Sequence record: MT596505.1
Length of the DNA stretch: 64,000 bases
Origin: Staphylococcus phage vB_SepM_BE08
Strand: one strand, 5' to 3'
Shown: piece by piece, positions 1-64,000 of the stretch
Layout of the letters: each line of letters opens with the position of its first letter
Position numbering within the stretch: the stretch's first letter is position 1
Made by a program: the position numbers and the translations under genes
Notes under the pieces: model-generated
The model's database searches: none
Told to the model about the DNA's origin: nothing
What the model saw: the letters and a program-made list of their open reading frames with translations, nothing else

Positions 1-2424
1 TACAGATGTAATTGTTCTATTCTCATCGTATTGGAATGATTGTGCTAAAGGGTCTACTAAGTTAACAGTTACTCGTGTTTTAAATATAATCTCAGTTGTT
101 GTTTTCTTACGACCATGTGCTGAATAAGTAGCTGTACTTGTAGAATTAGCATTTTTCAATGTTACCTCTCTATTACCGCATCTAATACCTGGTGGTATTG
201 TAAATGTACCTTTAGCTGTACCTTTAGCATCTGACATAATAGTTCCTGGTTCTGAACCTTTTCTATATCCTGATGCTGGAGTAATAGGTGCTCTTACACC
301 ATCAAACAATAAATATAAGTTATTATCGTTAGGACTTAATCCTTTAACAGTAAACGTTACATCTTTTTGTCTGATGAACTCAATCATTTCTTCTAATGTT
401 TTTCTACCGCCAGATTCTAAAATAGTACCTGTTCTACCATGTTTAGTATCATAAGACCATGATTTACCAGCCCACTTTTGACCTTTATCTAACTGTAAGT
501 TAGAATATAGGTAATGTTCTGTCTCATTGTAGTTAGTTCCACCGTGTCTCCAGAATCTGTTCATTGTATACTTTTTAGTTTTTCGTTTAGTAATAGTAAT
601 GTTTTCTTGCTCTATCCAGTTATCCTCACTAGGTTTAATTTTCATTACACCTTGTTTATTAGGGATATTATACGGGTTAACGTTTAAAGTTTCTGAAGCT
701 TGTGGTTGTCTTATTGTTGCTTCTTCTGTAAATGGTGCTGTAATTAATCTACCCCAAATTTTAGCTGTAGAACTATCTAAAATAGTAGGTTGATTAACTT
801 GTTCTGTATATGACAATGTAGCTTCTGCGTCTTCAAAACTAAATGATACACCAAAATCTGGATGAGTAATATCTGATTTATCTAGTGAGATAAACCCTTC
901 ACTAAAAACTGAACGTAATGTTAATGGGTTTTGTCCTTCCATTGCCTCATCGTCTAAAGCATTTACAGCTTGGTTATACTCTAAGTTCTCAACTCGTGTT
1001 TTAACGTTTTGTAAGTCTTCCATAGAAAGTCTTGTAATTGCATAAGTTAAACACTCTGCTGAATCTGAATTAGGTAACACAGTTACTGTACCTAATTGTA
1101 AAACTTCAGGGTCAGTAGCTGTTGGAGGCATTACTAAACGCATAATATTAGGTTCACCTTTAACCGTTGTTATTTCTCCAAATCGGTCTAAAATTACTGC
1201 GTCTTTACGTGCTAAATAATACGTGTAGTCTACTAATACAACGGATTGGTCTGTAGGTTTAACCCCTCCTGATGTATCAAAATTGATAAACCATTTTTCT
1301 CCTAGACCTTCTCCTTGTGTAGTTACTGTGTAATCTGTTCCTTTTTCCATTTTCTTGTTATATTTATATGATACATAGTAACTAGTACCACCATCAGGTT
1401 CTGCTCCTCCTGGAGACCAATCAATAGATTGTCCGTCAACTAATCTATAATCTTCACCTTGTTTATATTCTTTAGTAGTTTGTCCTGGTGATGTTTCAGT
1501 CCATACTCTAACTACTTCAAATGCTGTATTATTTGATAAGTAGTCTAAACTATCTCCTGTTGAACCTCTTGTAACACGCTCTTTGTCAACTAGAACTTGT
1601 CCTGTTACTCTATTAATATCTTTAACAGGTGAGTTAGCTAAACTAATACTTCCAGTTGATTTATTAAATATAGTACTTTCATTTTCAGCTTTACCTAAAT
1701 CAAATGACTTTTCAACATTGAGTCGTGTTGATGTTGGCTTGTTTACTTGCCAACCTTTAACATACGCTTTACCTGCGTCTACTACTATTGACACATGCTC
1801 ATCATCTACTGCATTACCTTCTGAAAATAATTCAAAACCACTAACTTTATATGAACCTGATTCATCATAAGTACGTTCAGCTAAAACTTTATTAATTTTA
1901 TCCATTTCTGGATTATTAGATTTAACAAATAATTGACCGTCTAAAAACGTATATATTGTTGCTGACGTAGGGTCATTTAAAGTTAAAATGATTTTCTCTT
2001 CTAATCGGTCTGCACCTTTAGAAAAATAACTAGGAACCCCGCTTGTTTGGTCTAATAGAGAGTAATCTTCATCTGGAGTGATAACTCTCTCTTCTATTTT
2101 CATTCCTACATACTCTTTACCTACACCAGTTAATCTTACTGTCTCATCAGAATCATAGTATCTAATTTTACCGTTTAAATAAACGTAACCTGGATTAACT
2201 GATAATATATTTTCATTTGTTAATGTGAACCCTAATCCTGATTGTTTGTCACCATCTTTAAATATAGAGTCTCCTAAATTTTTAAGATAATATGTTGAAA
2301 TAGATTGAAGCTCATTTAATTCTGCTTGTTGTAATGGTCTATCAGGATTAAATAAGACTCTGGTTCTATTTTGAGATGGTTCAAATCTATCTAGGTAAGG
2401 GGATACTTTAAAATTTACGACCAT
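1..2424 (-). CDS. large distal tail / adsorption-associated structural protein, N-terminal part (>800 aa; continues past the window start)
   Basis: Uninterrupted minus-strand frame from ATG at 2424 (MVVNFKVSPYLDRFEPSQNRTRVLF...) to the window edge. It is absent from the ORF track only because it has no stop in the window. It sits distal to the baseplate genes; the plus ORFs 599..793 and 1583..1870 lie antisense inside it. Confidence 0.6.
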   Translation of the reverse strand, partial: MVVNFKVSPYLDRFEPSQNRTRVLFNPDRPLQQAELNELQSISTYYLKNLGDSIFKDGDKQSGLGFTLTNENILSVNPGYVYLNGKIRYYDSDETVRLTGVGKEYVGMKIEERVITPDEDYSLLDQTSGVPSYFSKGADRLEEKIILTLNDPTSATIYTFLDGQLFVKSNNPEMDKINKVLAERTYDESGSYKVSGFELFSEGNAVDDEHVSIVVDAGKAYVKGWQVNKPTSTRLNVEKSFDLGKAENESTIFNKSTGSISLANSPVKDINRVTGQVLVDKERVTRGSTGDSLDYLSNNTAFEVVRVWTETSPGQTTKEYKQGEDYRLVDGQSIDWSPGGAEPDGGTSYYVSYKYNKKMEKGTDYTVTTQGEGLGEKWFINFDTSGGVKPTDQSVVLVDYTYYLARKDAVILDRFGEITTVKGEPNIMRLVMPPTATDPEVLQLGTVTVLPNSDSAECLTYAITRLSMEDLQNVKTRVENLEYNQAVNALDDEAMEGQNPLTLRSVFSEGFISLDKSDITHPDFGVSFSFEDAEATLSYTEQVNQPTILDSSTAKIWGRLITAPFTEEATIRQPQASETLNVNPYNIPNKQGVMKIKPSEDNWIEQENITITKRKTKKYTMNRFWRHGGTNYNETEHYLYSNLQLDKGQKWAGKSWSYDTKHGRTGTILESGGRKTLEEMIEFIRQKDVTFTVKGLSPNDNNLYLLFDGVRAPITPASGYRKGSEPGTIMSDAKGTAKGTFTIPPGIRCGNREVTLKNANSTSTATYSAHGRKKTTTEIIFKTRVTVNLVDPLAQSFQYDENRTITSV

Positions 2425-2444
2425 TCAATATGCTTCCTTTCTTA

Positions 2445-2966
2445 TTAAACTTCAATAATACATCTCTCTTTAGCTGTTGTAGTTTCCGTTCTGTTTTGGA
2501 ATTGTTTGTTCTCAAAATACATTAAAGTTCCTGTTTCTTTTACTTCACTTGGTAATAGGTTAGGTTTACTTACGCCACTATTAGGAACTAAGTCAATAAC
2601 GAAACCAATTTGTCTATACGTTCCTAATGGTAATTCATTACCTACAACATCTGCTTCAAGATAAACCCATTTAGCTCCTTCATCTTTAGCATTTTCTGTA
2701 GTAACTACTACCCAATCTTTATTACCGTAAGATATTTTTTCTTTATCATCATCTTGTGGTGACTGTGATGGTCTTACTAATGTTGCTCTATGTGTTTTCT
2801 TATATCCAATTATTTCCTGCAATGAAGTCGTTTTCTCGTCTGGTTGTGGTGGGTTAGTTTCACTAGACCACGGTGTTGTACGACCTACTACTAAATAAGT
2901 AGAATTAGCTTTACTAACTAAGTATTTTGCTAACTCTACATGTGAATTATACGTTGCTATAGCCAT
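2445..2966 (-). CDS. virion structural protein of the baseplate/tail-fiber module, function unknown
   Basis: 173-aa ORF in the late operon, directly downstream of a strong promoter (3046..3074) and a conserved leader. Confidence 0.45.
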
Positions 2967-3045
2967 ATTTATTATTTCCTTTCATATTAAGGTTTATCAT
3001 ATTCATAATTAATATAACAGATACTCTAGTTGTATCTTCTACATA

Positions 3046-3074
3046 ATTATATCACAAATTAGTAAAAAATACAA
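3046..3074 (-). promoter_or_regulatory. sigma-A-type promoter (minus strand): -35 TTGTAT, 17-nt spacer, extended -10 TGtgaTATAAT
   Basis: Read directly on the minus strand. Followed by a conserved 23-nt leader element (3001..3023) that is also present at 21949..21971. Confidence 0.55.
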
Positions 3075-3089
3075 CTAAAGATTTAAATT

Positions 3090-5744
3090 TTATTTAATTT
3101 CTACTAAACTTATTTTATTAATCTTAAGTGCTTCATTTATATTAGAATCTGTATATATTTTTACAGATTCATTTTTTCTAATAGAAGTTGTTTTAGCTGT
3201 AAATTCTTTTTCCAATAATCCTTGTGATTTGTCAATCTCTGCTGGATAGAATACTACTTCACTCATACCTGTGTTTGTATTTACAACGTTAACTGTTGTT
3301 ACTTCTGGTGATAATTCTCCTAAAATAGTTACTTTATATTTATGTCCGCTTATAATAGGTTGCTCTAGCTCATATTTAGCTCCGTTTATATAAGATACTA
3401 TCTGAGGTATATTACTATCTTTCAATATATTTACAGTTTCCCTAGGTGCCAAACTTATTTCAGTTTCAAAGAAATTAACTTTAGGATTAGTATCTACATA
3501 ATAACTTGAATCTGTAAATTGTAACTCAGATAACTCATCTAATGTTCTAGCTGAACCTAATCTTAAATCTTCTACATATTTAAGTTTAGAATAATCAATA
3601 TCATCTAATGAAGTATACGTATTTATATCTAATACAGTAGATTTAATAATTTCTCCACTTGATGAATCTATAATACCGTTGTTAGTGTCACTAATAACTT
3701 TTAATGTATCTAAGATTACAGAATACTCAGTATCCATATTAGTCCATAATGCATTAAAATAACCTATAGGCATAGTACTTACATTTTTCTCCCCTATTAA
3801 ATCTCTAATAGGAATTGTATTAATAGAACTTAAGAGAACTTCTGACATAGGTGTTATATCTGAGTAATTTACAAATTTAAGTCCATATAAATCTACTACT
3901 TTATTAGATATGGTTGTTTCTACCTCATTATCCTTTGAGTAATCTATTTTAGTTACAGTTTCCCAGTTCTTACCATCTTCAGAAATCATAATGTATAAAT
4001 CAGGATTAGGTGCATGCGTCACTTCAATTTTAAAATCTTGTATGTCAGTTCTAACACCGTTAAATTTATATATCTTCTCTATAAGGTTGTGCTTATCTGT
4101 ATCTACATTATATCCCTGTCTATACTTTTCTTCAATAGAAGAATAGCTACTTATAATTATAGAGTGCTCTAAATTATTTATATAACTATTTACTGTTTCA
4201 GTATCAGTTAAATACTTAGAGTTTCCATAGATTTCTTGTGGATTTAAATCAATACTCTTATTATCTGTAACTTTTATATACTGCACCTTTTTGTATGATG
4301 GTTGTGATATTATATCTCCATTAGTAGGACTAAATACTTTATAAGCTTCTACATAAAACATACTTTGAATTTCATCATAAAGTTTAACTACAGGAGTATA
4401 AGGATGTATTGTATATACTCCTGGTTCATAATGGTAGAATACCATATCTAAATAGTTTATGTCAAGTGTTACTTCATCATCGTAACCATAAACTTGTAAT
4501 CTAGTAAACATATTTAAATCATCATTTAAATAATCATTTAAATAACCTATACTAAAATCATAATCTTTCTCATAAAAAGAAACAGAATCATAATTTATTG
4601 TATTCCATCTATTTCTATCAAAATCATATATTTGTAGAACAATATTAACGTAATCATTTGGTGGTAAGACAGCTTTCAATGTTAATTTAAAATCAACCTG
4701 ACCTATATAATCAGAAGTCTCTCTTTTAGTTTTGTTTAATAGTACAGGTTTTGTTTTGAGTAAATACTCTCTTATATTAAAATTATTATAAATATACTCT
4801 ATACCCGTATTAGAATTAAATGTTACAGGTATACTAACATTATTTTTTTCATTAGTGTGTAAATAAAAATCAGTACTTAATTCTTCACTTTTATTTTTTA
4901 ATTCTGAAATTATATTTGCTACGGAAGAATTATATTGTGGTGTGTAATTATATGAAGACTTAATACTAACATTATTAAATATTCTCCCTACATTAGAAGA
5001 ACCCGTTAATACGTCTTCACTATTGATTAAACTTTTATTATTAATAAATACAGATTTATAATTAAGACTATCTGTTTTTCTTAATCCTAAATTAATATGT
5101 CCGTATAATAATTCATCATACCCATAGAAATTGGTAATATCTTCATACATTTCTACTTTCATGCTACCATTTAACCATTGATATATTAAGCTACCGTTAT
5201 TAGTAGCCCCGCCATCATAAGTTACATACAATTTAACTCCAGCTGGTTTAAATTCATTTATAATATCTATAATCTCTAAAGGGAAATAATTACCTATTGT
5301 AACATTAATAACTGCAAATCTATAATAGTAACCCATTAATTTGTCATTGCCATTTAATTCAGATTTATTAGTATAAAAAATATTTTTAAATGGTTCATAG
5401 ATACTAATATTAAGGTCATCTCTATCTAAGTAATACTTAATACCTTCAATAATAGCATTATTCGTACCTCTTTTTAAAAGTAAGTATTTAATGATTCTTT
5501 GTCTATATTTATCATCTTCCTCATCTACTTTACGATATACACCAAACCAATCTCCAAATTTATCTAAATACGTTCCTGTAGCACTTTTTAAAGAAGATTG
5601 TAACTTACTCTCAATTGTATCTCTCTCTACCGTATTTAACTCTTCATTTAAAGTGTTTAGTAGTATATAGTTTGTATCTTCATTAAGATTTTTATCTTTT
5701 TTTCTTCTTAATAATGGATGTAAGTTTTTCAAAAAACTACTCAA
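3090..5744 (-). CDS. large baseplate / tail-fiber-like structural protein (884 aa)
   Basis: Long, Asn/Tyr-rich ORF in the baseplate region, downstream of a baseplate-J-like gene. This is typical of myophage baseplate-attached fibre or wedge proteins. Confidence 0.5.
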   Translation of the reverse strand: MSSFLKNLHPLLRRKKDKNLNEDTNYILLNTLNEELNTVERDTIESKLQSSLKSATGTYLDKFGDWFGVYRKVDEEDDKYRQRIIKYLLLKRGTNNAIIEGIKYYLDRDDLNISIYEPFKNIFYTNKSELNGNDKLMGYYYRFAVINVTIGNYFPLEIIDIINEFKPAGVKLYVTYDGGATNNGSLIYQWLNGSMKVEMYEDITNFYGYDELLYGHINLGLRKTDSLNYKSVFINNKSLINSEDVLTGSSNVGRIFNNVSIKSSYNYTPQYNSSVANIISELKNKSEELSTDFYLHTNEKNNVSIPVTFNSNTGIEYIYNNFNIREYLLKTKPVLLNKTKRETSDYIGQVDFKLTLKAVLPPNDYVNIVLQIYDFDRNRWNTINYDSVSFYEKDYDFSIGYLNDYLNDDLNMFTRLQVYGYDDEVTLDINYLDMVFYHYEPGVYTIHPYTPVVKLYDEIQSMFYVEAYKVFSPTNGDIISQPSYKKVQYIKVTDNKSIDLNPQEIYGNSKYLTDTETVNSYINNLEHSIIISSYSSIEEKYRQGYNVDTDKHNLIEKIYKFNGVRTDIQDFKIEVTHAPNPDLYIMISEDGKNWETVTKIDYSKDNEVETTISNKVVDLYGLKFVNYSDITPMSEVLLSSINTIPIRDLIGEKNVSTMPIGYFNALWTNMDTEYSVILDTLKVISDTNNGIIDSSSGEIIKSTVLDINTYTSLDDIDYSKLKYVEDLRLGSARTLDELSELQFTDSSYYVDTNPKVNFFETEISLAPRETVNILKDSNIPQIVSYINGAKYELEQPIISGHKYKVTILGELSPEVTTVNVVNTNTGMSEVVFYPAEIDKSQGLLEKEFTAKTTSIRKNESVKIYTDSNINEALKINKISLVEIK

Positions 5745-5760
5745 AATTTTTACCTCCTTT

Positions 5761-6807
5761 CTATACTAATGTTACATTTATCTTACCAGCTCTAATAATC
5801 TCTTCTGGTTGTGTTTCGATATTACCCATAATACTATTAAATTGAATATCATATATTAAAGAATCATCTATATTCATAATTACTTGAGTTAAATCAGCCA
5901 ATATCAAATCATCCGATACATTAAAGTCATTTAAGTAACTTCTAATAACACTTTCGATATGTCTTTGTACTGTTTCACCTATTCTAGCTTTATTTGTTAT
6001 GACTACTCTAACATCAACATCTACATCTGTTTTTACAGTCGGTCTAACTCGTAACATAATTCCGCTAGGTCTATAATCTTCCAAAGCTTCTTCAATATCA
6101 CTTATTAAATTATTAGGCAATGTACCATTATTATCATGTGCATATACAGTTACTAGTCCTACTTGTTCATATACATAAACACCTTTAACATCAGGTACTT
6201 TCATAGCTCCATATCTAATTGATTTATTAGTAGCTCTACCTCTACTCTCAACAAACATATGGAATCTTCTTTTTAATTCTTCTTGACTTTCTTCATCTCT
6301 TCCTGTAGAGAATGATAAATCATTATTGACTGATTTAATAAGTGTTGAAGAAGAAGCCATAACATTGATAGTATCTTCAGGAACATTCCCTATAGTTCCT
6401 GATTCTTTAGCGTATACTTCTACTTTAGCTTCAGTTGAACCTTCTGTTACATAATAATCTACTAAAGTCTCAAATTGTTGTGTATATTGTTGTCTAGTAG
6501 AAGAAAAAGTAGTACCTCTAGGAATATACATAGTCTCTTCTAACGGATTATAAAATCTAATAGTCACATCACCATAAGCTCTTCTCTCACGTCTTTTTGT
6601 AAAATCAAAAGCTTCTACTATTCCTTCTTCTATACCCCATTCAATATTTTCTTTTGTTAATATATAATATTGCTCTAATTCAAGAGCGATAGCTTCTAAC
6701 AATGAACGAACAGCTGAACCTGGTGTAAAATCAGATACTTTACTTGTTGCAATCATTGTTTTATCTATCATTCTAGATAATATATCTGTTAGCTTTCTTG
6801 TTTTCAT
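5761..6807 (-). CDS. baseplate J-like (gp6-like) wedge protein
   Basis: 348 aa. Size and position (between a W/X-like small protein and the large fibre protein) match the baseplate J family; no motif was verified. Confidence 0.5.
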   Translation of the reverse strand: MKTRKLTDILSRMIDKTMIATSKVSDFTPGSAVRSLLEAIALELEQYYILTKENIEWGIEEGIVEAFDFTKRRERRAYGDVTIRFYNPLEETMYIPRGTTFSSTRQQYTQQFETLVDYYVTEGSTEAKVEVYAKESGTIGNVPEDTINVMASSSTLIKSVNNDLSFSTGRDEESQEELKRRFHMFVESRGRATNKSIRYGAMKVPDVKGVYVYEQVGLVTVYAHDNNGTLPNNLISDIEEALEDYRPSGIMLRVRPTVKTDVDVDVRVVITNKARIGETVQRHIESVIRSYLNDFNVSDDLILADLTQVIMNIDDSLIYDIQFNSIMGNIETQPEEIIRAGKINVTLV

Positions 6808-6819
6808 TTATATTCTCCT

Positions 6820-7524
6820 CTATTCAAATCTTGCAAATATACCTGATTCATCAGATTGTAATACAAACATAATTGATTCTTCTACAGATTCAATTTCTAC
6901 AGAAAATTGACCCCAATAATATTTACCTTGTAAAGTCCAGTCTATAGTATTAACATTTTTTACTCTGCTGTCTGATAGTAAAGTACGTATTACTTCTAAC
7001 TCAATGAGTACTGCTGTCTCGGGTATATTTTTATCAAATAACTCATGTATACTTGAACCATAATCTGGATGTAATATTAATGAACCTTTAGGTGTAAGTA
7101 ATCTCGTTTGTAATTGTTGTTTAATATTATCTACACCTACAACTGTACTTAAATCACCTTTATTATCTTCTGTAAAATTAAGTATCTCATCACTTGTACC
7201 GTGTTTATTAAAATAGTCTTCATTAGAAGTCACATTTAAGTCACTTCCTAAAGACATTTCTACTAACATATCTTTATCTTTTTTATTTATTTCTTTTAAA
7301 GTAGTATCTGTTAAATAAGAATACTCAGGTATAATAATGTAATCTCCTGTAGTTACTAAATGCTCAGGATTATCCTTTTTTAATACATGGTCGTCTACAA
7401 TATATGGATATTTTAAATTATTATGTTCAATTAATTCTATCCAATACTCTGGACTTCCATAATATCTTTGTGATATTGCTTGCATAGTATCATTATATCT
7501 AACTTCATGTTTTTTAAATCTCAT
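6820..7524 (-). CDS. baseplate/tail protein with an N-terminal LysM-like segment
   Basis: The N-terminus VRYNDTMQAISQRYYGSPEYWIELIEHNNL resembles a LysM / tail-protein-X fold. It overlaps the upstream gene by 1 nt (7524), indicating translational coupling. Confidence 0.4.
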   Translation of the reverse strand: MRFKKHEVRYNDTMQAISQRYYGSPEYWIELIEHNNLKYPYIVDDHVLKKDNPEHLVTTGDYIIIPEYSYLTDTTLKEINKKDKDMLVEMSLGSDLNVTSNEDYFNKHGTSDEILNFTEDNKGDLSTVVGVDNIKQQLQTRLLTPKGSLILHPDYGSSIHELFDKNIPETAVLIELEVIRTLLSDSRVKNVNTIDWTLQGKYYWGQFSVEIESVEESIMFVLQSDESGIFARFE

Positions 7525-8048
7525 TAATATCCACGCTCCTTCTTAATTAAAGGTAGCTGTAACTCTATATACCCAAAGCAAATATCTAATTCTCTTAAAT
7601 CTGTTACAATACTACTATATTCTTCATAGTCACTTAAATAATCTGCTACATAATTTAAATTTTCTCTAGCTATCTTAACATCTCTTTCTGTTAAATATAC
7701 TATAGAATCTATATTCTCAACAAAACAATTAACAATAGCATAAGATTCCATAATTATAGTTTGTAGAATAAAATAAATTCTTGGTGCTTGTACTTTTAGC
7801 ATCGTTTTATCTATTTTATTTACAATAGAATTTTTATTTAAATCTTTTTCTGCTGTTTTAATATTATTGTGCTGAATATCATTTAAAACTCTTTGTGCTA
7901 ATTCACTTAATTGTATATTAGGTGTATAATATCTTGAGACAAATCCTATATTCTCATCTAACAAATTATATTGTATATTTGTACTGTTTAAATTTATATT
8001 ATTTAAAAATCTTAATAAACTAGCTGTCTGATAAATTTCGTGTCTCAT
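7524..8048 (-). CDS. hypothetical baseplate-module protein
   Basis: 174-aa ORF, translationally coupled on both sides (8048 and 7524). Confidence 0.35.
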   Translation of the reverse strand: MRHEIYQTASLLRFLNNINLNSTNIQYNLLDENIGFVSRYYTPNIQLSELAQRVLNDIQHNNIKTAEKDLNKNSIVNKIDKTMLKVQAPRIYFILQTIIMESYAIVNCFVENIDSIVYLTERDVKIARENLNYVADYLSDYEEYSSIVTDLRELDICFGYIELQLPLIKKERGY

Positions 8049-8845
8049 TAGGCATCTACACCACCATTTCCGTACCCTATAATCATAGCCATATTACTCA
8101 CATTTCCTTTTAATCCATTTGTTGAATTTCTAGGATTATATATTCTGTTACCGTTTGCTGTAGGTGAATATGTTTTAGGTTTCGTATCTGTTTGAGTTTG
8201 AGGTAATCTTTTAGTAGAACTATTATTGTTATTATTATCTTTAGTATTATTATTAATATCCCTAGATTTTTTAGCTGAAGGATATAAATTATTTAATTTA
8301 TCTTGTAAACTTTTTTCAGAACTTATAGCTTTATTACCTAACTCTGGGTCTGCAATAGAATTTCTATCAGGCTCAAAAGCATCACCTAAAACCATTAAAG
8401 TAATATCATATCTAAATAATAGTGGTTCATCTTTAGAACGTGTAATTTTTAATCCTTGTGGTGCTAAATGAACTTTATAATATCTACCGTCTGTCATATT
8501 ATAAAAAAACATAGTATTACTTTGTTGATTACCATCTCCAGCACCTTTTGCATATTTAGTTATAATATGTTCTAATTCCTCTATTTTATCTTTACCGTTT
8601 CTTTTTACACCATTTTCCATAATTGGTTTAAATCCTGTAGTACCTGAAAAATTAATAACCTCTATATCTTTACCATAATCTTCTATAATAATATCAGATT
8701 TAGTTTTTATTACACTCGTACGTTGAGGCATTTCAATAGAATAATTTTCAGGGTTAACTTTAAATCTATACCAACCCTTGTCACCCTCTGAAGGTAAGTG
8801 TAAAACGACACGCTTTAAATCATTAGTACCGTCTGCTTGTGGCAT
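8048..8845 (-). CDS. baseplate structural protein
   Basis: 265-aa ORF preceded by a near-consensus promoter (8872..8900) and an RBS (aaggaag). Confidence 0.4.
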   Translation of the reverse strand: MPQADGTNDLKRVVLHLPSEGDKGWYRFKVNPENYSIEMPQRTSVIKTKSDIIIEDYGKDIEVINFSGTTGFKPIMENGVKRNGKDKIEELEHIITKYAKGAGDGNQQSNTMFFYNMTDGRYYKVHLAPQGLKITRSKDEPLLFRYDITLMVLGDAFEPDRNSIADPELGNKAISSEKSLQDKLNNLYPSAKKSRDINNNTKDNNNNNSSTKRLPQTQTDTKPKTYSPTANGNRIYNPRNSTNGLKGNVSNMAMIIGYGNGGVDA

Positions 8846-8871
8846 CTTTATTCACTTCCTTTTATATATTT

Positions 8872-8900
8872 ATTATACCACATATGTATTTGTTTTGCAA
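8872..8900 (-). promoter_or_regulatory. sigma-A-type promoter (minus strand): -35 TTGCAA, 17-nt spacer, -10 TATAAT
   Basis: Read on the minus strand upstream of the 8845 start codon. Confidence 0.55.
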
Positions 8901-8955
8901 TATCTTTATCAATTTTAATATAGCAACATATTAAAAAAGACGGTATAAAACCGCC

Positions 8956-9624
8956 TTATAATTTAACTTTATATTTTGTTGTAACATCGTTACTATCATA
9001 TTTAATATTTTCTTGAACTGTATCATGTATAGCTTTTGCCATATTCTTTATTATATCAGTCCAATTATCTTTATTTTCCCTTTTGAATCTTCTACTATCC
9101 CCATCTTTAAAAAAAGATTGTCTTAGTGCTGTTGTTAACTCTAACTGAACACCTTTAGATTTACGTGTTCTATTTGTAATATTATCATCATTCTCACCTA
9201 TAATATTAGGTGGGGATATTTGTACTTTAATACCTATATCCTCTAAAGCAGACCATATAGCATTTCTCAACTTAACATCATTACCACCCATATAACAAAT
9301 AGGTTCTTCTCCTGATGCTCCATGTATAGAAACTGCATAATCTGTTTCTTTTATAAGTTCTATTAATTGAGGTGCATCATAATGAGTGGATGTAACATGC
9401 AAGCTAGAATTATTACTACTTTTTAATCCTTTGAACTCATAGATATTATAATTTCCTAATTCTCTTATTGCCTCTACTAATTCAGTAGACCCTACTTCAA
9501 TACCCCCACCATGTATACTTGTTAAGAGTACCTTACTATCATTGTCTTCAGTAATAACCTCGTAATCAGTACCTTCTACTTCATTTTTAAATAACTCTGT
9601 CATAGAACTATATTTATCAGCCAT
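8956..9624 (-). CDS. PghP-like zinc hydrolase family protein (poly-gamma-glutamate hydrolase / phage YjqB-like fold)
   Basis: Motifs SIHGGGIEVGSTEL and SIHGASGEEPICYMGG match the H-G-G ... E ... H zinc-binding pattern of the phage PghP family (PF05908-like). The call is by eye only. Confidence 0.45.
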   Translation of the reverse strand: MADKYSSMTELFKNEVEGTDYEVITEDNDSKVLLTSIHGGGIEVGSTELVEAIRELGNYNIYEFKGLKSSNNSSLHVTSTHYDAPQLIELIKETDYAVSIHGASGEEPICYMGGNDVKLRNAIWSALEDIGIKVQISPPNIIGENDDNITNRTRKSKGVQLELTTALRQSFFKDGDSRRFKRENKDNWTDIIKNMAKAIHDTVQENIKYDSNDVTTKYKVKL

Positions 9625-9644
9625 TGTGTTCCCTTCAACCTCCT

Positions 9645-11798
9645 TTAAATGTATCTATCTTTAATATACTTATCATACACATATATTTCTTTTACTGCAC
9701 CATCAAATTCAGTATTCAACTTTATTTCTTTTGTATCAGGCATTTTATACCCTCCAAAGTCTAAGAATCCAGAATTACTATTGTTAACAAATAAAGTTAC
9801 AGTGTTACTATTATTAGACCATTTTAACACAATATCATAACTTTTCCAAGACGCTGGATTCCAACTTGTATTATATGTAAATGTTTTACCATTTACATCT
9901 ACATAAAAGTTAAAATCTTCATCTATACCAAATTTTAATGTAGACATCTCTAACAACACTTGTCTAGACATTCTTCTATTTGAAGATTCAAAAGTAAAAT
10001 AACAGGTAGCTTCGGTATTAATATATTTATCTAATTTAATAGTAGCTGTTTCAGATTTAGTACTTCTAATAAGTAACCCATTTAAATCATATATAGGTTC
10101 ATCTACTCCATAGTCTCTACCTTTATATGATTCTGTTGAATTTCTTTTAAATTCTATATCAATATCTTTACTTATAAGTTTATCATTTTCTATAAAACCT
10201 AGTAATTCATTAATGCTACCTTTGTAACCTAAGGAGTTAAAAAAGGATATAGCATTTGATGAATTATTGCTACCTTTTTCTAAAGTGTATATTCTGTCCT
10301 CTAAACTAGGTATTTTCTTATCATTTAAACTTCTCGATAATTTATCAATATAATCTACAGTACTATTTATTGTAGTATAATTATTCTCTAAGTTACTAAT
10401 ACGCTCTTCATGACTAGATTCTTCTGAGCTATCTGTGTTAAAGGATTTACTTTCTATTGTATTAAGTCTTTCATATATATCAGGTAAATCATTCGTATCA
10501 TAAGAATTTATCTTTTTCTTTATAGTAGTAACATCATTTTTTAGTGGTTCAAACTCTTGGTTATAAGAATTAATTACTTTTGATGCGTCTTCATAGAATT
10601 CTTTATAGGTCTTATCTCTAAAATCTTGGAACTGTTGTATTATTCCTTCTGCTCTTGAACTTACATCACTTATTCTAGTATTCATAAGGTTAACATCATC
10701 TGTAGCTTTTTTAGATACTTCTATCGCATTTTTAGTATCTTTTATAAGTTCTTCTATATTTTCTTTACCTACTGTTGAAAGCATATTATCTATATCTTCT
10801 ATTTGTTTTTTTATTTCTTCCAACTCTTTTGATGAATTTTGTATACTATCATCTAAAGCATCTAAAATAGGTCTCTCATTTACTAGAATACCTTTATCTG
10901 TAAATTCAAATTTGTTATTATCATTTTTTATATAAAATGAATTAGTTTCAGAATCAATACCATACTCTACCCAAACTTGACCTTCATCAAGTAGTAAAGA
11001 ATCTCCTTCATGTTTTACTCTATAATTATTATTAGAAATCTCTTGAGTTGTTCTCTTTTGTTTTTCAGTATCCATATTAGATACCCGATAAGTACCATCT
11101 TCACCAATAAATATTGTAGTAATGTGATTATCTTCTCCTATATCTCCTTGATGTTTAAATAACATTTTAGGTGCTCTTTGATTTCGTGGTTCTACTAAGT
11201 CTCCTCTTCTATCATGTGATGGATATAAATCACCATAACTGGTTCCTGTGTAGAAGTCTGTTGCTTGTTCTTGCTCATCTTCATTAGAGTTTATTGTAAA
11301 GAAAGATTTACCGTTAAATGTTTTTATTACAGTACCTTCACCATCTATAAAATCATATGTTAATGATGGATATAATTTATACATAGCACTACCATATCTA
11401 AAAATATCCTCATTAGAAAAATCTCCACTATCTATAGGTGTGGGTGTTATGAGTTTATTGACATCTGAATCACCATATACATTTAGTACTATAGGTCTAC
11501 TACCTTCCCCATTAATAAATCCTACAAGAGCTGTAGAACCTGGAGTAATGAGTGGTACTTCACCAAAATAAACCCCTTCAGGTGTTTTACCGATAAAACT
11601 TTTTGGTATAGGTGCTGAATATTTACCATCTGAACCTTTAACTTGACCTGCATACGTATTTTTAGTTTGAAATTCCACTGTTTGATATTTATAATTTACT
11701 TTAGTTATTTTAGCTAAGTATAAATTATTTATATTAAAATCATCAGCATCTACTTGCTTAACATTACTTCCTAATGACGATTGTAATCGTACTACCAC
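9645..11798 (-). CDS. large tail/baseplate structural protein with a central coiled-coil (717 aa)
   Basis: Long ORF in the tail module. The central region is rich in heptad-like E/K/I/L repeats. Confidence 0.45.
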   Translation of the reverse strand: MVVRLQSSLGSNVKQVDADDFNINNLYLAKITKVNYKYQTVEFQTKNTYAGQVKGSDGKYSAPIPKSFIGKTPEGVYFGEVPLITPGSTALVGFINGEGSRPIVLNVYGDSDVNKLITPTPIDSGDFSNEDIFRYGSAMYKLYPSLTYDFIDGEGTVIKTFNGKSFFTINSNEDEQEQATDFYTGTSYGDLYPSHDRRGDLVEPRNQRAPKMLFKHQGDIGEDNHITTIFIGEDGTYRVSNMDTEKQKRTTQEISNNNYRVKHEGDSLLLDEGQVWVEYGIDSETNSFYIKNDNNKFEFTDKGILVNERPILDALDDSIQNSSKELEEIKKQIEDIDNMLSTVGKENIEELIKDTKNAIEVSKKATDDVNLMNTRISDVSSRAEGIIQQFQDFRDKTYKEFYEDASKVINSYNQEFEPLKNDVTTIKKKINSYDTNDLPDIYERLNTIESKSFNTDSSEESSHEERISNLENNYTTINSTVDYIDKLSRSLNDKKIPSLEDRIYTLEKGSNNSSNAISFFNSLGYKGSINELLGFIENDKLISKDIDIEFKRNSTESYKGRDYGVDEPIYDLNGLLIRSTKSETATIKLDKYINTEATCYFTFESSNRRMSRQVLLEMSTLKFGIDEDFNFYVDVNGKTFTYNTSWNPASWKSYDIVLKWSNNSNTVTLFVNNSNSGFLDFGGYKMPDTKEIKLNTEFDGAVKEIYVYDKYIKDRYI

Positions 11799-11800
11799 TA

Positions 11801-12709
11801 CTACTCACCTTCTTCTGTATCTTCTTCTAAGTAATCTTTTATTTTTACTCTTAACACTCTACCATTAAATTTATCCCAATAATCATCAAGTGAAAAAATT
11901 TTAGGATGTGTGTCATCTTTAGGAAACTCTCCTAAAATTGAAAAGAATTGATTGTCTCCTAAGTATAAACCTATAAAAGAATCATTTTTATTGAAGAATA
12001 ATATATCTCCTTGTCTAAATTCTTCCTTCATAGTTTCATATTTGTATCCTTTATTAAATATTGTATCAAATGTTGTAGAAGAAAGCAAGTAATCTAATCC
12101 AAATCTATAATTAACATCTACTCCATTTGTATATAAAATCCAATATATTAAATTAAAGGAATCTACATAATAATTATCATCTAAAAATAAAGGATTGTTA
12201 GAAGTTTTACCTTTAAACATATAATTAATATTATCAAAATTATCTATATTATCTTGAATCATTTTAACAGCATTATCTATAGGTTCTGTATTAATTACAG
12301 ATATGCCTTCATCATAACTACTTTTTTGAACTTCGTAATCTTCAGTTAAATCATCAACATACCACTCTTCATATTTTTCACTATAGATTAATTTAACTAC
12401 TATAAAATATTTTATTAAAGAATTATAATATTCCACATCTCTATGAACATAATGTGATACTAAGAAATTAGCTTTTACAGTCGCTTCATCCCCTATAATA
12501 TCCTCTTCTCCAACATTCACTTTAGAAACAACCATACCTGATATAACACCAGGATATGGTCGTGCTCTACCTCTATCTATAGCAAATTCATGTGTACAAA
12601 AATCAAATAGTTTTTGATTCTTATAAGATATAATATCATTAGTTACTTGATAAAAATTATATACATTATCTATTAAATTTGTTACTTTAGTATTAATTTC
12701 TTGTATCAT
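11801..12709 (-). CDS. tail/baseplate structural protein, function unknown
   Basis: 302-aa ORF starting 3 nt after the upstream gene's stop codon. Confidence 0.4.
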   Translation of the reverse strand: MIQEINTKVTNLIDNVYNFYQVTNDIISYKNQKLFDFCTHEFAIDRGRARPYPGVISGMVVSKVNVGEEDIIGDEATVKANFLVSHYVHRDVEYYNSLIKYFIVVKLIYSEKYEEWYVDDLTEDYEVQKSSYDEGISVINTEPIDNAVKMIQDNIDNFDNINYMFKGKTSNNPLFLDDNYYVDSFNLIYWILYTNGVDVNYRFGLDYLLSSTTFDTIFNKGYKYETMKEEFRQGDILFFNKNDSFIGLYLGDNQFFSILGEFPKDDTHPKIFSLDDYWDKFNGRVLRVKIKDYLEEDTEEGE

Positions 12710-12723
12710 AACTCATCTCTTTT

Positions 12724-15330
12724 CTAATATATAAAGTGATAATTTCCCTTAGGTAGACTACTTACTTTAAGCGTTCTCTCACCATAAGTATGGTAAGCTG
12801 AATAATTATATTCAGATATATGGATTGTTTTACCATCTTTAGAGACACCTTCTACAAAAGCAACATGACCTGTTCCGTGGTCTCCACTTTTGTAAGCTTC
12901 CCAGTTAAGAATAGCACCACGTTTAGGTGTTGTTCCTACACCTATACCCTGTGCTCTGGCGGCGTTGTCGTAATTATGAGCATCACCCCACGCTCCACAG
13001 GAAAGCCCAAACTGTTTACGTCTATTATATACATACCAAGTACATTCACCTACTAAACCACCTACTTGTGGATTTCCTGGGTAAGTTTTCTTATCCCACT
13101 TAGGTAAATCACCTTTGTACTTTTCTAATTTTTTAAGAGATTCTCCTCCACTAGCGTCTCCTCCTTCATCATCTCCGCCACCATCTTTACCTTTATTTTT
13201 TTCAGCTATGGCTTCTGATTTCATGTCTGCTAGTGATTTCTCTCCTAATAAACCACCAATAAAGTCTGAAGATTGTCCCCAAGGTGGAGCAAATCTAACA
13301 GGACTTCCGTCTGGTACTTCAGCTTCTTTAAGTCCTCTAGTTACTCCTATAGTTGTATAATAACCTTGTTTGTAATCAAATTTATGTTCTACTGATTCAA
13401 TGTAGAATTCCCAGACATCATTACGTTGTTCATCTTTAACAAACAATCGTTTTCCTAAATCATACTTGTGGTGTCCTAAAACAATTATATCTCCTGAATA
13501 GAAGTTAGGATTATTGTAATACCAATTATAAAGCATTTTACTAAATATCAACATAGGACTATCTGTAGCATCTGCTCCTACATCTGCACTAGCATTACTA
13601 ATTTCCTCTAATGACTTAATGTAATCTTTATATATCTGGTCGTCAGGAGGTGTTCCTTTATATTCCATATATTTTTCTACAAGTTTTTCAGCTTCTGCTT
13701 TACTACCGAATCTAAAGTTATTTGCTAAATCATCAATAGCTTTTTTCTTATTCTTTTTACCATCTTCACCTTCAAAAGATTTATTATCAGAGAAGTGTTT
13801 TTTAAGTTTCTCTTTAAGCTTAGGTACAGTAGCTATAGGTCTATTGTCTATTTGTTGTTCTGTTCCTGGATTATGACCTGTAACTTCTTTATACTTACTT
13901 TCAGAGATACTTCCAGTTTTTGAAAATTCTGCTACTAATTTTTTAGCTTGGTCTTTAGTTAAATCATGGTATCTACTAGATAGTATTTTAGCCCAACCTT
14001 CTTGTTTTGCATTTACTTCTTGTTGTCCTTGGTTTTTAAGGTCTTTTAATACTTTATCGTAAGTACCTTTTTGAGCTCCAGCATCTCTTTTATCAATAAT
14101 CTTTTTATAATCTTCTTCACTTAGTTTACCATCTTTTGAGAATTTGTCAACTATTTCTTGTGCATTTTCTTTCGTTAATCCTTTATATTTACTAGCTAAC
14201 TTTTTAACCCATTTATTTTTTGCTTTTGATACTTTATCTTTACCTTCTTTTTTAAGGTCTTTCATTACTTTATCATAAGATTCTTGTTCATCTCCAGCAT
14301 CATTGTTATCATCTTCTGTAGATGAGTTCTCTTCAATAGGTATATACATATTTTCTACTTCTAATTTAGAATAACCATATCTATCAACAAGCTCTTTATG
14401 ATATTGTGGTTTAGAAAATACATCAGCTTCCATTGTTTTAAGCATTTGTGGTGTTGTAACTGTAAAAATAGAATATGTCTCTACATCAGATTTACCTACA
14501 TCTTCTTCTACAAAGTCTTCAGAACTTACTGTCTCATAATCTAAAGCTTTCCATTGAGATTCATTAAAAGGTGTCTTACGCATAACTAATTGTGTTTTAT
14601 CAGCGTTTTTATCTTGACCGTTTCTAAAGAATAATTCATTAAATGGTTTAGCTGTAATCATATCCATCATTTGTTTTAAACTACCATCAAAGTTAGTTAA
14701 TTGAGTGGTATCTTTAAGATTTTCAAATGCAGTCCAGCTATCTAAACCATCCCAAGAAAAATGGTCGGATATAGTCTTATTATGGTTACCTTTACCATCA
14801 TCGTACTTATATCTCATAAATGGTATAAAATAATCTAATACCTCTTTCATTATTTGACTAGCATTAGAACCACTAAATTTTATTTTCTCACCATCTACTA
14901 ACCAACCTGTTGCTGGTAATACAGCTTGAACCTCTTGGATTACACCTAATCCAAATTTAATAAAAGGTTTAGAGAAAGCTTGACCTGTTATTCTATATGT
15001 GGTTTGGTCGTTGCTGTAACTTCCTATTTTAGATACTTGAGAAATCATACCTACTAATACTAGTCCTTCTTTATCATCTGCTGGATTAGGATTAATATAA
15101 ATCTTAACAATATCATTAATCATTAAAGCTTTATCCCAATTTGTATCTCCTGCTAGAGTAATGACAAAAGTAGCACTATCATCTGACATAGCATTTTTAG
15201 TTTGGAAACCTAGGACTTTATTTCCTACTTGCTCTCCTGTAACTTCTACAGCATTACTATATCTTAAAGTAAATATATTTTCATCTGTAACGAATTCTAA
15301 TCTTATATCAGGTCTTCTTATCCTTTTCAT
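12724..15330 (-). CDS. tail-associated murein hydrolase with a C-terminal CHAP peptidase domain
   Basis: The C-terminal ~130 aa carry a CHAP-like Cys-His pattern (GLVGECTWYVYNRR ... GHVAFVEGV ... HISEYNY). Its size and position after the tape-measure and transglycosylase genes match the virion-associated CHAP lysin of K-like phages. It also contains an internal ~55-aa tandem duplication. Confidence 0.8.
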   Translation of the reverse strand: MKRIRRPDIRLEFVTDENIFTLRYSNAVEVTGEQVGNKVLGFQTKNAMSDDSATFVITLAGDTNWDKALMINDIVKIYINPNPADDKEGLVLVGMISQVSKIGSYSNDQTTYRITGQAFSKPFIKFGLGVIQEVQAVLPATGWLVDGEKIKFSGSNASQIMKEVLDYFIPFMRYKYDDGKGNHNKTISDHFSWDGLDSWTAFENLKDTTQLTNFDGSLKQMMDMITAKPFNELFFRNGQDKNADKTQLVMRKTPFNESQWKALDYETVSSEDFVEEDVGKSDVETYSIFTVTTPQMLKTMEADVFSKPQYHKELVDRYGYSKLEVENMYIPIEENSSTEDDNNDAGDEQESYDKVMKDLKKEGKDKVSKAKNKWVKKLASKYKGLTKENAQEIVDKFSKDGKLSEEDYKKIIDKRDAGAQKGTYDKVLKDLKNQGQQEVNAKQEGWAKILSSRYHDLTKDQAKKLVAEFSKTGSISESKYKEVTGHNPGTEQQIDNRPIATVPKLKEKLKKHFSDNKSFEGEDGKKNKKKAIDDLANNFRFGSKAEAEKLVEKYMEYKGTPPDDQIYKDYIKSLEEISNASADVGADATDSPMLIFSKMLYNWYYNNPNFYSGDIIVLGHHKYDLGKRLFVKDEQRNDVWEFYIESVEHKFDYKQGYYTTIGVTRGLKEAEVPDGSPVRFAPPWGQSSDFIGGLLGEKSLADMKSEAIAEKNKGKDGGGDDEGGDASGGESLKKLEKYKGDLPKWDKKTYPGNPQVGGLVGECTWYVYNRRKQFGLSCGAWGDAHNYDNAARAQGIGVGTTPKRGAILNWEAYKSGDHGTGHVAFVEGVSKDGKTIHISEYNYSAYHTYGERTLKVSSLPKGNYHFIY

Positions 15331-15386
15331 TTAAATCTGTCCTTTGTTAAAAAATATGTATAAAAGGTGGTTTATAAACCACCTTA

Positions 15387-16184
15387 TTAAACTCTTCTAT
15401 ATTGATTGGAGAAGATACTTAAATCTGTATTCATAACATTATTAAACTTACTTTCTACAGCTTCTCCTAATTCTTCAGAATTATTTTGATTACCTTGTAC
15501 ATTCACATTAACTCTAACATTATTGTTATTATTCACGTTACTAGACATTGAATTACTATTAGAGCTTCTTGTAGGTAAAGGTGCTGTATTGTTAAGTAAA
15601 GCACTTGTCACAGGACTTACAGGTTCTTGTGGTGCTGAGAATCTACCACCTTTACCTCCTTTAGCTCTTCCTCCTGTAGGAGACCAACCACCGTTAGGGT
15701 TATAGTCGCTCTTCCAGTTTTTATTATTAAAGAAAGCTAATAATTGGTCGTATCCATTATGAATGTTTCCATGTCCTTTTACTTTATAGTTGTTGAAAGT
15801 ACTAGGAACATATTGTAAAAGACCTTGTGCCTCATTACCGCCACTGTTTATATCTTTAATTTGTTGTTTTATTTTAGGGTCTCCACCAGATTCTTTTTGA
15901 ATAAGACTTGCTATTCCGTCTACATCTTTATCTGATATTTTAACACCCATTGCTTTGGCGGCTTTTCTAATATCATCTTTCCATTTATCAGCTGATTTTT
16001 TCTTATCTCCACCTGCTGAATCCCCTACGTCAGAGTCATCAGAACTACCTGAATCACTTCCTCCTCCGTCTAAAGATTTAGCATCATTTATTAATTGTTC
16101 AGCTCTATCTAATAAACTTTTATAAGTTTTAAGGTTTTTAGTCTCAGAAGCATTATTTTTCTCTCTGAGTTGTTCGGTAGTCAT
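15387..16184 (-). CDS. virion-associated lytic transglycosylase (SLT-like) protein
   Basis: Carries an SLT-type motif: IQKESGGDPKIKQQIKDINSGGNEAQGLLQYVPSTFNNY. Ends with GGKGGRFSAPQ, a motif also found at the C-terminus of the tape-measure exon 2. Confidence 0.6.
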   Translation of the reverse strand: MTTEQLREKNNASETKNLKTYKSLLDRAEQLINDAKSLDGGGSDSGSSDDSDVGDSAGGDKKKSADKWKDDIRKAAKAMGVKISDKDVDGIASLIQKESGGDPKIKQQIKDINSGGNEAQGLLQYVPSTFNNYKVKGHGNIHNGYDQLLAFFNNKNWKSDYNPNGGWSPTGGRAKGGKGGRFSAPQEPVSPVTSALLNNTAPLPTRSSNSNSMSSNVNNNNNVRVNVNVQGNQNNSEELGEAVESKFNNVMNTDLSIFSNQYRRV

Positions 16185-16246
16185 TTTACCTTTTTTCTTT
16201 TTATCTCCTAGTATGCCATACGTTAAAGTATATAAGTTTTTAAATA

Positions 16247-17100
16247 TTAGTATTGTAAATTTTTATTCATGTAATTAACTACTTCATTTACAATCATATC
16301 ACTTGCTTTATCTACATCATAACCTTCTGGAATAGTTAAATTTAAGTCTAAATTCTTACTTCTTGTTGTTGATTCTACTGTTTCTGTCTGTGGAGGTGAA
16401 AACCTACCACCTTTACCACCTTTTAAGAATTTATCTGAACTACCCATTATACTAGCAATCATTGTATCCCAGTTTCCTGCTGTTGCATATTCATGTTGTC
16501 CTCCATTATGACGCATTTTGTGTAGTGTTTTTTGTCCTCTACTATAGAAATTTTTAGCTATCCACTTAGCTCCACCAACAATACCTAAACCATAATTAAA
16601 TCCGTTATTAGGATTGTTATCAAACGCACCAATTCCGTACCAGTTACCTTTTTTAGGGTCTCCTCCATGTGATAGGTTGGAAGTACCCCAAGCTGTTTCT
16701 ACAGCACTATGTGCTACTAAGTAACGAGGGTCTAATCCAGATGCTTTACCTGCTTTCATGTATATTTCTCCTAAACCACGCATTTTAGAATTTTTAGGAG
16801 CCATAGCGTCAATCCATTTATTTAACATCTTAGCATTAACGCCCTTAGCTGTTTTACCTAAATCGTGTTTAGTTATATCTGAATTAGTAAAGTTTTTACC
16901 ATTTAAGTAATCTAGTTCACCTACAGAACCACCTTCATCTCCTCCACCAGAGTCTGATGATTCTAAGTTAGCTATTACGTTATCAAAGAATTGGCTTAAT
17001 ACAGGTATGTTTTTATTTTGTTCTCGTGCATTTTTCTCTCTTAAAGTTTCAAGTCTAAATCTTTCTTTTAGATTATTTCTCTTCTTACCCTTCTTCTTAC
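16247..17100 (-). CDS. tape-measure protein, exon 2, carrying a GH73/FlgJ-type glucosaminidase-like domain
   Basis: The frame stays open upstream of the annotated Met back to ~17100 (GKKKGKKRNNLKERFRL...) with no start codon or RBS, so this is a downstream exon. It carries the motif AHSAVETAWGTS ... NWYGIGAFD. Confidence 0.6.
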
Positions 17101-17600
17101 CATAGGTTAAAATATATAAAACATTTATAAATTTTATCCTTTTATATAGGTCTTAGAAGGATAGTTATTTTTTTAAAAATATAAAGTTGGAATAAAATTT
17201 AAAAACTTATATATTTTAACTTTATTTAGCTATAGAACGCTACTTCTAAGCCCTAGGTCTATTCCTAGTCACTACCTTTCGATACGTGTGTAGACTATTT
17301 GACTTCCCTATTATAGGGTGGGTATTTTTCTTCCACCAATCACTTGTGGTTTTACTCTCCCGTCAGGAGATAGTCGTTGAGGGTCTTCCTTATCTTTTGA
17401 CTTAGGACTTTCCCTGCTAAAGACCGATTACGTATACCTTAGGATTTAACCTTAGCACATCTAACTAATTTTTTCTACTTTCGTTACTTTACCATTTATC
17501 CTTTCGGATTCTGTTTCAGTTTAGTTAGCTTTACGGATTCTTAGCATTTAACACCCGATACTAGCAACTTACGCTACTAGCAAGGCAATTTGTTTGTAAC
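17101..17600 (-). mobile_element. ORF-less group I intron in the tape-measure gene (boundaries approximate, ~±20 nt)
   Basis: The minus-strand RNA has a P7 5' strand (CAACGACUAUC) and a P7 3' strand (AAAUAGUCUAC). It is GC-enriched and structured, and has extensive similarity to the intron at 24690..25154. With these boundaries the length (500 nt) keeps the exon 1 and exon 2 frames continuous across a retained UGU codon. Confidence 0.65.
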
Positions 17601-20600
17601 AATCGTTACCTCTAAATCCTGAAATTCCTTTTTTATTTTCTTTATCTCCCTCTTTTTCAAATTCACTTAAACCTTGATGACTTAATTGTGGTGCCATACT
17701 AATAAGTGCTGGATTACCTGGTCTTCTGTTTGAACCTTCTTCTTGTGGTGAACCCATTCCACCTTTTCCAGCTCCTCCTAAGAAGCCTATTTTTGTGGGG
17801 TCATTTGTTGGTAAGCCTTTTCCTTTTCCTTTTCCTTTGCCTTTTTTCTTGCCACCAAAACCAAATATTTTTTTACCCCAATTATAAAGAAGTCCTTTAT
17901 CTTTATCTTTTTTAGGTTTATCCCAGTTAAGGTCTATGAAACCACCTTTACCAAATAACTTTTTAGTGTTCATGGAATCTTTAGCTAATCCTTCTGCATG
18001 TTTATTGAGATTATTTCCATATCCTAATCCTAGAGGGTCTATGACCCCGCCCATAAAGTTACCAAAACTTTGAGCTGTTCCTTCCTTATCACCTTTGGCT
18101 AAACTTGATGCCATATCAAAACCTGTTAGTCCTAAACCTAACCATCCTGCATGTTTCATTAATCCGCCTGCATGACTTAGTACATTACTTGTACCACTAG
18201 CTGTTATACCACTTGTTCCACCTTTTCCTTTAGGTATTTTAGATAAAAGACCTTTTCCTTTAGAGATTATACCTTTTCCTGTTGTCTTGGCATTACTTCC
18301 TATTCCTTTCCAGTCAATTCCTCGACCTTTGGAAACAACTCCTCTACCAATGTTTTTAGCATTGTTTCCGAGTCCTTTCCAATCAATTCCTTTAATGCCT
18401 TCTCCTGCTCTAGTTGTTCCACCTTTTATTTTCTTACCTAAATCTCCTAAACCTTTTATCTGTCCGCCTCGGCTTGTATCGGTAGGTTTATATTCTCCAA
18501 CTTGAATAAGTCTTTTACCAAAATCACCAACTCTTCCAAGTCTTCCGCCTTTTCTACCTGTTGAGCCTTTGTGGAATGTTCCACCACCATTACCATTAGG
18601 TTTTTTAGGGGAGCCTCCACCGCCTATTGGAGTTCCAGAACCATTATCTGTTCTTCCTCTACGACCTCCTGCTCTTCCATTTCTACCTTTTCCTCTGCCT
18701 CTTCTTCCTAATAAAGATTCTCCGTTAGCTCTTCTACCTAACATCTCTGAACCTTTCATCATTGCTATAGATTTCATTAAAGAAACAGCAAAAGCCATGG
18801 CACTAGCTCCTGCTAAGTAGAAAGGTGCTGGAAGACTCATTAATGCTGTATTAACATTTCTTATTTTTCCAGTCATATCGTAAAGGTTTTCTGCTAATCT
18901 ATCAGCTTTAGCTTTTCCTTGGTCGTCTTTACCTTCTTGTGATTCTTTATAATCTTTAGAGTTTTTATCTCTTTCTTTAGAACCTTCTTTAGATGTTTTC
19001 TTTTTATAGTCTTCTAAAGCTTTCTTAGTTAGCTTACCTTCTTCAGCCATTTTAAATAACTCATCAGACTGTTCTAAGGTAGCATCTACACCCATTTGTT
19101 TTAGGCTTTCATTAAAGGCTATCTTTTGTCCTTTTTTAGAGCTTGATACTTGAGTAGCTTGTTGATAAAGGTCTGATACATTTTCAGGGTCGGCAATACC
19201 TTTATCCATACGTTTTTGTAAATCATACCTACCTTCTAAACCTTGGTATTGTGAGCCCCAACCCATTGCATTTCTAATATAAGGGTCTTGCATACCATTT
19301 CTAATTCCATCATTAAGGCTTGACATGAATTCTGCACCTTGTTGTCCTTGTAATCCTTTAGAACCTGAAGATGCTAACATAGATTGCATAGATGATACAT
19401 TACTTAAATCATTTTTTGTCATCGTTCTTCCTTGACCAACTGACTCAGCAATTGAAGATAAAGCTTTTAATTGCTCTTCATTTCTTCCAACCATTCCTGA
19501 TTCTTTTAGTCCACCTAAGAAAGCACTTTGTATATCTTTAATATCTGCTCCAGAATCAATAGCACCAGTGTGCATTAATGTATTCATAGAGTCTCTATAA
19601 GCTTGGTCGTCTGCGATACCCATCGCTTTTCCACCTGTAGCTAACTCTTTAACTCCACTATTTACATTGTCTTGACCTTTATATCCTACACTTCCCATGT
19701 AGTCTGAAGCAAATTTAAGCATATCAGTACTATTATAACCTAGATGATTATCTATTGACATCTCTTCAAAATTATGTCTTACTGATTTATAATCACTTGT
19801 ACCCATTTGCTGACCTAAGGCTATTTTTTGTGGTCGGTTTGATTCACTTAAAGACTTACCTTTCATGTACATACCGCCACCAACAGCCATACCAGCCATT
19901 ACACCGTGTGAGGCAATGGAAGGTGCACGTTCTCTAAAGATACCTTTAAACGTTCCTCTAGCTGGGTCTATTCTTCGGTCATCCATCTGTTTACTAGCTA
20001 CATTATCAAAGTAGTTAGATGTAGTATCCATTTGACGTATTAATTTTTCAATGGAATCTATTTCTTTGGCTCTAGCTTTATTATTAGCTTCTATTTGTGC
20101 TCTTTCTTGTTGATAGGTAGATTTATCAATTTCTTTATTTGTAAATCTCCTATTAAGATTAGTCATTGATGTATCATTTTTATCTCTATTACGTAAATCA
20201 GCCAATTGTTTTTTTAGGTCAGCTGAATCTCTACGCATAAATTGAGATTTACCGATTGCTGATTTAGTTTGAGTACCTGTATCATAAGACATTCTACCTG
20301 ATATTTCTGATTTATCTAAATTACGTCTTACTCTATACTCAGAAGCTCTTATCTGTTTCATCTTTTGTTGAGCTGTCATAGCATTATTTAAAGATTCATA
20401 ATAATCATCTGTAGCTTCACCTAGACGCTTCATATCTTGTATACGTGTATTAATACCACTATCGGTACCTACAGTTTTTGAAGAGAATTCATCTAAATTC
20501 TTAGTCATAGATTCTAAAGTATTATTTAATTTTTCATATGATTTTTGTAAATTTGTATTAGGTGCTTTACCCATTGCTATTTGTTCTTTTTGAGCATCGG

Positions 20601-20892
20601 ATATAGCATCTTTAAAATCATTAATTTCTTTAGTAGCTTTTCTTGTAGAATCTACTACTGTATTCATATCTTTAGAAGATATAAAAGCACTACCATCAGT
20701 TTTATCAGCAATATCTTTAATTCTTTTAAATTGAGATGCTATAATTTTTAGTTTATCAGCCATACCGTCAATCGGTTTGTCAAGCTCCATATTTTCTATA
20801 GCATCCATATAAGCTTGTATGATTTTTAAACTACTCTCTAACTGAGAGCTATCACCTGATATATTCAATCTATAGTTATCATTCATTGCCAT
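17601..20892 (-). CDS. tail tape-measure protein, exon 1
   Basis: ~1100 aa, Gly/Lys-rich with repeated KGxG segments, located just after the two chaperone-like genes. The in-frame stop at 17569 lies inside the intron. Confidence 0.75.
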
Positions 20893-20946
20893 TAAGTAAT
20901 CACCGCCCTATACTTTAAAAAAAGGTGGTAGTAACATCCTACCACC

Positions 20947-21456
20947 CTACATATATAAATCATCATCGTCAAACTCATTAAGTGCGTCTTCAATACTTTG
21001 TTGTGAGTACTCTTCTTGATTATCACTAGTATTGTTAACTTGTTTGTCAAGCTCTTCAATATTCTTTTGAATTTGTGCCATTTTATTTTTATGAATTTCT
21101 CTTGCTTCCTCATCATCTTCTTCAGCTTCTGCACGTTCAGTCATCTTAATACGTTCTGATTCTGAAAGTCTGTCATAGGCTTGTTTTGCTAAGTCTTCAG
21201 CATCTAAGAAGTCTGGTACTGGCTCGAATTCTTCTTGTGATTCATCATACCATGAAGTATCATCATCTTCAACTGTACTATCGTAACCTTTATTTCGTCT
21301 TTCCATTTCTCTATTATCTAAATTCATACTTTCAATAATAAAGTGTATTTGGTAGGCATCTAAATTTTTGAAATTAGGGTCTGTAGGCAATACTTTAAAC
21401 TCTCTCATAATAGCCCACATATTCCTGGATAAAGGTCTCTTAACAAGTGCTTGCAT
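20947..21456 (-). CDS. acidic protein, candidate tail-assembly chaperone
   Basis: 169 aa, highly acidic C-terminus, immediately upstream of the tape-measure gene. This is the usual chaperone position. Confidence 0.4.
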   Translation of the reverse strand: MQALVKRPLSRNMWAIMREFKVLPTDPNFKNLDAYQIHFIIESMNLDNREMERRNKGYDSTVEDDDTSWYDESQEEFEPVPDFLDAEDLAKQAYDRLSESERIKMTERAEAEEDDEEAREIHKNKMAQIQKNIEELDKQVNNTSDNQEEYSQQSIEDALNEFDDDDLYM

Positions 21457-21487
21457 CCCACCTGAATCAGAAATTTCTTTATCTCTG

Positions 21488-21898
21488 TTACCTACGAAAG
21501 GTTCCTAGGAAGTCAATCCAATCATCGTAAACTCGTACTAAAGGTATTAAGTTATATATTTTTTCTGGGTCACTTAACTCATCAGGTGCTTCTACACCTA
21601 CGACTTGAATTGTTGCTAACATTTGGTATGCTTTATAAATCTCATCGCTTTGGTATAAATCCATACCTCCTAAGTAATTTGAACGCATAGCGTTAATTGT
21701 ACCTTGCTCTAATGCATTAGGTACTCTTAATTTAATATTGAAATCTAATTTAATTTCTTTAAAATTATAATATTTCTCAAAAACATCATTTACTCCACGA
21801 ATAACTCTTGAAACTGTATTGTCTTGTTCTTGTTCTTTCTTTCTCTTTAACTCCTGTAATTCATCAGTGTTATTATTTTGTGTATTATTTTCAGCCAT
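21488..21898 (-). CDS. candidate tail-assembly chaperone / hypothetical
   Basis: 136-aa ORF upstream of the acidic protein and downstream of promoter 21994..22021. Confidence 0.4.
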   Translation of the reverse strand: MAENNTQNNNTDELQELKRKKEQEQDNTVSRVIRGVNDVFEKYYNFKEIKLDFNIKLRVPNALEQGTINAMRSNYLGGMDLYQSDEIYKAYQMLATIQVVGVEAPDELSDPEKIYNLIPLVRVYDDWIDFLGTFRR

Positions 21899-21993
21899 AA
21901 TAAATTTACCTTCCTTTTTAACGTAAAATAAACCTATACTATTTAATTATTCATAATTAATATAACAGATAGTATAGGTTTTGTATTAATTTT

Positions 21994-22021
21994 ATTATAT
22001 CACATTTTAATCAAATATCAA
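21994..22021 (-). promoter_or_regulatory. sigma-A-type promoter (minus strand) with extended -10 TGtgaTATAAT, -35 TTGATA
   Basis: Shares its promoter architecture and the downstream 23-nt leader (21949..21971) with the promoter at 3046..3074. Confidence 0.5.
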
Positions 22022-22023
22022 AA

Positions 22024-22317
22024 TTACTTTTCCAAGTTTTTTGTATACTCTACAATTTCTTCTAGCCCTTGTTTAATACCTTCTTTATTATGTAGTAAAT
22101 AATCATAATATTCTTGTAAAGAATCATAGTACTTATAATCAATAGTAAGTACTTCTTGTCCTTTGATATATTTACGAGTTATCTTTTCAACCTTTTTAAC
22201 TGATTCTTTAAAAATATCTAAAATACTATTTACTTTAATTGCATCATATTTACTATTACCTTCTGGGAAATCTTTTAATTCTTTTTCCATTTCAAATCTT
22301 ACTTGTGTTAATTTCAT
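22024..22317 (-). CDS. hypothetical protein
   Basis: 97-aa ORF. Confidence 0.35.
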   Translation of the reverse strand: MKLTQVRFEMEKELKDFPEGNSKYDAIKVNSILDIFKESVKKVEKITRKYIKGQEVLTIDYKYYDSLQEYYDYLLHNKEGIKQGLEEIVEYTKNLEK

Positions 22318-22382
22318 TTAAATCAATCTCCTTTAATTATTTATAAGTTTATTATATCTTCTCTTTATTAGTTTGTCAACAT

Positions 22383-22580
22383 TTACATGTAAAAAATTAC
22401 GATAATCCAATATGGTATATTAGTAATAATCCATGCAATAATTAATCCAATAGAAATACCATAATACTTACTTACGTCTCCTCTATCTTTATTAATAATT
22501 GTAAACGATATTAATACTATGTTAGATACAATAATAATAAGTACATTCAGAATAATAAAATAAATTTCTATTAACTCCAT
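22383..22580 (-). CDS. small membrane protein
   Basis: 65 aa, two hydrophobic helices. Confidence 0.35.
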   Translation of the reverse strand: MELIEIYFIILNVLIIIVSNIVLISFTIINKDRGDVSKYYGISIGLIIAWIITNIPYWIIVIFYM

Positions 22581-22584
22581 ATAA

Positions 22585-23046
22585 TCACCTTTTAATAATT
22601 TTTAAACTCTCATCGTAATAACTTAAATCTAATGTTTTATGACTATCATGTGTTTTATTATAATACACTGTAATTATCTTACCTGTTTGAATTTCTATTA
22701 CACAGTATTGATAACATACTTGATTTTCTACTGTGACAATTTCTGGATGTCTAACTAATACTCTTTTATATGTATTTTCACCTAAGACTGTTTCATTATA
22801 TTCTATAATATTATCTAAATTAAAACTATCTGAATAAATCATACCTTTTAATTTTCCTAAGTTAAGGAATGTTTTAAGTTTATCTTTAGTGTGTTTTGTT
22901 AAAATGAACTTATCATTAATCATCAAAGAATACTGTAATAAATTTTTACAATGAAGTAATTCTTGTGTACTCATTTGATTTATATGTTTCTTTCTTTGTC
23001 TACTTTTACAAGTTGTTCTTCTTTCTGAATAAAATGTTTTAGTCAT
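22585..23046 (-). CDS. hypothetical protein
   Basis: 153-aa ORF. Its ATG overlaps the stop of a 35-aa ORF (TAATG). Confidence 0.4.
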   Translation of the reverse strand: MTKTFYSERRTTCKSRQRKKHINQMSTQELLHCKNLLQYSLMINDKFILTKHTKDKLKTFLNLGKLKGMIYSDSFNLDNIIEYNETVLGENTYKRVLVRHPEIVTVENQVCYQYCVIEIQTGKIITVYYNKTHDSHKTLDLSYYDESLKIIKR

Positions 23047-23153
23047 TAATAATCATCTCTTTTCTTATGTTTTATTTTTCTAGTATATTTAGTCTTATCT
23101 TTTTTAACTTGAGTATATGGTTTGATATGCCATGTTACTCTTGTCTTACTCAT
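23046..23153 (-). CDS. small basic protein (35 aa)
   Basis: ATGAGTAAGACA...TAA; overlaps the downstream start. Confidence 0.3.
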   Translation of the reverse strand: MSKTRVTWHIKPYTQVKKDKTKYTRKIKHKKRDDY

Positions 23154-23169
23154 CTTACCAATACTTTTT

Positions 23170-23328
23170 CTATTTGTCAAGATATTTCTTCCTTTCTTTT
23201 TGTAAATCTTTTTTTAATTCTGTTCTTGATTTACGTTTCATTATTTTCTTAAAATTACCTTTAGTTGTAGGATAATCGTAATAATGAAACATATTATAAC
23301 CTTTAATTTTTGCTTGTCTATTATTCAT
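23170..23328 (-). CDS. small basic protein (52 aa)
   Basis: RBS AAGGAGAG 7 nt upstream of the ATG. Confidence 0.35.
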   Translation of the reverse strand: MNNRQAKIKGYNMFHYYDYPTTKGNFKKIMKRKSRTELKKDLQKERKKYLDK

Positions 23329-23375
23329 GTATTTCTCTCCTTAATTATAATTTAACCCTTGATTATTGTCAAGGG

Positions 23376-24662
23376 TTATTTAAAACTCTGAATGTAATCT
23401 ATATAGCTTATACTACTCAGTGTTTCTTCTTGTTCTTCTTTGGTAGCTTCTCTAATAGTATATCCTTTAACAGTTTTATACTTACCCTTAACACAACCTA
23501 CTACATTAGCTTTAGGTAGACCGTACTCTGAAAATAACATTTGTAAAGGTAACTTTATTACTTCATTACCTTTCTTAGCTACATATACTTTAATACGTTT
23601 ATCAGTTATAGTTTTAGCCTTCTCAGAAAAATCTTCATCCTCGTATCTCCATAAATAACCACAACATGTTTTTCTAGTACCTGTAACACATGCTCTAATA
23701 CCTGATGATTTTAATCCTAGATTTAAAAAATAATCTTGTGCTTCTTTTAAAGTAGTAAATCTAATTTCTTCTAAGGTTTTTACATTTAAACCTACTACAT
23801 TTTTAAACCTCTTTTGAACTCCTCTTCTTTTCATTAATCCTTTTATATTACCAACACTCATGTTAAACTTATCAGATGTTTCTTGTGCTGTATGATTTAA
23901 ATAATACTCTATAATATCTTTCTCATTATCTTTATACTTAGTAAATAACTCTATATTATTTGTATACTCTAATTCTACATTTAAAAAATCTTGTATTTTA
24001 TTAAAAATATTAAATTTATCTTCATTAGGATACTCTATATATAATAACTTAATATTATTTTCTATGCAATATATTTTCTTTATTTCATCTAATTCTTGAA
24101 TTTCTTTTAATGGTTTACTCCAAGAACCTGTTGCTTGTTTAAAATGCTGTTCTCCCATATACTCAATTGCATACTTGGATTCTTCTAATTCTATATAAAA
24201 ATCGAGTCTTTGAGGTCTTTTTAGTCCTGTATTGATAGATTTTTCACAAATAAAATTTATGTTATTCTCTTTAAGTATTGTTTGTATAATTCTTTCCCCT
24301 ATACTCTTCATATTATCTTTAGGACAATTTAAGTTCTTATTATTTTCAAAACTATTCCAAATTACATCCCACTCGTTCCCTTGAGGAGATAATAATAAAC
24401 ATCTTGATGTAGTGTACAAATTTTTTGGATATTCTAATACCTTATACCCTCTGCTTTGTGCGTATGTATCAAAATACATCTTCTTACCTTCATCTGTAAG
24501 AATTTTTATTGTTTTATTTTTATCTTTTAAAATATTATTACGAGTTAATTCACATTCACATCCTTTAAACTTACCTTCAATTACAGTACCTATATATTTA
24601 CTTCCTTGTTTCCTCTTAAGTATTATACCTTTATCTAAAGCTAATTTTTTTATATCTTCCAT
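23376..24662 (-). CDS. intron-associated homing endonuclease: DUF559/Vsr-like nuclease core followed by tandem NUMOD-like DNA-binding repeats
   Basis: Core motif RLDFYIELEESKYAIEYMGEQHF. The C-terminal half has three repeats of the type GIRACVTGTRKTCCGYLWRY. It has its own promoter-like TTGACA-17-TATCAT and an AGGAGG RBS at 24665..24720, and it follows the tail-tube intron. Confidence 0.6.
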   Translation of the reverse strand: MEDIKKLALDKGIILKRKQGSKYIGTVIEGKFKGCECELTRNNILKDKNKTIKILTDEGKKMYFDTYAQSRGYKVLEYPKNLYTTSRCLLLSPQGNEWDVIWNSFENNKNLNCPKDNMKSIGERIIQTILKENNINFICEKSINTGLKRPQRLDFYIELEESKYAIEYMGEQHFKQATGSWSKPLKEIQELDEIKKIYCIENNIKLLYIEYPNEDKFNIFNKIQDFLNVELEYTNNIELFTKYKDNEKDIIEYYLNHTAQETSDKFNMSVGNIKGLMKRRGVQKRFKNVVGLNVKTLEEIRFTTLKEAQDYFLNLGLKSSGIRACVTGTRKTCCGYLWRYEDEDFSEKAKTITDKRIKVYVAKKGNEVIKLPLQMLFSEYGLPKANVVGCVKGKYKTVKGYTIREATKEEQEETLSSISYIDYIQSFK

Positions 24663-24689
24663 ATATTATCCTCCTAAAATTAAGTATAA

Positions 24690-25154
24690 CTTATGATACC
24701 ATATCATTTGTATTTTGTCAAGATAAATAGACCAAGAAATCAATCTCGGTCTACTAAATAGTAATGATTACGCTTTATCTGATGCGGTTAAATATGAAAA
24801 CGATTTATTTATTTACAAACGCTACTTTGTAAACCTGTGTCAATTCACATGCACTAGCTTTCACTACGTGGCTAGACTATTTGTTATCCCTAATTATTAG
24901 GGTAAGGATTTTTCTTCTCCCAATTACTTGGAGCTTTACTTCCGTCTTGTAACGGAATAGTCGTTGAACGTTTTCCTTAGGAATTACTTTCCCTTAGGAC
25001 TTTCGATGCTATACACCCATTACCTCAGTACTTAGGTTTTAACCTTATACCATCTTAACCATTTTTTCTACTTTCGTAACCTTCTAGTTTATTGTTTCCA
25101 ATTCCTATGTGGTTGGTTAAGCTTTAGAAGTTTCATAGCAATTAACCCTTCACT
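24690..25154 (-). mobile_element. group I intron at the 3' end of the tail tube gene (boundaries approximate)
   Basis: P7 5' strand UCAACGACUAUUCC and P7 3' strand AAAUAGUCUAGCC. Long blocks are shared with the tape-measure intron (for example CGAAAGUAGAAAAAAU and GGUUAAAaCCUAAG). The region is GC-enriched. Confidence 0.6.
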
Positions 25155-25577
25155 TCAGCAAATTACTTTACTAAAGGAGTTATTATTCTCAATTTCTTCT
25201 GTTACTATTTCATTAGTTCTCCATTCTTCATTGTAGTTATTAGCACTACAGCCATGGTAACTGATAATCACTTGTTTAGTTAAATTATCAATAACAAGAA
25301 TGTCGATAATATCTTTCTTAAGAATTTCTTCACCTAGTGAAGCATATCCTAATTTTGCAAAGTTTTCTTTTTTCATACGTAAACGTTCTACTGTTAACGT
25401 ACCTTCATATTTTAAGTAAACGTGTTCTTGTGGCATGATTGAACCAATTTCATACACACCAGTAGTTCCGTATTCACGTCTACCACTTGCTGATTGTGCT
25501 CTTCCTACTGGTTTACCTTTAATATACAACAATACGGTATTACCAGTATGGACTGTTTGTTTAGCTTGTGATGCCAT
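25155..25577 (-). CDS. tail tube protein
   Basis: 140 aa, immediately downstream of the sheath gene. Its size matches the ~142-aa tube protein of Twort/K-like phages. The C-terminal residues and stop may be altered by splicing of the adjacent intron. Confidence 0.7.
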   Translation of the reverse strand: MASQAKQTVHTGNTVLLYIKGKPVGRAQSASGRREYGTTGVYEIGSIMPQEHVYLKYEGTLTVERLRMKKENFAKLGYASLGEEILKKDIIDILVIDNLTKQVIISYHGCSANNYNEEWRTNEIVTEEIENNNSFSKVIC

Positions 25578-25636
25578 TTAATTCACTCTCCTATATTTTA
25601 TATAGAGGAGCCATTAGGCTCCTCAATAGAGCCTAA

Positions 25637-27421
25637 TTAGGCTTGTAATGCTTGTTGTTTATAAACAAGACTTACAGAAATTTTCTTAATGCTTCTGATA
25701 GGGTAAATAGTTAATGAGATTCTAGCTTCTTTACCTTCGATAATAACTTGTACATCTTCTGGTGGGAAGTCTTGAATTTCATTGTCACGTTTCTTACGTT
25801 CTAGGTAAGAGATTACAAAGTCTTTCATAATTGAAGCACTTGTATTAATTGTTCGTGTACCAATGAACTCATCTTCTAATTCTCTCTTCAATTCAGAAAC
25901 TAAGAAGTCATTAGCTTCCCCTACAGCCATTTCTGACTTAATAGGGTCAGACATGTCATTGTAAGTAGTTACGTCTTCTACAATACGGAAGTTTGTAACA
26001 GTTCTATTACGAACAAACTCGATACTAATAATACCATTTTCATTTAATTCATCTAGGTCAGTAGAATCATAAATGTTATCTAAACCATTGACATGCAAGT
26101 GTTTAAATGTAATTGATTCTCCGATACCTAAACCTGAAGCTAGACCTGCTACAGCACTTGCTACCATGTAAGCTGGTGCATGCAATTTACGACCATTTTC
26201 CATACCTAAAGTAGCACTGTTAGCGATTAGAGATACTCGAGGATTCATTAATGAAGAAGCTCTTCCATAAAGTTTTTCTTTATGTTCTGCTATTCCTCCA
26301 CCTACTATAGCTCTCATAGGTTCCCCTGCATCTGAACGTTCTCTAACAAAGTGAGCTACTTCTGCATGTACAGATTCACGAGAAGATAATGGTACGATAT
26401 AGTATCCACCTAAGTGAGCAAATTTCTCGAATTTATCAGCCCAGCTTGTAGGCTCTTCTCCGTTAGTACCACCTTCAAGTTTAGTTAACTCGAAAGGTTC
26501 AATAGTTTTAAATTTTGCACCTTCTTCTGTTGTTGCTGTTACTGTGGCATTGTCTTCTCCAGCATCTACTGTTACATCACTTGAATTAGATACGTCTTCT
26601 GGTACTCGTTCAAAATGAATTAAACCATTATATTCAGTTTGTTTTTGTAAGTCACCAAAAATAGCTGTTACATAAGCACCTTTATCTGTAACATCTAAAT
26701 CTTCTACTGGGTCAAGTAATGTACTTTCAATGTTTTTATCTCCAAAAGGTGATAACTTAGCTTCAAAGTCTGGTAGTTGATTAATATCCGTAATAACTTC
26801 GTTAGTGTATTTATATAAACCACCACTTAGGTCATACGATTTAACAACATTATCTCCAACTTTTAATACTAGACTTTCAGCTTTTTGTGTTTCATCATCA
26901 TGGATTACAGAAACAGTAGCTTTAGGCTCTTCACCAGTATATTTAACTGTAAAGATATTACCAATGTTGTCATAAACTTCATTAAATCTGTCGTTTTCAA
27001 AAATCAAACGCAAACGTAATGATTTACTTAAGTTGTTTTTCTCTAGAGCTACTTGAATATTATTAGACGCATTACCGTAAATATCTGATACGATACGTAA
27101 ACCGCCTTTTTCAACAGATGCTGGCTTAGCGTCTTCTACACGCATTGCAAAAATTTGACCTGCTGTGTAGTTAGGATTAGAACCCCAAGCTAATTCAATA
27201 GCGTCTAAAAGCTCACCTGAACGGAAAGTACGTTTTGCTTGTGAATAGTTACGTAATTTATAAACTTGGTTAGGTTCCCCGCCTTCAGCTTTACCAATTA
27301 ACATTAAAGTTTTTTCACTGGCACTTGCTGAACCGCCGATACCTGATGAATCTACTTCAATAGTAGCATGAGGTCTCGTAATAGGTCTACGTGGGAATAC
27401 TTCTTTATAATCATTTGCCAT
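25637..27421 (-). CDS. tail sheath protein
   Basis: 594 aa, Gly/Ala-rich C-terminal half, in the position expected for the contractile sheath. Confidence 0.8.
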   Translation of the reverse strand: MANDYKEVFPRRPITRPHATIEVDSSGIGGSASASEKTLMLIGKAEGGEPNQVYKLRNYSQAKRTFRSGELLDAIELAWGSNPNYTAGQIFAMRVEDAKPASVEKGGLRIVSDIYGNASNNIQVALEKNNLSKSLRLRLIFENDRFNEVYDNIGNIFTVKYTGEEPKATVSVIHDDETQKAESLVLKVGDNVVKSYDLSGGLYKYTNEVITDINQLPDFEAKLSPFGDKNIESTLLDPVEDLDVTDKGAYVTAIFGDLQKQTEYNGLIHFERVPEDVSNSSDVTVDAGEDNATVTATTEEGAKFKTIEPFELTKLEGGTNGEEPTSWADKFEKFAHLGGYYIVPLSSRESVHAEVAHFVRERSDAGEPMRAIVGGGIAEHKEKLYGRASSLMNPRVSLIANSATLGMENGRKLHAPAYMVASAVAGLASGLGIGESITFKHLHVNGLDNIYDSTDLDELNENGIISIEFVRNRTVTNFRIVEDVTTYNDMSDPIKSEMAVGEANDFLVSELKRELEDEFIGTRTINTSASIMKDFVISYLERKKRDNEIQDFPPEDVQVIIEGKEARISLTIYPIRSIKKISVSLVYKQQALQA

Positions 27422-27440
27422 ATTCTAAATTCTCCTATCT

Positions 27441-27662
27441 TTAAATATCAAATTTCTTACCTGTATACTCTTCCAGGTAAGGTAAAAAATCTTCATCTTT
27501 ATACTGGTAATGTTTACCATTCATATATGCTTTAAATCCTTCAGCTTGTCCTGGTGTTAAACCAAACATAACTTTAGCAATATCAATAAAAGTATCAATA
27601 TGAATATAACCATTAAAAGATGATTTATTACTTTTTTTAGTTGATTTCTTTGCTTGTGCCAT
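27441..27662 (-). CDS. small head-tail joining region protein
   Basis: 73-aa ORF. Confidence 0.35.
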   Translation of the reverse strand: MAQAKKSTKKSNKSSFNGYIHIDTFIDIAKVMFGLTPGQAEGFKAYMNGKHYQYKDEDFLPYLEEYTGKKFDI

Positions 27663-28494
27663 TATTTACAGCCCTCTCTTTAAAGGTTATCTTATTTATT
27701 TCTTGTGTTATTGTATAATCTAAATCAGAAGATGAAGTATAACTAATAATTGTAGGTCTTCCAAAAATATAATCACTACCGTTATCAATAATTGGTGCTA
27801 AATCACCAAAACTTAACTTCTGTAGTTGAAATGTTTGTTGCTCTTCAATACTATCACGCATAGATATTAATATCATTCTTAATACAGCATCCATACATCT
27901 AGCAACATCAACATTATATGATAACCCTACTACTGTAATACTTTCTTCTACATTCATACCTTTTACAATACCTTTAGTATCATCTGTTTTTTCAACGTAA
28001 GTAATTATAGCGTTATACCCTTCATAATCTTCATTAAAGTTATAATTAAAGTAGATTTTATTATCTTTAAATTTCATATCATCATCTTTAGCAAATACTA
28101 CATCATCTACATTAATTACTGAATGAATTGGATTACTTACTGTAAATACTAGCTTATCTCCTTCTCTTTGTGCTACTGAATTCTCAACATAAGTATTATT
28201 ACTATTTTCAAAATAACTACCTTGAACTCCACCAAGAGCTGTTCCTACTTCTTGCCCTTGTCCTAATTGGATAAGGTAATGAGCTTCATGGTTGGTTTTA
28301 AATTCTGGAAAGTTATACCCTATAGTAATTTCATGTTGTGCATTTTTACCACAAAAAGATTCTATAAAGTTATTTCTAGCTTGTTCATCAAAGTCTTTTA
28401 AAACTTCATTTATAATATAACAATTGTCTAGCACTGTACGTAATCTAGGCTTAATTTCTTTTAATAAATATGAATCTACTGATGATATAGCCAT
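27637..28494 (-). CDS. head-tail connector / tail completion-like protein
   Basis: 285-aa ORF between the capsid and sheath genes. Confidence 0.4.
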   Translation of the reverse strand: MAISSVDSYLLKEIKPRLRTVLDNCYIINEVLKDFDEQARNNFIESFCGKNAQHEITIGYNFPEFKTNHEAHYLIQLGQGQEVGTALGGVQGSYFENSNNTYVENSVAQREGDKLVFTVSNPIHSVINVDDVVFAKDDDMKFKDNKIYFNYNFNEDYEGYNAIITYVEKTDDTKGIVKGMNVEESITVVGLSYNVDVARCMDAVLRMILISMRDSIEEQQTFQLQKLSFGDLAPIIDNGSDYIFGRPTIISYTSSSDLDYTITQEINKITFKERAVNNGTSKEIN

Positions 28495-28509
28495 TAATAT
28501 ACCTCCTTA

Positions 28510-29145
28510 CTATCTTATATTTCTCATCTTCCAGTTCATTAAGTTTTTAACGTTATTTAAAGTAGTTTTAGAAAAATTATCACTATTTACTTTATCTCTG
28601 TTTAATACCCAAGCACTAGAAGGTGATTTACTTGATACTGTTCTGAATATAAAGTATGAAGCTTTCTTCTTAGGTTTACGTCTTACCTTAGTCATGTTAT
28701 TACTAGGTGATTTAGGTTTCATTGACGGGTGAGTTATATTTCTACCTTTACTCACTGCTTGTAAATATGATGTTAAAGAACTAGCTGAACTTTTACCTGA
28801 AGGTATTTGTAACTTACGCATATCTTGATAAGTATCTCTGTTCATTCGACTGGTTTTTATACGTATTGGTACAATCAAGTACCAGCCACCATTTTTAGTT
28901 CTTCTTTTTTTAGAAGATTTAGCAAAGGCTTTTTTTAAGTCTATTACTCCTTTTTCTTCTAATTTCTTTTCTGTCACTTCTAAATAAGTAGGCATACGTT
29001 TGATATAAACATCATCTACTTGCTGTGCGGTTGCTTGTAGTTTATCGAGTATATCAGAACGCATTGAATCTATAGTCTTCCTACTTACCTGCTTACCATT
29101 CTTAAATATAGTAGGTTTTTTAGTAGCTTTTACTTTTTTAGCCAT
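28510..29145 (-). CDS. head-tail connector module protein (basic, Lys/Arg-rich)
   Basis: 211-aa ORF. Confidence 0.4.
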   Translation of the reverse strand: MAKKVKATKKPTIFKNGKQVSRKTIDSMRSDILDKLQATAQQVDDVYIKRMPTYLEVTEKKLEEKGVIDLKKAFAKSSKKRRTKNGGWYLIVPIRIKTSRMNRDTYQDMRKLQIPSGKSSASSLTSYLQAVSKGRNITHPSMKPKSPSNNMTKVRRKPKKKASYFIFRTVSSKSPSSAWVLNRDKVNSDNFSKTTLNNVKNLMNWKMRNIR

Positions 29146-30020
29146 TATTTAAATGCTCCATTAAAGAATCCACCTAATGAACTTTGTCCTGATTTTGCTT
29201 TAGGGTCTTCAACTTGTAATTCAATATCTTCTTCTAAAGCATCATTAACTACATACGGGTCTGGTAGTACAATAACGTCTTCACGTTTAAGAAGTAATTT
29301 TTGAGGTAAGTTTTCAAATCTCGGTTTTGGTTCATTAAATGTTGTATATTGGTATCTACTTTCTTTTAAAATATCGGATACAACATATCTTAAAGTCATT
29401 AAAATATTTAATGAAACAGTTGAATTTTTAAATTGTTCATTTAAAAATAATCTACCATTCTCTATCTTATAATCATTTTCATTTAATACTTTTTCTTGTG
29501 TAGTTATAAATGTTACTTCCTTAACGTCATAGTATAAAGGTATACCTTTTTTAATACGTTCACCATTTACAAAATAAACTAATGATTGAGGCATTAACAC
29601 TTCAGGTACTGTAAACCTATCTCTATAAGAAACTCTAGTTTCTAATTTTGTTGTTCCTATAGCTGTACCTGTATCTAATAAACCGATGTCTATATTTTGT
29701 GTTCCTTTCTCTTGTGATTGTATCATCATATGAGTTTCTTCTGCTGGTAAATATGCAATACCTTTGCCATGACATCTAGGACAATCTAGTCTAGGAGAAC
29801 CTGTCTCTGGGTTTAGACAAGTACAAAAATATGCACGCTCCCACAAGACTTTAATACCTCTATCTTTTGTAAATCTTCTCATATCTTTGGTATCAAATTC
29901 TAATCTTGCTGTTTTATTTTCTTTCTCTACTTGGTCTACTTCACCTGAGTAAGCATAAGAAGTAGACTTATTGAATACATTTCCGTTAAATCCTTGGCTA
30001 ATCATATATGGTTTTTCCAA
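29145..30020 (-). CDS. head-tail connector module protein with a CxxC...CxxC pattern
   Basis: 291-aa ORF with FCTCLNPETGSPRLDCPRCHGKG. Confidence 0.4.
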   Translation of the reverse strand: MEKPYMISQGFNGNVFNKSTSYAYSGEVDQVEKENKTARLEFDTKDMRRFTKDRGIKVLWERAYFCTCLNPETGSPRLDCPRCHGKGIAYLPAEETHMMIQSQEKGTQNIDIGLLDTGTAIGTTKLETRVSYRDRFTVPEVLMPQSLVYFVNGERIKKGIPLYYDVKEVTFITTQEKVLNENDYKIENGRLFLNEQFKNSTVSLNILMTLRYVVSDILKESRYQYTTFNEPKPRFENLPQKLLLKREDVIVLPDPYVVNDALEEDIELQVEDPKAKSGQSSLGGFFNGAFK

Positions 30021-30033
30021 TTAAATCCACTCC

Positions 30034-30942
30034 TTAAACGCCTATCATATTAGTTCCAAAATAAGAACGTAAAGCGTCTAATAACTCTTTTATATCTGAA
30101 TCAATTTGTATTATCTGAGCACTAGCTCCACCATACATAGCTGATTGTGTAGTACCTATAGTCTCAGAAATTCCGTCTATTTCTAATGATTTATTTGCTA
30201 TTCCTGCACCAATAATTAAGTTACCCCATACTTGGTAAATCTCTTTTAATGCATACTTAACAACTAATTGCTCTAGCTCTGGTGGTATCTCCCAAGGTTT
30301 AGTTCTACCTGCTCGTTTACGAGGTAGCATACCTGATATATAATCAAGTTTTATCATTTGTGGAGCAAAAGTAGCACCACTAGGAGGATATACACCTGCC
30401 AATTGAGGATACCCACTAAATACAGCATCATAACTCATAGATTGTCCTGTTTGCATTAAAGCTGTAGGGAATAGTTGTACATGACCTGCTAAATGCTCTA
30501 CTTTCCACCAGTTAGCTGGATACTGATAAATTGGTCTACCATTGAATTGTAGTTGTAAATTCTCTACTTGTAATATTGGTTTTTTATATGCATGTACAAA
30601 CATATAACTATTAAATTCTGTTTCATAGTAATCTCTAGACTCATTTTGAATATCTGGTAAGATAGATATATCTAGTATATGTTCTGCTTTACTTATTGCT
30701 CTTTCTAAAATATGATAATAAAATTCATCACCCATAGGTTGTCCTGTATCAGGATTCTGTACAGTTATACCAAACATATAAGCTTTAACAGCATCAGGAG
30801 TCCATCCATAATCTGCTATAGTTATATTATCAATCTCACTTACATCAATATGTTTAGGATTACCTGCTGGATGGTAAGGGTACTCATAATTCATAGAGCC
30901 TTCATAAGGGTCTAAATTACCTCCGAACATTGAGTTTACCAT
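30034..30942 (-). CDS. head completion / capsid-associated protein
   Basis: 302-aa ORF directly downstream of the capsid-region genes. Confidence 0.4.
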   Translation of the reverse strand: MVNSMFGGNLDPYEGSMNYEYPYHPAGNPKHIDVSEIDNITIADYGWTPDAVKAYMFGITVQNPDTGQPMGDEFYYHILERAISKAEHILDISILPDIQNESRDYYETEFNSYMFVHAYKKPILQVENLQLQFNGRPIYQYPANWWKVEHLAGHVQLFPTALMQTGQSMSYDAVFSGYPQLAGVYPPSGATFAPQMIKLDYISGMLPRKRAGRTKPWEIPPELEQLVVKYALKEIYQVWGNLIIGAGIANKSLEIDGISETIGTTQSAMYGGASAQIIQIDSDIKELLDALRSYFGTNMIGV

Positions 30943-30951
30943 ATTCTCACC

Positions 30952-31230
30952 TTACTTATCTTCTGATTTTTTAGTTGTTGTTTTACGTGTGCTTGTTTTT
31001 CTTGTAGTTGTTTTAGGTTTAGTATCTTCTTTTTTAGATTCTTCTTTAGTTTCTTCTTTAGTTTCTTTCTTAGGTTGTGATTTTTTATCTTCAGTATAAG
31101 TGAAACCATTTAAATTAGCAAATTCTTTTTCTTGTTCTTTAGTTAAACCATTTACTTTACCTTTATCATCAATTGTAACTTTTCCATATGGAGTTGCCAT
31201 TTCAATATTAGTTTTTGTATAATTAAGCAT
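30952..31230 (-). CDS. small capsid-region protein with a basic, Thr/Lys-rich tail
   Basis: 92-aa ORF downstream of the major capsid gene terminator. Confidence 0.35.
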   Translation of the reverse strand: MLNYTKTNIEMATPYGKVTIDDKGKVNGLTKEQEKEFANLNGFTYTEDKKSQPKKETKEETKEESKKEDTKPKTTTRKTSTRKTTTKKSEDK

Positions 31231-31255
31231 AGACTTTAAATTCCTTTCATGTTAT

Positions 31256-31290
31256 AATAAAAAAAGAGGATAAACAAAGTTTACCCTCTA
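31256..31290 (-). terminator. rho-independent terminator after the major capsid gene (minus strand)
   Basis: A 10-bp stem (GAGGGUAAAC/GUUUAUCCUC) with a UUUG loop, followed by a U7 run on the minus-strand RNA. Confidence 0.55.
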
Positions 31291-31329
31291 TAAAATTTTA
31301 TTAAATTTTTCTTATTTTACTAAGCTATC

Positions 31330-32721
31330 TTAGTATGCAATGTATTTAACGTTTTTGATACGAGCCCATTTTTTAGGAGCACGTAATGCCAATGCACCAT
31401 ACCATAATACAGCAAATGTAATTGAAGCATTAATTTGTGCTAATGGTAATTTCATCATTGGTAGTAATTCGAATAAGTGAATTACTTGTGGAGACATTTC
31501 ACCAACAAATACGTCTGCTGTTTCTGGTAATGTTTCGTTAAGGTCTAAGAATTCTAATTTACCTTCTTCATTAACGTCTTTCAATGGAATACGTTTGATT
31601 AAGTAGAATTGACCTGTTACTTTACCTTGACGGTATACAGAAACGAATTGTGGTTGTTGTTGATACATAGAGTTTACAGAGATTGTTAATTTAACAGCGT
31701 CTGTAGCATCTGTTACAGTAGCTTCTACTGCTTCTGAAGGAGCTGATTGAGCTTCGTCAGAGTTAACTACAACTTTATAAACTAAACCAGAACGGTCTTC
31801 TTCTTTAATAAATTTACCTTTTTTACCTTTTTCTACTGTAGCTTCTACTTTAGCTGGTTGTGGAGCATTTGGTAATGGTTGTAAACCTTCATCTAAGATT
31901 AATTCATTTTCCATTACTGTAGAACCGTGTAAACGGATAAATCCACGAGCTGAGTAGAAACCTTGCACACTGTATCCAGTGTTAACGTTACCGTTATTAT
32001 CTTGCATTAATTGTACTTGGCGACCTAAAATATTATTAACAAAATCAGCGTGTACACCAATAGGCATGTAAGCATCTGTAGCTGTACCAAAGCCTTTACC
32101 GATACGTACTGAAGCTTCGTTTAATGTTTTTTCATCTAATGATTCACCATGAGCGTCAATTACGTTATCTTTATCAATTAATTTAGCTAATCCGTCAAAT
32201 TCAAGACCTTCTCCACCTGGTTCTGAAGTTAATGAAGCATCACCATAGAATGAAGCCCACTCAATTGTTTTAGCAACAACTGCGATAGCATCTTCTGTTA
32301 AGATTTGTGCTGGGTCTTGAATGTTGTTAACTAAACCACTAGCAATTGACATGTTTTTAGTATCAGAAACGTATTTCATTGATACTGTTCTTTGACGAAT
32401 GTTAGGGTCACTTACTGGTGCTACCCCTACTTCACGAACAAAACGTGAATGTCCTACATTACCGTGACGTAAATAAACATCGTATTTAACTACTGTTGAT
32501 TCAGCTGGTCTACGTGCAATATCACGATAGAAAATCAAATCATCATTAGTCCATGTTAACATAGAGATTTGGTCGTCTAAAATTTCTCGTCTTAAAGCTC
32601 CTGCATCAATTTGTGTTTCAGGAGTAATACCGTGTCCTGTTTGGAACGATTTAACTACTTCTTCTTGGAACGCATCAGCATATTGGTTTTGCTGAGCATT
32701 TAATTTTTTTCCGTTAGCCAT
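31330..32721 (-). CDS. major capsid protein
   Basis: 463 aa, matching the size of K-/Twort-like major capsid proteins. It follows the prohead protease and scaffold-like genes, and its own terminator follows it. The N-terminal ~45 aa share a motif with the protease C-terminus. Confidence 0.85.
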   Translation of the reverse strand: MANGKKLNAQQNQYADAFQEEVVKSFQTGHGITPETQIDAGALRREILDDQISMLTWTNDDLIFYRDIARRPAESTVVKYDVYLRHGNVGHSRFVREVGVAPVSDPNIRQRTVSMKYVSDTKNMSIASGLVNNIQDPAQILTEDAIAVVAKTIEWASFYGDASLTSEPGGEGLEFDGLAKLIDKDNVIDAHGESLDEKTLNEASVRIGKGFGTATDAYMPIGVHADFVNNILGRQVQLMQDNNGNVNTGYSVQGFYSARGFIRLHGSTVMENELILDEGLQPLPNAPQPAKVEATVEKGKKGKFIKEEDRSGLVYKVVVNSDEAQSAPSEAVEATVTDATDAVKLTISVNSMYQQQPQFVSVYRQGKVTGQFYLIKRIPLKDVNEEGKLEFLDLNETLPETADVFVGEMSPQVIHLFELLPMMKLPLAQINASITFAVLWYGALALRAPKKWARIKNVKYIAY

Positions 32722-32847
32722 AAAAGTTAATCACCTTTCATCTTTTATTATATAAGGTAGGAAGTAGGGTGATTAACCCCTAAATCCTTTTAGTTTTTTT
32801 ATTTATTAATTACATTGTATAATATAACACAATTTTGTATACTTTTA

Positions 32848-33891
32848 TTATTTAATAAAATCTTTGATTAATTCTACGTCATTTTCTGTAGCTCTTTCAG
32901 GACTAGCTGTTACGTTAGTGTAAGCTTGACGTAATTTATTTAAATGAGCATAGTTCTTATCTTTACGTGAAGCTTGCTCTTTAAATTTATCCATAAACAC
33001 TTTTCGTTCTTCTTGAGTTAATCCTTCTTCTGAAGTTTCTGCTTCTTCTTGTGAGCTTTCTGTTGATTGTTCTGATTTACCTTCGGATACTTCGTCAGCT
33101 TCTGGTGTTTCAGTATCAATAGACTTATTAACAAAGCCTTCAGCTTTACCTTCTTTTTCTTGTGTAGTTGAAGTTACAGATTTTTGAGTTGTTTCTTCTT
33201 CTTGGTTTCCATCTTCTTTAGTTTCTTCTTCTTGGTTTCCATCTTCTTTAGTTTCTTCAACATTTGTTGCTTCTGTTTCTTTTTTATCTAATACAGCATC
33301 TAACTTATCATTTAATTCTTTAAACTCAGATTTAGTAACAAATTGTTCTTTTTCTTGTGAAATAGCTTCTAAAGATTTTAAAACTGTAGAGAAACCTGTA
33401 AGAATATCTTCATCAGAAATTGATTTAGAAGTTTTTTCTTTTCCTTCTTTTTTATCTTCTTTAGAGTCTTTCTCTTCTTTCTTGTCTTCTTTACCTTCTT
33501 TAGAATCTTCTTTTTCTTCTGAATCTTTATCTTCTTTTTTATTTTTACGTTTCTCGTTATCTTTATCTTCTGTCTTAGTATCTTTATGGTCTACAGGGTC
33601 TTTTGATTCTTTAGTAGACTTTTCTACTGTATCGTCTTTCTCTGGACTTACATCTTCAGTACCTTCTGATTCTAATTTCTCTCCTTCTTCTTGAGCTTCT
33701 TTAGAATCTTCTTCAGTTACCTTTTCAGGTTCTTTATTTTCTGTAGCTTGAGTTTCAGCTGTTTGTGTTTCTGTTTCTTCTACCACATTATCTTTTGTTT
33801 CTGTATCTTCTGTTTTATCTTCTTGAGACTTAGTGATAGATTCATTAAGTTTATCATATTCTTCTAAGATATTTGATAATCCTTTAGCCAT
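32848..33891 (-). CDS. acidic Glu/Lys-rich low-complexity protein, candidate scaffolding protein
   Basis: 347 aa, extremely acidic with a 33-bp tandem repeat (ETKEDGNQEE x2), located between the protease and the capsid gene. Confidence 0.45.
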   Translation of the reverse strand: MAKGLSNILEEYDKLNESITKSQEDKTEDTETKDNVVEETETQTAETQATENKEPEKVTEEDSKEAQEEGEKLESEGTEDVSPEKDDTVEKSTKESKDPVDHKDTKTEDKDNEKRKNKKEDKDSEEKEDSKEGKEDKKEEKDSKEDKKEGKEKTSKSISDEDILTGFSTVLKSLEAISQEKEQFVTKSEFKELNDKLDAVLDKKETEATNVEETKEDGNQEEETKEDGNQEEETTQKSVTSTTQEKEGKAEGFVNKSIDTETPEADEVSEGKSEQSTESSQEEAETSEEGLTQEERKVFMDKFKEQASRKDKNYAHLNKLRQAYTNVTASPERATENDVELIKDFIK

Positions 33892-33893
33892 TA

Positions 33894-34664
33894 TTATAAA
33901 TGCTCCTTCCTAATTTGCATTACTGCTAACTCAGCGTCTTTTCTTGAAAGACCTTTAGCAAGCTGTAATGTTATAATGGATTCTTCATAACCCATTTGAT
34001 TAGATTTATTCAAATCTTCTACAATATTATTCCAAGTATCATTAAATTTTTTCAAATCTTTAATCTTAGTTACATATGTTAAGTTTGTAATACTAGATGC
34101 TAAAGATTCTCTACGTAATGCTCCTGCGTCTGTTTGCGTTTCAGGTGTAGTTCCATGTCCTGTTAAGAATGATTTAACAAAACTTTCCCATGTTGCCTCA
34201 GGGTTTGCTGGATTTTTAACTAAAGCGACACCTGTAATTGTTACTTCATCAATAACTCTGTTATCATTTACATTACGTTTTTTTACTGCACCTTCAATAC
34301 TAAAACCTAACTTACGACCACTTCCAGATTTTTCTAATTTCTCTGCTAAGTCTAACATCTTAATAACATTTTCGTTATCTTTAAATAAGTTAGCTTCGAT
34401 ATATAATCCTTTTTCAACATCAACATAGCAATTATCTGTAGGGAAACCTACTACTTCATCTTGATTATGCTCATAGTTAACATAACCGTGCTCTTTAAAA
34501 TAACTTATGTCAATTCCTTTAGGGTTTATAATATCTGATTGTAAATCTAATGCTGGTGTACTAGCCCAGCCTGAAACTTTAGAAAATTGTTCTGTATCCT
34601 CTTTTGTGCTTACAGATTTTGATAAGTCCATAGGAACAAAAGCATTAAACTTCATTTCTTCCAA
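33894..34664 (-). CDS. prohead (capsid maturation) protease, HK97-family-like
   Basis: Motifs GWASTPALDLQSDIINPKG and VALVKNPANPEA. It is positioned between the portal and capsid genes. Confidence 0.7.
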   Translation of the reverse strand: MEEMKFNAFVPMDLSKSVSTKEDTEQFSKVSGWASTPALDLQSDIINPKGIDISYFKEHGYVNYEHNQDEVVGFPTDNCYVDVEKGLYIEANLFKDNENVIKMLDLAEKLEKSGSGRKLGFSIEGAVKKRNVNDNRVIDEVTITGVALVKNPANPEATWESFVKSFLTGHGTTPETQTDAGALRRESLASSITNLTYVTKIKDLKKFNDTWNNIVEDLNKSNQMGYEESIITLQLAKGLSRKDAELAVMQIRKEHL

Positions 34665-34805
34665 AGGTTTTTACACCTCACTTGTCTAGTTAATTTTATT
34701 ATTTTCTATGTATAATATAACACTTTAAGTTTAATATAATAAAAATAACTAACTAATATGTATATTATACCACATATTAGTTAGTTTACAAAATTAATTT
34801 AATAA

Positions 34806-36536
34806 TTATTTTTTAAAATCTTCAGGTTTTTCGTTATTAGGATTTTTACTTGTTGTCATACCTTGTTGATTTGTATTTGTTTGATTTTTAACTTGTCCGT
34901 CTTTACCTACTTCATTACTTTCTTGTTCTGTATCTTGCTCATTTGTTGTTTCTGTATTTTGGTCTTCTCCTTCTGAGCTTAATACATTTTGCATCATTTC
35001 TAATTTTTCTTTTCTTTGTGCATCTTCATATTGATTTTGTTGGTATATTTGTCCTACTCTTTGTACATATACACCGTTAAGTATAGTGTCTCCGCCTTCG
35101 ATTGGTGGTTCACCTAATTCTTTTCTTACTTCATTAACAGTTAAAGCTACTTCTGCTTTAGCTTTAAGTATTTCTATTTTATCTTTTTCAGATTTAGAAT
35201 CTCCACCAACAAATTGGAATGTATATTTATCTCCATACTCAGATACAATATGTCTATTTATTAAGTCTTCTATAAATCTTAATAAAGGTTGTAATCCTTT
35301 ATTTTGAGAAGCTTGGTGTTTTTTAGACGGGTCTGCTTCGTTTAATGTATTTCCACCTTTAGAACTTGTAGCTCCTCCTCTGTTAGGGAAGTTAATTTCA
35401 GCGGGGTCAATTCCATACAGACTTGAAATAATATTAATAAGATAGTTTAACCATTTCTCAAATTGCATATCATTTGCTGTAGGTGTCATATTTACAAAGT
35501 TAACGTCATCAGCCATCATTACAGGCACTTGCCAACTTCCATTAATACCAGAGAAACTAGATTTCCATTCTCTTTTAAAATTTTCTAATGCATGTTGAGA
35601 TTGTTGTTGGTCTGCTTTTATTTGTAATATACCTCTAGTTGTTCCTCCATGACTAAAGAATCTGTCATTAAAGTTTTCAGTATTATTATAAGCTATAAAT
35701 TCTTTCATAGCTATCTCTACTTCAGAAAGTCCATATCCAGAAGCATTAATATCTGTTCTAGGGTTTCTTATACCCATAGCAAGTTCTCTAGAAGTAAAAT
35801 AAGCTACAACTTTTTTATCTATAACTTGTACAAATCTTTTACCACCTTTTATAATTTTACCCTTCTTATCAGTAGCATAGAATATTGTACTAGGGTCAAC
35901 AGCTATGAACTTATCTAACTTAGTACCATTCTTTTTATTAAATACTTTTTCAAAATTAACTTGGTCGTATAAATAAGTATCTCTAACTATTTTCCTACAG
36001 AAAGTTTGAAAAGAATCTCTATCTACATCTTTATCTCTTCCTGTATTTAATATAAATTCTTCAATTCTTTTAATTTCTTCTTTTTCTTTTTTACCAGGTT
36101 CTGCTTCTAAATCACGCATACGTACTTCAAAACCTAATCCTCTTTCAGAATATCTAGAAGGTTGACAATACATAGCTACCTGATTTGCTCTAGTAAGTAT
36201 AATTGCATTTAGTATAGGATTATTACCAAACTTTTTAAGAACATCATGTAAATTATGCTCATTCTTTGTATAACTTCTTTTATCTCTAAACTCTGGATTA
36301 GTATCCATTAAAGACAAAAAAGGTTCTGCATATGCCTGCTGATTACCATATAGAGATTTTGATATGCTCTTATTTAAATTAACATTATCTTGTTCTATTT
36401 TTTTTATATTAGCTTGTAAATCACTATCTATAGGTACCGCTCCATAACTATCGGTATAGTCTTTACCTAGTCTTAAACTCTTAAATAAATCTGCCAAGTT
36501 ATTTGTCACCACCATTTCTAACCACTGATAATACAA
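34806..36536 (-). CDS. portal protein
   Basis: 576 aa. It is the first large gene after terminase in the head module and has an acidic C-terminal tail. Confidence 0.65.
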   Translation of the reverse strand: MYYQWLEMVVTNNLADLFKSLRLGKDYTDSYGAVPIDSDLQANIKKIEQDNVNLNKSISKSLYGNQQAYAEPFLSLMDTNPEFRDKRSYTKNEHNLHDVLKKFGNNPILNAIILTRANQVAMYCQPSRYSERGLGFEVRMRDLEAEPGKKEKEEIKRIEEFILNTGRDKDVDRDSFQTFCRKIVRDTYLYDQVNFEKVFNKKNGTKLDKFIAVDPSTIFYATDKKGKIIKGGKRFVQVIDKKVVAYFTSRELAMGIRNPRTDINASGYGLSEVEIAMKEFIAYNNTENFNDRFFSHGGTTRGILQIKADQQQSQHALENFKREWKSSFSGINGSWQVPVMMADDVNFVNMTPTANDMQFEKWLNYLINIISSLYGIDPAEINFPNRGGATSSKGGNTLNEADPSKKHQASQNKGLQPLLRFIEDLINRHIVSEYGDKYTFQFVGGDSKSEKDKIEILKAKAEVALTVNEVRKELGEPPIEGGDTILNGVYVQRVGQIYQQNQYEDAQRKEKLEMMQNVLSSEGEDQNTETTNEQDTEQESNEVGKDGQVKNQTNTNQQGMTTSKNPNNEKPEDFKK

Positions 36537-36870
36537 TTGTATTATTAAATGTTAATTCACTTATATTTTTAGGTAAATTAATTTTATATTCAAATGGTTC
36601 TTCTATATAATAAAACATTTTTTTACTTTCTGTTACTAAATCATAATCCTCTAATAATATGTTGTTGTCTTTGTCTAATAAAATAACTCTATTATCTTTT
36701 GTAGCTTCTAATATCATATACTTTTGTTTATCTATAGCAATAAATACAGCAACATGTCTTCCACCAATTTGTCTGTAATAATCAACTATTTCTATCCAAT
36801 TATCTTGCATACCTTGTTGTTTAATAAATTCTTTAGCTTCATCCCATTTACTATCTTTTGAATATATCAC
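36499..36870 (-). CDS. hypothetical protein
   Basis: 123-aa ORF overlapping its neighbours. Confidence 0.35.
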   Translation of the reverse strand: MIYSKDSKWDEAKEFIKQQGMQDNWIEIVDYYRQIGGRHVAVFIAIDKQKYMILEATKDNRVILLDKDNNILLEDYDLVTESKKMFYYIEEPFEYKINLPKNISELTFNNTIVLSVVRNGGDK

Positions 36871-37237
36871 TATTATCTTCTTCCTTTTTCGTTGCTTTTA
36901 TATTTCTCTCTTTAACGTACTTTTCCATTTTATACCATAAAAAACCAATAATAGTACCTATCGTTCCTGTTCCTACGATAACAAATGGATTATAAAAGCC
37001 ATTATATTTTTCTGTATTTTCTATAGTATTTATAACGTCTATTTTAATAATATCAGATGTTTTTTGAAACATTGAAACTAAAAAATAAAATGATACTAAT
37101 AGTATAACATAATTAATTAATTTTACAAAAAAGGATTTATTTTTTTTAGCACAAGAATATATAAGTATATATAATACACTCAAACTAAGGACAATAACTG
37201 ATAGAGAAGTTATTAAATTAAAATCTATACTGAGCAT
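36851..37237 (-). CDS. membrane protein (3 predicted TM helices)
   Basis: 128 aa with hydrophobic segments. Confidence 0.4.
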   Translation of the reverse strand: MLSIDFNLITSLSVIVLSLSVLYILIYSCAKKNKSFFVKLINYVILLVSFYFLVSMFQKTSDIIKIDVINTIENTEKYNGFYNPFVIVGTGTIGTIIGFLWYKMEKYVKERNIKATKKEEDNSDIFKR

Positions 37238-37313
37238 ATACCCACCTCAAATATGTTATTATACTATATATAATATAACATGCAAAAAAAGGGTAGTATA
37301 TATACCCTTTAAA

Positions 37314-37805
37314 TTACTTATTATCTTCCATTAATTTCTCTTTTTCTTTTTTTAATTTTAACTCTTCTTCTTCTTTAATTCGTTGCTTTTCTTCGTAATT
37401 TTCTCTTAACATAAAGTTTAATCCTAATTGAACTTCATTTCCAGATAGTACATTACTCATATAAAAGTCTTCAATTACAATGTCACCTAAAGGAAGTGCT
37501 TTACCTTTTTTAACATCTTCTTTAATTTTCTCTGTATACTCATCTAAATTAAGACGTTTATTAAATGCAATCTCAAACATTTTATTATGATACTCACCTG
37601 TAAGCTCATCATTTAATCTTGTTTGGAATAATAACATATGTGAATCAAGTTTATTTGGTGGGTCTTGTCTAAACAAGTTTAAAGTCTCATACAGGGTAGC
37701 CATAAGTTTACAAGCTAAATCACTAAAATCCTGTAATGCTTTTTCTTTTTCTTCACCCCTAATAGGTGTAATAGATTCTTCTAATGTTAATGTATTTTTT
37801 TCCAT
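37314..37805 (-). CDS. hypothetical protein with an acidic coiled-coil C-terminus
   Basis: 163-aa ORF. Confidence 0.35.
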   Translation of the reverse strand: MEKNTLTLEESITPIRGEEKEKALQDFSDLACKLMATLYETLNLFRQDPPNKLDSHMLLFQTRLNDELTGEYHNKMFEIAFNKRLNLDEYTEKIKEDVKKGKALPLGDIVIEDFYMSNVLSGNEVQLGLNFMLRENYEEKQRIKEEEELKLKKEKEKLMEDNK

Positions 37806-37818
37806 AATAAATCTCCTT

Positions 37819-37983
37819 TTAATTTAATAAATCTTTTATATCTTTTTCTATTGATTTTAGTTCTCTTGCAATATTAATTTCATAAATTTTACTTTTTTCT
37901 CTTTTATAATAAAACCTAATATCAATTAAAATAAATAGTATAAGTAAAACAGTATAGACAATAAAATTAAACAAAAACATCAT
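37819..37983 (-). CDS. small membrane protein (54 aa)
   Basis: MMFLFNFIVYTVLLILFILIDIRFYYKREK...; below the ORF-track size cutoff. Confidence 0.3.
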   Translation of the reverse strand: MMFLFNFIVYTVLLILFILIDIRFYYKREKSKIYEINIARELKSIEKDIKDLLN

Positions 37984-38770
37984 TATCACCTACAAAATTT
38001 TGAACTTCTTTTTTAGTCATTAAATATCTATCTTTAACTTTTTTAAAACCTAGATAATCTATATAATTAATAGCTTCTTTTAATTGTATATCATATATAG
38101 ATATTGCCATTTCATTATCTATACCTAGTTTTATAAGTTCAAATATAGAACGTAATCCTACTCCGCTAGATTCTGGTGAACTAATATATGATTCTAATTT
38201 TATTTCTTTGTCATATAAATTATATTCTGCTATACCTATAACATCCTCACCGTTATTGAATACTTTATAAATAGAAGATGTTTCTTTTAAATGAGATGTA
38301 TTTACACCTTTATTTTTAAGTATAGACAAAGATGTAGCTAATCTTTCTGGATTTACTTTTTCATTTATACCACCATTATCTTCAACTGAAGAACCTATAG
38401 CTGAGTTATTATTAGTTTCAGGTTGTTTATCTTGTTGCTCTTTATCTTTTGAATTTCCGTCTTCGTAAATAGTCATTTCTACTTCTTTGCCGTTTCTAAT
38501 TACTTTACGTTTAACTTTATTCAAATTAGATAAATCTTTATCTCCGCCTTTGGTTATTTTTTCAGTATTTGATTTACAAAACAATACCATATCATAAAAG
38601 CTATTAAAACCATTTGGTTTGTATAAATGTTTATATTTTTTGTTTAATGTTTCTTCGTTATTAATAACTTCATCAAAACTAAAATATTTACCTGTAAGAA
38701 AGTATAGATTATTTTCATCCATACTTTCATTATCTTTTTTCATTATATCATAAATAAACTCATTTGTCAA
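37967..38770 (-). CDS. hypothetical protein
   Basis: 267-aa ORF downstream of terminase exon 3. Confidence 0.35.
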   Translation of the reverse strand: MTNEFIYDIMKKDNESMDENNLYFLTGKYFSFDEVINNEETLNKKYKHLYKPNGFNSFYDMVLFCKSNTEKITKGGDKDLSNLNKVKRKVIRNGKEVEMTIYEDGNSKDKEQQDKQPETNNNSAIGSSVEDNGGINEKVNPERLATSLSILKNKGVNTSHLKETSSIYKVFNNGEDVIGIAEYNLYDKEIKLESYISSPESSGVGLRSIFELIKLGIDNEMAISIYDIQLKEAINYIDYLGFKKVKDRYLMTKKEVQNFVGDNDVFV

Positions 38771-38783
38771 ATTAAATCACTAC

Positions 38784-39702
38784 CTAATCTATATAATAGT
38801 TTGTATTACTATTTCCTGAATTATAATTAGTAGTAACAAAAGTAGAATTAAACGCTGTACCATTTCCTTGTTGTATTAACTGTTGTATTCGTGTTAATCC
38901 GATATTTGCATATACACTTGCCTGTGCCCAGTGGTCGTCACCTTTACGTTTAATTACTTGATACATTTCTTCTTTTTTCTCGTCTTCCTCATCCATAATT
39001 AAAACATTTTGCCAATGTTTTAAATATGTTCTAAGGTCATCATCTACTTCTTGATACATACGTATATTTTTTGTTTTTAGTCCTTGGATATAAATCTTAT
39101 TTTGCATAAGCTTATCAACAGTTACCGTATTATCTTTTTCATTAAATTTAGGTCGTAACTGTCCTGTAGAACGTGGACTGGAATTGTAAGTACATCCAAA
39201 AACTTTATCTTCTCCGAAATGGTTTATAAGTTTTAGGACATTATTACCGCTATCCCCATTATCTGCTATAATAATGTCTGGTTCATATTTAGAAATTTCC
39301 CATATAATTGTTTCTAAATCAGCTTCAACCATATTAGGTCTTGTGTTTTTCTTAACAGAAAATAATCTTATTAAATCTTTTTTACCATCAGGCAATACAC
39401 CGTGAACTGTAACCCAGTGGTGATTTCCCCAATCAATTCCTACAGAAATATAAGAATAATTACCTCTGTTAAACATTTGTTTTTTAGCAACAGGTGATTT
39501 ATTTTCAAATACATCCTCTTCAAGAACACGCATTTTAACATCTTCATAAGGCATACCTAAAGAATAGTTATAAAATGCTTGCTTAGAATCTGTGTTCATT
39601 TCTTTTTCTACTAATTGGTCTGCTGAAATCCATACAGCGTTCATTTGAGATATATAATACCCTCTAATACCTGAATTATTTTTTGTTCGTTCAGGGTAAC
39701 GA
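38784..39702 (-). CDS. terL: terminase large subunit, exon 3 (nuclease domain)
   Basis: The frame stays open upstream of the annotated Met (…RYPERTKNNSGIRGYYISQ-MNAVW) with no start codon. The predicted 3' splice site follows GGGUAGUAAUUGGGGAAUG, which parallels intron 1. Confidence 0.7.
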
Positions 39703-41017
39703 CATTCCCCAATTACTACCCCTAGTTTCCTAGTATTTTAAAGGGTTTAGACTATATCATGACTACTTTTTTTGGTTAGTAGTCCCTTGCTTTACATTAC
39801 TTAACATTAATTCTATTTCTTCTTTAACACTATCAAAAGTGTATTTAGTATAAGGTATTTCTAGTAAATAAAAATTATTATTTTTAGAAAATTCCTTTTT
39901 AATTCTATCATTTTTTTGTTGTTTCAAAAAATATTCTTCTCCACCAAATAACTCTACAGGCTTATAATGTTGTTGACCTTGATACTCAATTAAAACATTA
40001 TATTCAGGTAAGTAAAAATCATAAGACAGATTATTTATATTTTTTAGACCTTTGAATTTTTTCTGAGCTTCAAAATTTATATCTAAAGAGTTTAGAACAG
40101 CCTCTACCAATTTCTCACCTCTAGAATAATTGCACTTAGGACATCTTCTACCTCTATAAAACATAAAAGGATAAACTGAATACTCATTACCACATGTATT
40201 ATGTCTTATCTTTACTTTATTTTTAACGCCTGTATACTCTCCTATTAAAGTATATTCACCTTGAGTTACATACTCAATTTCTTTTTTGTACTCTTCTGTT
40301 GTTTTTAAATTATCTTTAGATAACTTATTATTAAGACAACTCTTACATTGTGTACCACTTAATAATGAGTCAGGTCTAATATAATATTCTGAACCACAAG
40401 ATAAATGCTTGACTTTTACTTTATCATTCATGGTTTTATACTCAGTTAAAACTTGATATTTGTTACCATGAATATCTTGTACTTCTTTTAAGAACTGCTC
40501 ATGAGTTTTTCTTTTATTTTTACCTTTTTTAGTATCTGAACATCTTTTGCATTTACCACTTCTCAATAAATATTTAGCTACAGGTTCAAATTCATAACCG
40601 CAAATTTTATGTTTTACTTTGATACGTGAATTTATACCATTATAAGTACTTAAAAGAATAAATTCACTATTAAATTTATCATATAATTCACTTTTAAATT
40701 CTTCATGTGTTTTCTTTTTAGTCAATATATTTCCCTCCTTACCTATTATTTTAATATTTTAATGTTAAGTAATTTTTATCTAGTTCTCACTTATTCCTTT
40801 TAATAAGCTACCTAGAAATTTAGTCGTTAGGCTTTTACTATAATATAATTATATCATATATTGTTATTTTGTCAATAATTAAATTACAGATTTAGCACGG
40901 TTGGTTCCCACTGTCTGTGTATAGTCAGATTTAGGGTTTCTTACCAGTATATTATTTTTCTATACATTATTTTACTATGCCCGTTTAACAAGGTTTTAGG
41001 TATGCTAGAAAGTTAAC
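39703..41017 (-). mobile_element. group I intron 2 in terL, with an endonuclease ORF in the P8 loop (boundaries approximate)
   Basis: P7 5' strand CCUAACGACUAAAUUU and P7 3' strand AUAUAGUCUAAACC flank the ORF. Roughly 190 nt of its 5' half are ~85% identical to intron 1. Exons 2 and 3 are joined in frame. Confidence 0.65.
39763..40725 (-). CDS. intron-encoded homing endonuclease: three Zn-finger-like repeats plus a DUF559/Vsr-like nuclease core
   Basis: Three repeats of the type H-x2-CG-x-E-(x11-12)-C-x2-C. C-terminal core DFYLPEYNVLIEYQGQQHY, paralogous to the 23376..24662 ORF. TTG start with RBS GGTAAGGAGGG. Confidence 0.65.
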   Translation of the reverse strand: MTKKKTHEEFKSELYDKFNSEFILLSTYNGINSRIKVKHKICGYEFEPVAKYLLRSGKCKRCSDTKKGKNKRKTHEQFLKEVQDIHGNKYQVLTEYKTMNDKVKVKHLSCGSEYYIRPDSLLSGTQCKSCLNNKLSKDNLKTTEEYKKEIEYVTQGEYTLIGEYTGVKNKVKIRHNTCGNEYSVYPFMFYRGRRCPKCNYSRGEKLVEAVLNSLDINFEAQKKFKGLKNINNLSYDFYLPEYNVLIEYQGQQHYKPVELFGGEEYFLKQQKNDRIKKEFSKNNNFYLLEIPYTKYTFDSVKEEIELMLSNVKQGTTNQKK

Positions 41018-41690
41018 ACACCATTATACCATCTATCTAAAGGTTTACCACATTTTTGACATACATATTGGTATGTTCCATCTTGTACTGTTTTTGCTTG
41101 TTCATCAATACCTTCAGGATTAACCAATAATAAGTTACCACTTTGTTCTAAATTATTCTCATCATAAGGAGCATATTTCATCTCGTTATGATAATCACAA
41201 TGTTGACAAACATGTGCATAGTACCATTGGTCTGATTGTTGATATAATTTATGAATACCTACACCTGGAGCTGAAGGTGTTGAGAATCTTCTAACAATGT
41301 GTAATGGTGAACTTGACATAGATTCAAGTGCTGATGATTCAGCAAGTGAGTTAACACGTTCATATTCATCCATAGCTAAAAAGTCAATATCCACACCCTC
41401 AACTGAACCTGGTTTACTACTCGTTCTAAAGAATAGACTAGAGTTTCTTATTTGTTTATACCCTAAAGAATCTTTATCCCAATTTACTATATCTTTAAAA
41501 TATGATTTTTCTAAAACAGGATTAAGCCTTGACTGAACAAATTTCTTAAGTTGCTCTTGTGTTGGAAACGTATACAAACATTTTACATTTTTAAAACTAT
41601 ACATATCTGCAAAATGTACCATTTCCATTACACTCATCTCACTTAATCCAAGCTGACGTGACTTAATTACTGCTTTGTTAGGATGAGTAT
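41018..41690 (-). CDS. terL: terminase large subunit, exon 2 (ATPase: Walker A and B)
   Basis: The frame is open upstream of the annotated Met and includes the Walker A motif KSRQLGLSE. Walker B is DIDFLAMDEYERV. It ends in an in-frame stop inside intron 2. Confidence 0.75.
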
Positions 41691-42024
41691 CATTTCAATT
41701 ACTACCGTTACTTTCGTAATACTTTAACATTCATTTAAGAATCGGTTTAGACTATATCACAACCCTTATTTTTGGTTAAGGGTTCTCTGCTTTACGGAAT
41801 ATTATTCCTCTTATCTATTAAAATAGAAATTTAGTCGTTAGGCATTTACTATAATTCAATTATATCATACATTTTTATTTTGTCAATAATTAAATTATAG
41901 ACTTAGCACGGGATTGCCTCTATCCGTTAGGACTTAGGTTCTCTTACCAGCTTATTCATTATTCAGCTTTGCCCGTTTAACAGAGTTATTCAATACATAT
42001 TACTACATAAGGTCGCAAATAATT
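41691..42024 (-). mobile_element. ORF-less group I intron 1 in terL (boundaries approximate)
   Basis: P7 pairing CCUAACGACUAAAUUU / GAUAUAGUCUAAACC. A length of 334 nt joins the exon 1 and exon 2 frames across a UAU codon. Sequence is homologous to intron 2. Confidence 0.65.
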
Positions 42025-42238
42025 ATACGATTTTAACTTGCCAAGGTCTATGTGCTTGTGCTTTACTTCTATCTCTGTTAGGTATACTAAATGTAATAGG
42101 ATGTCCTCTAAGTGTATGATATTTCAACATATAAGTACTAGGATTAAGCATATTCAATATATGGTCTAACTGTTCTCTAGTAACTTTTTTAGTTTTAAAA
42201 GTTTCCTGTGTCATTTTTATTAACTCTTTACCATCCAT
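42025..42238 (-). CDS. terL: terminase large subunit, exon 1
   Basis: Strong AGGAGG RBS. The 71-aa ORF ends with a stop just inside the intron. The ATPase Walker A motif is only completed by exon 2. Confidence 0.6.
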
Positions 42239-42248
42239 AAATATCCTC

Positions 42249-42668
42249 CTAAAATGTTTCTGAGTTTTCTTGATTCATTACTTGCTCTTTTTCTGAAATC
42301 ATATTAGCTATATCGTCTGCTGATAACTCAGATAATTTTTGTAAATCTAGTTGATTACTTTCTTCACTATCACTATCTTGGTCTATAACATTTTCAAAGA
42401 GTTCTTGTTGTTTACCTGATATTTCAGGTATTGCTCCTCCACCTTCTGTAGTAGCTCCTGATAGTTCTTGCATTTGTGAGAATATAACAAAAAGCTTATA
42501 CAAATCATTAGGGTCTTTAACCTCTATTTGATTAGACTCTACTTTATTATTAAAGTCTATCATTAATTTTTGTATACTAGACATAAAACCGTCTGCTATC
42601 ATTTTTCTAGCGTCTTCTTGTTCTGATTTTTTCTTATTTACATTTGTTCTTATATCTTTAACTCCCAT
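42249..42668 (-). CDS. acidic protein immediately upstream of terL (small terminase subunit is one possibility)
   Basis: 139 aa. It overlaps the terL start; the position is typical of a small terminase subunit, but no motif supports this. Confidence 0.3.
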   Translation of the reverse strand: MGVKDIRTNVNKKKSEQEDARKMIADGFMSSIQKLMIDFNNKVESNQIEVKDPNDLYKLFVIFSQMQELSGATTEGGGAIPEISGKQQELFENVIDQDSDSEESNQLDLQKLSELSADDIANMISEKEQVMNQENSETF

Positions 42669-42672
42669 AATA

Positions 42673-42936
42673 TCACACCAATCCTAAATTTTTATAACAC
42701 GTGTTAATGTCTTGACAAATATCTATATACAGAAGATTGGAGTATCTTATGTGATAGTGATTCTTTTTTGCAAATACTTGACCGTTACTATACTTCATTC
42801 CAGACAAAGGTTCTCCACAAATACCACATACTCTAGTAGGACTAGATATTCTCTTATCACCTTTTCTAATAAGTGTTTTTTTAGGTGCGTCTTTAAAAAT
42901 ACTTCGTCTCTTCTCTTTAATATCTATCTTCTTCAC
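42673..42936 (-). CDS. zinc-ribbon protein
   Basis: CGICGEPLSG ... CQDINTC pattern. Confidence 0.35.
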   Translation of the reverse strand: MKKIDIKEKRRSIFKDAPKKTLIRKGDKRISSPTRVCGICGEPLSGMKYSNGQVFAKKNHYHIRYSNLLYIDICQDINTCYKNLGLV

Positions 42937-43288
42937 GTTTTAATCTTTCCTTTACTTTAGCTCTTACTTTTACTTCTTCATAAGATACACCTAATTGCTC
43001 TTCTATTACTTCTTTCATTATCTCTACTTCTTCTCTAGTAACATTTGTTTCTTTTAAAATGTATTCTGGTAGAGGGTCTTCTTTCTTTAAGTATATCTTA
43101 TCTATAAAGTTTGAGCTAGTATATGATAATGCTATACCTGTTATAGCATATATAAGTACTGCTTGAGGTCTTAAACTAAATAGTATTGAAAGTACATTTG
43201 CTATAGATAGTAGTAAAATCAACAAATCTAATACTATTAAAAACTTAAATATAAAATATTTCATGTTATTAGTCAAAATATTTGTCAC
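42917..43288 (-). CDS. membrane protein (2 TM helices); first gene of the minus-strand block
   Basis: 123 aa with N-terminal hydrophobic helices. Confidence 0.4.
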   Translation of the reverse strand: MTNILTNNMKYFIFKFLIVLDLLILLLSIANVLSILFSLRPQAVLIYAITGIALSYTSSNFIDKIYLKKEDPLPEYILKETNVTREEVEIMKEVIEEQLGVSYEEVKVRAKVKERLKREEDRY

Positions 43289-43394
43289 TTCCTAATGTTA
43301 AAAAATGTAATACATATACTAATCTAACAAAAAGGTCTTACTATGTTATATTATTGTTGTAATAAAAAATATAACTAATAGGGGTTGCTATATA

Positions 43395-43658
43395 ATGTCA
43401 ATATTATTATTAATAGTATCACTACCCCTTGTCTTTTTTTACTTTACATCAATATCAAGATTAAACTATAGGATAGCTAAAGATATAGTATATAAAAATA
43501 ATATAAATTTACTAAAAAATATTATTTTTATTTTTTTTATATACTTACTATCTATATGTAATCTATATTTTATATTTACACATAAATTATTACCTATTGT
43601 ATGTATGAATTTAGTTATTTTATTATCTGTTGTTATTGTCTTTTTAACCCATGATTAA
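43395..43658 (+). CDS. small membrane protein
   Basis: 87 aa, three hydrophobic segments. Confidence 0.35.
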   Translation: MSILLLIVSLPLVFFYFTSISRLNYRIAKDIVYKNNINLLKNIIFIFFIYLLSICNLYFIFTHKLLPIVCMNLVILLSVVIVFLTHD

Positions 43659-43686
43659 ATAAAAAATTAAGGAGGGTTGTTTTGAA

Positions 43687-44010
43687 GTGACAAAATACAA
43701 AGATATTTTAAAAGTAGAATTTGTGGATGCATTAGCTCACTTTGATACTAATAGAGAGTACTTCCATATTTATCGAATCACTAGGTTACTATCTAATGGC
43801 TCTATTATTTCATTCGATTATTATTACCTTCCTTCCGATGACCCTAATATAGTTAATATAGAGATAGATTTAAAAGAGTTCGGTAAATTAAGATTTGCTA
43901 TTGATGTTAAAACTTCTTATGGTAAAATAGTATCTGAAAAGCATAATAAAGTCATCCAGAATTTTATAGAAAATTATGATGTTCACTCTGTAGCCCCGTT
44001 GAAAGTTTAG
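43687..44010 (+). CDS. hypothetical protein
   Basis: 107-aa ORF. Confidence 0.35.
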   Translation: MTKYKDILKVEFVDALAHFDTNREYFHIYRITRLLSNGSIISFDYYYLPSDDPNIVNIEIDLKEFGKLRFAIDVKTSYGKIVSEKHNKVIQNFIENYDVHSVAPLKV

Positions 44011-44020
44011 GTGAAAGAAA

Positions 44021-44353
44021 TTGGAAAACGACATTGATACACTATTAAATCAAATAGATAAAATAAGAAATCAAATACAAGAAAAAGGCTACATTGATAA
44101 AGATACTTATTCAAACCTAGAAAAAGAAGTTTCAGAATTACGTAGTATGATTCTTAACCTAGATAAAGATTTAGCTGTTACTAGTGAGAAGCAATCAACA
44201 ATCTATATACAATTAGAAAGATTAGATGAAAAAATAAAAGAATTATCTGAAAGTACAAAGGTAAAAGACGATAAGAAACGTGATACTACAGAAAAAGTAT
44301 TACTTTTGATACTAGGTGCAATATTATCGTTTATATTCAATAAATTTAGTTAG
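44021..44353 (+). CDS. coiled-coil protein with a C-terminal TM anchor
   Basis: 110-aa ORF. Confidence 0.35.
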   Translation: MENDIDTLLNQIDKIRNQIQEKGYIDKDTYSNLEKEVSELRSMILNLDKDLAVTSEKQSTIYIQLERLDEKIKELSESTKVKDDKKRDTTEKVLLLILGAILSFIFNKFS

Positions 44354-44363
44354 GAGAGTTTTT

Positions 44364-44573
44364 ATGGTAAAATCAATTGAATTAACAATGAATAGTGGTA
44401 AAACATTCTTTTTAATAAGTACTGAAGATGAAAAATACACTCATTCTTCCGTGAACGCAATGTTAAGAGGAAAAAGTAACCCTTCTATAAAAGTCCATAC
44501 TAGTAATGATATTAATTCTGATGTGGTTTATATTAACCCTTTCTTTATTGAATCATTTAAGATTAATTATTAA
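44364..44573 (+). CDS. hypothetical protein (start corrected to the RBS-linked ATG)
   Basis: AGGAGAG RBS 6 nt before the ATG at 44364. Confidence 0.35.
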   Translation: MVKSIELTMNSGKTFFLISTEDEKYTHSSVNAMLRGKSNPSIKVHTSNDINSDVVYINPFFIESFKINY

Positions 44574-44577
44574 AGGC

Positions 44578-44605
44578 TAACTTATGTTAGTCTTTTTTTA
44601 TATAT
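44578..44605 (+). terminator. rho-independent terminator
   Basis: Hairpin GGCUAAC-UUAU-GUUAGUC followed by U7. Confidence 0.45.
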
Positions 44606-44680
44606 CTATTATACCATAAACATCTTGAATATTAAAATTAAACTATCTCAATTTCCAACACTACTAAATATTAATTATTT

Positions 44681-44856
44681 ATTGTTAATATATTTATTAT
44701 TAATAATTAGTATTAGTATATATAAATATATATATATTAGAGTAATCCTTATTTTCCAAATATACAAATTACCTAAATATTCAGAATTCTTTTTCCTTAT
44801 ATATAAATATTGTTAATATATTTGTTATTAATAATTAGTATTAGTATATATAAATA
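44681..44856 (+). repeat. AT-rich intergenic region with two ~49-bp direct repeats 128 bp apart
   Basis: ATTGTTAATATATTT(A/G)TTATTAATAATTAGTATTAGTATATATAAATA at 44681..44729 and 44809..44856 (1 mismatch). Each copy is followed by CTTATTT(T/G)CCAAATA. Confidence 0.7.
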
Positions 44857-44961
44857 ATAGTTATTAGAACTGGTCTTATTTGCCAAATAGTTAAAAAAAC
44901 CTCTAAAACACTTGATATTAAAGGATTTTAATCAAAAATTTAAAAAAGTTTATAAAAAGTG

Positions 44962-44990
44962 TTGACATTTATCAAAAATAAGATTATAAT
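44962..44990 (+). promoter_or_regulatory. near-consensus sigma-A promoter: TTGACA, 17-nt spacer, TATAAT
   Basis: Preceded by AAAAGTGTTGACATT; the same upstream context recurs at 52081 and 52835. Confidence 0.6.
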
Positions 44991-45031
44991 AAACTTAACA
45001 ATAAAAAATTAAGAAAAGGATTTGATTAAGT

Positions 45032-45253
45032 ATGAGAAAACAAGTAATGGTATATTCAAAACTAAATTGTAAAGAATGTGGGAACCACTTTATGGTTCCT
45101 AGAAAAAGAGCAAAAAGAAGAGAAGAAGGTCATATCAAAGACTTATATTGTGTAAAATGTAAAAAAACAACAAAACATATTGAGGATAACAGAAGTGAAA
45201 CAGAAAAATTCTGGGATGAATTCCATTCAAATAGAAAATATCAAAAAAATTAA
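45032..45253 (+). CDS. zinc-ribbon protein
   Basis: CKECGNH ... CVKCKK pattern; 73 aa. Confidence 0.45.
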   Translation: MRKQVMVYSKLNCKECGNHFMVPRKRAKRREEGHIKDLYCVKCKKTTKHIEDNRSETEKFWDEFHSNRKYQKN

Positions 45254-45283
45254 TAAAAAATTTAAAAAAGTTTTAAAATAAAC

Positions 45284-45312
45284 TTGACACAGGGTTATTT
45301 TTATGTTATGAT
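45284..45312 (+). promoter_or_regulatory. sigma-A promoter: TTGACA, 17-nt spacer, TATGAT
   Basis: Drives the downstream ORF-free structured region. Confidence 0.55.
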
Positions 45313-45318
45313 ATATGT

Positions 45319-46135
45319 ATCAAATAAAACAAATCCCTTACACAACTGTTTTTTCATTACGTTGTTTTCCAGTTCAAACAATAACAGCGTTTGCCTATAA
45401 CTAATGATTAGACTATAAACAAATCAAGAGGAAATTAGTCTATTCCTCTAATATAATTTTAATACAACTAAACATCTGAACATAGTGACTGAATAAGTGA
45501 GTGATGTCACTAAGGTGTAAGAATGTCTTAGGAAGCCTACTAAAGTGTGAGAACCTTTAGAGGTATCCTCAGAGGGATATTTATTCCGAAAGGATTGCTT
45601 AGCACTTGGATATAAGGATTATACGGTAGAGAGACTATCAGTGATGAATCACTAGTCAAGGTCTTAGCGGAATCTTGACTAGTTACGCTACTAAAATCAT
45701 TTACGTGGTTGGAGCCTAGAAATAGGTTTGATAATGATTGTCTTTCGTACAAGTAGCACAAACCCACGATAAAGCTAAAGAAAACAAAAAATATATGTTA
45801 TTTTAATTCTTCACATCGTGTGAAAGTTGGTAAGTAACTGTCCTTACCCCTATACTGTGGAAACACTCATAAAAGTGGACTATGGCTAGCTACCATATAG
45901 AACTTTCTATGACTAGGTTACCTAATAATAATTCTTATATTTTAGTTCCCTGTGAAAAGGGCTATGTTTGGATATTTAGTTGTATTATACAACTAACTTC
46001 TCTTTCATTTTATTATTCTTATCAATGGTTTTTGACTCCTTTACCATTGATAGAGAGAAACCCCTTATAAGAACATATTCATTTGTACAAACAAACACCT
46101 CCTTATAAAAAACAAAAAACTTATAAGGGGTTTTT
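45319..46135 (+). ncRNA. large (~0.8 kb) structured non-coding RNA candidate
   Basis: Promoter-to-terminator unit with no plausible ORF. Local GC is well above the genome background, and there are many perfect hairpins (for example CACUAGUCAAGG...CUUGACUAGU, AGUGAUgaaAUCACU, UAUCCucagagGGAUA). Confidence 0.55.
46061..46135 (+). terminator. terminator-like element ending the ncRNA
   Basis: CCCCUUAUAAG ... CUUAUAAGGGG (11-bp stem) followed by UUUUU. The loop is unusually long (48 nt). Confidence 0.4.
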
Positions 46136-46240
46136 ACATACACATAACCCTAATAACCTGAATATAATTTGCTTGATATTTATATTCAAAAAAAAATAAG
46201 GTAAGTACTTTTTAAAGGTTTTTGTCTCACCTATACATAA

Positions 46241-46606
46241 ATGAAAAAAGGAATTGTTATTGTGGCAAAGAAAAAAACATTAGCTCAAAAAACATATGAA
46301 GATACAGTAAAAGCTAGAAGATGGTTTGCAGGTACTCGAAATGAATTTAATACAGCAAGAGCAAAAAAGAAAAATACTGAAGCTTTTTTAAAACAATCAA
46401 AAGAAGATATTAAAACAGCTAGTGAAAAAGGTAGATTTAGTTGTATATTGTATTATAAAGTATTTAAGTTTAAAGAACCTGTAGAAGGGTATAATAAACA
46501 AGAAATATTATCAGCACTTAAAGAGTTGGATAAAGAAGGATTTAAAACAACATATGAGGATACTCAAGATGGTGTATTAGTGAGTGCTAGATGGGATAAC
46601 GAATAA
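46241..46606 (+). CDS. hypothetical protein
   Basis: 121-aa ORF. Confidence 0.4.
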   Translation: MKKGIVIVAKKKTLAQKTYEDTVKARRWFAGTRNEFNTARAKKKNTEAFLKQSKEDIKTASEKGRFSCILYYKVFKFKEPVEGYNKQEILSALKELDKEGFKTTYEDTQDGVLVSARWDNE

Positions 46607-46820
46607 ACAAAAAGGAGTTTTTAATATCGCTACTCAAAAACAACTTTACTTTGTAAATGGACTAATAGGTAAAGCTATTGTTAATGACAAAGTATTAAAT
46701 AAAAGAGATTTATGGAATCAGTTAGACTTATTAAATGATACTAAATTAGAAGACTTAGATAATAAACAAATGTCAAATGTTATTAGTAAATTAAATGAAA
46801 TTAATAATGATATAGAATAA
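46584..46820 (+). CDS. hypothetical protein
   Basis: 78-aa ORF overlapping the upstream gene by 23 nt. Confidence 0.35.
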   Translation: MLDGITNKQKGVFNIATQKQLYFVNGLIGKAIVNDKVLNKRDLWNQLDLLNDTKLEDLDNKQMSNVISKLNEINNDIE

Positions 46821-46848
46821 CCACCTATTTATGTAGGTGGTTTTCTTA
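46821..46848 (+). terminator. rho-independent terminator
   Basis: CCACCUAU-UUA-UGUAGGUGG followed by UUUUCUU. Confidence 0.5.
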
Positions 46849-46918
46849 TATTAAAATAATTAACGCTTTTTTTGTTATATTAGTTAGTACAAAAATATAA
46901 TAGAAAGGGCGTTTTTTA

Positions 46919-47482
46919 ATGTCTAATAAAGATATGAAAAAACCTACTGTTGTAGGTGGTGTAAACTTATCCACACGTGTACGCAGTAAGACTTTTTGGG
47001 TATCACTTGTAGGTATACTAGTTGGTGTAGTTACTCAAGTAGGTACACTTTTTGGTCTTGATTTAGAAGACCAAGTAGGACAATACTCTGAATTAGCTAC
47101 AGGTATTATTACAGCTTTAGGTATTTTAGGTGTTTTACAAGACCCTAATACTAAAGGAATTAAAGATAGTGGTATTGCACAAACATACACTTCTCGTAGA
47201 GATAGTAAAGACCCTGAACAAGCAATAGATTGGCAAAATAATACAGAATTTGATTTAGGTGTAAAGAAACCTCAAGAGTTTGATACTTCTGAATCTTTCT
47301 CTGATGATAGTGATGAAGAAGAAGTAGATTTAGAAGAAGAAGAAGTAGCTAAAGATGATTCTGTACAAGAAGACACAAATAAACCCCTTGGAGCTGGAAA
47401 AGGAGAGTCTGTAGACTCTATGAAAAACACACCTCTAAATGTAGGTAGTCAATCAGCTAAATCAAAAGGCGGTGAAAAATAA
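46919..47482 (+). CDS. holin
   Basis: 187 aa, two N-terminal TM helices and a long acidic C-terminus. Its stop is 2 nt before the endolysin start. Confidence 0.7.
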   Translation: MSNKDMKKPTVVGGVNLSTRVRSKTFWVSLVGILVGVVTQVGTLFGLDLEDQVGQYSELATGIITALGILGVLQDPNTKGIKDSGIAQTYTSRRDSKDPEQAIDWQNNTEFDLGVKKPQEFDTSESFSDDSDEEEVDLEEEEVAKDDSVQEDTNKPLGAGKGESVDSMKNTPLNVGSQSAKSKGGEK

Positions 47483-47484
47483 TA

Positions 47485-48939
47485 ATGAAAACTAAAAAAC
47501 AAGCTTTAAAATGGATTTTAAATACTATAGGTCAAGGTATAGATTGGGATAAAATGTATGGGTTTCAATGTATGGATTTAGTTGTTGCTTATTTGTATTA
47601 CGTTACTGACGGAAAAATAGCAATGTGGGGAAATGCTATTGATGCTCCTAAAAATAATTTTAAAGGTACTGCTAAAGTAATTAAAAATTACCCTGCTTTT
47701 AGACCTGAAGAAGGAGATATAGTAGTTTGGTCTTATGGTAATTTTAGTACTTACGGACATATTGCTGTAGTTATAGATGGAGACCCTTACGGTGACTTGC
47801 AATATATCACAGTAGCTGAGCAAAATTGGAATGGTTTAGGACTATACAAACAAGAAGTTACTACAAAACGTATTCATAATTACGATGGTGTATCTCATTT
47901 CATAAGACCTAAGTTCAAAAAAACAGTTAAAAAAGAAGATAACACTCTTACAAAAGAAAAAAACAACAAAAAAACAAAAGGAAAAAAATTAAAAGTATCA
48001 ACACAAAGAATAAACTACACTATGGATAAAAGAGGTTATAAACCTAAATTTGTTGTAATACACAATGATGCTGGTAGTTCTTCTGCACAACAGTATGAAC
48101 AAGGATTAAAAAATGCAGGATACAGTAGATATGCTCAAGGAGTAGCACATGCATACGCTTCTGATGGTTATGTGTGGGAAGCAATATCAGAAGATAGAAT
48201 AGCTTGGCATACAGGCGATGGAACAAACCCAGGAACAGGTAACTTTGAAGGATATGGAATTGAAGTTTGTCAATCTTTAGGAGATAGAAATACTTTCTTA
48301 AAAAATGAGCAAACTGTATTCCAATTTATTGCAGAAAAATTGCAAAAATGGAACTTACCTGCAAATAGAAATACCATCAGACTTCATAATGAATTTATAC
48401 AAACAGAATGTCCCCATGCTTCAGCATATTATCATGCAGGTATGAATACTAAAGTAGATGCTTATACAAAAGAAAGACAATTAAAAATAAAAGATTATTT
48501 CATAAAACAAATTAGAGCATACATGAAAGGAAGTACACCTAAATCTACAGTAGTAAAATCTAGTAAAAATAGTGGTTCTTTACCTAAGAAAAAAGGTAAA
48601 AAACAAAAATTTAAATCAAATATTGGTAAAACATTCGACTTTAATGGATTAAATACCAATACTTGGGGTACTAAATGGTATTATGAAAATAATACATTTA
48701 CATGTAATGCTCGACAAGGTATCATAACAAGAGTAGGTAGTCCGTTTACAAACGCACCTCAAGCAGGTGTTTTATTCTACGGACAAACTGTAACATATAA
48801 TCAAGTAGCTGTTAATCCAAAAGAGCCATTTGTATGGATTTCATGGATTACAAATAATGGTACTGAAGTATGGATGCCTATTGAAGTCTTAGACAGTAAT
48901 AATAAAATTATTGAGCAGTGGGGTACTTTTGGTTGGTAA
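47485..48939 (+). CDS. endolysin with CHAP, amidase_2 and SH3b domains (LysK/PlyTW type)
   Basis: N-terminal CHAP (QCMDL ... GHIAVV ... EQNWNG), a central N-acetylmuramoyl-L-alanine amidase region (VVIHNDAGSS, H ... E ... H) and a C-terminal SH3b-like region. The ORF is continuous, with no intron. Confidence 0.9.
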   Translation: MKTKKQALKWILNTIGQGIDWDKMYGFQCMDLVVAYLYYVTDGKIAMWGNAIDAPKNNFKGTAKVIKNYPAFRPEEGDIVVWSYGNFSTYGHIAVVIDGDPYGDLQYITVAEQNWNGLGLYKQEVTTKRIHNYDGVSHFIRPKFKKTVKKEDNTLTKEKNNKKTKGKKLKVSTQRINYTMDKRGYKPKFVVIHNDAGSSSAQQYEQGLKNAGYSRYAQGVAHAYASDGYVWEAISEDRIAWHTGDGTNPGTGNFEGYGIEVCQSLGDRNTFLKNEQTVFQFIAEKLQKWNLPANRNTIRLHNEFIQTECPHASAYYHAGMNTKVDAYTKERQLKIKDYFIKQIRAYMKGSTPKSTVVKSSKNSGSLPKKKGKKQKFKSNIGKTFDFNGLNTNTWGTKWYYENNTFTCNARQGIITRVGSPFTNAPQAGVLFYGQTVTYNQVAVNPKEPFVWISWITNNGTEVWMPIEVLDSNNKIIEQWGTFGW

Positions 48940-48955
48940 AAATAATATTTATTTT

Positions 48956-48987
48956 TAGACTAGGATTAAATTCCTAGTCTTTTTTTA
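48956..48987 (+). terminator. rho-independent terminator after the lysis cassette
   Basis: AGACUAGGA-UUAAAUU-CCUAGUCU followed by U7. Confidence 0.7.
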
Positions 48988-49048
48988 TTGATTTATTTAA
49001 AACATTATGATAAAGTAATTATATAGACAAGAAAAGTTAAATATTTAG

Positions 49049-49077
49049 TTGACTTTTAAGTTTATATGTGTTATAAT
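49049..49077 (+). promoter_or_regulatory. sigma-A promoter: TTGACT, 17-nt spacer, TATAAT
   Basis: Upstream of the 49110 gene block. Confidence 0.55.
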
Positions 49078-49109
49078 GTAATTAATAAATAAAAAAGGAG
49101 TGTAAAAAT

Positions 49110-49331
49110 ATGAATAGACTTAAACACTGGTTTAATAAAAGTGTTCTTAAAAAAGAAAAAGATAAGTATAAAGTATATTTTATTCATAAGAAGTTTGATA
49201 GTAGAGTACCTGTAGTTATAGATGTTGAAGCTACAAGTAAAGTAGACGCAAAAAAGAAGACTTTAAAATTTATTAAAAAGTATGCTTCAGATTCTGGAAA
49301 TTATAAATTTTTGAAAGTAGAATATAAATAG
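49110..49331 (+). CDS. hypothetical protein
   Basis: 73 aa; RBS AAGGAG. Confidence 0.4.
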   Translation: MNRLKHWFNKSVLKKEKDKYKVYFIHKKFDSRVPVVIDVEATSKVDAKKKTLKFIKKYASDSGNYKFLKVEYK

Positions 49332-49340
49332 GTGATGTTT

Positions 49341-49562
49341 ATGGAAAAAGAGAATAAACCATTAGTATTAAAAAAAGTAAGAGAAGAAAAAGGATACACA
49401 TTAAGAGAATTAGCTTCAGAATTAGGTGTTAATTATTCTGTAATATCATACTGGGAATATGGAAAGAAAAAACCTAGAACAAATAACCAATTAAAATTAG
49501 AAAAAACATTAGGTGTTCCTTTCGAAGAATTATCAAAGGAGTGGGAAGAGCAAGATGAGTAA
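49341..49562 (+). CDS. XRE-family helix-turn-helix transcriptional regulator
   Basis: GYTLRELASELGVNYSVISYWEYGKKKP is a classic HTH_3 pattern. The start is moved to the RBS-linked ATG at 49341. Confidence 0.6.
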   Translation: MEKENKPLVLKKVREEKGYTLRELASELGVNYSVISYWEYGKKKPRTNNQLKLEKTLGVPFEELSKEWEEQDE

Positions 49563-50151
49563 ATTATCGAAATCAATATTAACAAACAAAAAAATAGAAG
49601 ATTTAATAGATATGGTAGATTCTTTTGAATTACAACAAGTAAGAAAAGTAATCGGTGATGATAATTTTTCTAATATTATTACAATTGTAAATTCTTTAGA
49701 TAATGATTACTCAAAAGTATTACTTGTCGGTGTATTAGATAAATTATTACATTCTACACCTTTAGTAGAGTATGATGACGTGTATACTACGTTACGTAAA
49801 TACGATGAAGCAGAGCTAAAAGAAGAGACAGCTAATTTAATAGTTCAAAATACATTATATGATAATTGTACTATTATACCTGAAAAAGAATTACCTAATA
49901 TAGGTGATTTAGAATCAGTGCAGAATTTAATTAAAGTTATTAATGTACTATCAATTATAGAAACTCCTAGTACAAAAGATTTATTTTCTGTAAGTGAAGA
50001 ATTTTTAAGTATAAAAGAATTAATGAATAACTATGACTTAAATGTAGAAGGTATTATAGATAAATTATATAATTTAGATAAAAATATTGAAGATAAAGAT
50101 AGTTTACCTAAAGATTTAGAAGAATTAATAAAGTATGTAATTGAATATTAA
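49555..50151 (+). CDS. hypothetical protein
   Basis: ATG at 49555 with RBS GGGAAGAG; overlaps the stop of the regulator gene. Confidence 0.4.
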   Translation: MSKLSKSILTNKKIEDLIDMVDSFELQQVRKVIGDDNFSNIITIVNSLDNDYSKVLLVGVLDKLLHSTPLVEYDDVYTTLRKYDEAELKEETANLIVQNTLYDNCTIIPEKELPNIGDLESVQNLIKVINVLSIIETPSTKDLFSVSEEFLSIKELMNNYDLNVEGIIDKLYNLDKNIEDKDSLPKDLEELIKYVIEY

Positions 50152-50158
50152 AATATAG

Positions 50159-50362
50159 GTGGTTATGTGTATTATGAAAAATTTATTTAAAGTGTTTTTA
50201 GATAATTATGAAGTATTTGTGGTTGCTAATAATGATAAAGAAGCAGAAAACCATTGTTTTAAATTTTTAGATTTTAATAAAATTAGTATAAGTAAAGTAA
50301 AGCAAGTTAAAAGTGATGATATTTATCCTTATTTTGTTAGAGGTAAAAGTTATGCAAGCTAA
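50159..50362 (+). CDS. hypothetical small protein
   Basis: 67-aa ORF. Confidence 0.3.
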   Translation: MVMCIMKNLFKVFLDNYEVFVVANNDKEAENHCFKFLDFNKISISKVKQVKSDDIYPYFVRGKSYAS

Positions 50363-50768
50363 ATTATACACAGACGGTAGTTCTAACTATAAATTAGGTA
50401 AAGTTGGAACAGGTGCAGTAATTGTAGATAATAGTAATAACATTTTATCAGAAATAAGTAAGGAAGTTGACAAACCAGAACTCTTAAAGTATAATAATGT
50501 TGCAGGTGAAATACTAGCTTGTTGTTACGGTATAGAAAAGTGTATAGAACTAGGTGTCAAACAAGTAGAAATACATGTAGATTATATCGGATTAATTAAG
50601 TGGTATGATGGAACATGGCATACAAAAAATAATTTTACTAAATTATACGTTAATATGTTAAGAGAATATGGTAAATTTATTGATTTTAATTTTATTAAAG
50701 TTAAAGCACACTCAAACGATAAGTGGAATGAGTACGCTGATAAACTTGCAAAAAAATCTATAAAATAA
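50352..50768 (+). CDS. rnh: ribonuclease H (RNase HI-like)
   Basis: MQAKLYTDGSS ... E ... D ... KAHSNDKWNEYADKLAK matches the RNase H catalytic signature. The start is set at the RBS-linked ATG at 50352. Confidence 0.7.
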   Translation: MQAKLYTDGSSNYKLGKVGTGAVIVDNSNNILSEISKEVDKPELLKYNNVAGEILACCYGIEKCIELGVKQVEIHVDYIGLIKWYDGTWHTKNNFTKLYVNMLREYGKFIDFNFIKVKAHSNDKWNEYADKLAKKSIK

Positions 50769-50782
50769 AAGGAGAAAAAGTT

Positions 50783-51295
50783 ATGAGAAAAATTAATCCA
50801 GTTGTTAAATTTGAAAAATTAATAAGAACGAGTGATGTAGAAAAGGTTAGTAATTACATTCAAAATAATAATTTACCATTAAATGTAGAAGATAATAATG
50901 ATATTAATGCTATTAATAGATATTTAGTTAGTGATGATGGTAAATTTATTGCTAAATACAATAAAGATAAAAACGCAGTAGGTTTTTATAAAGAAGTAGG
51001 AGATACTGTTAAACATTTAACACATGTTACAAGAGAAGAGCTAGGTAGTACTACTTTCACTATTAAAGAAAAAGAATATATTAATTTAGTAACAGAAGTA
51101 TTACCTCAAGGAGATATTTTATTAAAAACAAGTTATGAAATAGTAACTATTGATAACGATTCTGTATTAGGTTTTATTTCAGATGTAATGTATGATGTAG
51201 ATGATGTTGAAGAGATTATTTACACAGGATTGTCTAGTGGTAGAACTGAAAATGTTATTTTAGATTTTCAATTAGATAAATATTTAAGTAACTAA
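50783..51295 (+). CDS. hypothetical protein
   Basis: 170-aa ORF. Confidence 0.4.
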   Translation: MRKINPVVKFEKLIRTSDVEKVSNYIQNNNLPLNVEDNNDINAINRYLVSDDGKFIAKYNKDKNAVGFYKEVGDTVKHLTHVTREELGSTTFTIKEKEYINLVTEVLPQGDILLKTSYEIVTIDNDSVLGFISDVMYDVDDVEEIIYTGLSSGRTENVILDFQLDKYLSN

Positions 51296-51322
51296 AAAAA
51301 TAATTTTTAAGGTGGAACTTCG

Positions 51323-52060
51323 ATGTCAAAAGAATTAGAGTATAAATTAAGAGAGTATCCTAATGTTAGATATAATATGTTAAATCATACAGTATTTAAT
51401 GAATTTTTAAATAAAGCTACACAAGAACAATTACAGTTTTGTGAGGATTTCTTTAATGATAAAGTAGAAATTTTATTTAACGAAAGCCCAGCGGGTACAG
51501 GTAAAACTATGTGTAGTGTCGCATGTGCTTATGCAGATTGGTTAAATAAAGGAAAGAAATTAGTATTTATTATTGCTCCAGTTTCAGAAGATTTAGGTAG
51601 TAGACCAGGAAATCAAACAGAAAAAGAAATGGCATATTTTATGGGGTTACATGATGCTATTACAGAATTAAATATGGTACCAGAACAAGTTATAACAGAA
51701 ATGTTACTAATGGATGAAAATCATAAAGAAAACGATTTAGTAGATTGTTGGGTATCTCAAATATCTCATTTATTCTTACGTGGAGGTAACTTAAAAAATG
51801 TTACAGTAGTTATAAATGAAGCTCAAAACTTTAAACGTTCTGAATTGAAAAAAGTATTAACAAGACTACATTCTAACTCTAAATGTATTGTTGAAGGTAA
51901 CTATAGACAAATTGATTTAAGACAAAATAATAAATCTGGATTTGAACCTTATGTAGATTACTTTAAATCAGAGAATTATCAAGGTGCAGTATATCATCAC
52001 TTTACAACTAATTTTAGAAGTAAAATAGCACAGTTTGCAGACAATTTTAATTGGAAATAA
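51323..52060 (+). CDS. PhoH-like P-loop ATPase
   Basis: Walker A SPAGTGKTM. The size and overall pattern are PhoH-like. Confidence 0.5.
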   Translation: MSKELEYKLREYPNVRYNMLNHTVFNEFLNKATQEQLQFCEDFFNDKVEILFNESPAGTGKTMCSVACAYADWLNKGKKLVFIIAPVSEDLGSRPGNQTEKEMAYFMGLHDAITELNMVPEQVITEMLLMDENHKENDLVDCWVSQISHLFLRGGNLKNVTVVINEAQNFKRSELKKVLTRLHSNSKCIVEGNYRQIDLRQNNKSGFEPYVDYFKSENYQGAVYHHFTTNFRSKIAQFADNFNWK

Positions 52061-52080
52061 AAAATATTAAAAAAAGTATA

Positions 52081-52109
52081 TTGACATTTATATCTCCCTG
52101 TTATACAAT
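52081..52109 (+). promoter_or_regulatory. sigma-A promoter: TTGACA, 17-nt spacer, TACAAT
   Basis: Upstream context AAAAAGTATATTGACATT. Confidence 0.55.
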
Positions 52110-52131
52110 ATATCATACAGGGAGGCTTTTT

Positions 52132-52230
52132 ATGAATAAACTAACAAAGGAAGAAGTCAAACAAATATATACAAGCACTAAGACACAAGATGACAAATAT
52201 AAAAAGAGTAGAAAGATTAAAAGAATATAA
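52132..52230 (+). CDS. small basic protein (32 aa)
   Basis: Strong RBS AGGGAGG 7 nt upstream; MNKLTKEEVKQIYTSTKTQDDKYKKSRKIKRI. Confidence 0.35.
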   Translation: MNKLTKEEVKQIYTSTKTQDDKYKKSRKIKRI

Positions 52231-52244
52231 AGGAGAGTAAACTT

Positions 52245-52826
52245 ATGAGTGAAAAATATTTAACAGGAACATCTTTATCAGGAACATCAACTACAAGAGA
52301 TAGGGTAGAGAATGATTATTATGCTACTCCACCAGAGAGCACTTTAAAATTATTAGAAGTAGAGGAATTTAAGGGGAATGTATTAGAACCCTGTTGTGGA
52401 GAAGGACATATATCAGAAGTATTAAAGAAAAAAGGGTTTGAAGTACACTCCAATGATTTAATAAACAGAGGTTATGGGGAAGATAACAAAGACTTTTTAA
52501 AAGAAGGTTTTAGAACTTATGACAATATTATTACAAATCCACCTTATAAGTATGCTAAGGAATTTATTGAAAAGGCATTAAAAATAACAACAGGAAAAGT
52601 AGCTATGTTTTGTAAGATTCAATTATTAGAAGGTGTATCTAGATATGATATGTTTCAAAATTCTCCTTTAAAAACAGTCTATGTATTTACTAAAAGACAG
52701 AACCCTTGGCGTAATGGTAGTCCAGTAGATGAGAATGGTAAAAAATGGGCTAGTACAATGTGCTTTGCATGGTTTGTTTTTGAACATGGTTATGATGGAA
52801 AACCAACGATAGAATGGTTATTATAA
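52245..52826 (+). CDS. DNA N6-adenine methyltransferase (NPPY motif)
   Basis: Motif I-like LEPCCGEGH followed by catalytic NPPY. Confidence 0.6.
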   Translation: MSEKYLTGTSLSGTSTTRDRVENDYYATPPESTLKLLEVEEFKGNVLEPCCGEGHISEVLKKKGFEVHSNDLINRGYGEDNKDFLKEGFRTYDNIITNPPYKYAKEFIEKALKITTGKVAMFCKIQLLEGVSRYDMFQNSPLKTVYVFTKRQNPWRNGSPVDENGKKWASTMCFAWFVFEHGYDGKPTIEWLL

Positions 52827-52834
52827 AAAAAGTA

Positions 52835-52863
52835 TTGACATTGATATAAAAATGATGTAAAAT
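52835..52863 (+). promoter_or_regulatory. sigma-A promoter: TTGACA, 17-nt spacer, TAAAAT
   Basis: Upstream context AAAAAAGTATTGACATT. Confidence 0.5.
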
Positions 52864-52896
52864 AAAGATATAATAAAAATAAAGGAGATTTAAACT

Positions 52897-53586
52897 ATGA
52901 TTAATTTATTACACGGAGATTGTATAAAACTTATTGAAAAATTAGAGGACAACAGTGTTAATGCTATTATTACAGACCCACCGTATAACATTGCAAAAAA
53001 GAATAATTTTACTACTATGGGTAGAGCAGGTATTGATTTTGGAGATTGGGATAAAGAATTTGATGAAATTGCATGGATTGAAAAAGCAATTCCTAAAATA
53101 AAAAAAGGTGGTAATATTGTAGTATTCTGTGATATGAGACAATTTACACCTATTATAGAAAAAATGGAAAGTTTAGGTTGTGAATTTAAAGATGTTATCC
53201 GTATGGTTAAGTCAAATCCTATGCCTAGAAATAGGGATAGACGTTTTATTTTTGATACAGAATTTGCATTATATTTTATTAAAAAAGGCGCTAAATGGAC
53301 TTTTAATAGATTAGATGAGAAATATGAAAGACCTTTAATTGAGACAACTGTTACACCTAAATCGCAAAAGGTCGATAAAGGACACCCAACACAGAAACCT
53401 CTATATGCTATGGAATGGTTATTAGAGAGACTTACAAATGAAGGCGATACTATTCTTGACCCGTTTATGGGTAGTGGTACTACTGGAGTAGCTTGCCAAA
53501 AATTAAATCGTGATTTTATTGGTTGTGAATTATCCGATGAATATTTTAAAATGGCACAAAAGAGATTACAATATGGACTTAAATAG
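52897..53586 (+). CDS. beta-class DNA methyltransferase (N4-C/N6-A; DPPY first, then FxGxG)
   Basis: DPPYN at the N-terminus and DPFMGSGTTGVA near the C-terminus. Confidence 0.7.
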   Translation: MINLLHGDCIKLIEKLEDNSVNAIITDPPYNIAKKNNFTTMGRAGIDFGDWDKEFDEIAWIEKAIPKIKKGGNIVVFCDMRQFTPIIEKMESLGCEFKDVIRMVKSNPMPRNRDRRFIFDTEFALYFIKKGAKWTFNRLDEKYERPLIETTVTPKSQKVDKGHPTQKPLYAMEWLLERLTNEGDTILDPFMGSGTTGVACQKLNRDFIGCELSDEYFKMAQKRLQYGLK

Positions 53587-53599
53587 GAGGATAATTTAA

Positions 53600-54415
53600 A
53601 TGGAATTAAATAAAATTTATAATGAAGATTGTTTAGAGGGTATGAATAAAATACCTGATAAATCAGTAGATATGATACTTTGTGATTTACCCTATGAAGT
53701 TACTGCTTTAAAATGGGATAAGATTATACCTTTAGATAAATTATGGGAACAATATGAAAGAATTATTAAAGATAATGGTGCTATTGTTTTAACAGCTACT
53801 CAACCCTTTACAAGTAAACTTGTAATGAGTAATTCTAAATTATTTAAACATGAATGGATTTGGGAAAAACAAAAAGCAAACAACTTCATGGGTGCTAAGT
53901 ATCAACCATTAAAATATCATGAGAATATATTGGTTTTTGGTAAGGGTAAAGTAAATTATTATCCTCAGAAATATAAAGTGTTAGAAGTAGAAGAAATAAT
54001 TGAAATGAATAAAAAAGAATTAACAAACTTAATGAAAACTAGAGATTATGATAGATTTGGAAAAGTAGACAGACGTAAGACAATTAATAACTCTAAAAGT
54101 AATAAAGATTATTTAGGAACAAAAGTAACTAGAAATAGAACAAAAGATACAGGTTATAGAAATCCTAAAAGTGTTTTGAAAATTAATAAAGAGATTAATG
54201 GTTTATTACACCCTACACAAAAACCAGTAGCTTTATTTGAATACTTAATTAAAACATACTCTAACGAGGGAGATACTGTTTTAGATAACTGTATGGGAAG
54301 TGGTACTACTGCTATTGCTTGTTTAAATACTAATAGAAATTATATAGGATTTGAATTAGATGAAGAATATTATAATAAATCTTTAGATAGAATAGAAGAA
54401 CACAAAGGAGAATAA
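53600..54415 (+). CDS. beta-class DNA methyltransferase (N4-C/N6-A)
   Basis: DLPYE at the N-terminus and NCMGSGTTAIAC near the C-terminus. Confidence 0.7.
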   Translation: MELNKIYNEDCLEGMNKIPDKSVDMILCDLPYEVTALKWDKIIPLDKLWEQYERIIKDNGAIVLTATQPFTSKLVMSNSKLFKHEWIWEKQKANNFMGAKYQPLKYHENILVFGKGKVNYYPQKYKVLEVEEIIEMNKKELTNLMKTRDYDRFGKVDRRKTINNSKSNKDYLGTKVTRNRTKDTGYRNPKSVLKINKEINGLLHPTQKPVALFEYLIKTYSNEGDTVLDNCMGSGTTAIACLNTNRNYIGFELDEEYYNKSLDRIEEHKGE

Positions 54416-54419
54416 AATT

Positions 54420-54680
54420 ATGAAAAAACTATCATACAGTTTTCAAAAAGGTAATTTTTGGAGTAAGTTGTTATGGATTGTTGGATTAACATTATCTCTA
54501 ATTGTTGGTTGGTGCGTAATTGAGAGTATAGGTTTCTTCTTACAGACAACTGTAGGTACAATAGGATTGTTGTGTATTAGTCCTATTGTAGCTTTAGGTA
54601 TTATTGCTTTCAGTATTGTAAAATATCCTAGAGTACGTGAATTAGATTCTTACAGCAAATTTACACAAAAGTATTTATAG
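54420..54680 (+). CDS. small membrane protein (2 TM helices)
   Basis: 86-aa ORF. Confidence 0.4.
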   Translation: MKKLSYSFQKGNFWSKLLWIVGLTLSLIVGWCVIESIGFFLQTTVGTIGLLCISPIVALGIIAFSIVKYPRVRELDSYSKFTQKYL

Positions 54681-54695
54681 AAGAGGAGAGAATAG

Positions 54696-55439
54696 ATGGA
54701 AAAATTAGATAAGCCTATAATACTAGAGAATGGTACAACATTTACTCATAAAGAAAAGATAAATAACAGATGGCATTATATAGGAACTTGTGGTGTATGT
54801 AACGAAGGTTATAAAGTAAGAACAAGTGATATTGACAATAAATCGAATGTCATAAAATGCCATTCAAAATGTAAAGGTAATGGCAGGGAATTACCTAATT
54901 ATATTGAGAATGATACACCTATGTATAAACACATAAATGAGGAGCTGTGGCATAATATATTAGGATTCCCAGGATATTGGGTTAATAGAAAAGGAGAAAT
55001 TCTTGGTAGAAAAGGTAAAAAATTAAAATTAGGAAAAAGCACAAAAGGTTATCCTCAAATATTTCTTAAAACAAAACAGGTTAAAAAAGGTTTTAGAATA
55101 CACAGACTTGTTGCAGAGTATTTTATTTATAATGATAATCCAGAAATAAAAAATCAAGTTAATCATATAGATGGCAACAAAGAAAACAATTCAGTAGAAA
55201 ACTTAGAATGGTGTTCTAACAAAGAAAATCATGAACATAAAATGAGAAATAATTTAAATGTTGCTTTAAAAGGTTCAGAACACCATAATAGCGTTTTAAC
55301 AGAGCAGGATGTTATAGATATATTTAAGTCTAAAGAACCATATAATAAATTAATAAAAAAATATAATATTTCTAAATCAACAATATCTTCTATAAAATGT
55401 GGAAGAAATTGGAATCATATAACAAAGGAGATAAAATAA
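54696..55439 (+). CDS. free-standing HNH homing endonuclease (NUMOD4-like N-terminus and HNH core)
   Basis: GYWVNRKGEILGRKGKKLK ... VNHIDGNKENNSVENLEW. Confidence 0.7.
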   Translation: MEKLDKPIILENGTTFTHKEKINNRWHYIGTCGVCNEGYKVRTSDIDNKSNVIKCHSKCKGNGRELPNYIENDTPMYKHINEELWHNILGFPGYWVNRKGEILGRKGKKLKLGKSTKGYPQIFLKTKQVKKGFRIHRLVAEYFIYNDNPEIKNQVNHIDGNKENNSVENLEWCSNKENHEHKMRNNLNVALKGSEHHNSVLTEQDVIDIFKSKEPYNKLIKKYNISKSTISSIKCGRNWNHITKEIK

Positions 55440-56032
55440 TGGTAAATTATATTAAAGATAAAGTTTGTTATCTTGGGGGGCATATACTATCTCAAGGTAT
55501 GGTAGAATATAGACAAAAACAACATGATGAAGTGGAAGGTATTATAGGTATAACACCTTATTCTCCTATTAATGATAAATCAATTAATGATAAGGAAAAT
55601 GCTGTACAAGAAGGTCTTGCAGAAAGGATTCTTAAAAATGATTTTAGAGCTATGCAAGAATCTGATATTTTTGTATTTGATGTATTAAATGAAGGTATTG
55701 GTACAATTGCTGAATTAAGTATTGTTCTAGGTATGAAACATCAAGCAGATAGAACCCTAGCATTAATTGAATCTCAATTACACTATGACCATCCAGAATA
55801 TGATAATGTACATCAAATTGCATCTGAATCTAAAAAAATATTAGAAAAACCTGTTTTAATTTATTGCTCAGATATTCGTCAAGGAAATGGTAAACCATAC
55901 TATGACCCAGATAGAGCTGAATTTAGTACGAACCAATTCGTTTATGGCATGATTTTATCATTAACCAATGGCAAAGGGTTTATGTCTTGGGAAGAGGTTA
56001 AAGAAGAATTAGAATATTTAGGAGGAAATTAA
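55439..56032 (+). CDS. nucleoside 2-deoxyribosyltransferase / DNPH1-like family protein
   Basis: VFDVLNEGIGTIAELSIVLGMK fits the NDT-family pattern D-x-G-T-x2-E-x-G. The start is set at the RBS-linked ATG at 55439. Confidence 0.5.
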   Translation: MVNYIKDKVCYLGGHILSQGMVEYRQKQHDEVEGIIGITPYSPINDKSINDKENAVQEGLAERILKNDFRAMQESDIFVFDVLNEGIGTIAELSIVLGMKHQADRTLALIESQLHYDHPEYDNVHQIASESKKILEKPVLIYCSDIRQGNGKPYYDPDRAEFSTNQFVYGMILSLTNGKGFMSWEEVKEELEYLGGN

Positions 56033-56100
56033 TATGGATAATGTATCTATTGATTACTCTTTTATTATATTAAGAAATAAAAAAGAATAGAGGAGACGTT

Positions 56101-56736
56101 ATGACAGCTCAAATAATATACAATGATATACCTGTATTACTTGCTATGTTATATGGTATTTTGGTAATTGTAGGGTATATACCAGCTTTAGTATCGTTAG
56201 TAAAAGATAAAAATCTAAATGGAGTTAGTAGTAGTTTTTGGTACTTAATAAGTGTAACTGTAGGTATTAGTTTTTATAATATAATCTTAACTGGAGGAAC
56301 ACGATTTCAAGTAGTATCAATATTCTTAAACTTTCTTTTAGGTGTTGTTTGCTTACTAGTACTTAATTATCGTAAATTTAAATTTCATGGTATAGTTTAT
56401 ACAGTTATATTCTTATTAGCATTATATTTATTTTTAGGATTATTAACTAGTATAGAAATTACACAAACAGTAGCTAGTGTATCTATTGTACTAGCTTATG
56501 TAGGACAAATATATAAATTTGTTAAATCTAAATCTTCTAGTGGTACTAATAAATGGTTATACTTACTTATAGGTGTAGGTTTATTAAGTTTAGTTACAAG
56601 TATGGTTTTAACTGATGTGTCTAATCATATTATTATAACAGAATTAATTAATTTTATTTTAATATTAATTTGTTATTTTATGTCTAATTATTACTATAAA
56701 AGTGGGGTAGATATAAGTGAAAGACGAAGTAAGTAA
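56101..56736 (+). CDS. polytopic membrane protein (6-7 TM), candidate small-molecule transporter
   Basis: 211 aa, almost entirely hydrophobic helices; its family was not determined. Confidence 0.45.
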   Translation: MTAQIIYNDIPVLLAMLYGILVIVGYIPALVSLVKDKNLNGVSSSFWYLISVTVGISFYNIILTGGTRFQVVSIFLNFLLGVVCLLVLNYRKFKFHGIVYTVIFLLALYLFLGLLTSIEITQTVASVSIVLAYVGQIYKFVKSKSSSGTNKWLYLLIGVGLLSLVTSMVLTDVSNHIIITELINFILILICYFMSNYYYKSGVDISERRSK

Positions 56737-56983
56737 AATGGAAGTAATTTCAAATAATGAAATTATATTTTTAAGTACAATTAATAATATGTACATTAAA
56801 AGTGTAGATGAAGATAACATACCTATTGAATACACTAAAGATATTAAATATGCTCTATCTATACCTAATACAATTAATTTTAAAAATTCAACTAAATATT
56901 TAACTTTAATAACAAATAAATCAGTAATACCTATAAATAAAGTTACAGCTAAAACAACTACTATTACTACAGAAGAACTTTAA
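56717..56983 (+). CDS. hypothetical protein
   Basis: 88-aa ORF; an alternative start at 56738 is possible. Confidence 0.3.
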   Translation: MKDEVSKMEVISNNEIIFLSTINNMYIKSVDEDNIPIEYTKDIKYALSIPNTINFKNSTKYLTLITNKSVIPINKVTAKTTTITTEEL

Positions 56984-57000
56984 AAAGTTCTTCTTTTTTT
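56971..57000 (+). terminator. rho-independent terminator
   Basis: AGAAGAACUU-UAAA-AAGUUCUUCU followed by U7. Confidence 0.65.
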
Positions 57001-57061
57001 GTTGACAACTTTATAAGTAAATGTTATAGTAGATATAAGATAAATAAAGGAGGAATTTTAA

Positions 57062-57229
57062 TTGAAACCACTTATCACATTAACACAAGAAGAAACTAAG
57101 TTATTATTAGACTACTTAGAAACATTACAAGATGATATGAGAAATTATGAAGGTATGAGAGAGCTGTATAACCATATACAATCAAAATACAAAATTTCTA
57201 AAGGTATTATAGTTGACAAAAATGAATAG
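57062..57229 (+). CDS. small protein (55 aa) with a TTG start
   Basis: Promoter TTGACA-17-TATAGT (57002..57030) and RBS AAGGAGGAA 8 nt upstream of the TTG. Confidence 0.3.
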   Translation: MKPLITLTQEETKLLLDYLETLQDDMRNYEGMRELYNHIQSKYKISKGIIVDKNE

Positions 57230-57275
57230 CTATGATATACTTAAAAAGTAATAAATTAAAAAAGGAGATATAAAT

Positions 57276-57590
57276 ATGGATAAAGTAGAACTTATTAAGC
57301 AATGGGCAAAAGACAGAAATTTACAAACAGGTAAACCTGAAGGTCAAATGTTAAAATTACTAGAAGAGGCAGGAGAATTAGCTTCAGGTATTGCTAAAAA
57401 CAACGACCATGTAACAAGAGATAGTGTTGGGGATATTTTTGTAGTACTAACAGTACTATGTTTACAGTTAGACATAGATATTGAAGAGTGCATTGATATG
57501 GCGTATGATGAGATAAAAGAAAGACGTGGAAGACTTGTAAAGGGTATATTTGTTAAGGAAGAAGATTTAGATGAAACAGACCGTTATTAA
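57276..57590 (+). CDS. MazG-like nucleotide pyrophosphohydrolase
   Basis: EEAGELA ... DSVGDIFVVLTVLCL ... E-x2-E pattern typical of the MazG/HisE all-alpha NTP-PPase family. Confidence 0.7.
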   Translation: MDKVELIKQWAKDRNLQTGKPEGQMLKLLEEAGELASGIAKNNDHVTRDSVGDIFVVLTVLCLQLDIDIEECIDMAYDEIKERRGRLVKGIFVKEEDLDETDRY

Positions 57591-58188
57591 TATGGAAGGT
57601 AAGGAATTTAATAATCTAAAAGTTATTAGAAGAAATGGTTCAGATAATAAAGGAAAAGCCTTATGGGATGTTAAATGTCATTGTGGTAATATATTTACTA
57701 CCTCAGGTGCTTCTATCAGAAGCGGAGGAACAAAATCATGCGGTTGCTCTAGGTTAAAATCAGCTAAAAAAATGGGTAAAGATAATAAAACTCATGGAGA
57801 AACTGGTAGTAAACTCTATTCAATCTGGCACGGTATGAAAGCTAGGTGCTATAATAGTAATCATAAAAGTTATGATTACTATGGGGGTAGAGGTATAAAA
57901 GTATGTGACTCTTGGAAAAATTCTTTTGAGAACTTTAGAGATTGGTCACTCAATAACGGATACCAAAAAGAATTATCTATAGAAAGAAAAGATGTAAATG
58001 GTAACTATGAACCAGAAAATTGTAAGTGGGCTACCATGGAAGAGCAAAGCATAAATAGAAGAAATAATGTTTACTTATGGTATGAAGGTAAAGCAATGAC
58101 ACAGTCAGAAATATGCAAATTAACAGGTTTATCTAAATATAAAGTACGTAAAAATTTTAAAATCGTTAAAAGTGAAGACCTTAAATAA
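57571..58188 (+). CDS. free-standing HNH-type homing endonuclease
   Basis: LYSIWHGMKARCYNSNHKSYDYYGGRGIKVCDSW ... NGNYEPENCKWAT resembles a family of phage homing endonucleases, and there is a Cys cluster near the N-terminus. Confidence 0.55.
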   Translation: MKQTVINMEGKEFNNLKVIRRNGSDNKGKALWDVKCHCGNIFTTSGASIRSGGTKSCGCSRLKSAKKMGKDNKTHGETGSKLYSIWHGMKARCYNSNHKSYDYYGGRGIKVCDSWKNSFENFRDWSLNNGYQKELSIERKDVNGNYEPENCKWATMEEQSINRRNNVYLWYEGKAMTQSEICKLTGLSKYKVRKNFKIVKSEDLK

Positions 58189-58310
58189 GGTTAAATTGGA
58201 TAGAAATTGTTATATTATGGGTGTATAAATAATTTATACATTCCATAATATCTTTCCTTTTCCCTTATTACTTTTGTAGTAAGGGTTTTATTTTATATTG
58301 GAGGTATATT

Positions 58311-58727
58311 ATGGATATTAAAGAATTCTTAGAAGGACAACCTAAATCAGAGTATAAGGATAAACAGAAGTTAAAAGAAAGTATTATTAATACAAGTATT
58401 GAGATTACAAAAGTAAACCTAAATGATTTCAGAGAACTAGAAAAGTTATTTGATGATTTAAAAGAATACATCCATATTTTAGAAATTAATTATGGTAAAG
58501 AAACGAATATAGAAATTCCTAGCCACTATTCAGGAACAAAAGATGTTATATCATTCTTAGAAGAACAGTTTACAGCTGAATCTTTTGTTAGCTCTATGGT
58601 GTTTAACATTGTTAAGTATACTACAAGATTAGGTAGAAAAGATGAAGAAGCAAAAGAAATAAGTAAAATTAAAAATTACTATTTAAGATTGCATAACTTT
58701 TTCTTAACAGGTGACTCACTTGGATAG
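58311..58727 (+). CDS. hypothetical protein
   Basis: 138-aa ORF. Confidence 0.35.
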   Translation: MDIKEFLEGQPKSEYKDKQKLKESIINTSIEITKVNLNDFRELEKLFDDLKEYIHILEINYGKETNIEIPSHYSGTKDVISFLEEQFTAESFVSSMVFNIVKYTTRLGRKDEEAKEISKIKNYYLRLHNFFLTGDSLG

Positions 58728-59037
58728 TCAAACATTTAATAATTTAATTTATCTATGTAAGTCTACCTTTAATAGTTTAAAAAATTATGATGTAGTAGAC
58801 CATAATGTTACAACACATGCCACTGACGAAGGGGTTAAAAACTTCTATATAGCTTATGTAAGATTAGAAGGTAACTTTATTCCAGTTCAAATTGATTTAG
58901 AAAAGTTATTAAATAATGATTCTATAGAAAATATGTATAAATATATAATTAAATGTATAAAAATAGAAATACAAAAACACTATTTTAAAACATTTAACCA
59001 AAAAATAGATATTGATAGAATTTTAGATGAGGTATAA
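58711..59037 (+). CDS. hypothetical protein
   Basis: 108-aa ORF with a GTG start. Confidence 0.3.
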   Translation: MTHLDSQTFNNLIYLCKSTFNSLKNYDVVDHNVTTHATDEGVKNFYIAYVRLEGNFIPVQIDLEKLLNNDSIENMYKYIIKCIKIEIQKHYFKTFNQKIDIDRILDEV

Positions 59038-59040
59038 TAT

Positions 59041-59193
59041 ATGAAAAAATTTATTATTTTATTAAGTGTGATTGTTTCAGGTTATTTATTATATAGATAC
59101 TACTATAAATCTGTATTAGAACAAGATGATATAGATACTTATTCAGATATTGATTTTAATAAAGGCGACCATATACATTTAAATAATATTTAA
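59041..59193 (+). CDS. small membrane protein (50 aa)
   Basis: MKKFIILLSVIVSGYLLYRYYY... Confidence 0.3.
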   Translation: MKKFIILLSVIVSGYLLYRYYYKSVLEQDDIDTYSDIDFNKGDHIHLNNI

Positions 59194-59315
59194 AGGACTA
59201 TTAATTTAGTCCTTTAGTATTTAATAGACGCTTAATGTTTTTGTTACTTCTTTGTAATAATTTTATGTTATATTGGTACAGTAGAAAATTTGAAGAACGA
59301 AAGGATTTTTATTTT

Positions 59316-59978
59316 ATGTTTAAAAAATTAGTAGCTCCAATTGTAGTAGCAGGAGCATTATTTACAGTAGGACACTCAGCAGATGCTAGTGAAGTTAATT
59401 TTGAAGATTTAGCTAATAAAGCTCAACATAATAGCCCTGAATTAGTACAACATCCAGTACATGCAGGAGCATACGATTATAATTTTACACGAGAAGGTAT
59501 TAATTATCATTTCTATAGTGATGGTACTCACTTTGGATATGAATGGCACAATACTTTAGTAGAAAATCCAACACAAGACCACTTAACACCTAACCCTAAT
59601 GCTACAACTAATAATACAGTAGCTAAACAAGAACAAGCACCTACACAAGAAGTAGTTAAACGAAATGAAGGTGTTAAATCTTACAGTGCACCGTCTCAAT
59701 CAACTTCATCAGTTAAACTATCAAACGGTAATACACCTGGTTCTGTAGGTTCAAGTGTAGCTCAAGAAATGGCTAAACGTACAGGCGTATCAGCTTCAAC
59801 TTGGGAACACATCATTGCCAGAGAATCTAATGGAGACCCTAATGCACACAACCCTTCAGGAGCACATGGCGTGTTACAGACGATGCCAGGATGGGGAGAT
59901 ACTTCAACAGTACAAGGACAAATCAATGCTGCTGAGAAAGCCTTTAACGCTCAAGGTTTAACAGCTTGGGGTATGTAA
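59316..59978 (+). CDS. secreted lytic transglycosylase-like protein (signal peptide and C-terminal SLT-type domain)
   Basis: Signal peptide MFKKLVAPIVVAGALFTVGHSADA. C-terminus ARESNGDPNAHNPSGAHGVLQTMPGW ... AQGLTAWG. The start is set at the RBS-linked ATG at 59316. Confidence 0.6.
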   Translation: MFKKLVAPIVVAGALFTVGHSADASEVNFEDLANKAQHNSPELVQHPVHAGAYDYNFTREGINYHFYSDGTHFGYEWHNTLVENPTQDHLTPNPNATTNNTVAKQEQAPTQEVVKRNEGVKSYSAPSQSTSSVKLSNGNTPGSVGSSVAQEMAKRTGVSASTWEHIIARESNGDPNAHNPSGAHGVLQTMPGWGDTSTVQGQINAAEKAFNAQGLTAWGM

Positions 59979-59990
59979 TATAAATAATTT

Positions 59991-60026
59991 AGACCTATGT
60001 AATTAGTTATTACATAGGTCTTTTTT
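59991..60026 (+). terminator. rho-independent terminator
   Basis: AGACCUAUGUAAU-UAGUU-AUUACAUAGGUCU followed by U6. Confidence 0.7.
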
Positions 60027-60068
60027 GTTATATTAACCATAGATAAAAAATAGATTGGAGACATGATA

Positions 60069-60410
60069 ATGGCAAAAGTTTTAAGATTGTATGATAGTAC
60101 AGATAAGCTACTTGCAACGTCTGAAGAAGTTACTTCTAATTCAGCATCTGTTCGTATTGATGACCTTAAGCCTGATACAACTTATGAAGCTGGTGACTTT
60201 AAAGTTGCTTGGGTTATTAATGATTCAGAATCCAGTAAGATAGATGTTCCAGGATTCAAAACATTACCTTCTACAAGTGGTAATACAGATGATTCAGTAA
60301 GTCATACTTTAACATTTAACATGTTAAACTTTGATGATAATAACATCACTATAAGTGATGAAGAGCCTGAAGATAAAAATAAAATCTGGTTTAAACCAGT
60401 AGAACAATAA
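60069..60410 (+). CDS. small beta-rich protein, paralog of the 61465..61755 gene
   Basis: MAKVLRLYDSTDKLLATSEE ... DLKPDTTYEAGDFKVAWV aligns with MAKKLVAYNKQGEKLATGEP ... GLTPETTYAKGDYQVAI. Confidence 0.4.
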   Translation: MAKVLRLYDSTDKLLATSEEVTSNSASVRIDDLKPDTTYEAGDFKVAWVINDSESSKIDVPGFKTLPSTSGNTDDSVSHTLTFNMLNFDDNNITISDEEPEDKNKIWFKPVEQ

Positions 60411-60429
60411 GTAAAGGGGAAATAATATA

Positions 60430-61008
60430 ATGGCAAATTTATTACCAAGTGTATTTAACAAAGAGACAGGTAAATGGGAAACAATTATTGCTAGACCTGT
60501 AGCACAAGAAGTATTTAAAATTATGAAAGAGGATTATTTAAGAAGCAAAGGTGATATTGGTTATATCTTTATTTCACATGATGAAGGGGATATGCCTGTA
60601 AATTTAATATTATTATATGATACATCTAAAACAGGAACTGAAGTAGTAGATAACCCTGAACGTGTTAAAGAAAATATTAAGTTTAATCTAGACCAATACC
60701 TATTAACTAAAAATAATAATGCTAAGCAATTCCGTATATCAGAATTCAGACAAAGAATTGAAGATTTACATTTAGTTGATATTGATTCTGAATTCTATGT
60801 AGAAGTTATAGATACTGAAGGAGAGAAACACGTTATACCTTCAACAAAAGCATTAACAAATAACTTTGAAATCACAAACGCTCTCTTAGAGGCAGGGAAT
60901 GAAATTAAAGTTAAATATTTCTACAATGGTAATCCTATAGATGACTTCATGTTAGATAAGAAAGTAACAGAAGAAAATAGAGATAGATACCCTAGTGAAT
61001 CACAATAA
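60430..61008 (+). CDS. hypothetical protein
   Basis: 192-aa ORF. Confidence 0.35.
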   Translation: MANLLPSVFNKETGKWETIIARPVAQEVFKIMKEDYLRSKGDIGYIFISHDEGDMPVNLILLYDTSKTGTEVVDNPERVKENIKFNLDQYLLTKNNNAKQFRISEFRQRIEDLHLVDIDSEFYVEVIDTEGEKHVIPSTKALTNNFEITNALLEAGNEIKVKYFYNGNPIDDFMLDKKVTEENRDRYPSESQ

Positions 61009-61031
61009 TAAATTATTTTTTTAAAATAAAC

Positions 61032-61060
61032 TTGTAAAAATAACAAATGTATGTTATAAT
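61032..61060 (+). promoter_or_regulatory. sigma-A promoter: TTGTAA, 17-nt spacer, TATAAT
   Basis: Precedes a ~350-nt ORF-free structured segment. Confidence 0.5.
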
Positions 61061-61061
61061 G

Positions 61062-61414
61062 TGATTATCAGTATCCTAACACCTCTTAATAGTGTGAAAC
61101 ACAGGGTGCAGTTTTTACTTAAAACCTTTTAAGGTTTGACTTACTAGAGAGTACAGTAAGTTGCTTGCGTATTGGCTTTATAAATACGTGTTGGTTCCGA
61201 CATGAAGCTTCTTCATTGTCCGTACTCTATTGACCTATCTACCATGTTGTAGAAAAGGACTACATTAACGTTAATAGAAAATGACCTTAAACCTGCAATT
61301 ACTTATCATAGGAAAACTATGATAAGTCCCTGCTATATAGGTATACTTTAATCAATGTAACCTAGGGACATACGATTGAGTATACTATTATATAGTATAC
61401 ATTGCAGGTTTTTT
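61062..61414 (+). ncRNA. ~350-nt structured RNA candidate (stand-alone sRNA or a long structured leader)
   Basis: No ORF and elevated GC. Several perfect hairpins: ACUUACU-agagaguac-AGUAAGU, ACUUAUCAUAG-gaaaa-CUAUGAUAAGU and GUAUACUAU-ua-AUAGUAUAC. Ends with CCUGCAAU ... AUUGCAGG plus U6. Confidence 0.45.
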
Positions 61415-61464
61415 ATATAATTAATGTTATATTATCTAGTGTAAGAAAAAATATACGATAAGGG

Positions 61465-61755
61465 ATGAATAACAACATGGCAAAAAAATTAGTAGCTTAT
61501 AACAAACAAGGTGAGAAATTAGCAACAGGAGAACCAGTAGAATCAGGTAAAGCGACAGTACAATTAACTGGTCTAACACCAGAAACAACTTATGCTAAAG
61601 GTGATTACCAAGTAGCAATTGATGAAGATGGTCGTGAAGGTGGCAAAGTAGACGTACCTGAATTTACAACAAAAGCTAAACCAGTTGCGGAACCAGCAAA
61701 TGTAGAAACTAGAGAAACAACAGATACAACAGCGGACATCTCAGCGGAAGTATAA
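61465..61755 (+). CDS. small beta-rich protein, paralog of the 60069..60410 gene
   Basis: See the paralog. The likely true start is the ATG at 61477 (MAKKLVAY). Confidence 0.4.
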   Translation: MNNNMAKKLVAYNKQGEKLATGEPVESGKATVQLTGLTPETTYAKGDYQVAIDEDGREGGKVDVPEFTTKAKPVAEPANVETRETTDTTADISAEV

Positions 61756-61772
61756 ATAGGAGGAATTAATCA

Positions 61773-61946
61773 ATGGAAAATGTATCACAAGAATTTCTAG
61801 CTAATTTAGCTCTAAATCATCAAAGTGCTTTAAATGAAAAACCATTAAAAGACGGAGATTATGATATTAGTTTTACATTAAACAATGTTCATTATTCTTT
61901 TAGTCAAAAAGATGGTTATTGGAAATGGTCGTTTAACGACAAGTAA
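61773..61946 (+). CDS. small protein (57 aa)
   Basis: RBS AGGAGGAA; MENVSQEFLANLALNHQSAL... Confidence 0.3.
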   Translation: MENVSQEFLANLALNHQSALNEKPLKDGDYDISFTLNNVHYSFSQKDGYWKWSFNDK

Positions 61947-61953
61947 GTATTAA

Positions 61954-61986
61954 GGACTAGGATTCATTTCCTAGTCCTTATTTTTT
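61954..61986 (+). terminator. rho-independent terminator
   Basis: GGACUAGGA-UUCAUUU-CCUAGUCC followed by U-rich tract; nearly the same hairpin as the one at 48956. Confidence 0.65.
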
Positions 61987-61998
61987 AGGAGGTCACTA

Positions 61999-62361
61999 AT
62001 GGAATTAGAAAAATTTTTATATATGTATAAAGCTCACGTAAATCGTGTTGTAGATGGTGATACAATTGTCGTTACCATAGACCACGGAATGAGAGTATAT
62101 TCAGAACAAAGAGTAAGAATTTTAGGTGTCGATACACCTGAGAGAGGACAAGAAAATTTTAAAAAGGCTTCTGAATTTACAAGAAGTAAATTAGAAAATA
62201 AAGAAGTTATAATACAAACTTATAAAGATGATTCTTTTGGTAGATATTTAGCTAACGTATATTTCCAAGAAGAAGGTACGTATAAAAATATATCCGTAGA
62301 ACTTATAAGCAAAGGGTTAACTAAACAAAATAGTAAGTGGAACAATACATTAAAAGACTAG
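61999..62361 (+). CDS. thermonuclease (staphylococcal nuclease / SNase-like)
   Basis: VDGDTIVV ... RVRILGVDTPERGQ ... GRYLANVY matches the SNase-fold catalytic pattern. Confidence 0.7.
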   Translation: MELEKFLYMYKAHVNRVVDGDTIVVTIDHGMRVYSEQRVRILGVDTPERGQENFKKASEFTRSKLENKEVIIQTYKDDSFGRYLANVYFQEEGTYKNISVELISKGLTKQNSKWNNTLKD

Positions 62362-62383
62362 TTATTTACTAGTCTTTTTTTTA
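62355..62383 (+). terminator. rho-independent terminator
   Basis: AGACUAGU-UAUUU-ACUAGUCU followed by U8; overlaps the stop codon. Confidence 0.65.
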
Positions 62384-62447
62384 TTTTTAGTTGACAGATA
62401 TAGTTATTTATGGTATACTTTATTTAATAATTAATAAGAGAGGTGTA

Positions 62448-62759
62448 ATGATGAGTAACTTAGGTGATAAACTTAATCAAGTAACAGAAGAGAAAATAAA
62501 TAATCAATGTTTATCAGAGTACAAAGATAAAATTTTAAAATTTATAACTAACAAATTATATGAAGAAGCAAATAAAGGTAAATATAGTACAAATATAAGC
62601 TTATATCATGTTTATTCACATTTTGATATTTATCCTTCTAGTCAATTTACATTTGATATTTTAAATTATTTTAGACGTAATGGTGTTAGTGTTTACATTA
62701 AATATATAGATTCCGAATACCCTCACACTTTATACTATGAATTTAGTTGGGGAAAATAA
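62448..62759 (+). CDS. hypothetical protein
   Basis: RBS AGAGAGGTG upstream of ATGATG at 62448. Confidence 0.35.
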   Translation: MMSNLGDKLNQVTEEKINNQCLSEYKDKILKFITNKLYEEANKGKYSTNISLYHVYSHFDIYPSSQFTFDILNYFRRNGVSVYIKYIDSEYPHTLYYEFSWGK

Positions 62760-62798
62760 CTTTAAATTAGTAAAAAATAATAGAAAGTAGGTATAGTA

Positions 62799-63383
62799 AT
62801 GTATATTATTGTAGGACAAGATTTTGATGTAATTGATTACCAAGAAGTTTATACTGATTATAATGTATGTTTAGCAAACACAGAAAATGAAGCAAAAAAA
62901 ATTGTAGATTATTTAAATAAAAATACTTATGAAGGAGATTTATTTAAGTATATTAAAATATCTAGCTATTCTTTAGAAGAATTAAAAAATAAACATAGAT
63001 ATTATCATGTTTATGGTTATATTACTTTAGAACGTCAAAACCATGTATTTAAAGTTAAAGATAGTTCAATTAATAATTTAGATTATTACCCTTTCTTAGA
63101 ATATTTAAGTGAAGATGAAATTCTAGAAAATAATGAATACTATATGTATGAGTCTGGTGATGATAGGGTACCATATAAAATACATTGTTACAGTGTAAAT
63201 AAAAATAAAATTGATGTTAATATTGAACTACCTTTATCTCGAGATAAAGAAGAAACAAATAAACAATTTAAATTACTAGAAAATAAAATAAAATCAATTG
63301 TAGATAATATAGCTAAAGAAGATATACGTTCATCAAACAAATATAAACAAGAGATTGAAAATTTAAGTAAGGGAGAATTATAA
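62799..63383 (+). CDS. hypothetical protein
   Basis: 194-aa ORF. Confidence 0.35.
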   Translation: MYIIVGQDFDVIDYQEVYTDYNVCLANTENEAKKIVDYLNKNTYEGDLFKYIKISSYSLEELKNKHRYYHVYGYITLERQNHVFKVKDSSINNLDYYPFLEYLSEDEILENNEYYMYESGDDRVPYKIHCYSVNKNKIDVNIELPLSRDKEETNKQFKLLENKIKSIVDNIAKEDIRSSNKYKQEIENLSKGEL

Positions 63384-63385
63384 TT

Positions 63386-63640
63386 ATGCGTTTATATCAA
63401 GCAGAACACGATAATTGTGAGCAATATGAAGACAATTATTCTTATAGAGAAAATAAAGCTTATACAAATAAGGATAACTTAATTAAACGTATTAAAGAAG
63501 AAGGGTACGAAGAAAAAAGAAGCGGTTACCTTCAAGATGGGTACATTTATTACCATAAAGATAATATAGAAGATGTACCTCTTTTTAAGGAAGATATGAT
63601 TATAATCCATGAATTAGAAATTGTTAAAGAAAATACTTAA
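63386..63640 (+). CDS. hypothetical protein
   Basis: 84-aa ORF. Confidence 0.3.
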   Translation: MRLYQAEHDNCEQYEDNYSYRENKAYTNKDNLIKRIKEEGYEEKRSGYLQDGYIYYHKDNIEDVPLFKEDMIIIHELEIVKENT

Positions 63641-63698
63641 CATAAAGATATTTTTTATAGTATAATAAAGGAAAAGATACTAGAAGGAGAGAATTATA

Positions 63699-64000
63699 AT
63701 GAGTAAATATGAAAAAGAAATAGAACAATTTTTAGAATCAGAAAGTGTAAAAATAGATTATGGTACTTTTGAATTAGAATTTGAAAAAGGTAAATCTCCA
63801 TTTATTCATTTACTATATAAAGGATTACCAATTGATACACTAGAAAATTATCTTATTATTACAGAAGAGTATTTACAACAACTATTTGAAAAATATGAAT
63901 ATTATCCTAAGGAATACTTTGAAGATAAGTTAACTAAAACAGATAAAAGAATTAAAAAAAGAAAAATAGGAAATGAAATACTAAATAAAACTAAAGACCT
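63699..64000 (+). CDS. hypothetical protein, N-terminal part (runs off the window end)
   Basis: RBS AGGAGAG upstream of the ATG at 63699; open to the window end. Confidence 0.3.
   Translation, partial: MSKYEKEIEQFLESESVKIDYGTFELEFEKGKSPFIHLLYKGLPIDTLENYLIITEEYLQQLFEKYEYYPKEYFEDKLTKTDKRIKKRKIGNEILNKTKD

Follow-up and report, generated by a model that had tools for sequence, protein, structure and literature searches.

A stretch of DNA without annotation in a Sepunavirus, a phage of Staphylococcus epidermidis, is on comparative evidence a real gene of a non-coding RNA (ncRNA) of ~345 nt, which is predicted to be transcribed independently. The gene occupies positions 61032-61414 on the + strand of the 64,000-nucleotide stretch that we analyzed (hereafter the window), and contains a core hairpin that covariation and recurrence in other genomes identify as a real RNA structure. 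This one 25-nt hairpin links an early ncRNA of therapeutic-type staphylococcal phages to hundreds of phage tRNA arrays and to a three-part RlfAB module (DUF3800 protein, partner protein, and small RNA). As to function, the explanation that we rank first, although we put it somewhat short of an even chance, is that the RNA acts in trans as a decoy or mimic for whatever binds the core hairpin.

Transcription is predicted from the sequence to start at ~61064-61067 (Table 1). A preliminary description of this DNA had proposed a promoter of the form TTGTAA-17-TATAAT; it is present, is extended by a TGn element, and has counterparts in related phages. The promoter alone is no more than the chance level, as 27 promoter-like sites occur in 4 kb where 25 are expected. 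Alsa, PG27, Kayvirus, and Silviavirus nevertheless all have an equivalent strong promoter, equally far from the first hairpin, and over 51 nt the region of the window promoter shares 82% identity with the phage K lncRNA2 promoter region, a typical early promoter (PMC7698491). The segment was also said to be free of open reading frames (ORFs), and indeed the + strand lacks any ORF of at least 25 amino acids between 61009 and 61464, while the GC enrichment claimed for it is present but modest (0.338 against 0.291 for the window). The closing CCUGCAAU/AUUGCAGG element with its U6 tail was recovered at 61292-61299 and 61401-61408, with the U tract at 61409-61414, and is conserved. The small genes supposed to flank the RNA are true paralogues (60063/60069-60410 and 61465/61477-61755; 45% identical, E 9e-17), but a 192-aa gene (60430-61008) separates the first of them from the RNA. 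The start of the second, placed earlier at 61465, has to be moved, since the annotation of relatives such as Terranova uses the ATG that matches 61477. Self-BLAST finds no second copy of the RNA within the window, and ARAGORN finds neither a tRNA nor a tmRNA there, although the Kayvirus homologue precedes a tRNA-Met.

Table 1. Features of the ncRNA locus, in window coordinates; transcript ends and structures are predicted from sequence.
Feature	Position	Strand	Description
Sigma-70-type promoter	61032..61060	+	-35 TTGTAA (61032-37), 17-nt spacer, extended -10 TGn (61052-54), TATAAT (61055-60)
Predicted primary transcript, non-coding	61064..61414	+	~345-350 nt; ends inferred from sequence
5' hairpin P1	61071..61109	+	Outer stem GUAUCCU/AGGGUGC, inner stem CAC/GUG
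Hairpin Ha	61138..61162	+	GACUUACU...AGUAAGUU; 9/9 pairs invariant in the 10-sequence consensus fold
Hairpin Hb	61163..61195	+	'GUUGC..GGCUUU' module; consensus fold
Hairpin Hc	61199..61220	+	GACAUG...CAUUGUC; pairs invariant
Core domain	61226..61279	+	Helix P0 (61226-61233 with 61271-61279) around the core hairpin
Core hairpin	61234..61258	+	CCU-A-UCUAC-CAUGUU-GUAGA-AA-AGG; matches RlfAB-sRNA model, covariation
3' domain, predicted branched intrinsic terminator	61289..61414	+	AAACCUGCAAU (61289-61299) with AUUGCAGGUUU (61401-61411) into U tract
Hairpin A	61301..61327	+	Perfect 11 bp, ACUUAUCAUAG-GAAAA-CUAUGAUAAGU; one U-A to U-G change, otherwise invariant
Hairpin B	61331..61397	+	Long, irregular; compensatory changes
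Downstream 92-aa 'DVP-motif' virion protein gene	61477..61755	+	Context, outside the RNA; start as in Terranova

The RNA has a predicted minimum free energy of -92.9 kcal/mol (z = -4.5), which none of 100 shuffled sequences equaled or bettered, and the strong structure claimed for it, with hairpins that include the perfect 11-bp hairpin A, therefore stands. The minus strand reaches almost the same stability (z = -4.1), so that the strand of the RNA cannot be read from folding alone. The consensus fold and the checks of individual pairs are based on 10 aligned sequences of full-length homologues. Since the divergence of these homologues is low (mean identity 92%), covariation support for the whole fold is modest, with compensatory changes at 4 of 90 pairs. 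Such changes are seen in Hb, where the pair 61169-61187 is A-U in seven sequences, G-C in two, and U-A in one, and in hairpin B at 61353-61374 (C-G, U-A, U-G) and 61356-61370 (U-A, C-G). By eye only, modules similar to Hb are visible in an insertion in Alsa/PG27 and in Kayvirus lncRNA1. In PG27, the core hairpin pair 61235-61257 changes from C-G to U-A. The 3' bulge of the core domain measures 11-12 nt and contains UUAACGUUAA; helix P0 is restricted to the Sepunavirus/Alsa lineage, and most other members have a separate hairpin, P2, in its place.

The 5' hairpin P1 can be followed over larger distances by comparing the stems of different phages by eye, directly from the sequence. Its outer stem differs but stays complementary in Alsa (GGUUACC/GGUAACC), S25-4 (GUUAAC/GUUAAC), and the IMG/VR contig L095 (GGGUUA/UAACCC), its inner stem is CGC/GCG or AGC/GCU in other phages, and the loop segments ..CCUCUU.. 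and AAACAC are conserved. At the other end of the RNA, the closing stem of the 3' domain has 11 pairs, kept in the 10 sequences save for one cell of the alignment. This stem encloses two hairpins, so a terminator scan misses the predicted terminator. An alternative fold of the 3' domain as a four-way junction (UCCCU/AGGGA plus a 9-bp 3' hairpin) was rejected, because it is contradicted by an uncompensated change from CCC to AAU in SEP1 and by the loss of 7 nt in PG-2021_1 and 80A.

The preliminary description had left the segment as either an unannotated small RNA (sRNA) or a long leader of the gene at 61465, and had suggested an Rfam scan and a comparative alignment. The former returns no family; the latter reveals conservation and compensatory changes, and speaks for the sRNA, with its own predicted promoter, a conserved predicted terminator, and conservation far above that of its neighbors. 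The RNA is 92-99% conserved across 15 Sepunavirus records, in all of which it is unannotated, Alsa_1-4 and PG-2021_27 retain its 3' 300 nt, and its identity to Alsa and Twort-host phages is 88-93%. Alsa_3 is the most telling case: over 300 nt the RNA is 93% identical in nucleotides, whereas the adjacent transglycosylase is only 55% identical in protein sequence and the gene downstream of the RNA is unrelated to that in the window (no alignment). This discrepancy argues for a stand-alone RNA gene and against a leader. The Romulus RNA ends in an annotated terminator that is followed by an annotated promoter for ArpR, and in Kayvirus the RNA module is followed by tRNA-Met; features downstream of the RNA thus differ in Alsa_3, Romulus, and Kayvirus.

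The same comparisons bear on three other accounts of the locus. It is improbable that it represents the decaying remnant of a tRNA/ncRNA island, transcribed but functionless, as might be imagined from the Kayvirus module that precedes a tRNA-like element, tRNA-Met, and lncRNA1. The modular architecture that varies between genera, the insertions and duplications in Alsa, and the loss of the tRNA-like part would fit decay, but nucleotide conservation of 88-99% across genera whose proteins fall to 55% identity, substitutions that keep pairing, and retention of both promoter and terminator do not. A long structured 5' leader or riboregulator (an attenuator or riboswitch-like element) of the DVP-motif virion gene at 61477 is quite improbable as well. 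The RNA does immediately precede that gene, on the same strand, the homologous Kayvirus locus likewise precedes a DVP-motif gene (gp032), and a structured RNA closed by a terminator is the usual layout of an attenuator. Against this, besides the unrelated gene in Alsa_3 and the separate annotated terminator and ArpR promoter in Romulus, a tRNA and a 530-nt lncRNA intervene between module and gp032 in Kayvirus, the consensus structure shows no evident anti-terminator fold, and no riboswitch or cis-regulatory family in Rfam matches. Finally, a DNA-level element (a replication, packaging, or recombination site) or a very small protein gene is barely credible: both strands fold well and the automatic annotation of Alsa phages places 30-aa ORFs on the strand opposite to the RNA, but the compensatory changes include G-U pairs compatible with the + strand only, promoter and terminator are oriented along that strand, the core hairpin motif is always co-oriented with tRNAs, and a conserved ORF is absent.

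The stand-alone RNA is built from modules, and its promoter and terminator are retained and conserved in the sequences of its relatives. A shorter version is found in Kayvirus, where it lies upstream of tRNA-Met and lncRNA1, and, as a stand-alone version, in Silviavirus. The 5' hairpin P1 and the core hairpin are common to Kayvirus, Silviavirus, and an unrelated IMG/VR phage, and only Alsa and PG27 have the middle hairpins and the 3' domain of the window RNA. By pattern search and sequence comparison, the window RNA begins with the 5' module seen in Twortvirinae, namely a strong sigma-70 promoter, a P1 hairpin with the loop pattern ..GCCUCUU..AAUG..AAACAC.., and the core hairpin 100-260 nt downstream. 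A model (R1) of sRNAs beside the rlfA-rlfB operon, described below, also finds the hairpin in these phages, with matches in Alsa, in PG27, and at the Kayvirus loci K, S25-4, YCP, and PG35, and a weak one in Romulus (12 bits). The window version resembles that of Kayvirus transcription unit TU8 and of Silviavirus in hairpin P1, in the core hairpin, and in the type of strong promoter. The neighborhoods are also alike in that the Kayvirus module, as in the window, lies upstream of a DVP-motif virion gene; the Romulus module follows a nuclease gene. In contrast to the window RNA, which ends in a branched terminator domain, the Kayvirus and Silviavirus modules end in a tRNA-like element, and they contain a TEG147-like segment (RF03535, 44 bits, below threshold). 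TU8, which holds the homologous module, is transcribed according to RNA-seq (PMC7698491, PMC11598898, PMC9241854), and lncRNA1 ranks with the phage RNAs of highest abundance (PMC7698491, PMC11598898). The published Kayvirus lncRNA1 is, however, the part downstream of tRNA-Met, which has no detectable counterpart in the window.

The closest relatives of the core hairpin outside these phages accompany the genes rlfA and rlfB. Phage P1 and bacteria of numerous phyla have the hairpin at the head of an sRNA of ~65 nt that is convergent to the rlfA-rlfB operon. RlfA is a DUF3800 protein, a group with an RNase H-like fold and with associations to ncRNAs, retrons, and Cas12a2/a3 (PMC5737381, PMC7736814, PMC10910872, PMC13594972), and the rlfA-rlfB pair corresponds to PDC-M04, a candidate defence system in PADLOC. 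Of the 61 true instances among the genome matches listed, 22 face a DUF3800 gene and its partner in convergent orientation, the stop codon of the partner lying 6-53 nt away; rlfA-rlfB of phage P1 has the same convergent arrangement, with the sRNA at ~52.88-52.95 kb of AF234172. When 80 metagenome loci were picked by RlfA homology alone, the hairpin was present in 60, which corresponds to 60 of the 66 with enough flanking sequence, always on the opposite strand and ~510-570 nt after rlfA. We found no published description of this sRNA, which is unannotated, and no paper on PDC-M04; rlfA and rlfB are named in surveys of P1-like phage-plasmids, in a phage gene-essentiality screen, and in a P1vir preprint. 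Searches by sequence returned no solved PDB relatives of RlfA or RlfB.

Model R1, which was built from 24 rlfAB-adjacent sRNAs only, has one significant match in the 64-kb window, at 61230-61263 (24.6 bits, E 8.7e-5). The window hairpin and the RlfAB sRNA are built alike: three base pairs form the outer helix, a 1x2 internal loop sets a single A against AA or AG, the U-A and C-G pairs are conserved, the 5-bp upper stem covaries, and the apex reads C-CAYGN-G. They differ in the outer helix, which is CCU/AGG in the window but CUC/GAG in 26 of 26 genomic and P1-like cognates and in all but three (UUC/GAG) of the 60 metagenome cognates. The cognate sRNAs abut rlfB, have their own promoter ~8 nt upstream, and continue from the hairpin through a UAACG linker into a GC-rich terminator hairpin P2 (GCCGUCC..GGGCGGC) and AGCxUUU, none of which the window possesses. 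The sequence after the window hairpin is ACUACAUUAACGUUAAUAG, within helix P0, and the hairpin is embedded in an RNA of ~345 nt, compared to ~65 nt for the cognates. Hidden Markov models of RlfA and RlfB match nothing in the window or at any Twortvirinae locus, and among ~200 viral loci only the P1-like ones and one other (L032). As the window is without rlfAB, its copy of the hairpin is an orphan.

A staphylococcal counterpart on the host side is carried by the S. epidermidis temperate phages HOB 14.1.R1 and BE20, in a promoter-to-terminator sRNA between the endolysin and integrase genes that shares an identical 31 nt with the window RNA, including the CCU/AGG outer helix. On plasmids, this prophage sRNA has only a partial match, and no RlfA homologue was found among the Staphylococcus plasmids and phages searched.

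Orphan copies are widespread. The core hairpin recurs in viral contigs, at least 120 of them, and usually lies within a tRNA array, where it occupies a tRNA-sized slot; at tRNA-bearing loci the orphan hairpin lies on the tRNA strand in 31 of 31 cases. The host range stretches from Staphylococcus to Proteobacteria, Bacteroidota, and candidate phyla. Comparison across 68 viral clusters and the 60 metagenome loci shows covariation of the upper stem and of the two outer-helix pairs left free by the search pattern (64 of the 68 clusters for these two pairs); in the third pair, C-G, the pattern fixed the G. We conclude from this covariation that the motif is a real RNA structure. The window copy has the properties of the orphan phage copies, with a covarying outer helix (CCU/AGG, CUU/AAG, or CUC/GAG in such copies), no rlfAB nearby, and co-orientation with phage genes and any tRNAs. 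The hairpin is usually followed by a second one, often a terminator, and orphan copies adjoin drum, ROOL, GOLLD, and permuted tmRNA. In one phage contig (L099) a permuted tmRNA comes immediately after the hairpin, which is not a general arrangement, and in eight loci the hairpin lies upstream of the terminase gene. A literature search for the hairpin sequence found nothing.

Several specific roles of the hairpin were considered and rejected. UAG or UGA often precedes it, but UUG, UUA, and CAU do so too, and the UAG of the cognate sRNA lies at the transcript start, both of which contradict a stop-codon-linked recoding signal. Pairing of the apical loop with the conserved AGCAU downstream of P2, as a pseudoknot, fails because the middle loop base varies without compensation. 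Nor does the layout fit a hammerhead, a group II domain V, a tetraloop receptor, a k-turn, or a mimic of an anticodon arm or D-arm.

The preferred explanation, a decoy or mimic, builds on a putative defence role of PDC-M04/RlfAB and on the predicted recognition of the hairpin. The phage RNA would be produced early and in abundance, and would offer the core hairpin to whichever protein recognizes it; the most plausible candidate is a factor of the host or a prophage that is of, or related to, the DUF3800 type. In this way, as a decoy or as an antitoxin mimic, the RNA would blunt the host or prophage system, an action that would parallel those of pseudo-ToxI RNAs and RNA anti-CRISPRs. The remaining domains of the RNA may provide stability, a defined 3' end, or extra binding sites. 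More broadly, and with greater doubt, the hairpin may define an undescribed class of sRNAs across bacterial phyla that serve as the third component (antitoxin, regulator, or cofactor) of RlfA(DUF3800)-RlfB systems, including that of phage P1, with the orphan phage copies acting as RNA counter-defence.

The hairpin could also be a generic structural or processing module of unrelated RNAs. The window RNA would then be a stable phage 'housekeeping' ncRNA whose hairpin either aids folding or stability or is bound by a factor common to all hosts, for example an RNase, RNA polymerase, or an enzyme of tRNA processing, and the RlfAB sRNA, the tRNA arrays, and the window RNA would use it independently of one another and of any counter-defence. 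We regard this as possible, yet unlikely. A host spread from Staphylococcus to candidate phyla fits a universal partner, the tRNA-sized slot would be expected to lead to release by tRNA processing, and the second hairpin, the company of ROOL, GOLLD, tmRNA, and tRNAs, and the variable outer helix in phages all point the same way. However, a generic module is unlikely to be so closely tied to one gene pair, in a fixed position and orientation at 60 of 66 rlfA loci, and the invariant internal loop together with the apical loop suggests specific recognition. We know of no universal host factor that recognizes the hairpin. An antitermination RNA resembling HK022 put is less likely; the terminator context and the eight loci with the hairpin upstream of terminase are in its favor, but the tight linkage of the hairpin to rlfAB is not. 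It is very improbable that the hairpin is an RNA anti-CRISPR-like mimic of a Cas12a-type repeat, even though UCUAC-N5-GUAGA agrees by eye at about 15 of 20 positions with the LbCas12a crRNA handle. In that handle U(-1), U(-10), and A(-18) are critical, and Cas12a repeats keep the upper stem fixed. The window hairpin differs at the critical positions and in the flanking nucleotides, its upper stem covaries, its enclosing 3-bp helix and A/AA internal loop are without a Cas12a counterpart, and to our knowledge Cas12a is not a Staphylococcus system. The link that remains is that DUF3800 proteins with TPR domains accompany Cas12a2/a3 (PMC10910872, PMC13594972).

If the orphan copies in many phage lineages do serve as counter-defence, the abundant early ncRNAs of staphylococcal Twortvirinae, and the tRNA arrays beside ROOL, GOLLD, and drum, would be anti-defence loci. 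Mimicry, if correct, would be a widespread RNA-based anti-defence strategy and would matter for the host range of therapeutic phages; otherwise, a new and very widespread RNA motif with strong covariation still remains. The Kayvirus lncRNAs, ROOL, GOLLD, drum, and the eleven DUF3800 motifs are abundant, conserved phage RNAs that have so far lacked a function, and the window RNA offers a concrete handle on them: their function can be tested directly in S. epidermidis phages and by genetics in P1 and E. coli. A correction of the annotation of Sepunavirus, Kayvirus, and P1 genomes also follows.

Among known RNA families, Rfam 15 at the gathering threshold has none in the window, including the DUF3800 motifs, drum, ROOL, GOLLD, TEG147, tRNA, tmRNA, and group I introns, and even at permissive thresholds its models leave the hairpin unmatched in the window, phage P1, and the cognate, Twortvirinae, and viral loci. 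The only match in the window at E values up to 10 is to Listeria rli62 (RF01486; 61072-61212, 17.4 bits, E 1.4). The weak match is full-length and there are similar strings, a UGAC hairpin and GGUUUAUAA..GUUGGUxCCGA, but 17.4 bits against a gathering score of 83 gives no support for membership. DUF3800-I to XI, drum, and skipping-rope are small, highly conserved structured RNAs, often ended by a terminator, that are associated with DUF3800 genes in either orientation (Weinberg et al. 2017, PMC5737381). They are the same kind of object as the RNA described here; as far as they are represented in Rfam 15, they do not match the core hairpin. In Mammaliicoccus phage phi116, the core hairpin has a true drum RNA 850 nt away, and the 3' end of Kayvirus lncRNA1 weakly resembles DUF3800-I. 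ROOL and GOLLD, to which the authors of a Kayvirus study likened their RNAs (PMC9241854), are co-located with orphan hairpins in phage tRNA arrays. They match the window in neither sequence nor structure, and the window RNA is much smaller.

The closest functional precedents are phage RNAs that mimic host defence RNAs, namely pseudo-ToxI of phage PhiTE, directed against ToxIN, and RNA anti-CRISPRs in the form of solitary repeat units. These have been shown experimentally, and the mimic closely matches its cognate RNA, whereas the phage hairpin copy described here differs from its cognate in the outer helix. The likeness lies in the arrangement: the RNA part of a host module stands alone in a phage genome, under its own promoter.

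The promoter, the ORF-free segment, the structure and the closing stem with its U6 tract listed in the preliminary description were each found in the sequence of this Sepunavirus, a Twortvirinae myovirus of Staphylococcus epidermidis. No ORF of at least 25 aa lies on the + strand within 61009-61464, and the predicted fold of the window RNA (61064-61414, +; -92.9 kcal/mol, z = -4.5) was reached by 0 of 100 shuffled sequences. By themselves, promoter and folding are insufficient to define an RNA gene, because promoter-like hexamers occur at chance level in the surrounding AT-rich DNA (27 observed vs 25 expected) and the minus strand of the region likewise folds well. The case is therefore carried by comparison with relatives.

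Over 60900-61550, identity is 99.4% with vB_SepM_BE25 and 94-99% with 14 further Sepunavirus records; the gap holding the RNA carries no annotation in any of them. Twortvirinae from other genera (Alsa_1-4 and PG-2021_27) conserve the DNA of 61120-61418 at 88-93% identity, whereas the flanks give no megablast match; the transglycosylase proteins encoded beside the RNA in the window and in Alsa share just 55% identity, and the genes that follow the RNA in the window and in Alsa_3 are dissimilar. A strong promoter lies ~10 nt 5' of the first hairpin in each relative, and over 51 nt the promoter region of the window RNA shares 82% identity with that of phage K lncRNA2, a typical early promoter according to a transcriptome study (PMC7698491). 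The comparative alignment that had been proposed as a check revealed conserved pairing as well: the consensus fold of 10 sequences kept 90 pairs with almost none broken, several G-C/G-U switches, and compensatory double changes in four (61169-61187, 61235-61257, 61353-61374 and 61356-61370), a covariation that is supportive rather than overwhelming because divergence is low (92% mean identity). Against a cloverleaf-like alternative fold of the 3' domain stand SEP1, whose changes there lack compensation, and two phages with 7 nt deleted. The stems of the 5' hairpin (61071-61109) differ between lineages yet stay complementary (window GUAUCCU/AGGGUGC, Alsa GGUUACC/GGUAACC, S25-4 GUUAAC/GUUAAC), with a conserved loop.

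The preliminary description had left open whether the RNA is an unannotated sRNA or a leader of the next gene. Its conservation beyond diverged flanks favors the former, while the unrelated gene downstream of the Alsa_3 copy makes a leader unlikely. Judged by sequence comparison, the window RNA is a conserved, structured RNA gene, predicted to run from promoter to terminator. The downstream gene itself more likely starts at ATG 61477, the position matching the Terranova_033 annotation with a ribosome-binding site, than at 61465 as first described. Relative to the window RNA, Alsa_3 (L001 2880-3000) and PG-2021_27 (L003) contain a ~100-nt insertion, by eye a second 'GUUGCC..GGCUUU' hairpin module; a similar string is present in Kayvirus lncRNA1, and three ~30-aa ORFs are annotated automatically on the strand opposite the Alsa RNA.

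The core hairpin (61234-61258, +) is much more widespread. When IMG/VR was scanned with the pattern ATCTRCCAN{3,4}GTAGAAARRG, at least 120 matches were obtained, and in nearly all of those listed, two of the three bases 5' of the pattern pair with the two purines that it left free; the third outer pair is C-G, its G being fixed by the pattern. Among the matches listed, the outer helix is fully complementary in 64 of 68 sequence clusters, with the variants CCU/AGG (27), CUC/GAG (18) and CUU/AAG (18). The upper stem covaries too, a second scan with two upper-stem pairs left free yielding UCCAC/GUGGA, UCCGC/GCGGA, UCUGC/GCAGA and UCACC/GGUGA. What does not vary is the lone A facing AA or AG, the U-A and C-G pairs next to it, and the apical C-CAYGN-G. 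The core of the window RNA belongs to a covarying hairpin family. In the Rfam scan that the preliminary description had proposed, extended to further loci, no Rfam 15 family covers the RNA or the motif at any window, Twortvirinae, viral or bacterial locus scanned, and a literature search for the hairpin sequence gave no match.

A second hairpin, often a terminator, usually follows ~4 nt 3' of the core hairpin. Among the matches listed, tRNA genes occur at 31 of the 68 viral cluster loci, always on the same strand as the hairpin, the tRNA often starting 47-64 nt past it or ending 4-13 nt before it. Other RNAs at such loci are ROOL (2), GOLLD (1), drum (1) and a permuted tmRNA directly downstream (1). 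The unrelated phage contig L095, with a P1-like 5' hairpin, a hairpin, the core hairpin, the following hairpin P2 and tRNA-Pro in that order, resembles the Twortvirinae RNA architecture in miniature. In L099 (IMG/VR 3300042902_000064; 12641-13051), a phage contig with 22 tRNAs and a GOLLD RNA, hairpin and P2 lie directly 5' of a permuted two-piece tmRNA (RF04321, 107.8 bits; ARAGORN tag ANDNIYALVA), and ROOL RNAs (L116 10510-11086 and L089 2879-3444; 298 and 283 bits) were seen in phage tRNA arrays with an orphan hairpin copy.

In bacterial genomes of many phyla, 61 of the 120 pattern matches listed are true hairpin instances. Many are tiny units in which a consensus promoter ending ~8 nt before UAG-CUC is followed by the hairpin, UAACG, a GC-rich terminator hairpin and AGCxUUU. 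In 22 of these 61, a two-gene operon converges on the unit, its second stop codon lying 6-53 nt away. The product of the first gene is a DUF3800 protein of ~240 aa (Pfam E 2e-15; PADLOC PDC-M04A E 2e-96); that of the second, ~160 aa long, matches PDC-M04B (E 5e-45) and no Pfam family. Phage P1 shows this layout too: its RlfA protein is 53% identical to these DUF3800 proteins, rlfB comes after rlfA, and the hairpin with a terminator sits on the other strand. P1 rlfA-rlfB is a candidate defence pair of DUF3800 and PDC-M04B type. Conversely, among 80 metagenome loci picked by RlfA homology alone, 60 have the hairpin, always on the opposite strand and ~510-570 nt beyond rlfA; 14 of the remaining 20 end too early to show it. 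Because the hairpin is thus present at 60 of 66 loci, the small RNA appears to be an integral third part of the rlfAB module, and the family is tightly linked to rlfAB in bacteria and P1. Published studies assign DUF3800 proteins an RNase H-like fold and have connected them repeatedly with ncRNAs, type VII retrons and Cas12a2/a3 (PMC5737381, PMC7736814, PMC10910872, PMC13594972); sequence searches found no solved structure related to RlfA or RlfB. Some stand-alone small RNA copies (genome contigs L349, L343, L262 and L278) adjoin other genes, among them one different DUF3800-like protein (starting MPQYFFVDESG) and, by eye, a large Schlafen/AlbA-like protein and a restriction-type helicase, neighbors that would fit defence-island contexts.

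Coordinates of the window RNA signals, the temperate-phage small RNA and the phage P1 module
Feature	Location	Strand	Basis
Promoter TTGTAA-17-TATAAT with TGn extension	61032-61060	+	sequence
Closing stem CCUGCAAU/AUUGCAGG, then U6	61401-61414 (3' arm and U6)	+	sequence
~270-nt temperate-phage small RNA	HOB 14.1.R1 L005 2420-2700; BE20 L437 3001-3283	n/a	promoter-to-terminator
P1 convergent small RNA (hairpin and terminator), unannotated, between pmgF and rlfB	L133 (AF234172) 2601-2670	opposite to rlfAB	hairpin match
P1 rlfB	L133 2672-3136	opposite to small RNA	PDC-M04B
P1 rlfA	L133 3136-3840	opposite to small RNA	DUF3800

A covariance model built from 24 rlfAB-adjacent (cognate) hairpins alone has one significant match in the window (61230-61263, 24.6 bits, E 8.7e-5), and also picks out the corresponding sites of Alsa, PG27, phi116, Kayvirus and the HOB prophage. 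Neither RlfA nor RlfB was found in the window or any Twortvirinae locus. Moreover, CCU/AGG forms the outer helix in the window RNA, in place of the CUC/GAG of cognates (UUC/GAG in three metagenome cognates), and their UAACG-P2-AGC part is missing from the window RNA. These features group the window copy with the orphan phage copies rather than the cognates. The S. epidermidis temperate phages HOB 14.1.R1 and BE20 encode a small RNA in an accessory locus between endolysin and integrase, in which 31 nt, CCU/AGG included, are identical to the window RNA; the host population therefore harbors a resident counterpart with precisely the variant of the window RNA. By eye, similar flanks occur in L256, a contig labelled Rheinheimera tilapiae, possibly through contamination or transfer.

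Large gaps without ORFs in Kayvirus, Silviavirus and Mammaliicoccus phages contain matches to the 44-nt core 61230-61273 as well. In phage K, the order is promoter, 5' hairpin, TEG147-like piece, core hairpin, hairpin, tRNA-like element, tRNA-Met, ~530-nt lncRNA1, terminator and gp032, a DVP-motif virion protein like that encoded downstream of the window RNA; Romulus has just the module, flanked by a nuclease gene on one side and by an annotated terminator and promoter on the other. The Kayvirus unit is transcribed, and lncRNA1 and lncRNA2 rank among the most abundant phage RNAs (PMC7698491, PMC9241854, PMC11598898). The published lncRNA1 has no counterpart in the window. A homologue of lncRNA2, a very abundant phage K transcript, lies at 45428-46072 (+; nhmmer E 1.7e-32), matches nothing in Rfam, and is probably the 'first' promoter-to-terminator RNA implied when the present one was called the second. 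The tRNA-like element (phage K L010 ~1709-1775; acceptor AUCCUGAG/CUCAGGAU, T arm GAGGUUCGAGUCCUC), located between core module and tRNA-Met, recurs in Romulus (L009) and S25-4 (L006) and is not called by ARAGORN. Directly 5' of the S25-4 core hairpin, L006 2946-3005 scores 44 bits (E 4.5e-6) with TEG147 (RF03535), a small RNA of the S. aureus chromosome, short of the 56 bits required; nothing in the window matches TEG147 in this way. The 3' end of lncRNA1 (L006 3416-3524) weakly resembles DUF3800-I RNA (36 bits vs 44), and in the Mammaliicoccus phage phi116 the non-coding/tRNA region with the core hairpin also contains a complete drum RNA (L008 3858-3975, 77 bits). Elsewhere in the window, two ORF-free, GC-enriched segments (~17220-17568 and ~24800-25154) share 71% identity over 345 nt. 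Neither matches anything in Rfam, group I introns included, and they may represent paralogs on the minus strand, either introns or ncRNAs.

We tentatively propose that the window RNA acts in trans, presenting its hairpin as a decoy or antitoxin mimic to a protein that recognizes it. The main rival, in which a universal host factor would recognize the hairpin as a generic module, leaving another role to the window RNA, seems to us somewhat less likely; a Cas12a mimic, a remnant and a DNA element are all unlikely. Neither an annotation nor an Rfam family covers the window RNA. DUF3800-associated small RNAs that end in terminators, and Kayvirus ncRNAs, are known objects of its kind, but there appears to be no earlier description of the motif, of its constant position in rlfAB modules, that of P1 among them, or of the orphan copies located in phage tRNA arrays or in ncRNAs of Twortvirinae. 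The motif is set apart from the 2017 DUF3800 motifs only as far as Rfam has them, and may equal one outside Rfam. With the mechanism at the stage of a proposal, the results connect, in a way open to testing, a candidate defence system with several RNA classes that have long been orphans. In pseudo-ToxI and RNA anti-CRISPRs, the RNA part of a host module is found alone in phages, and the orphan hairpin of the window phage matches this pattern.
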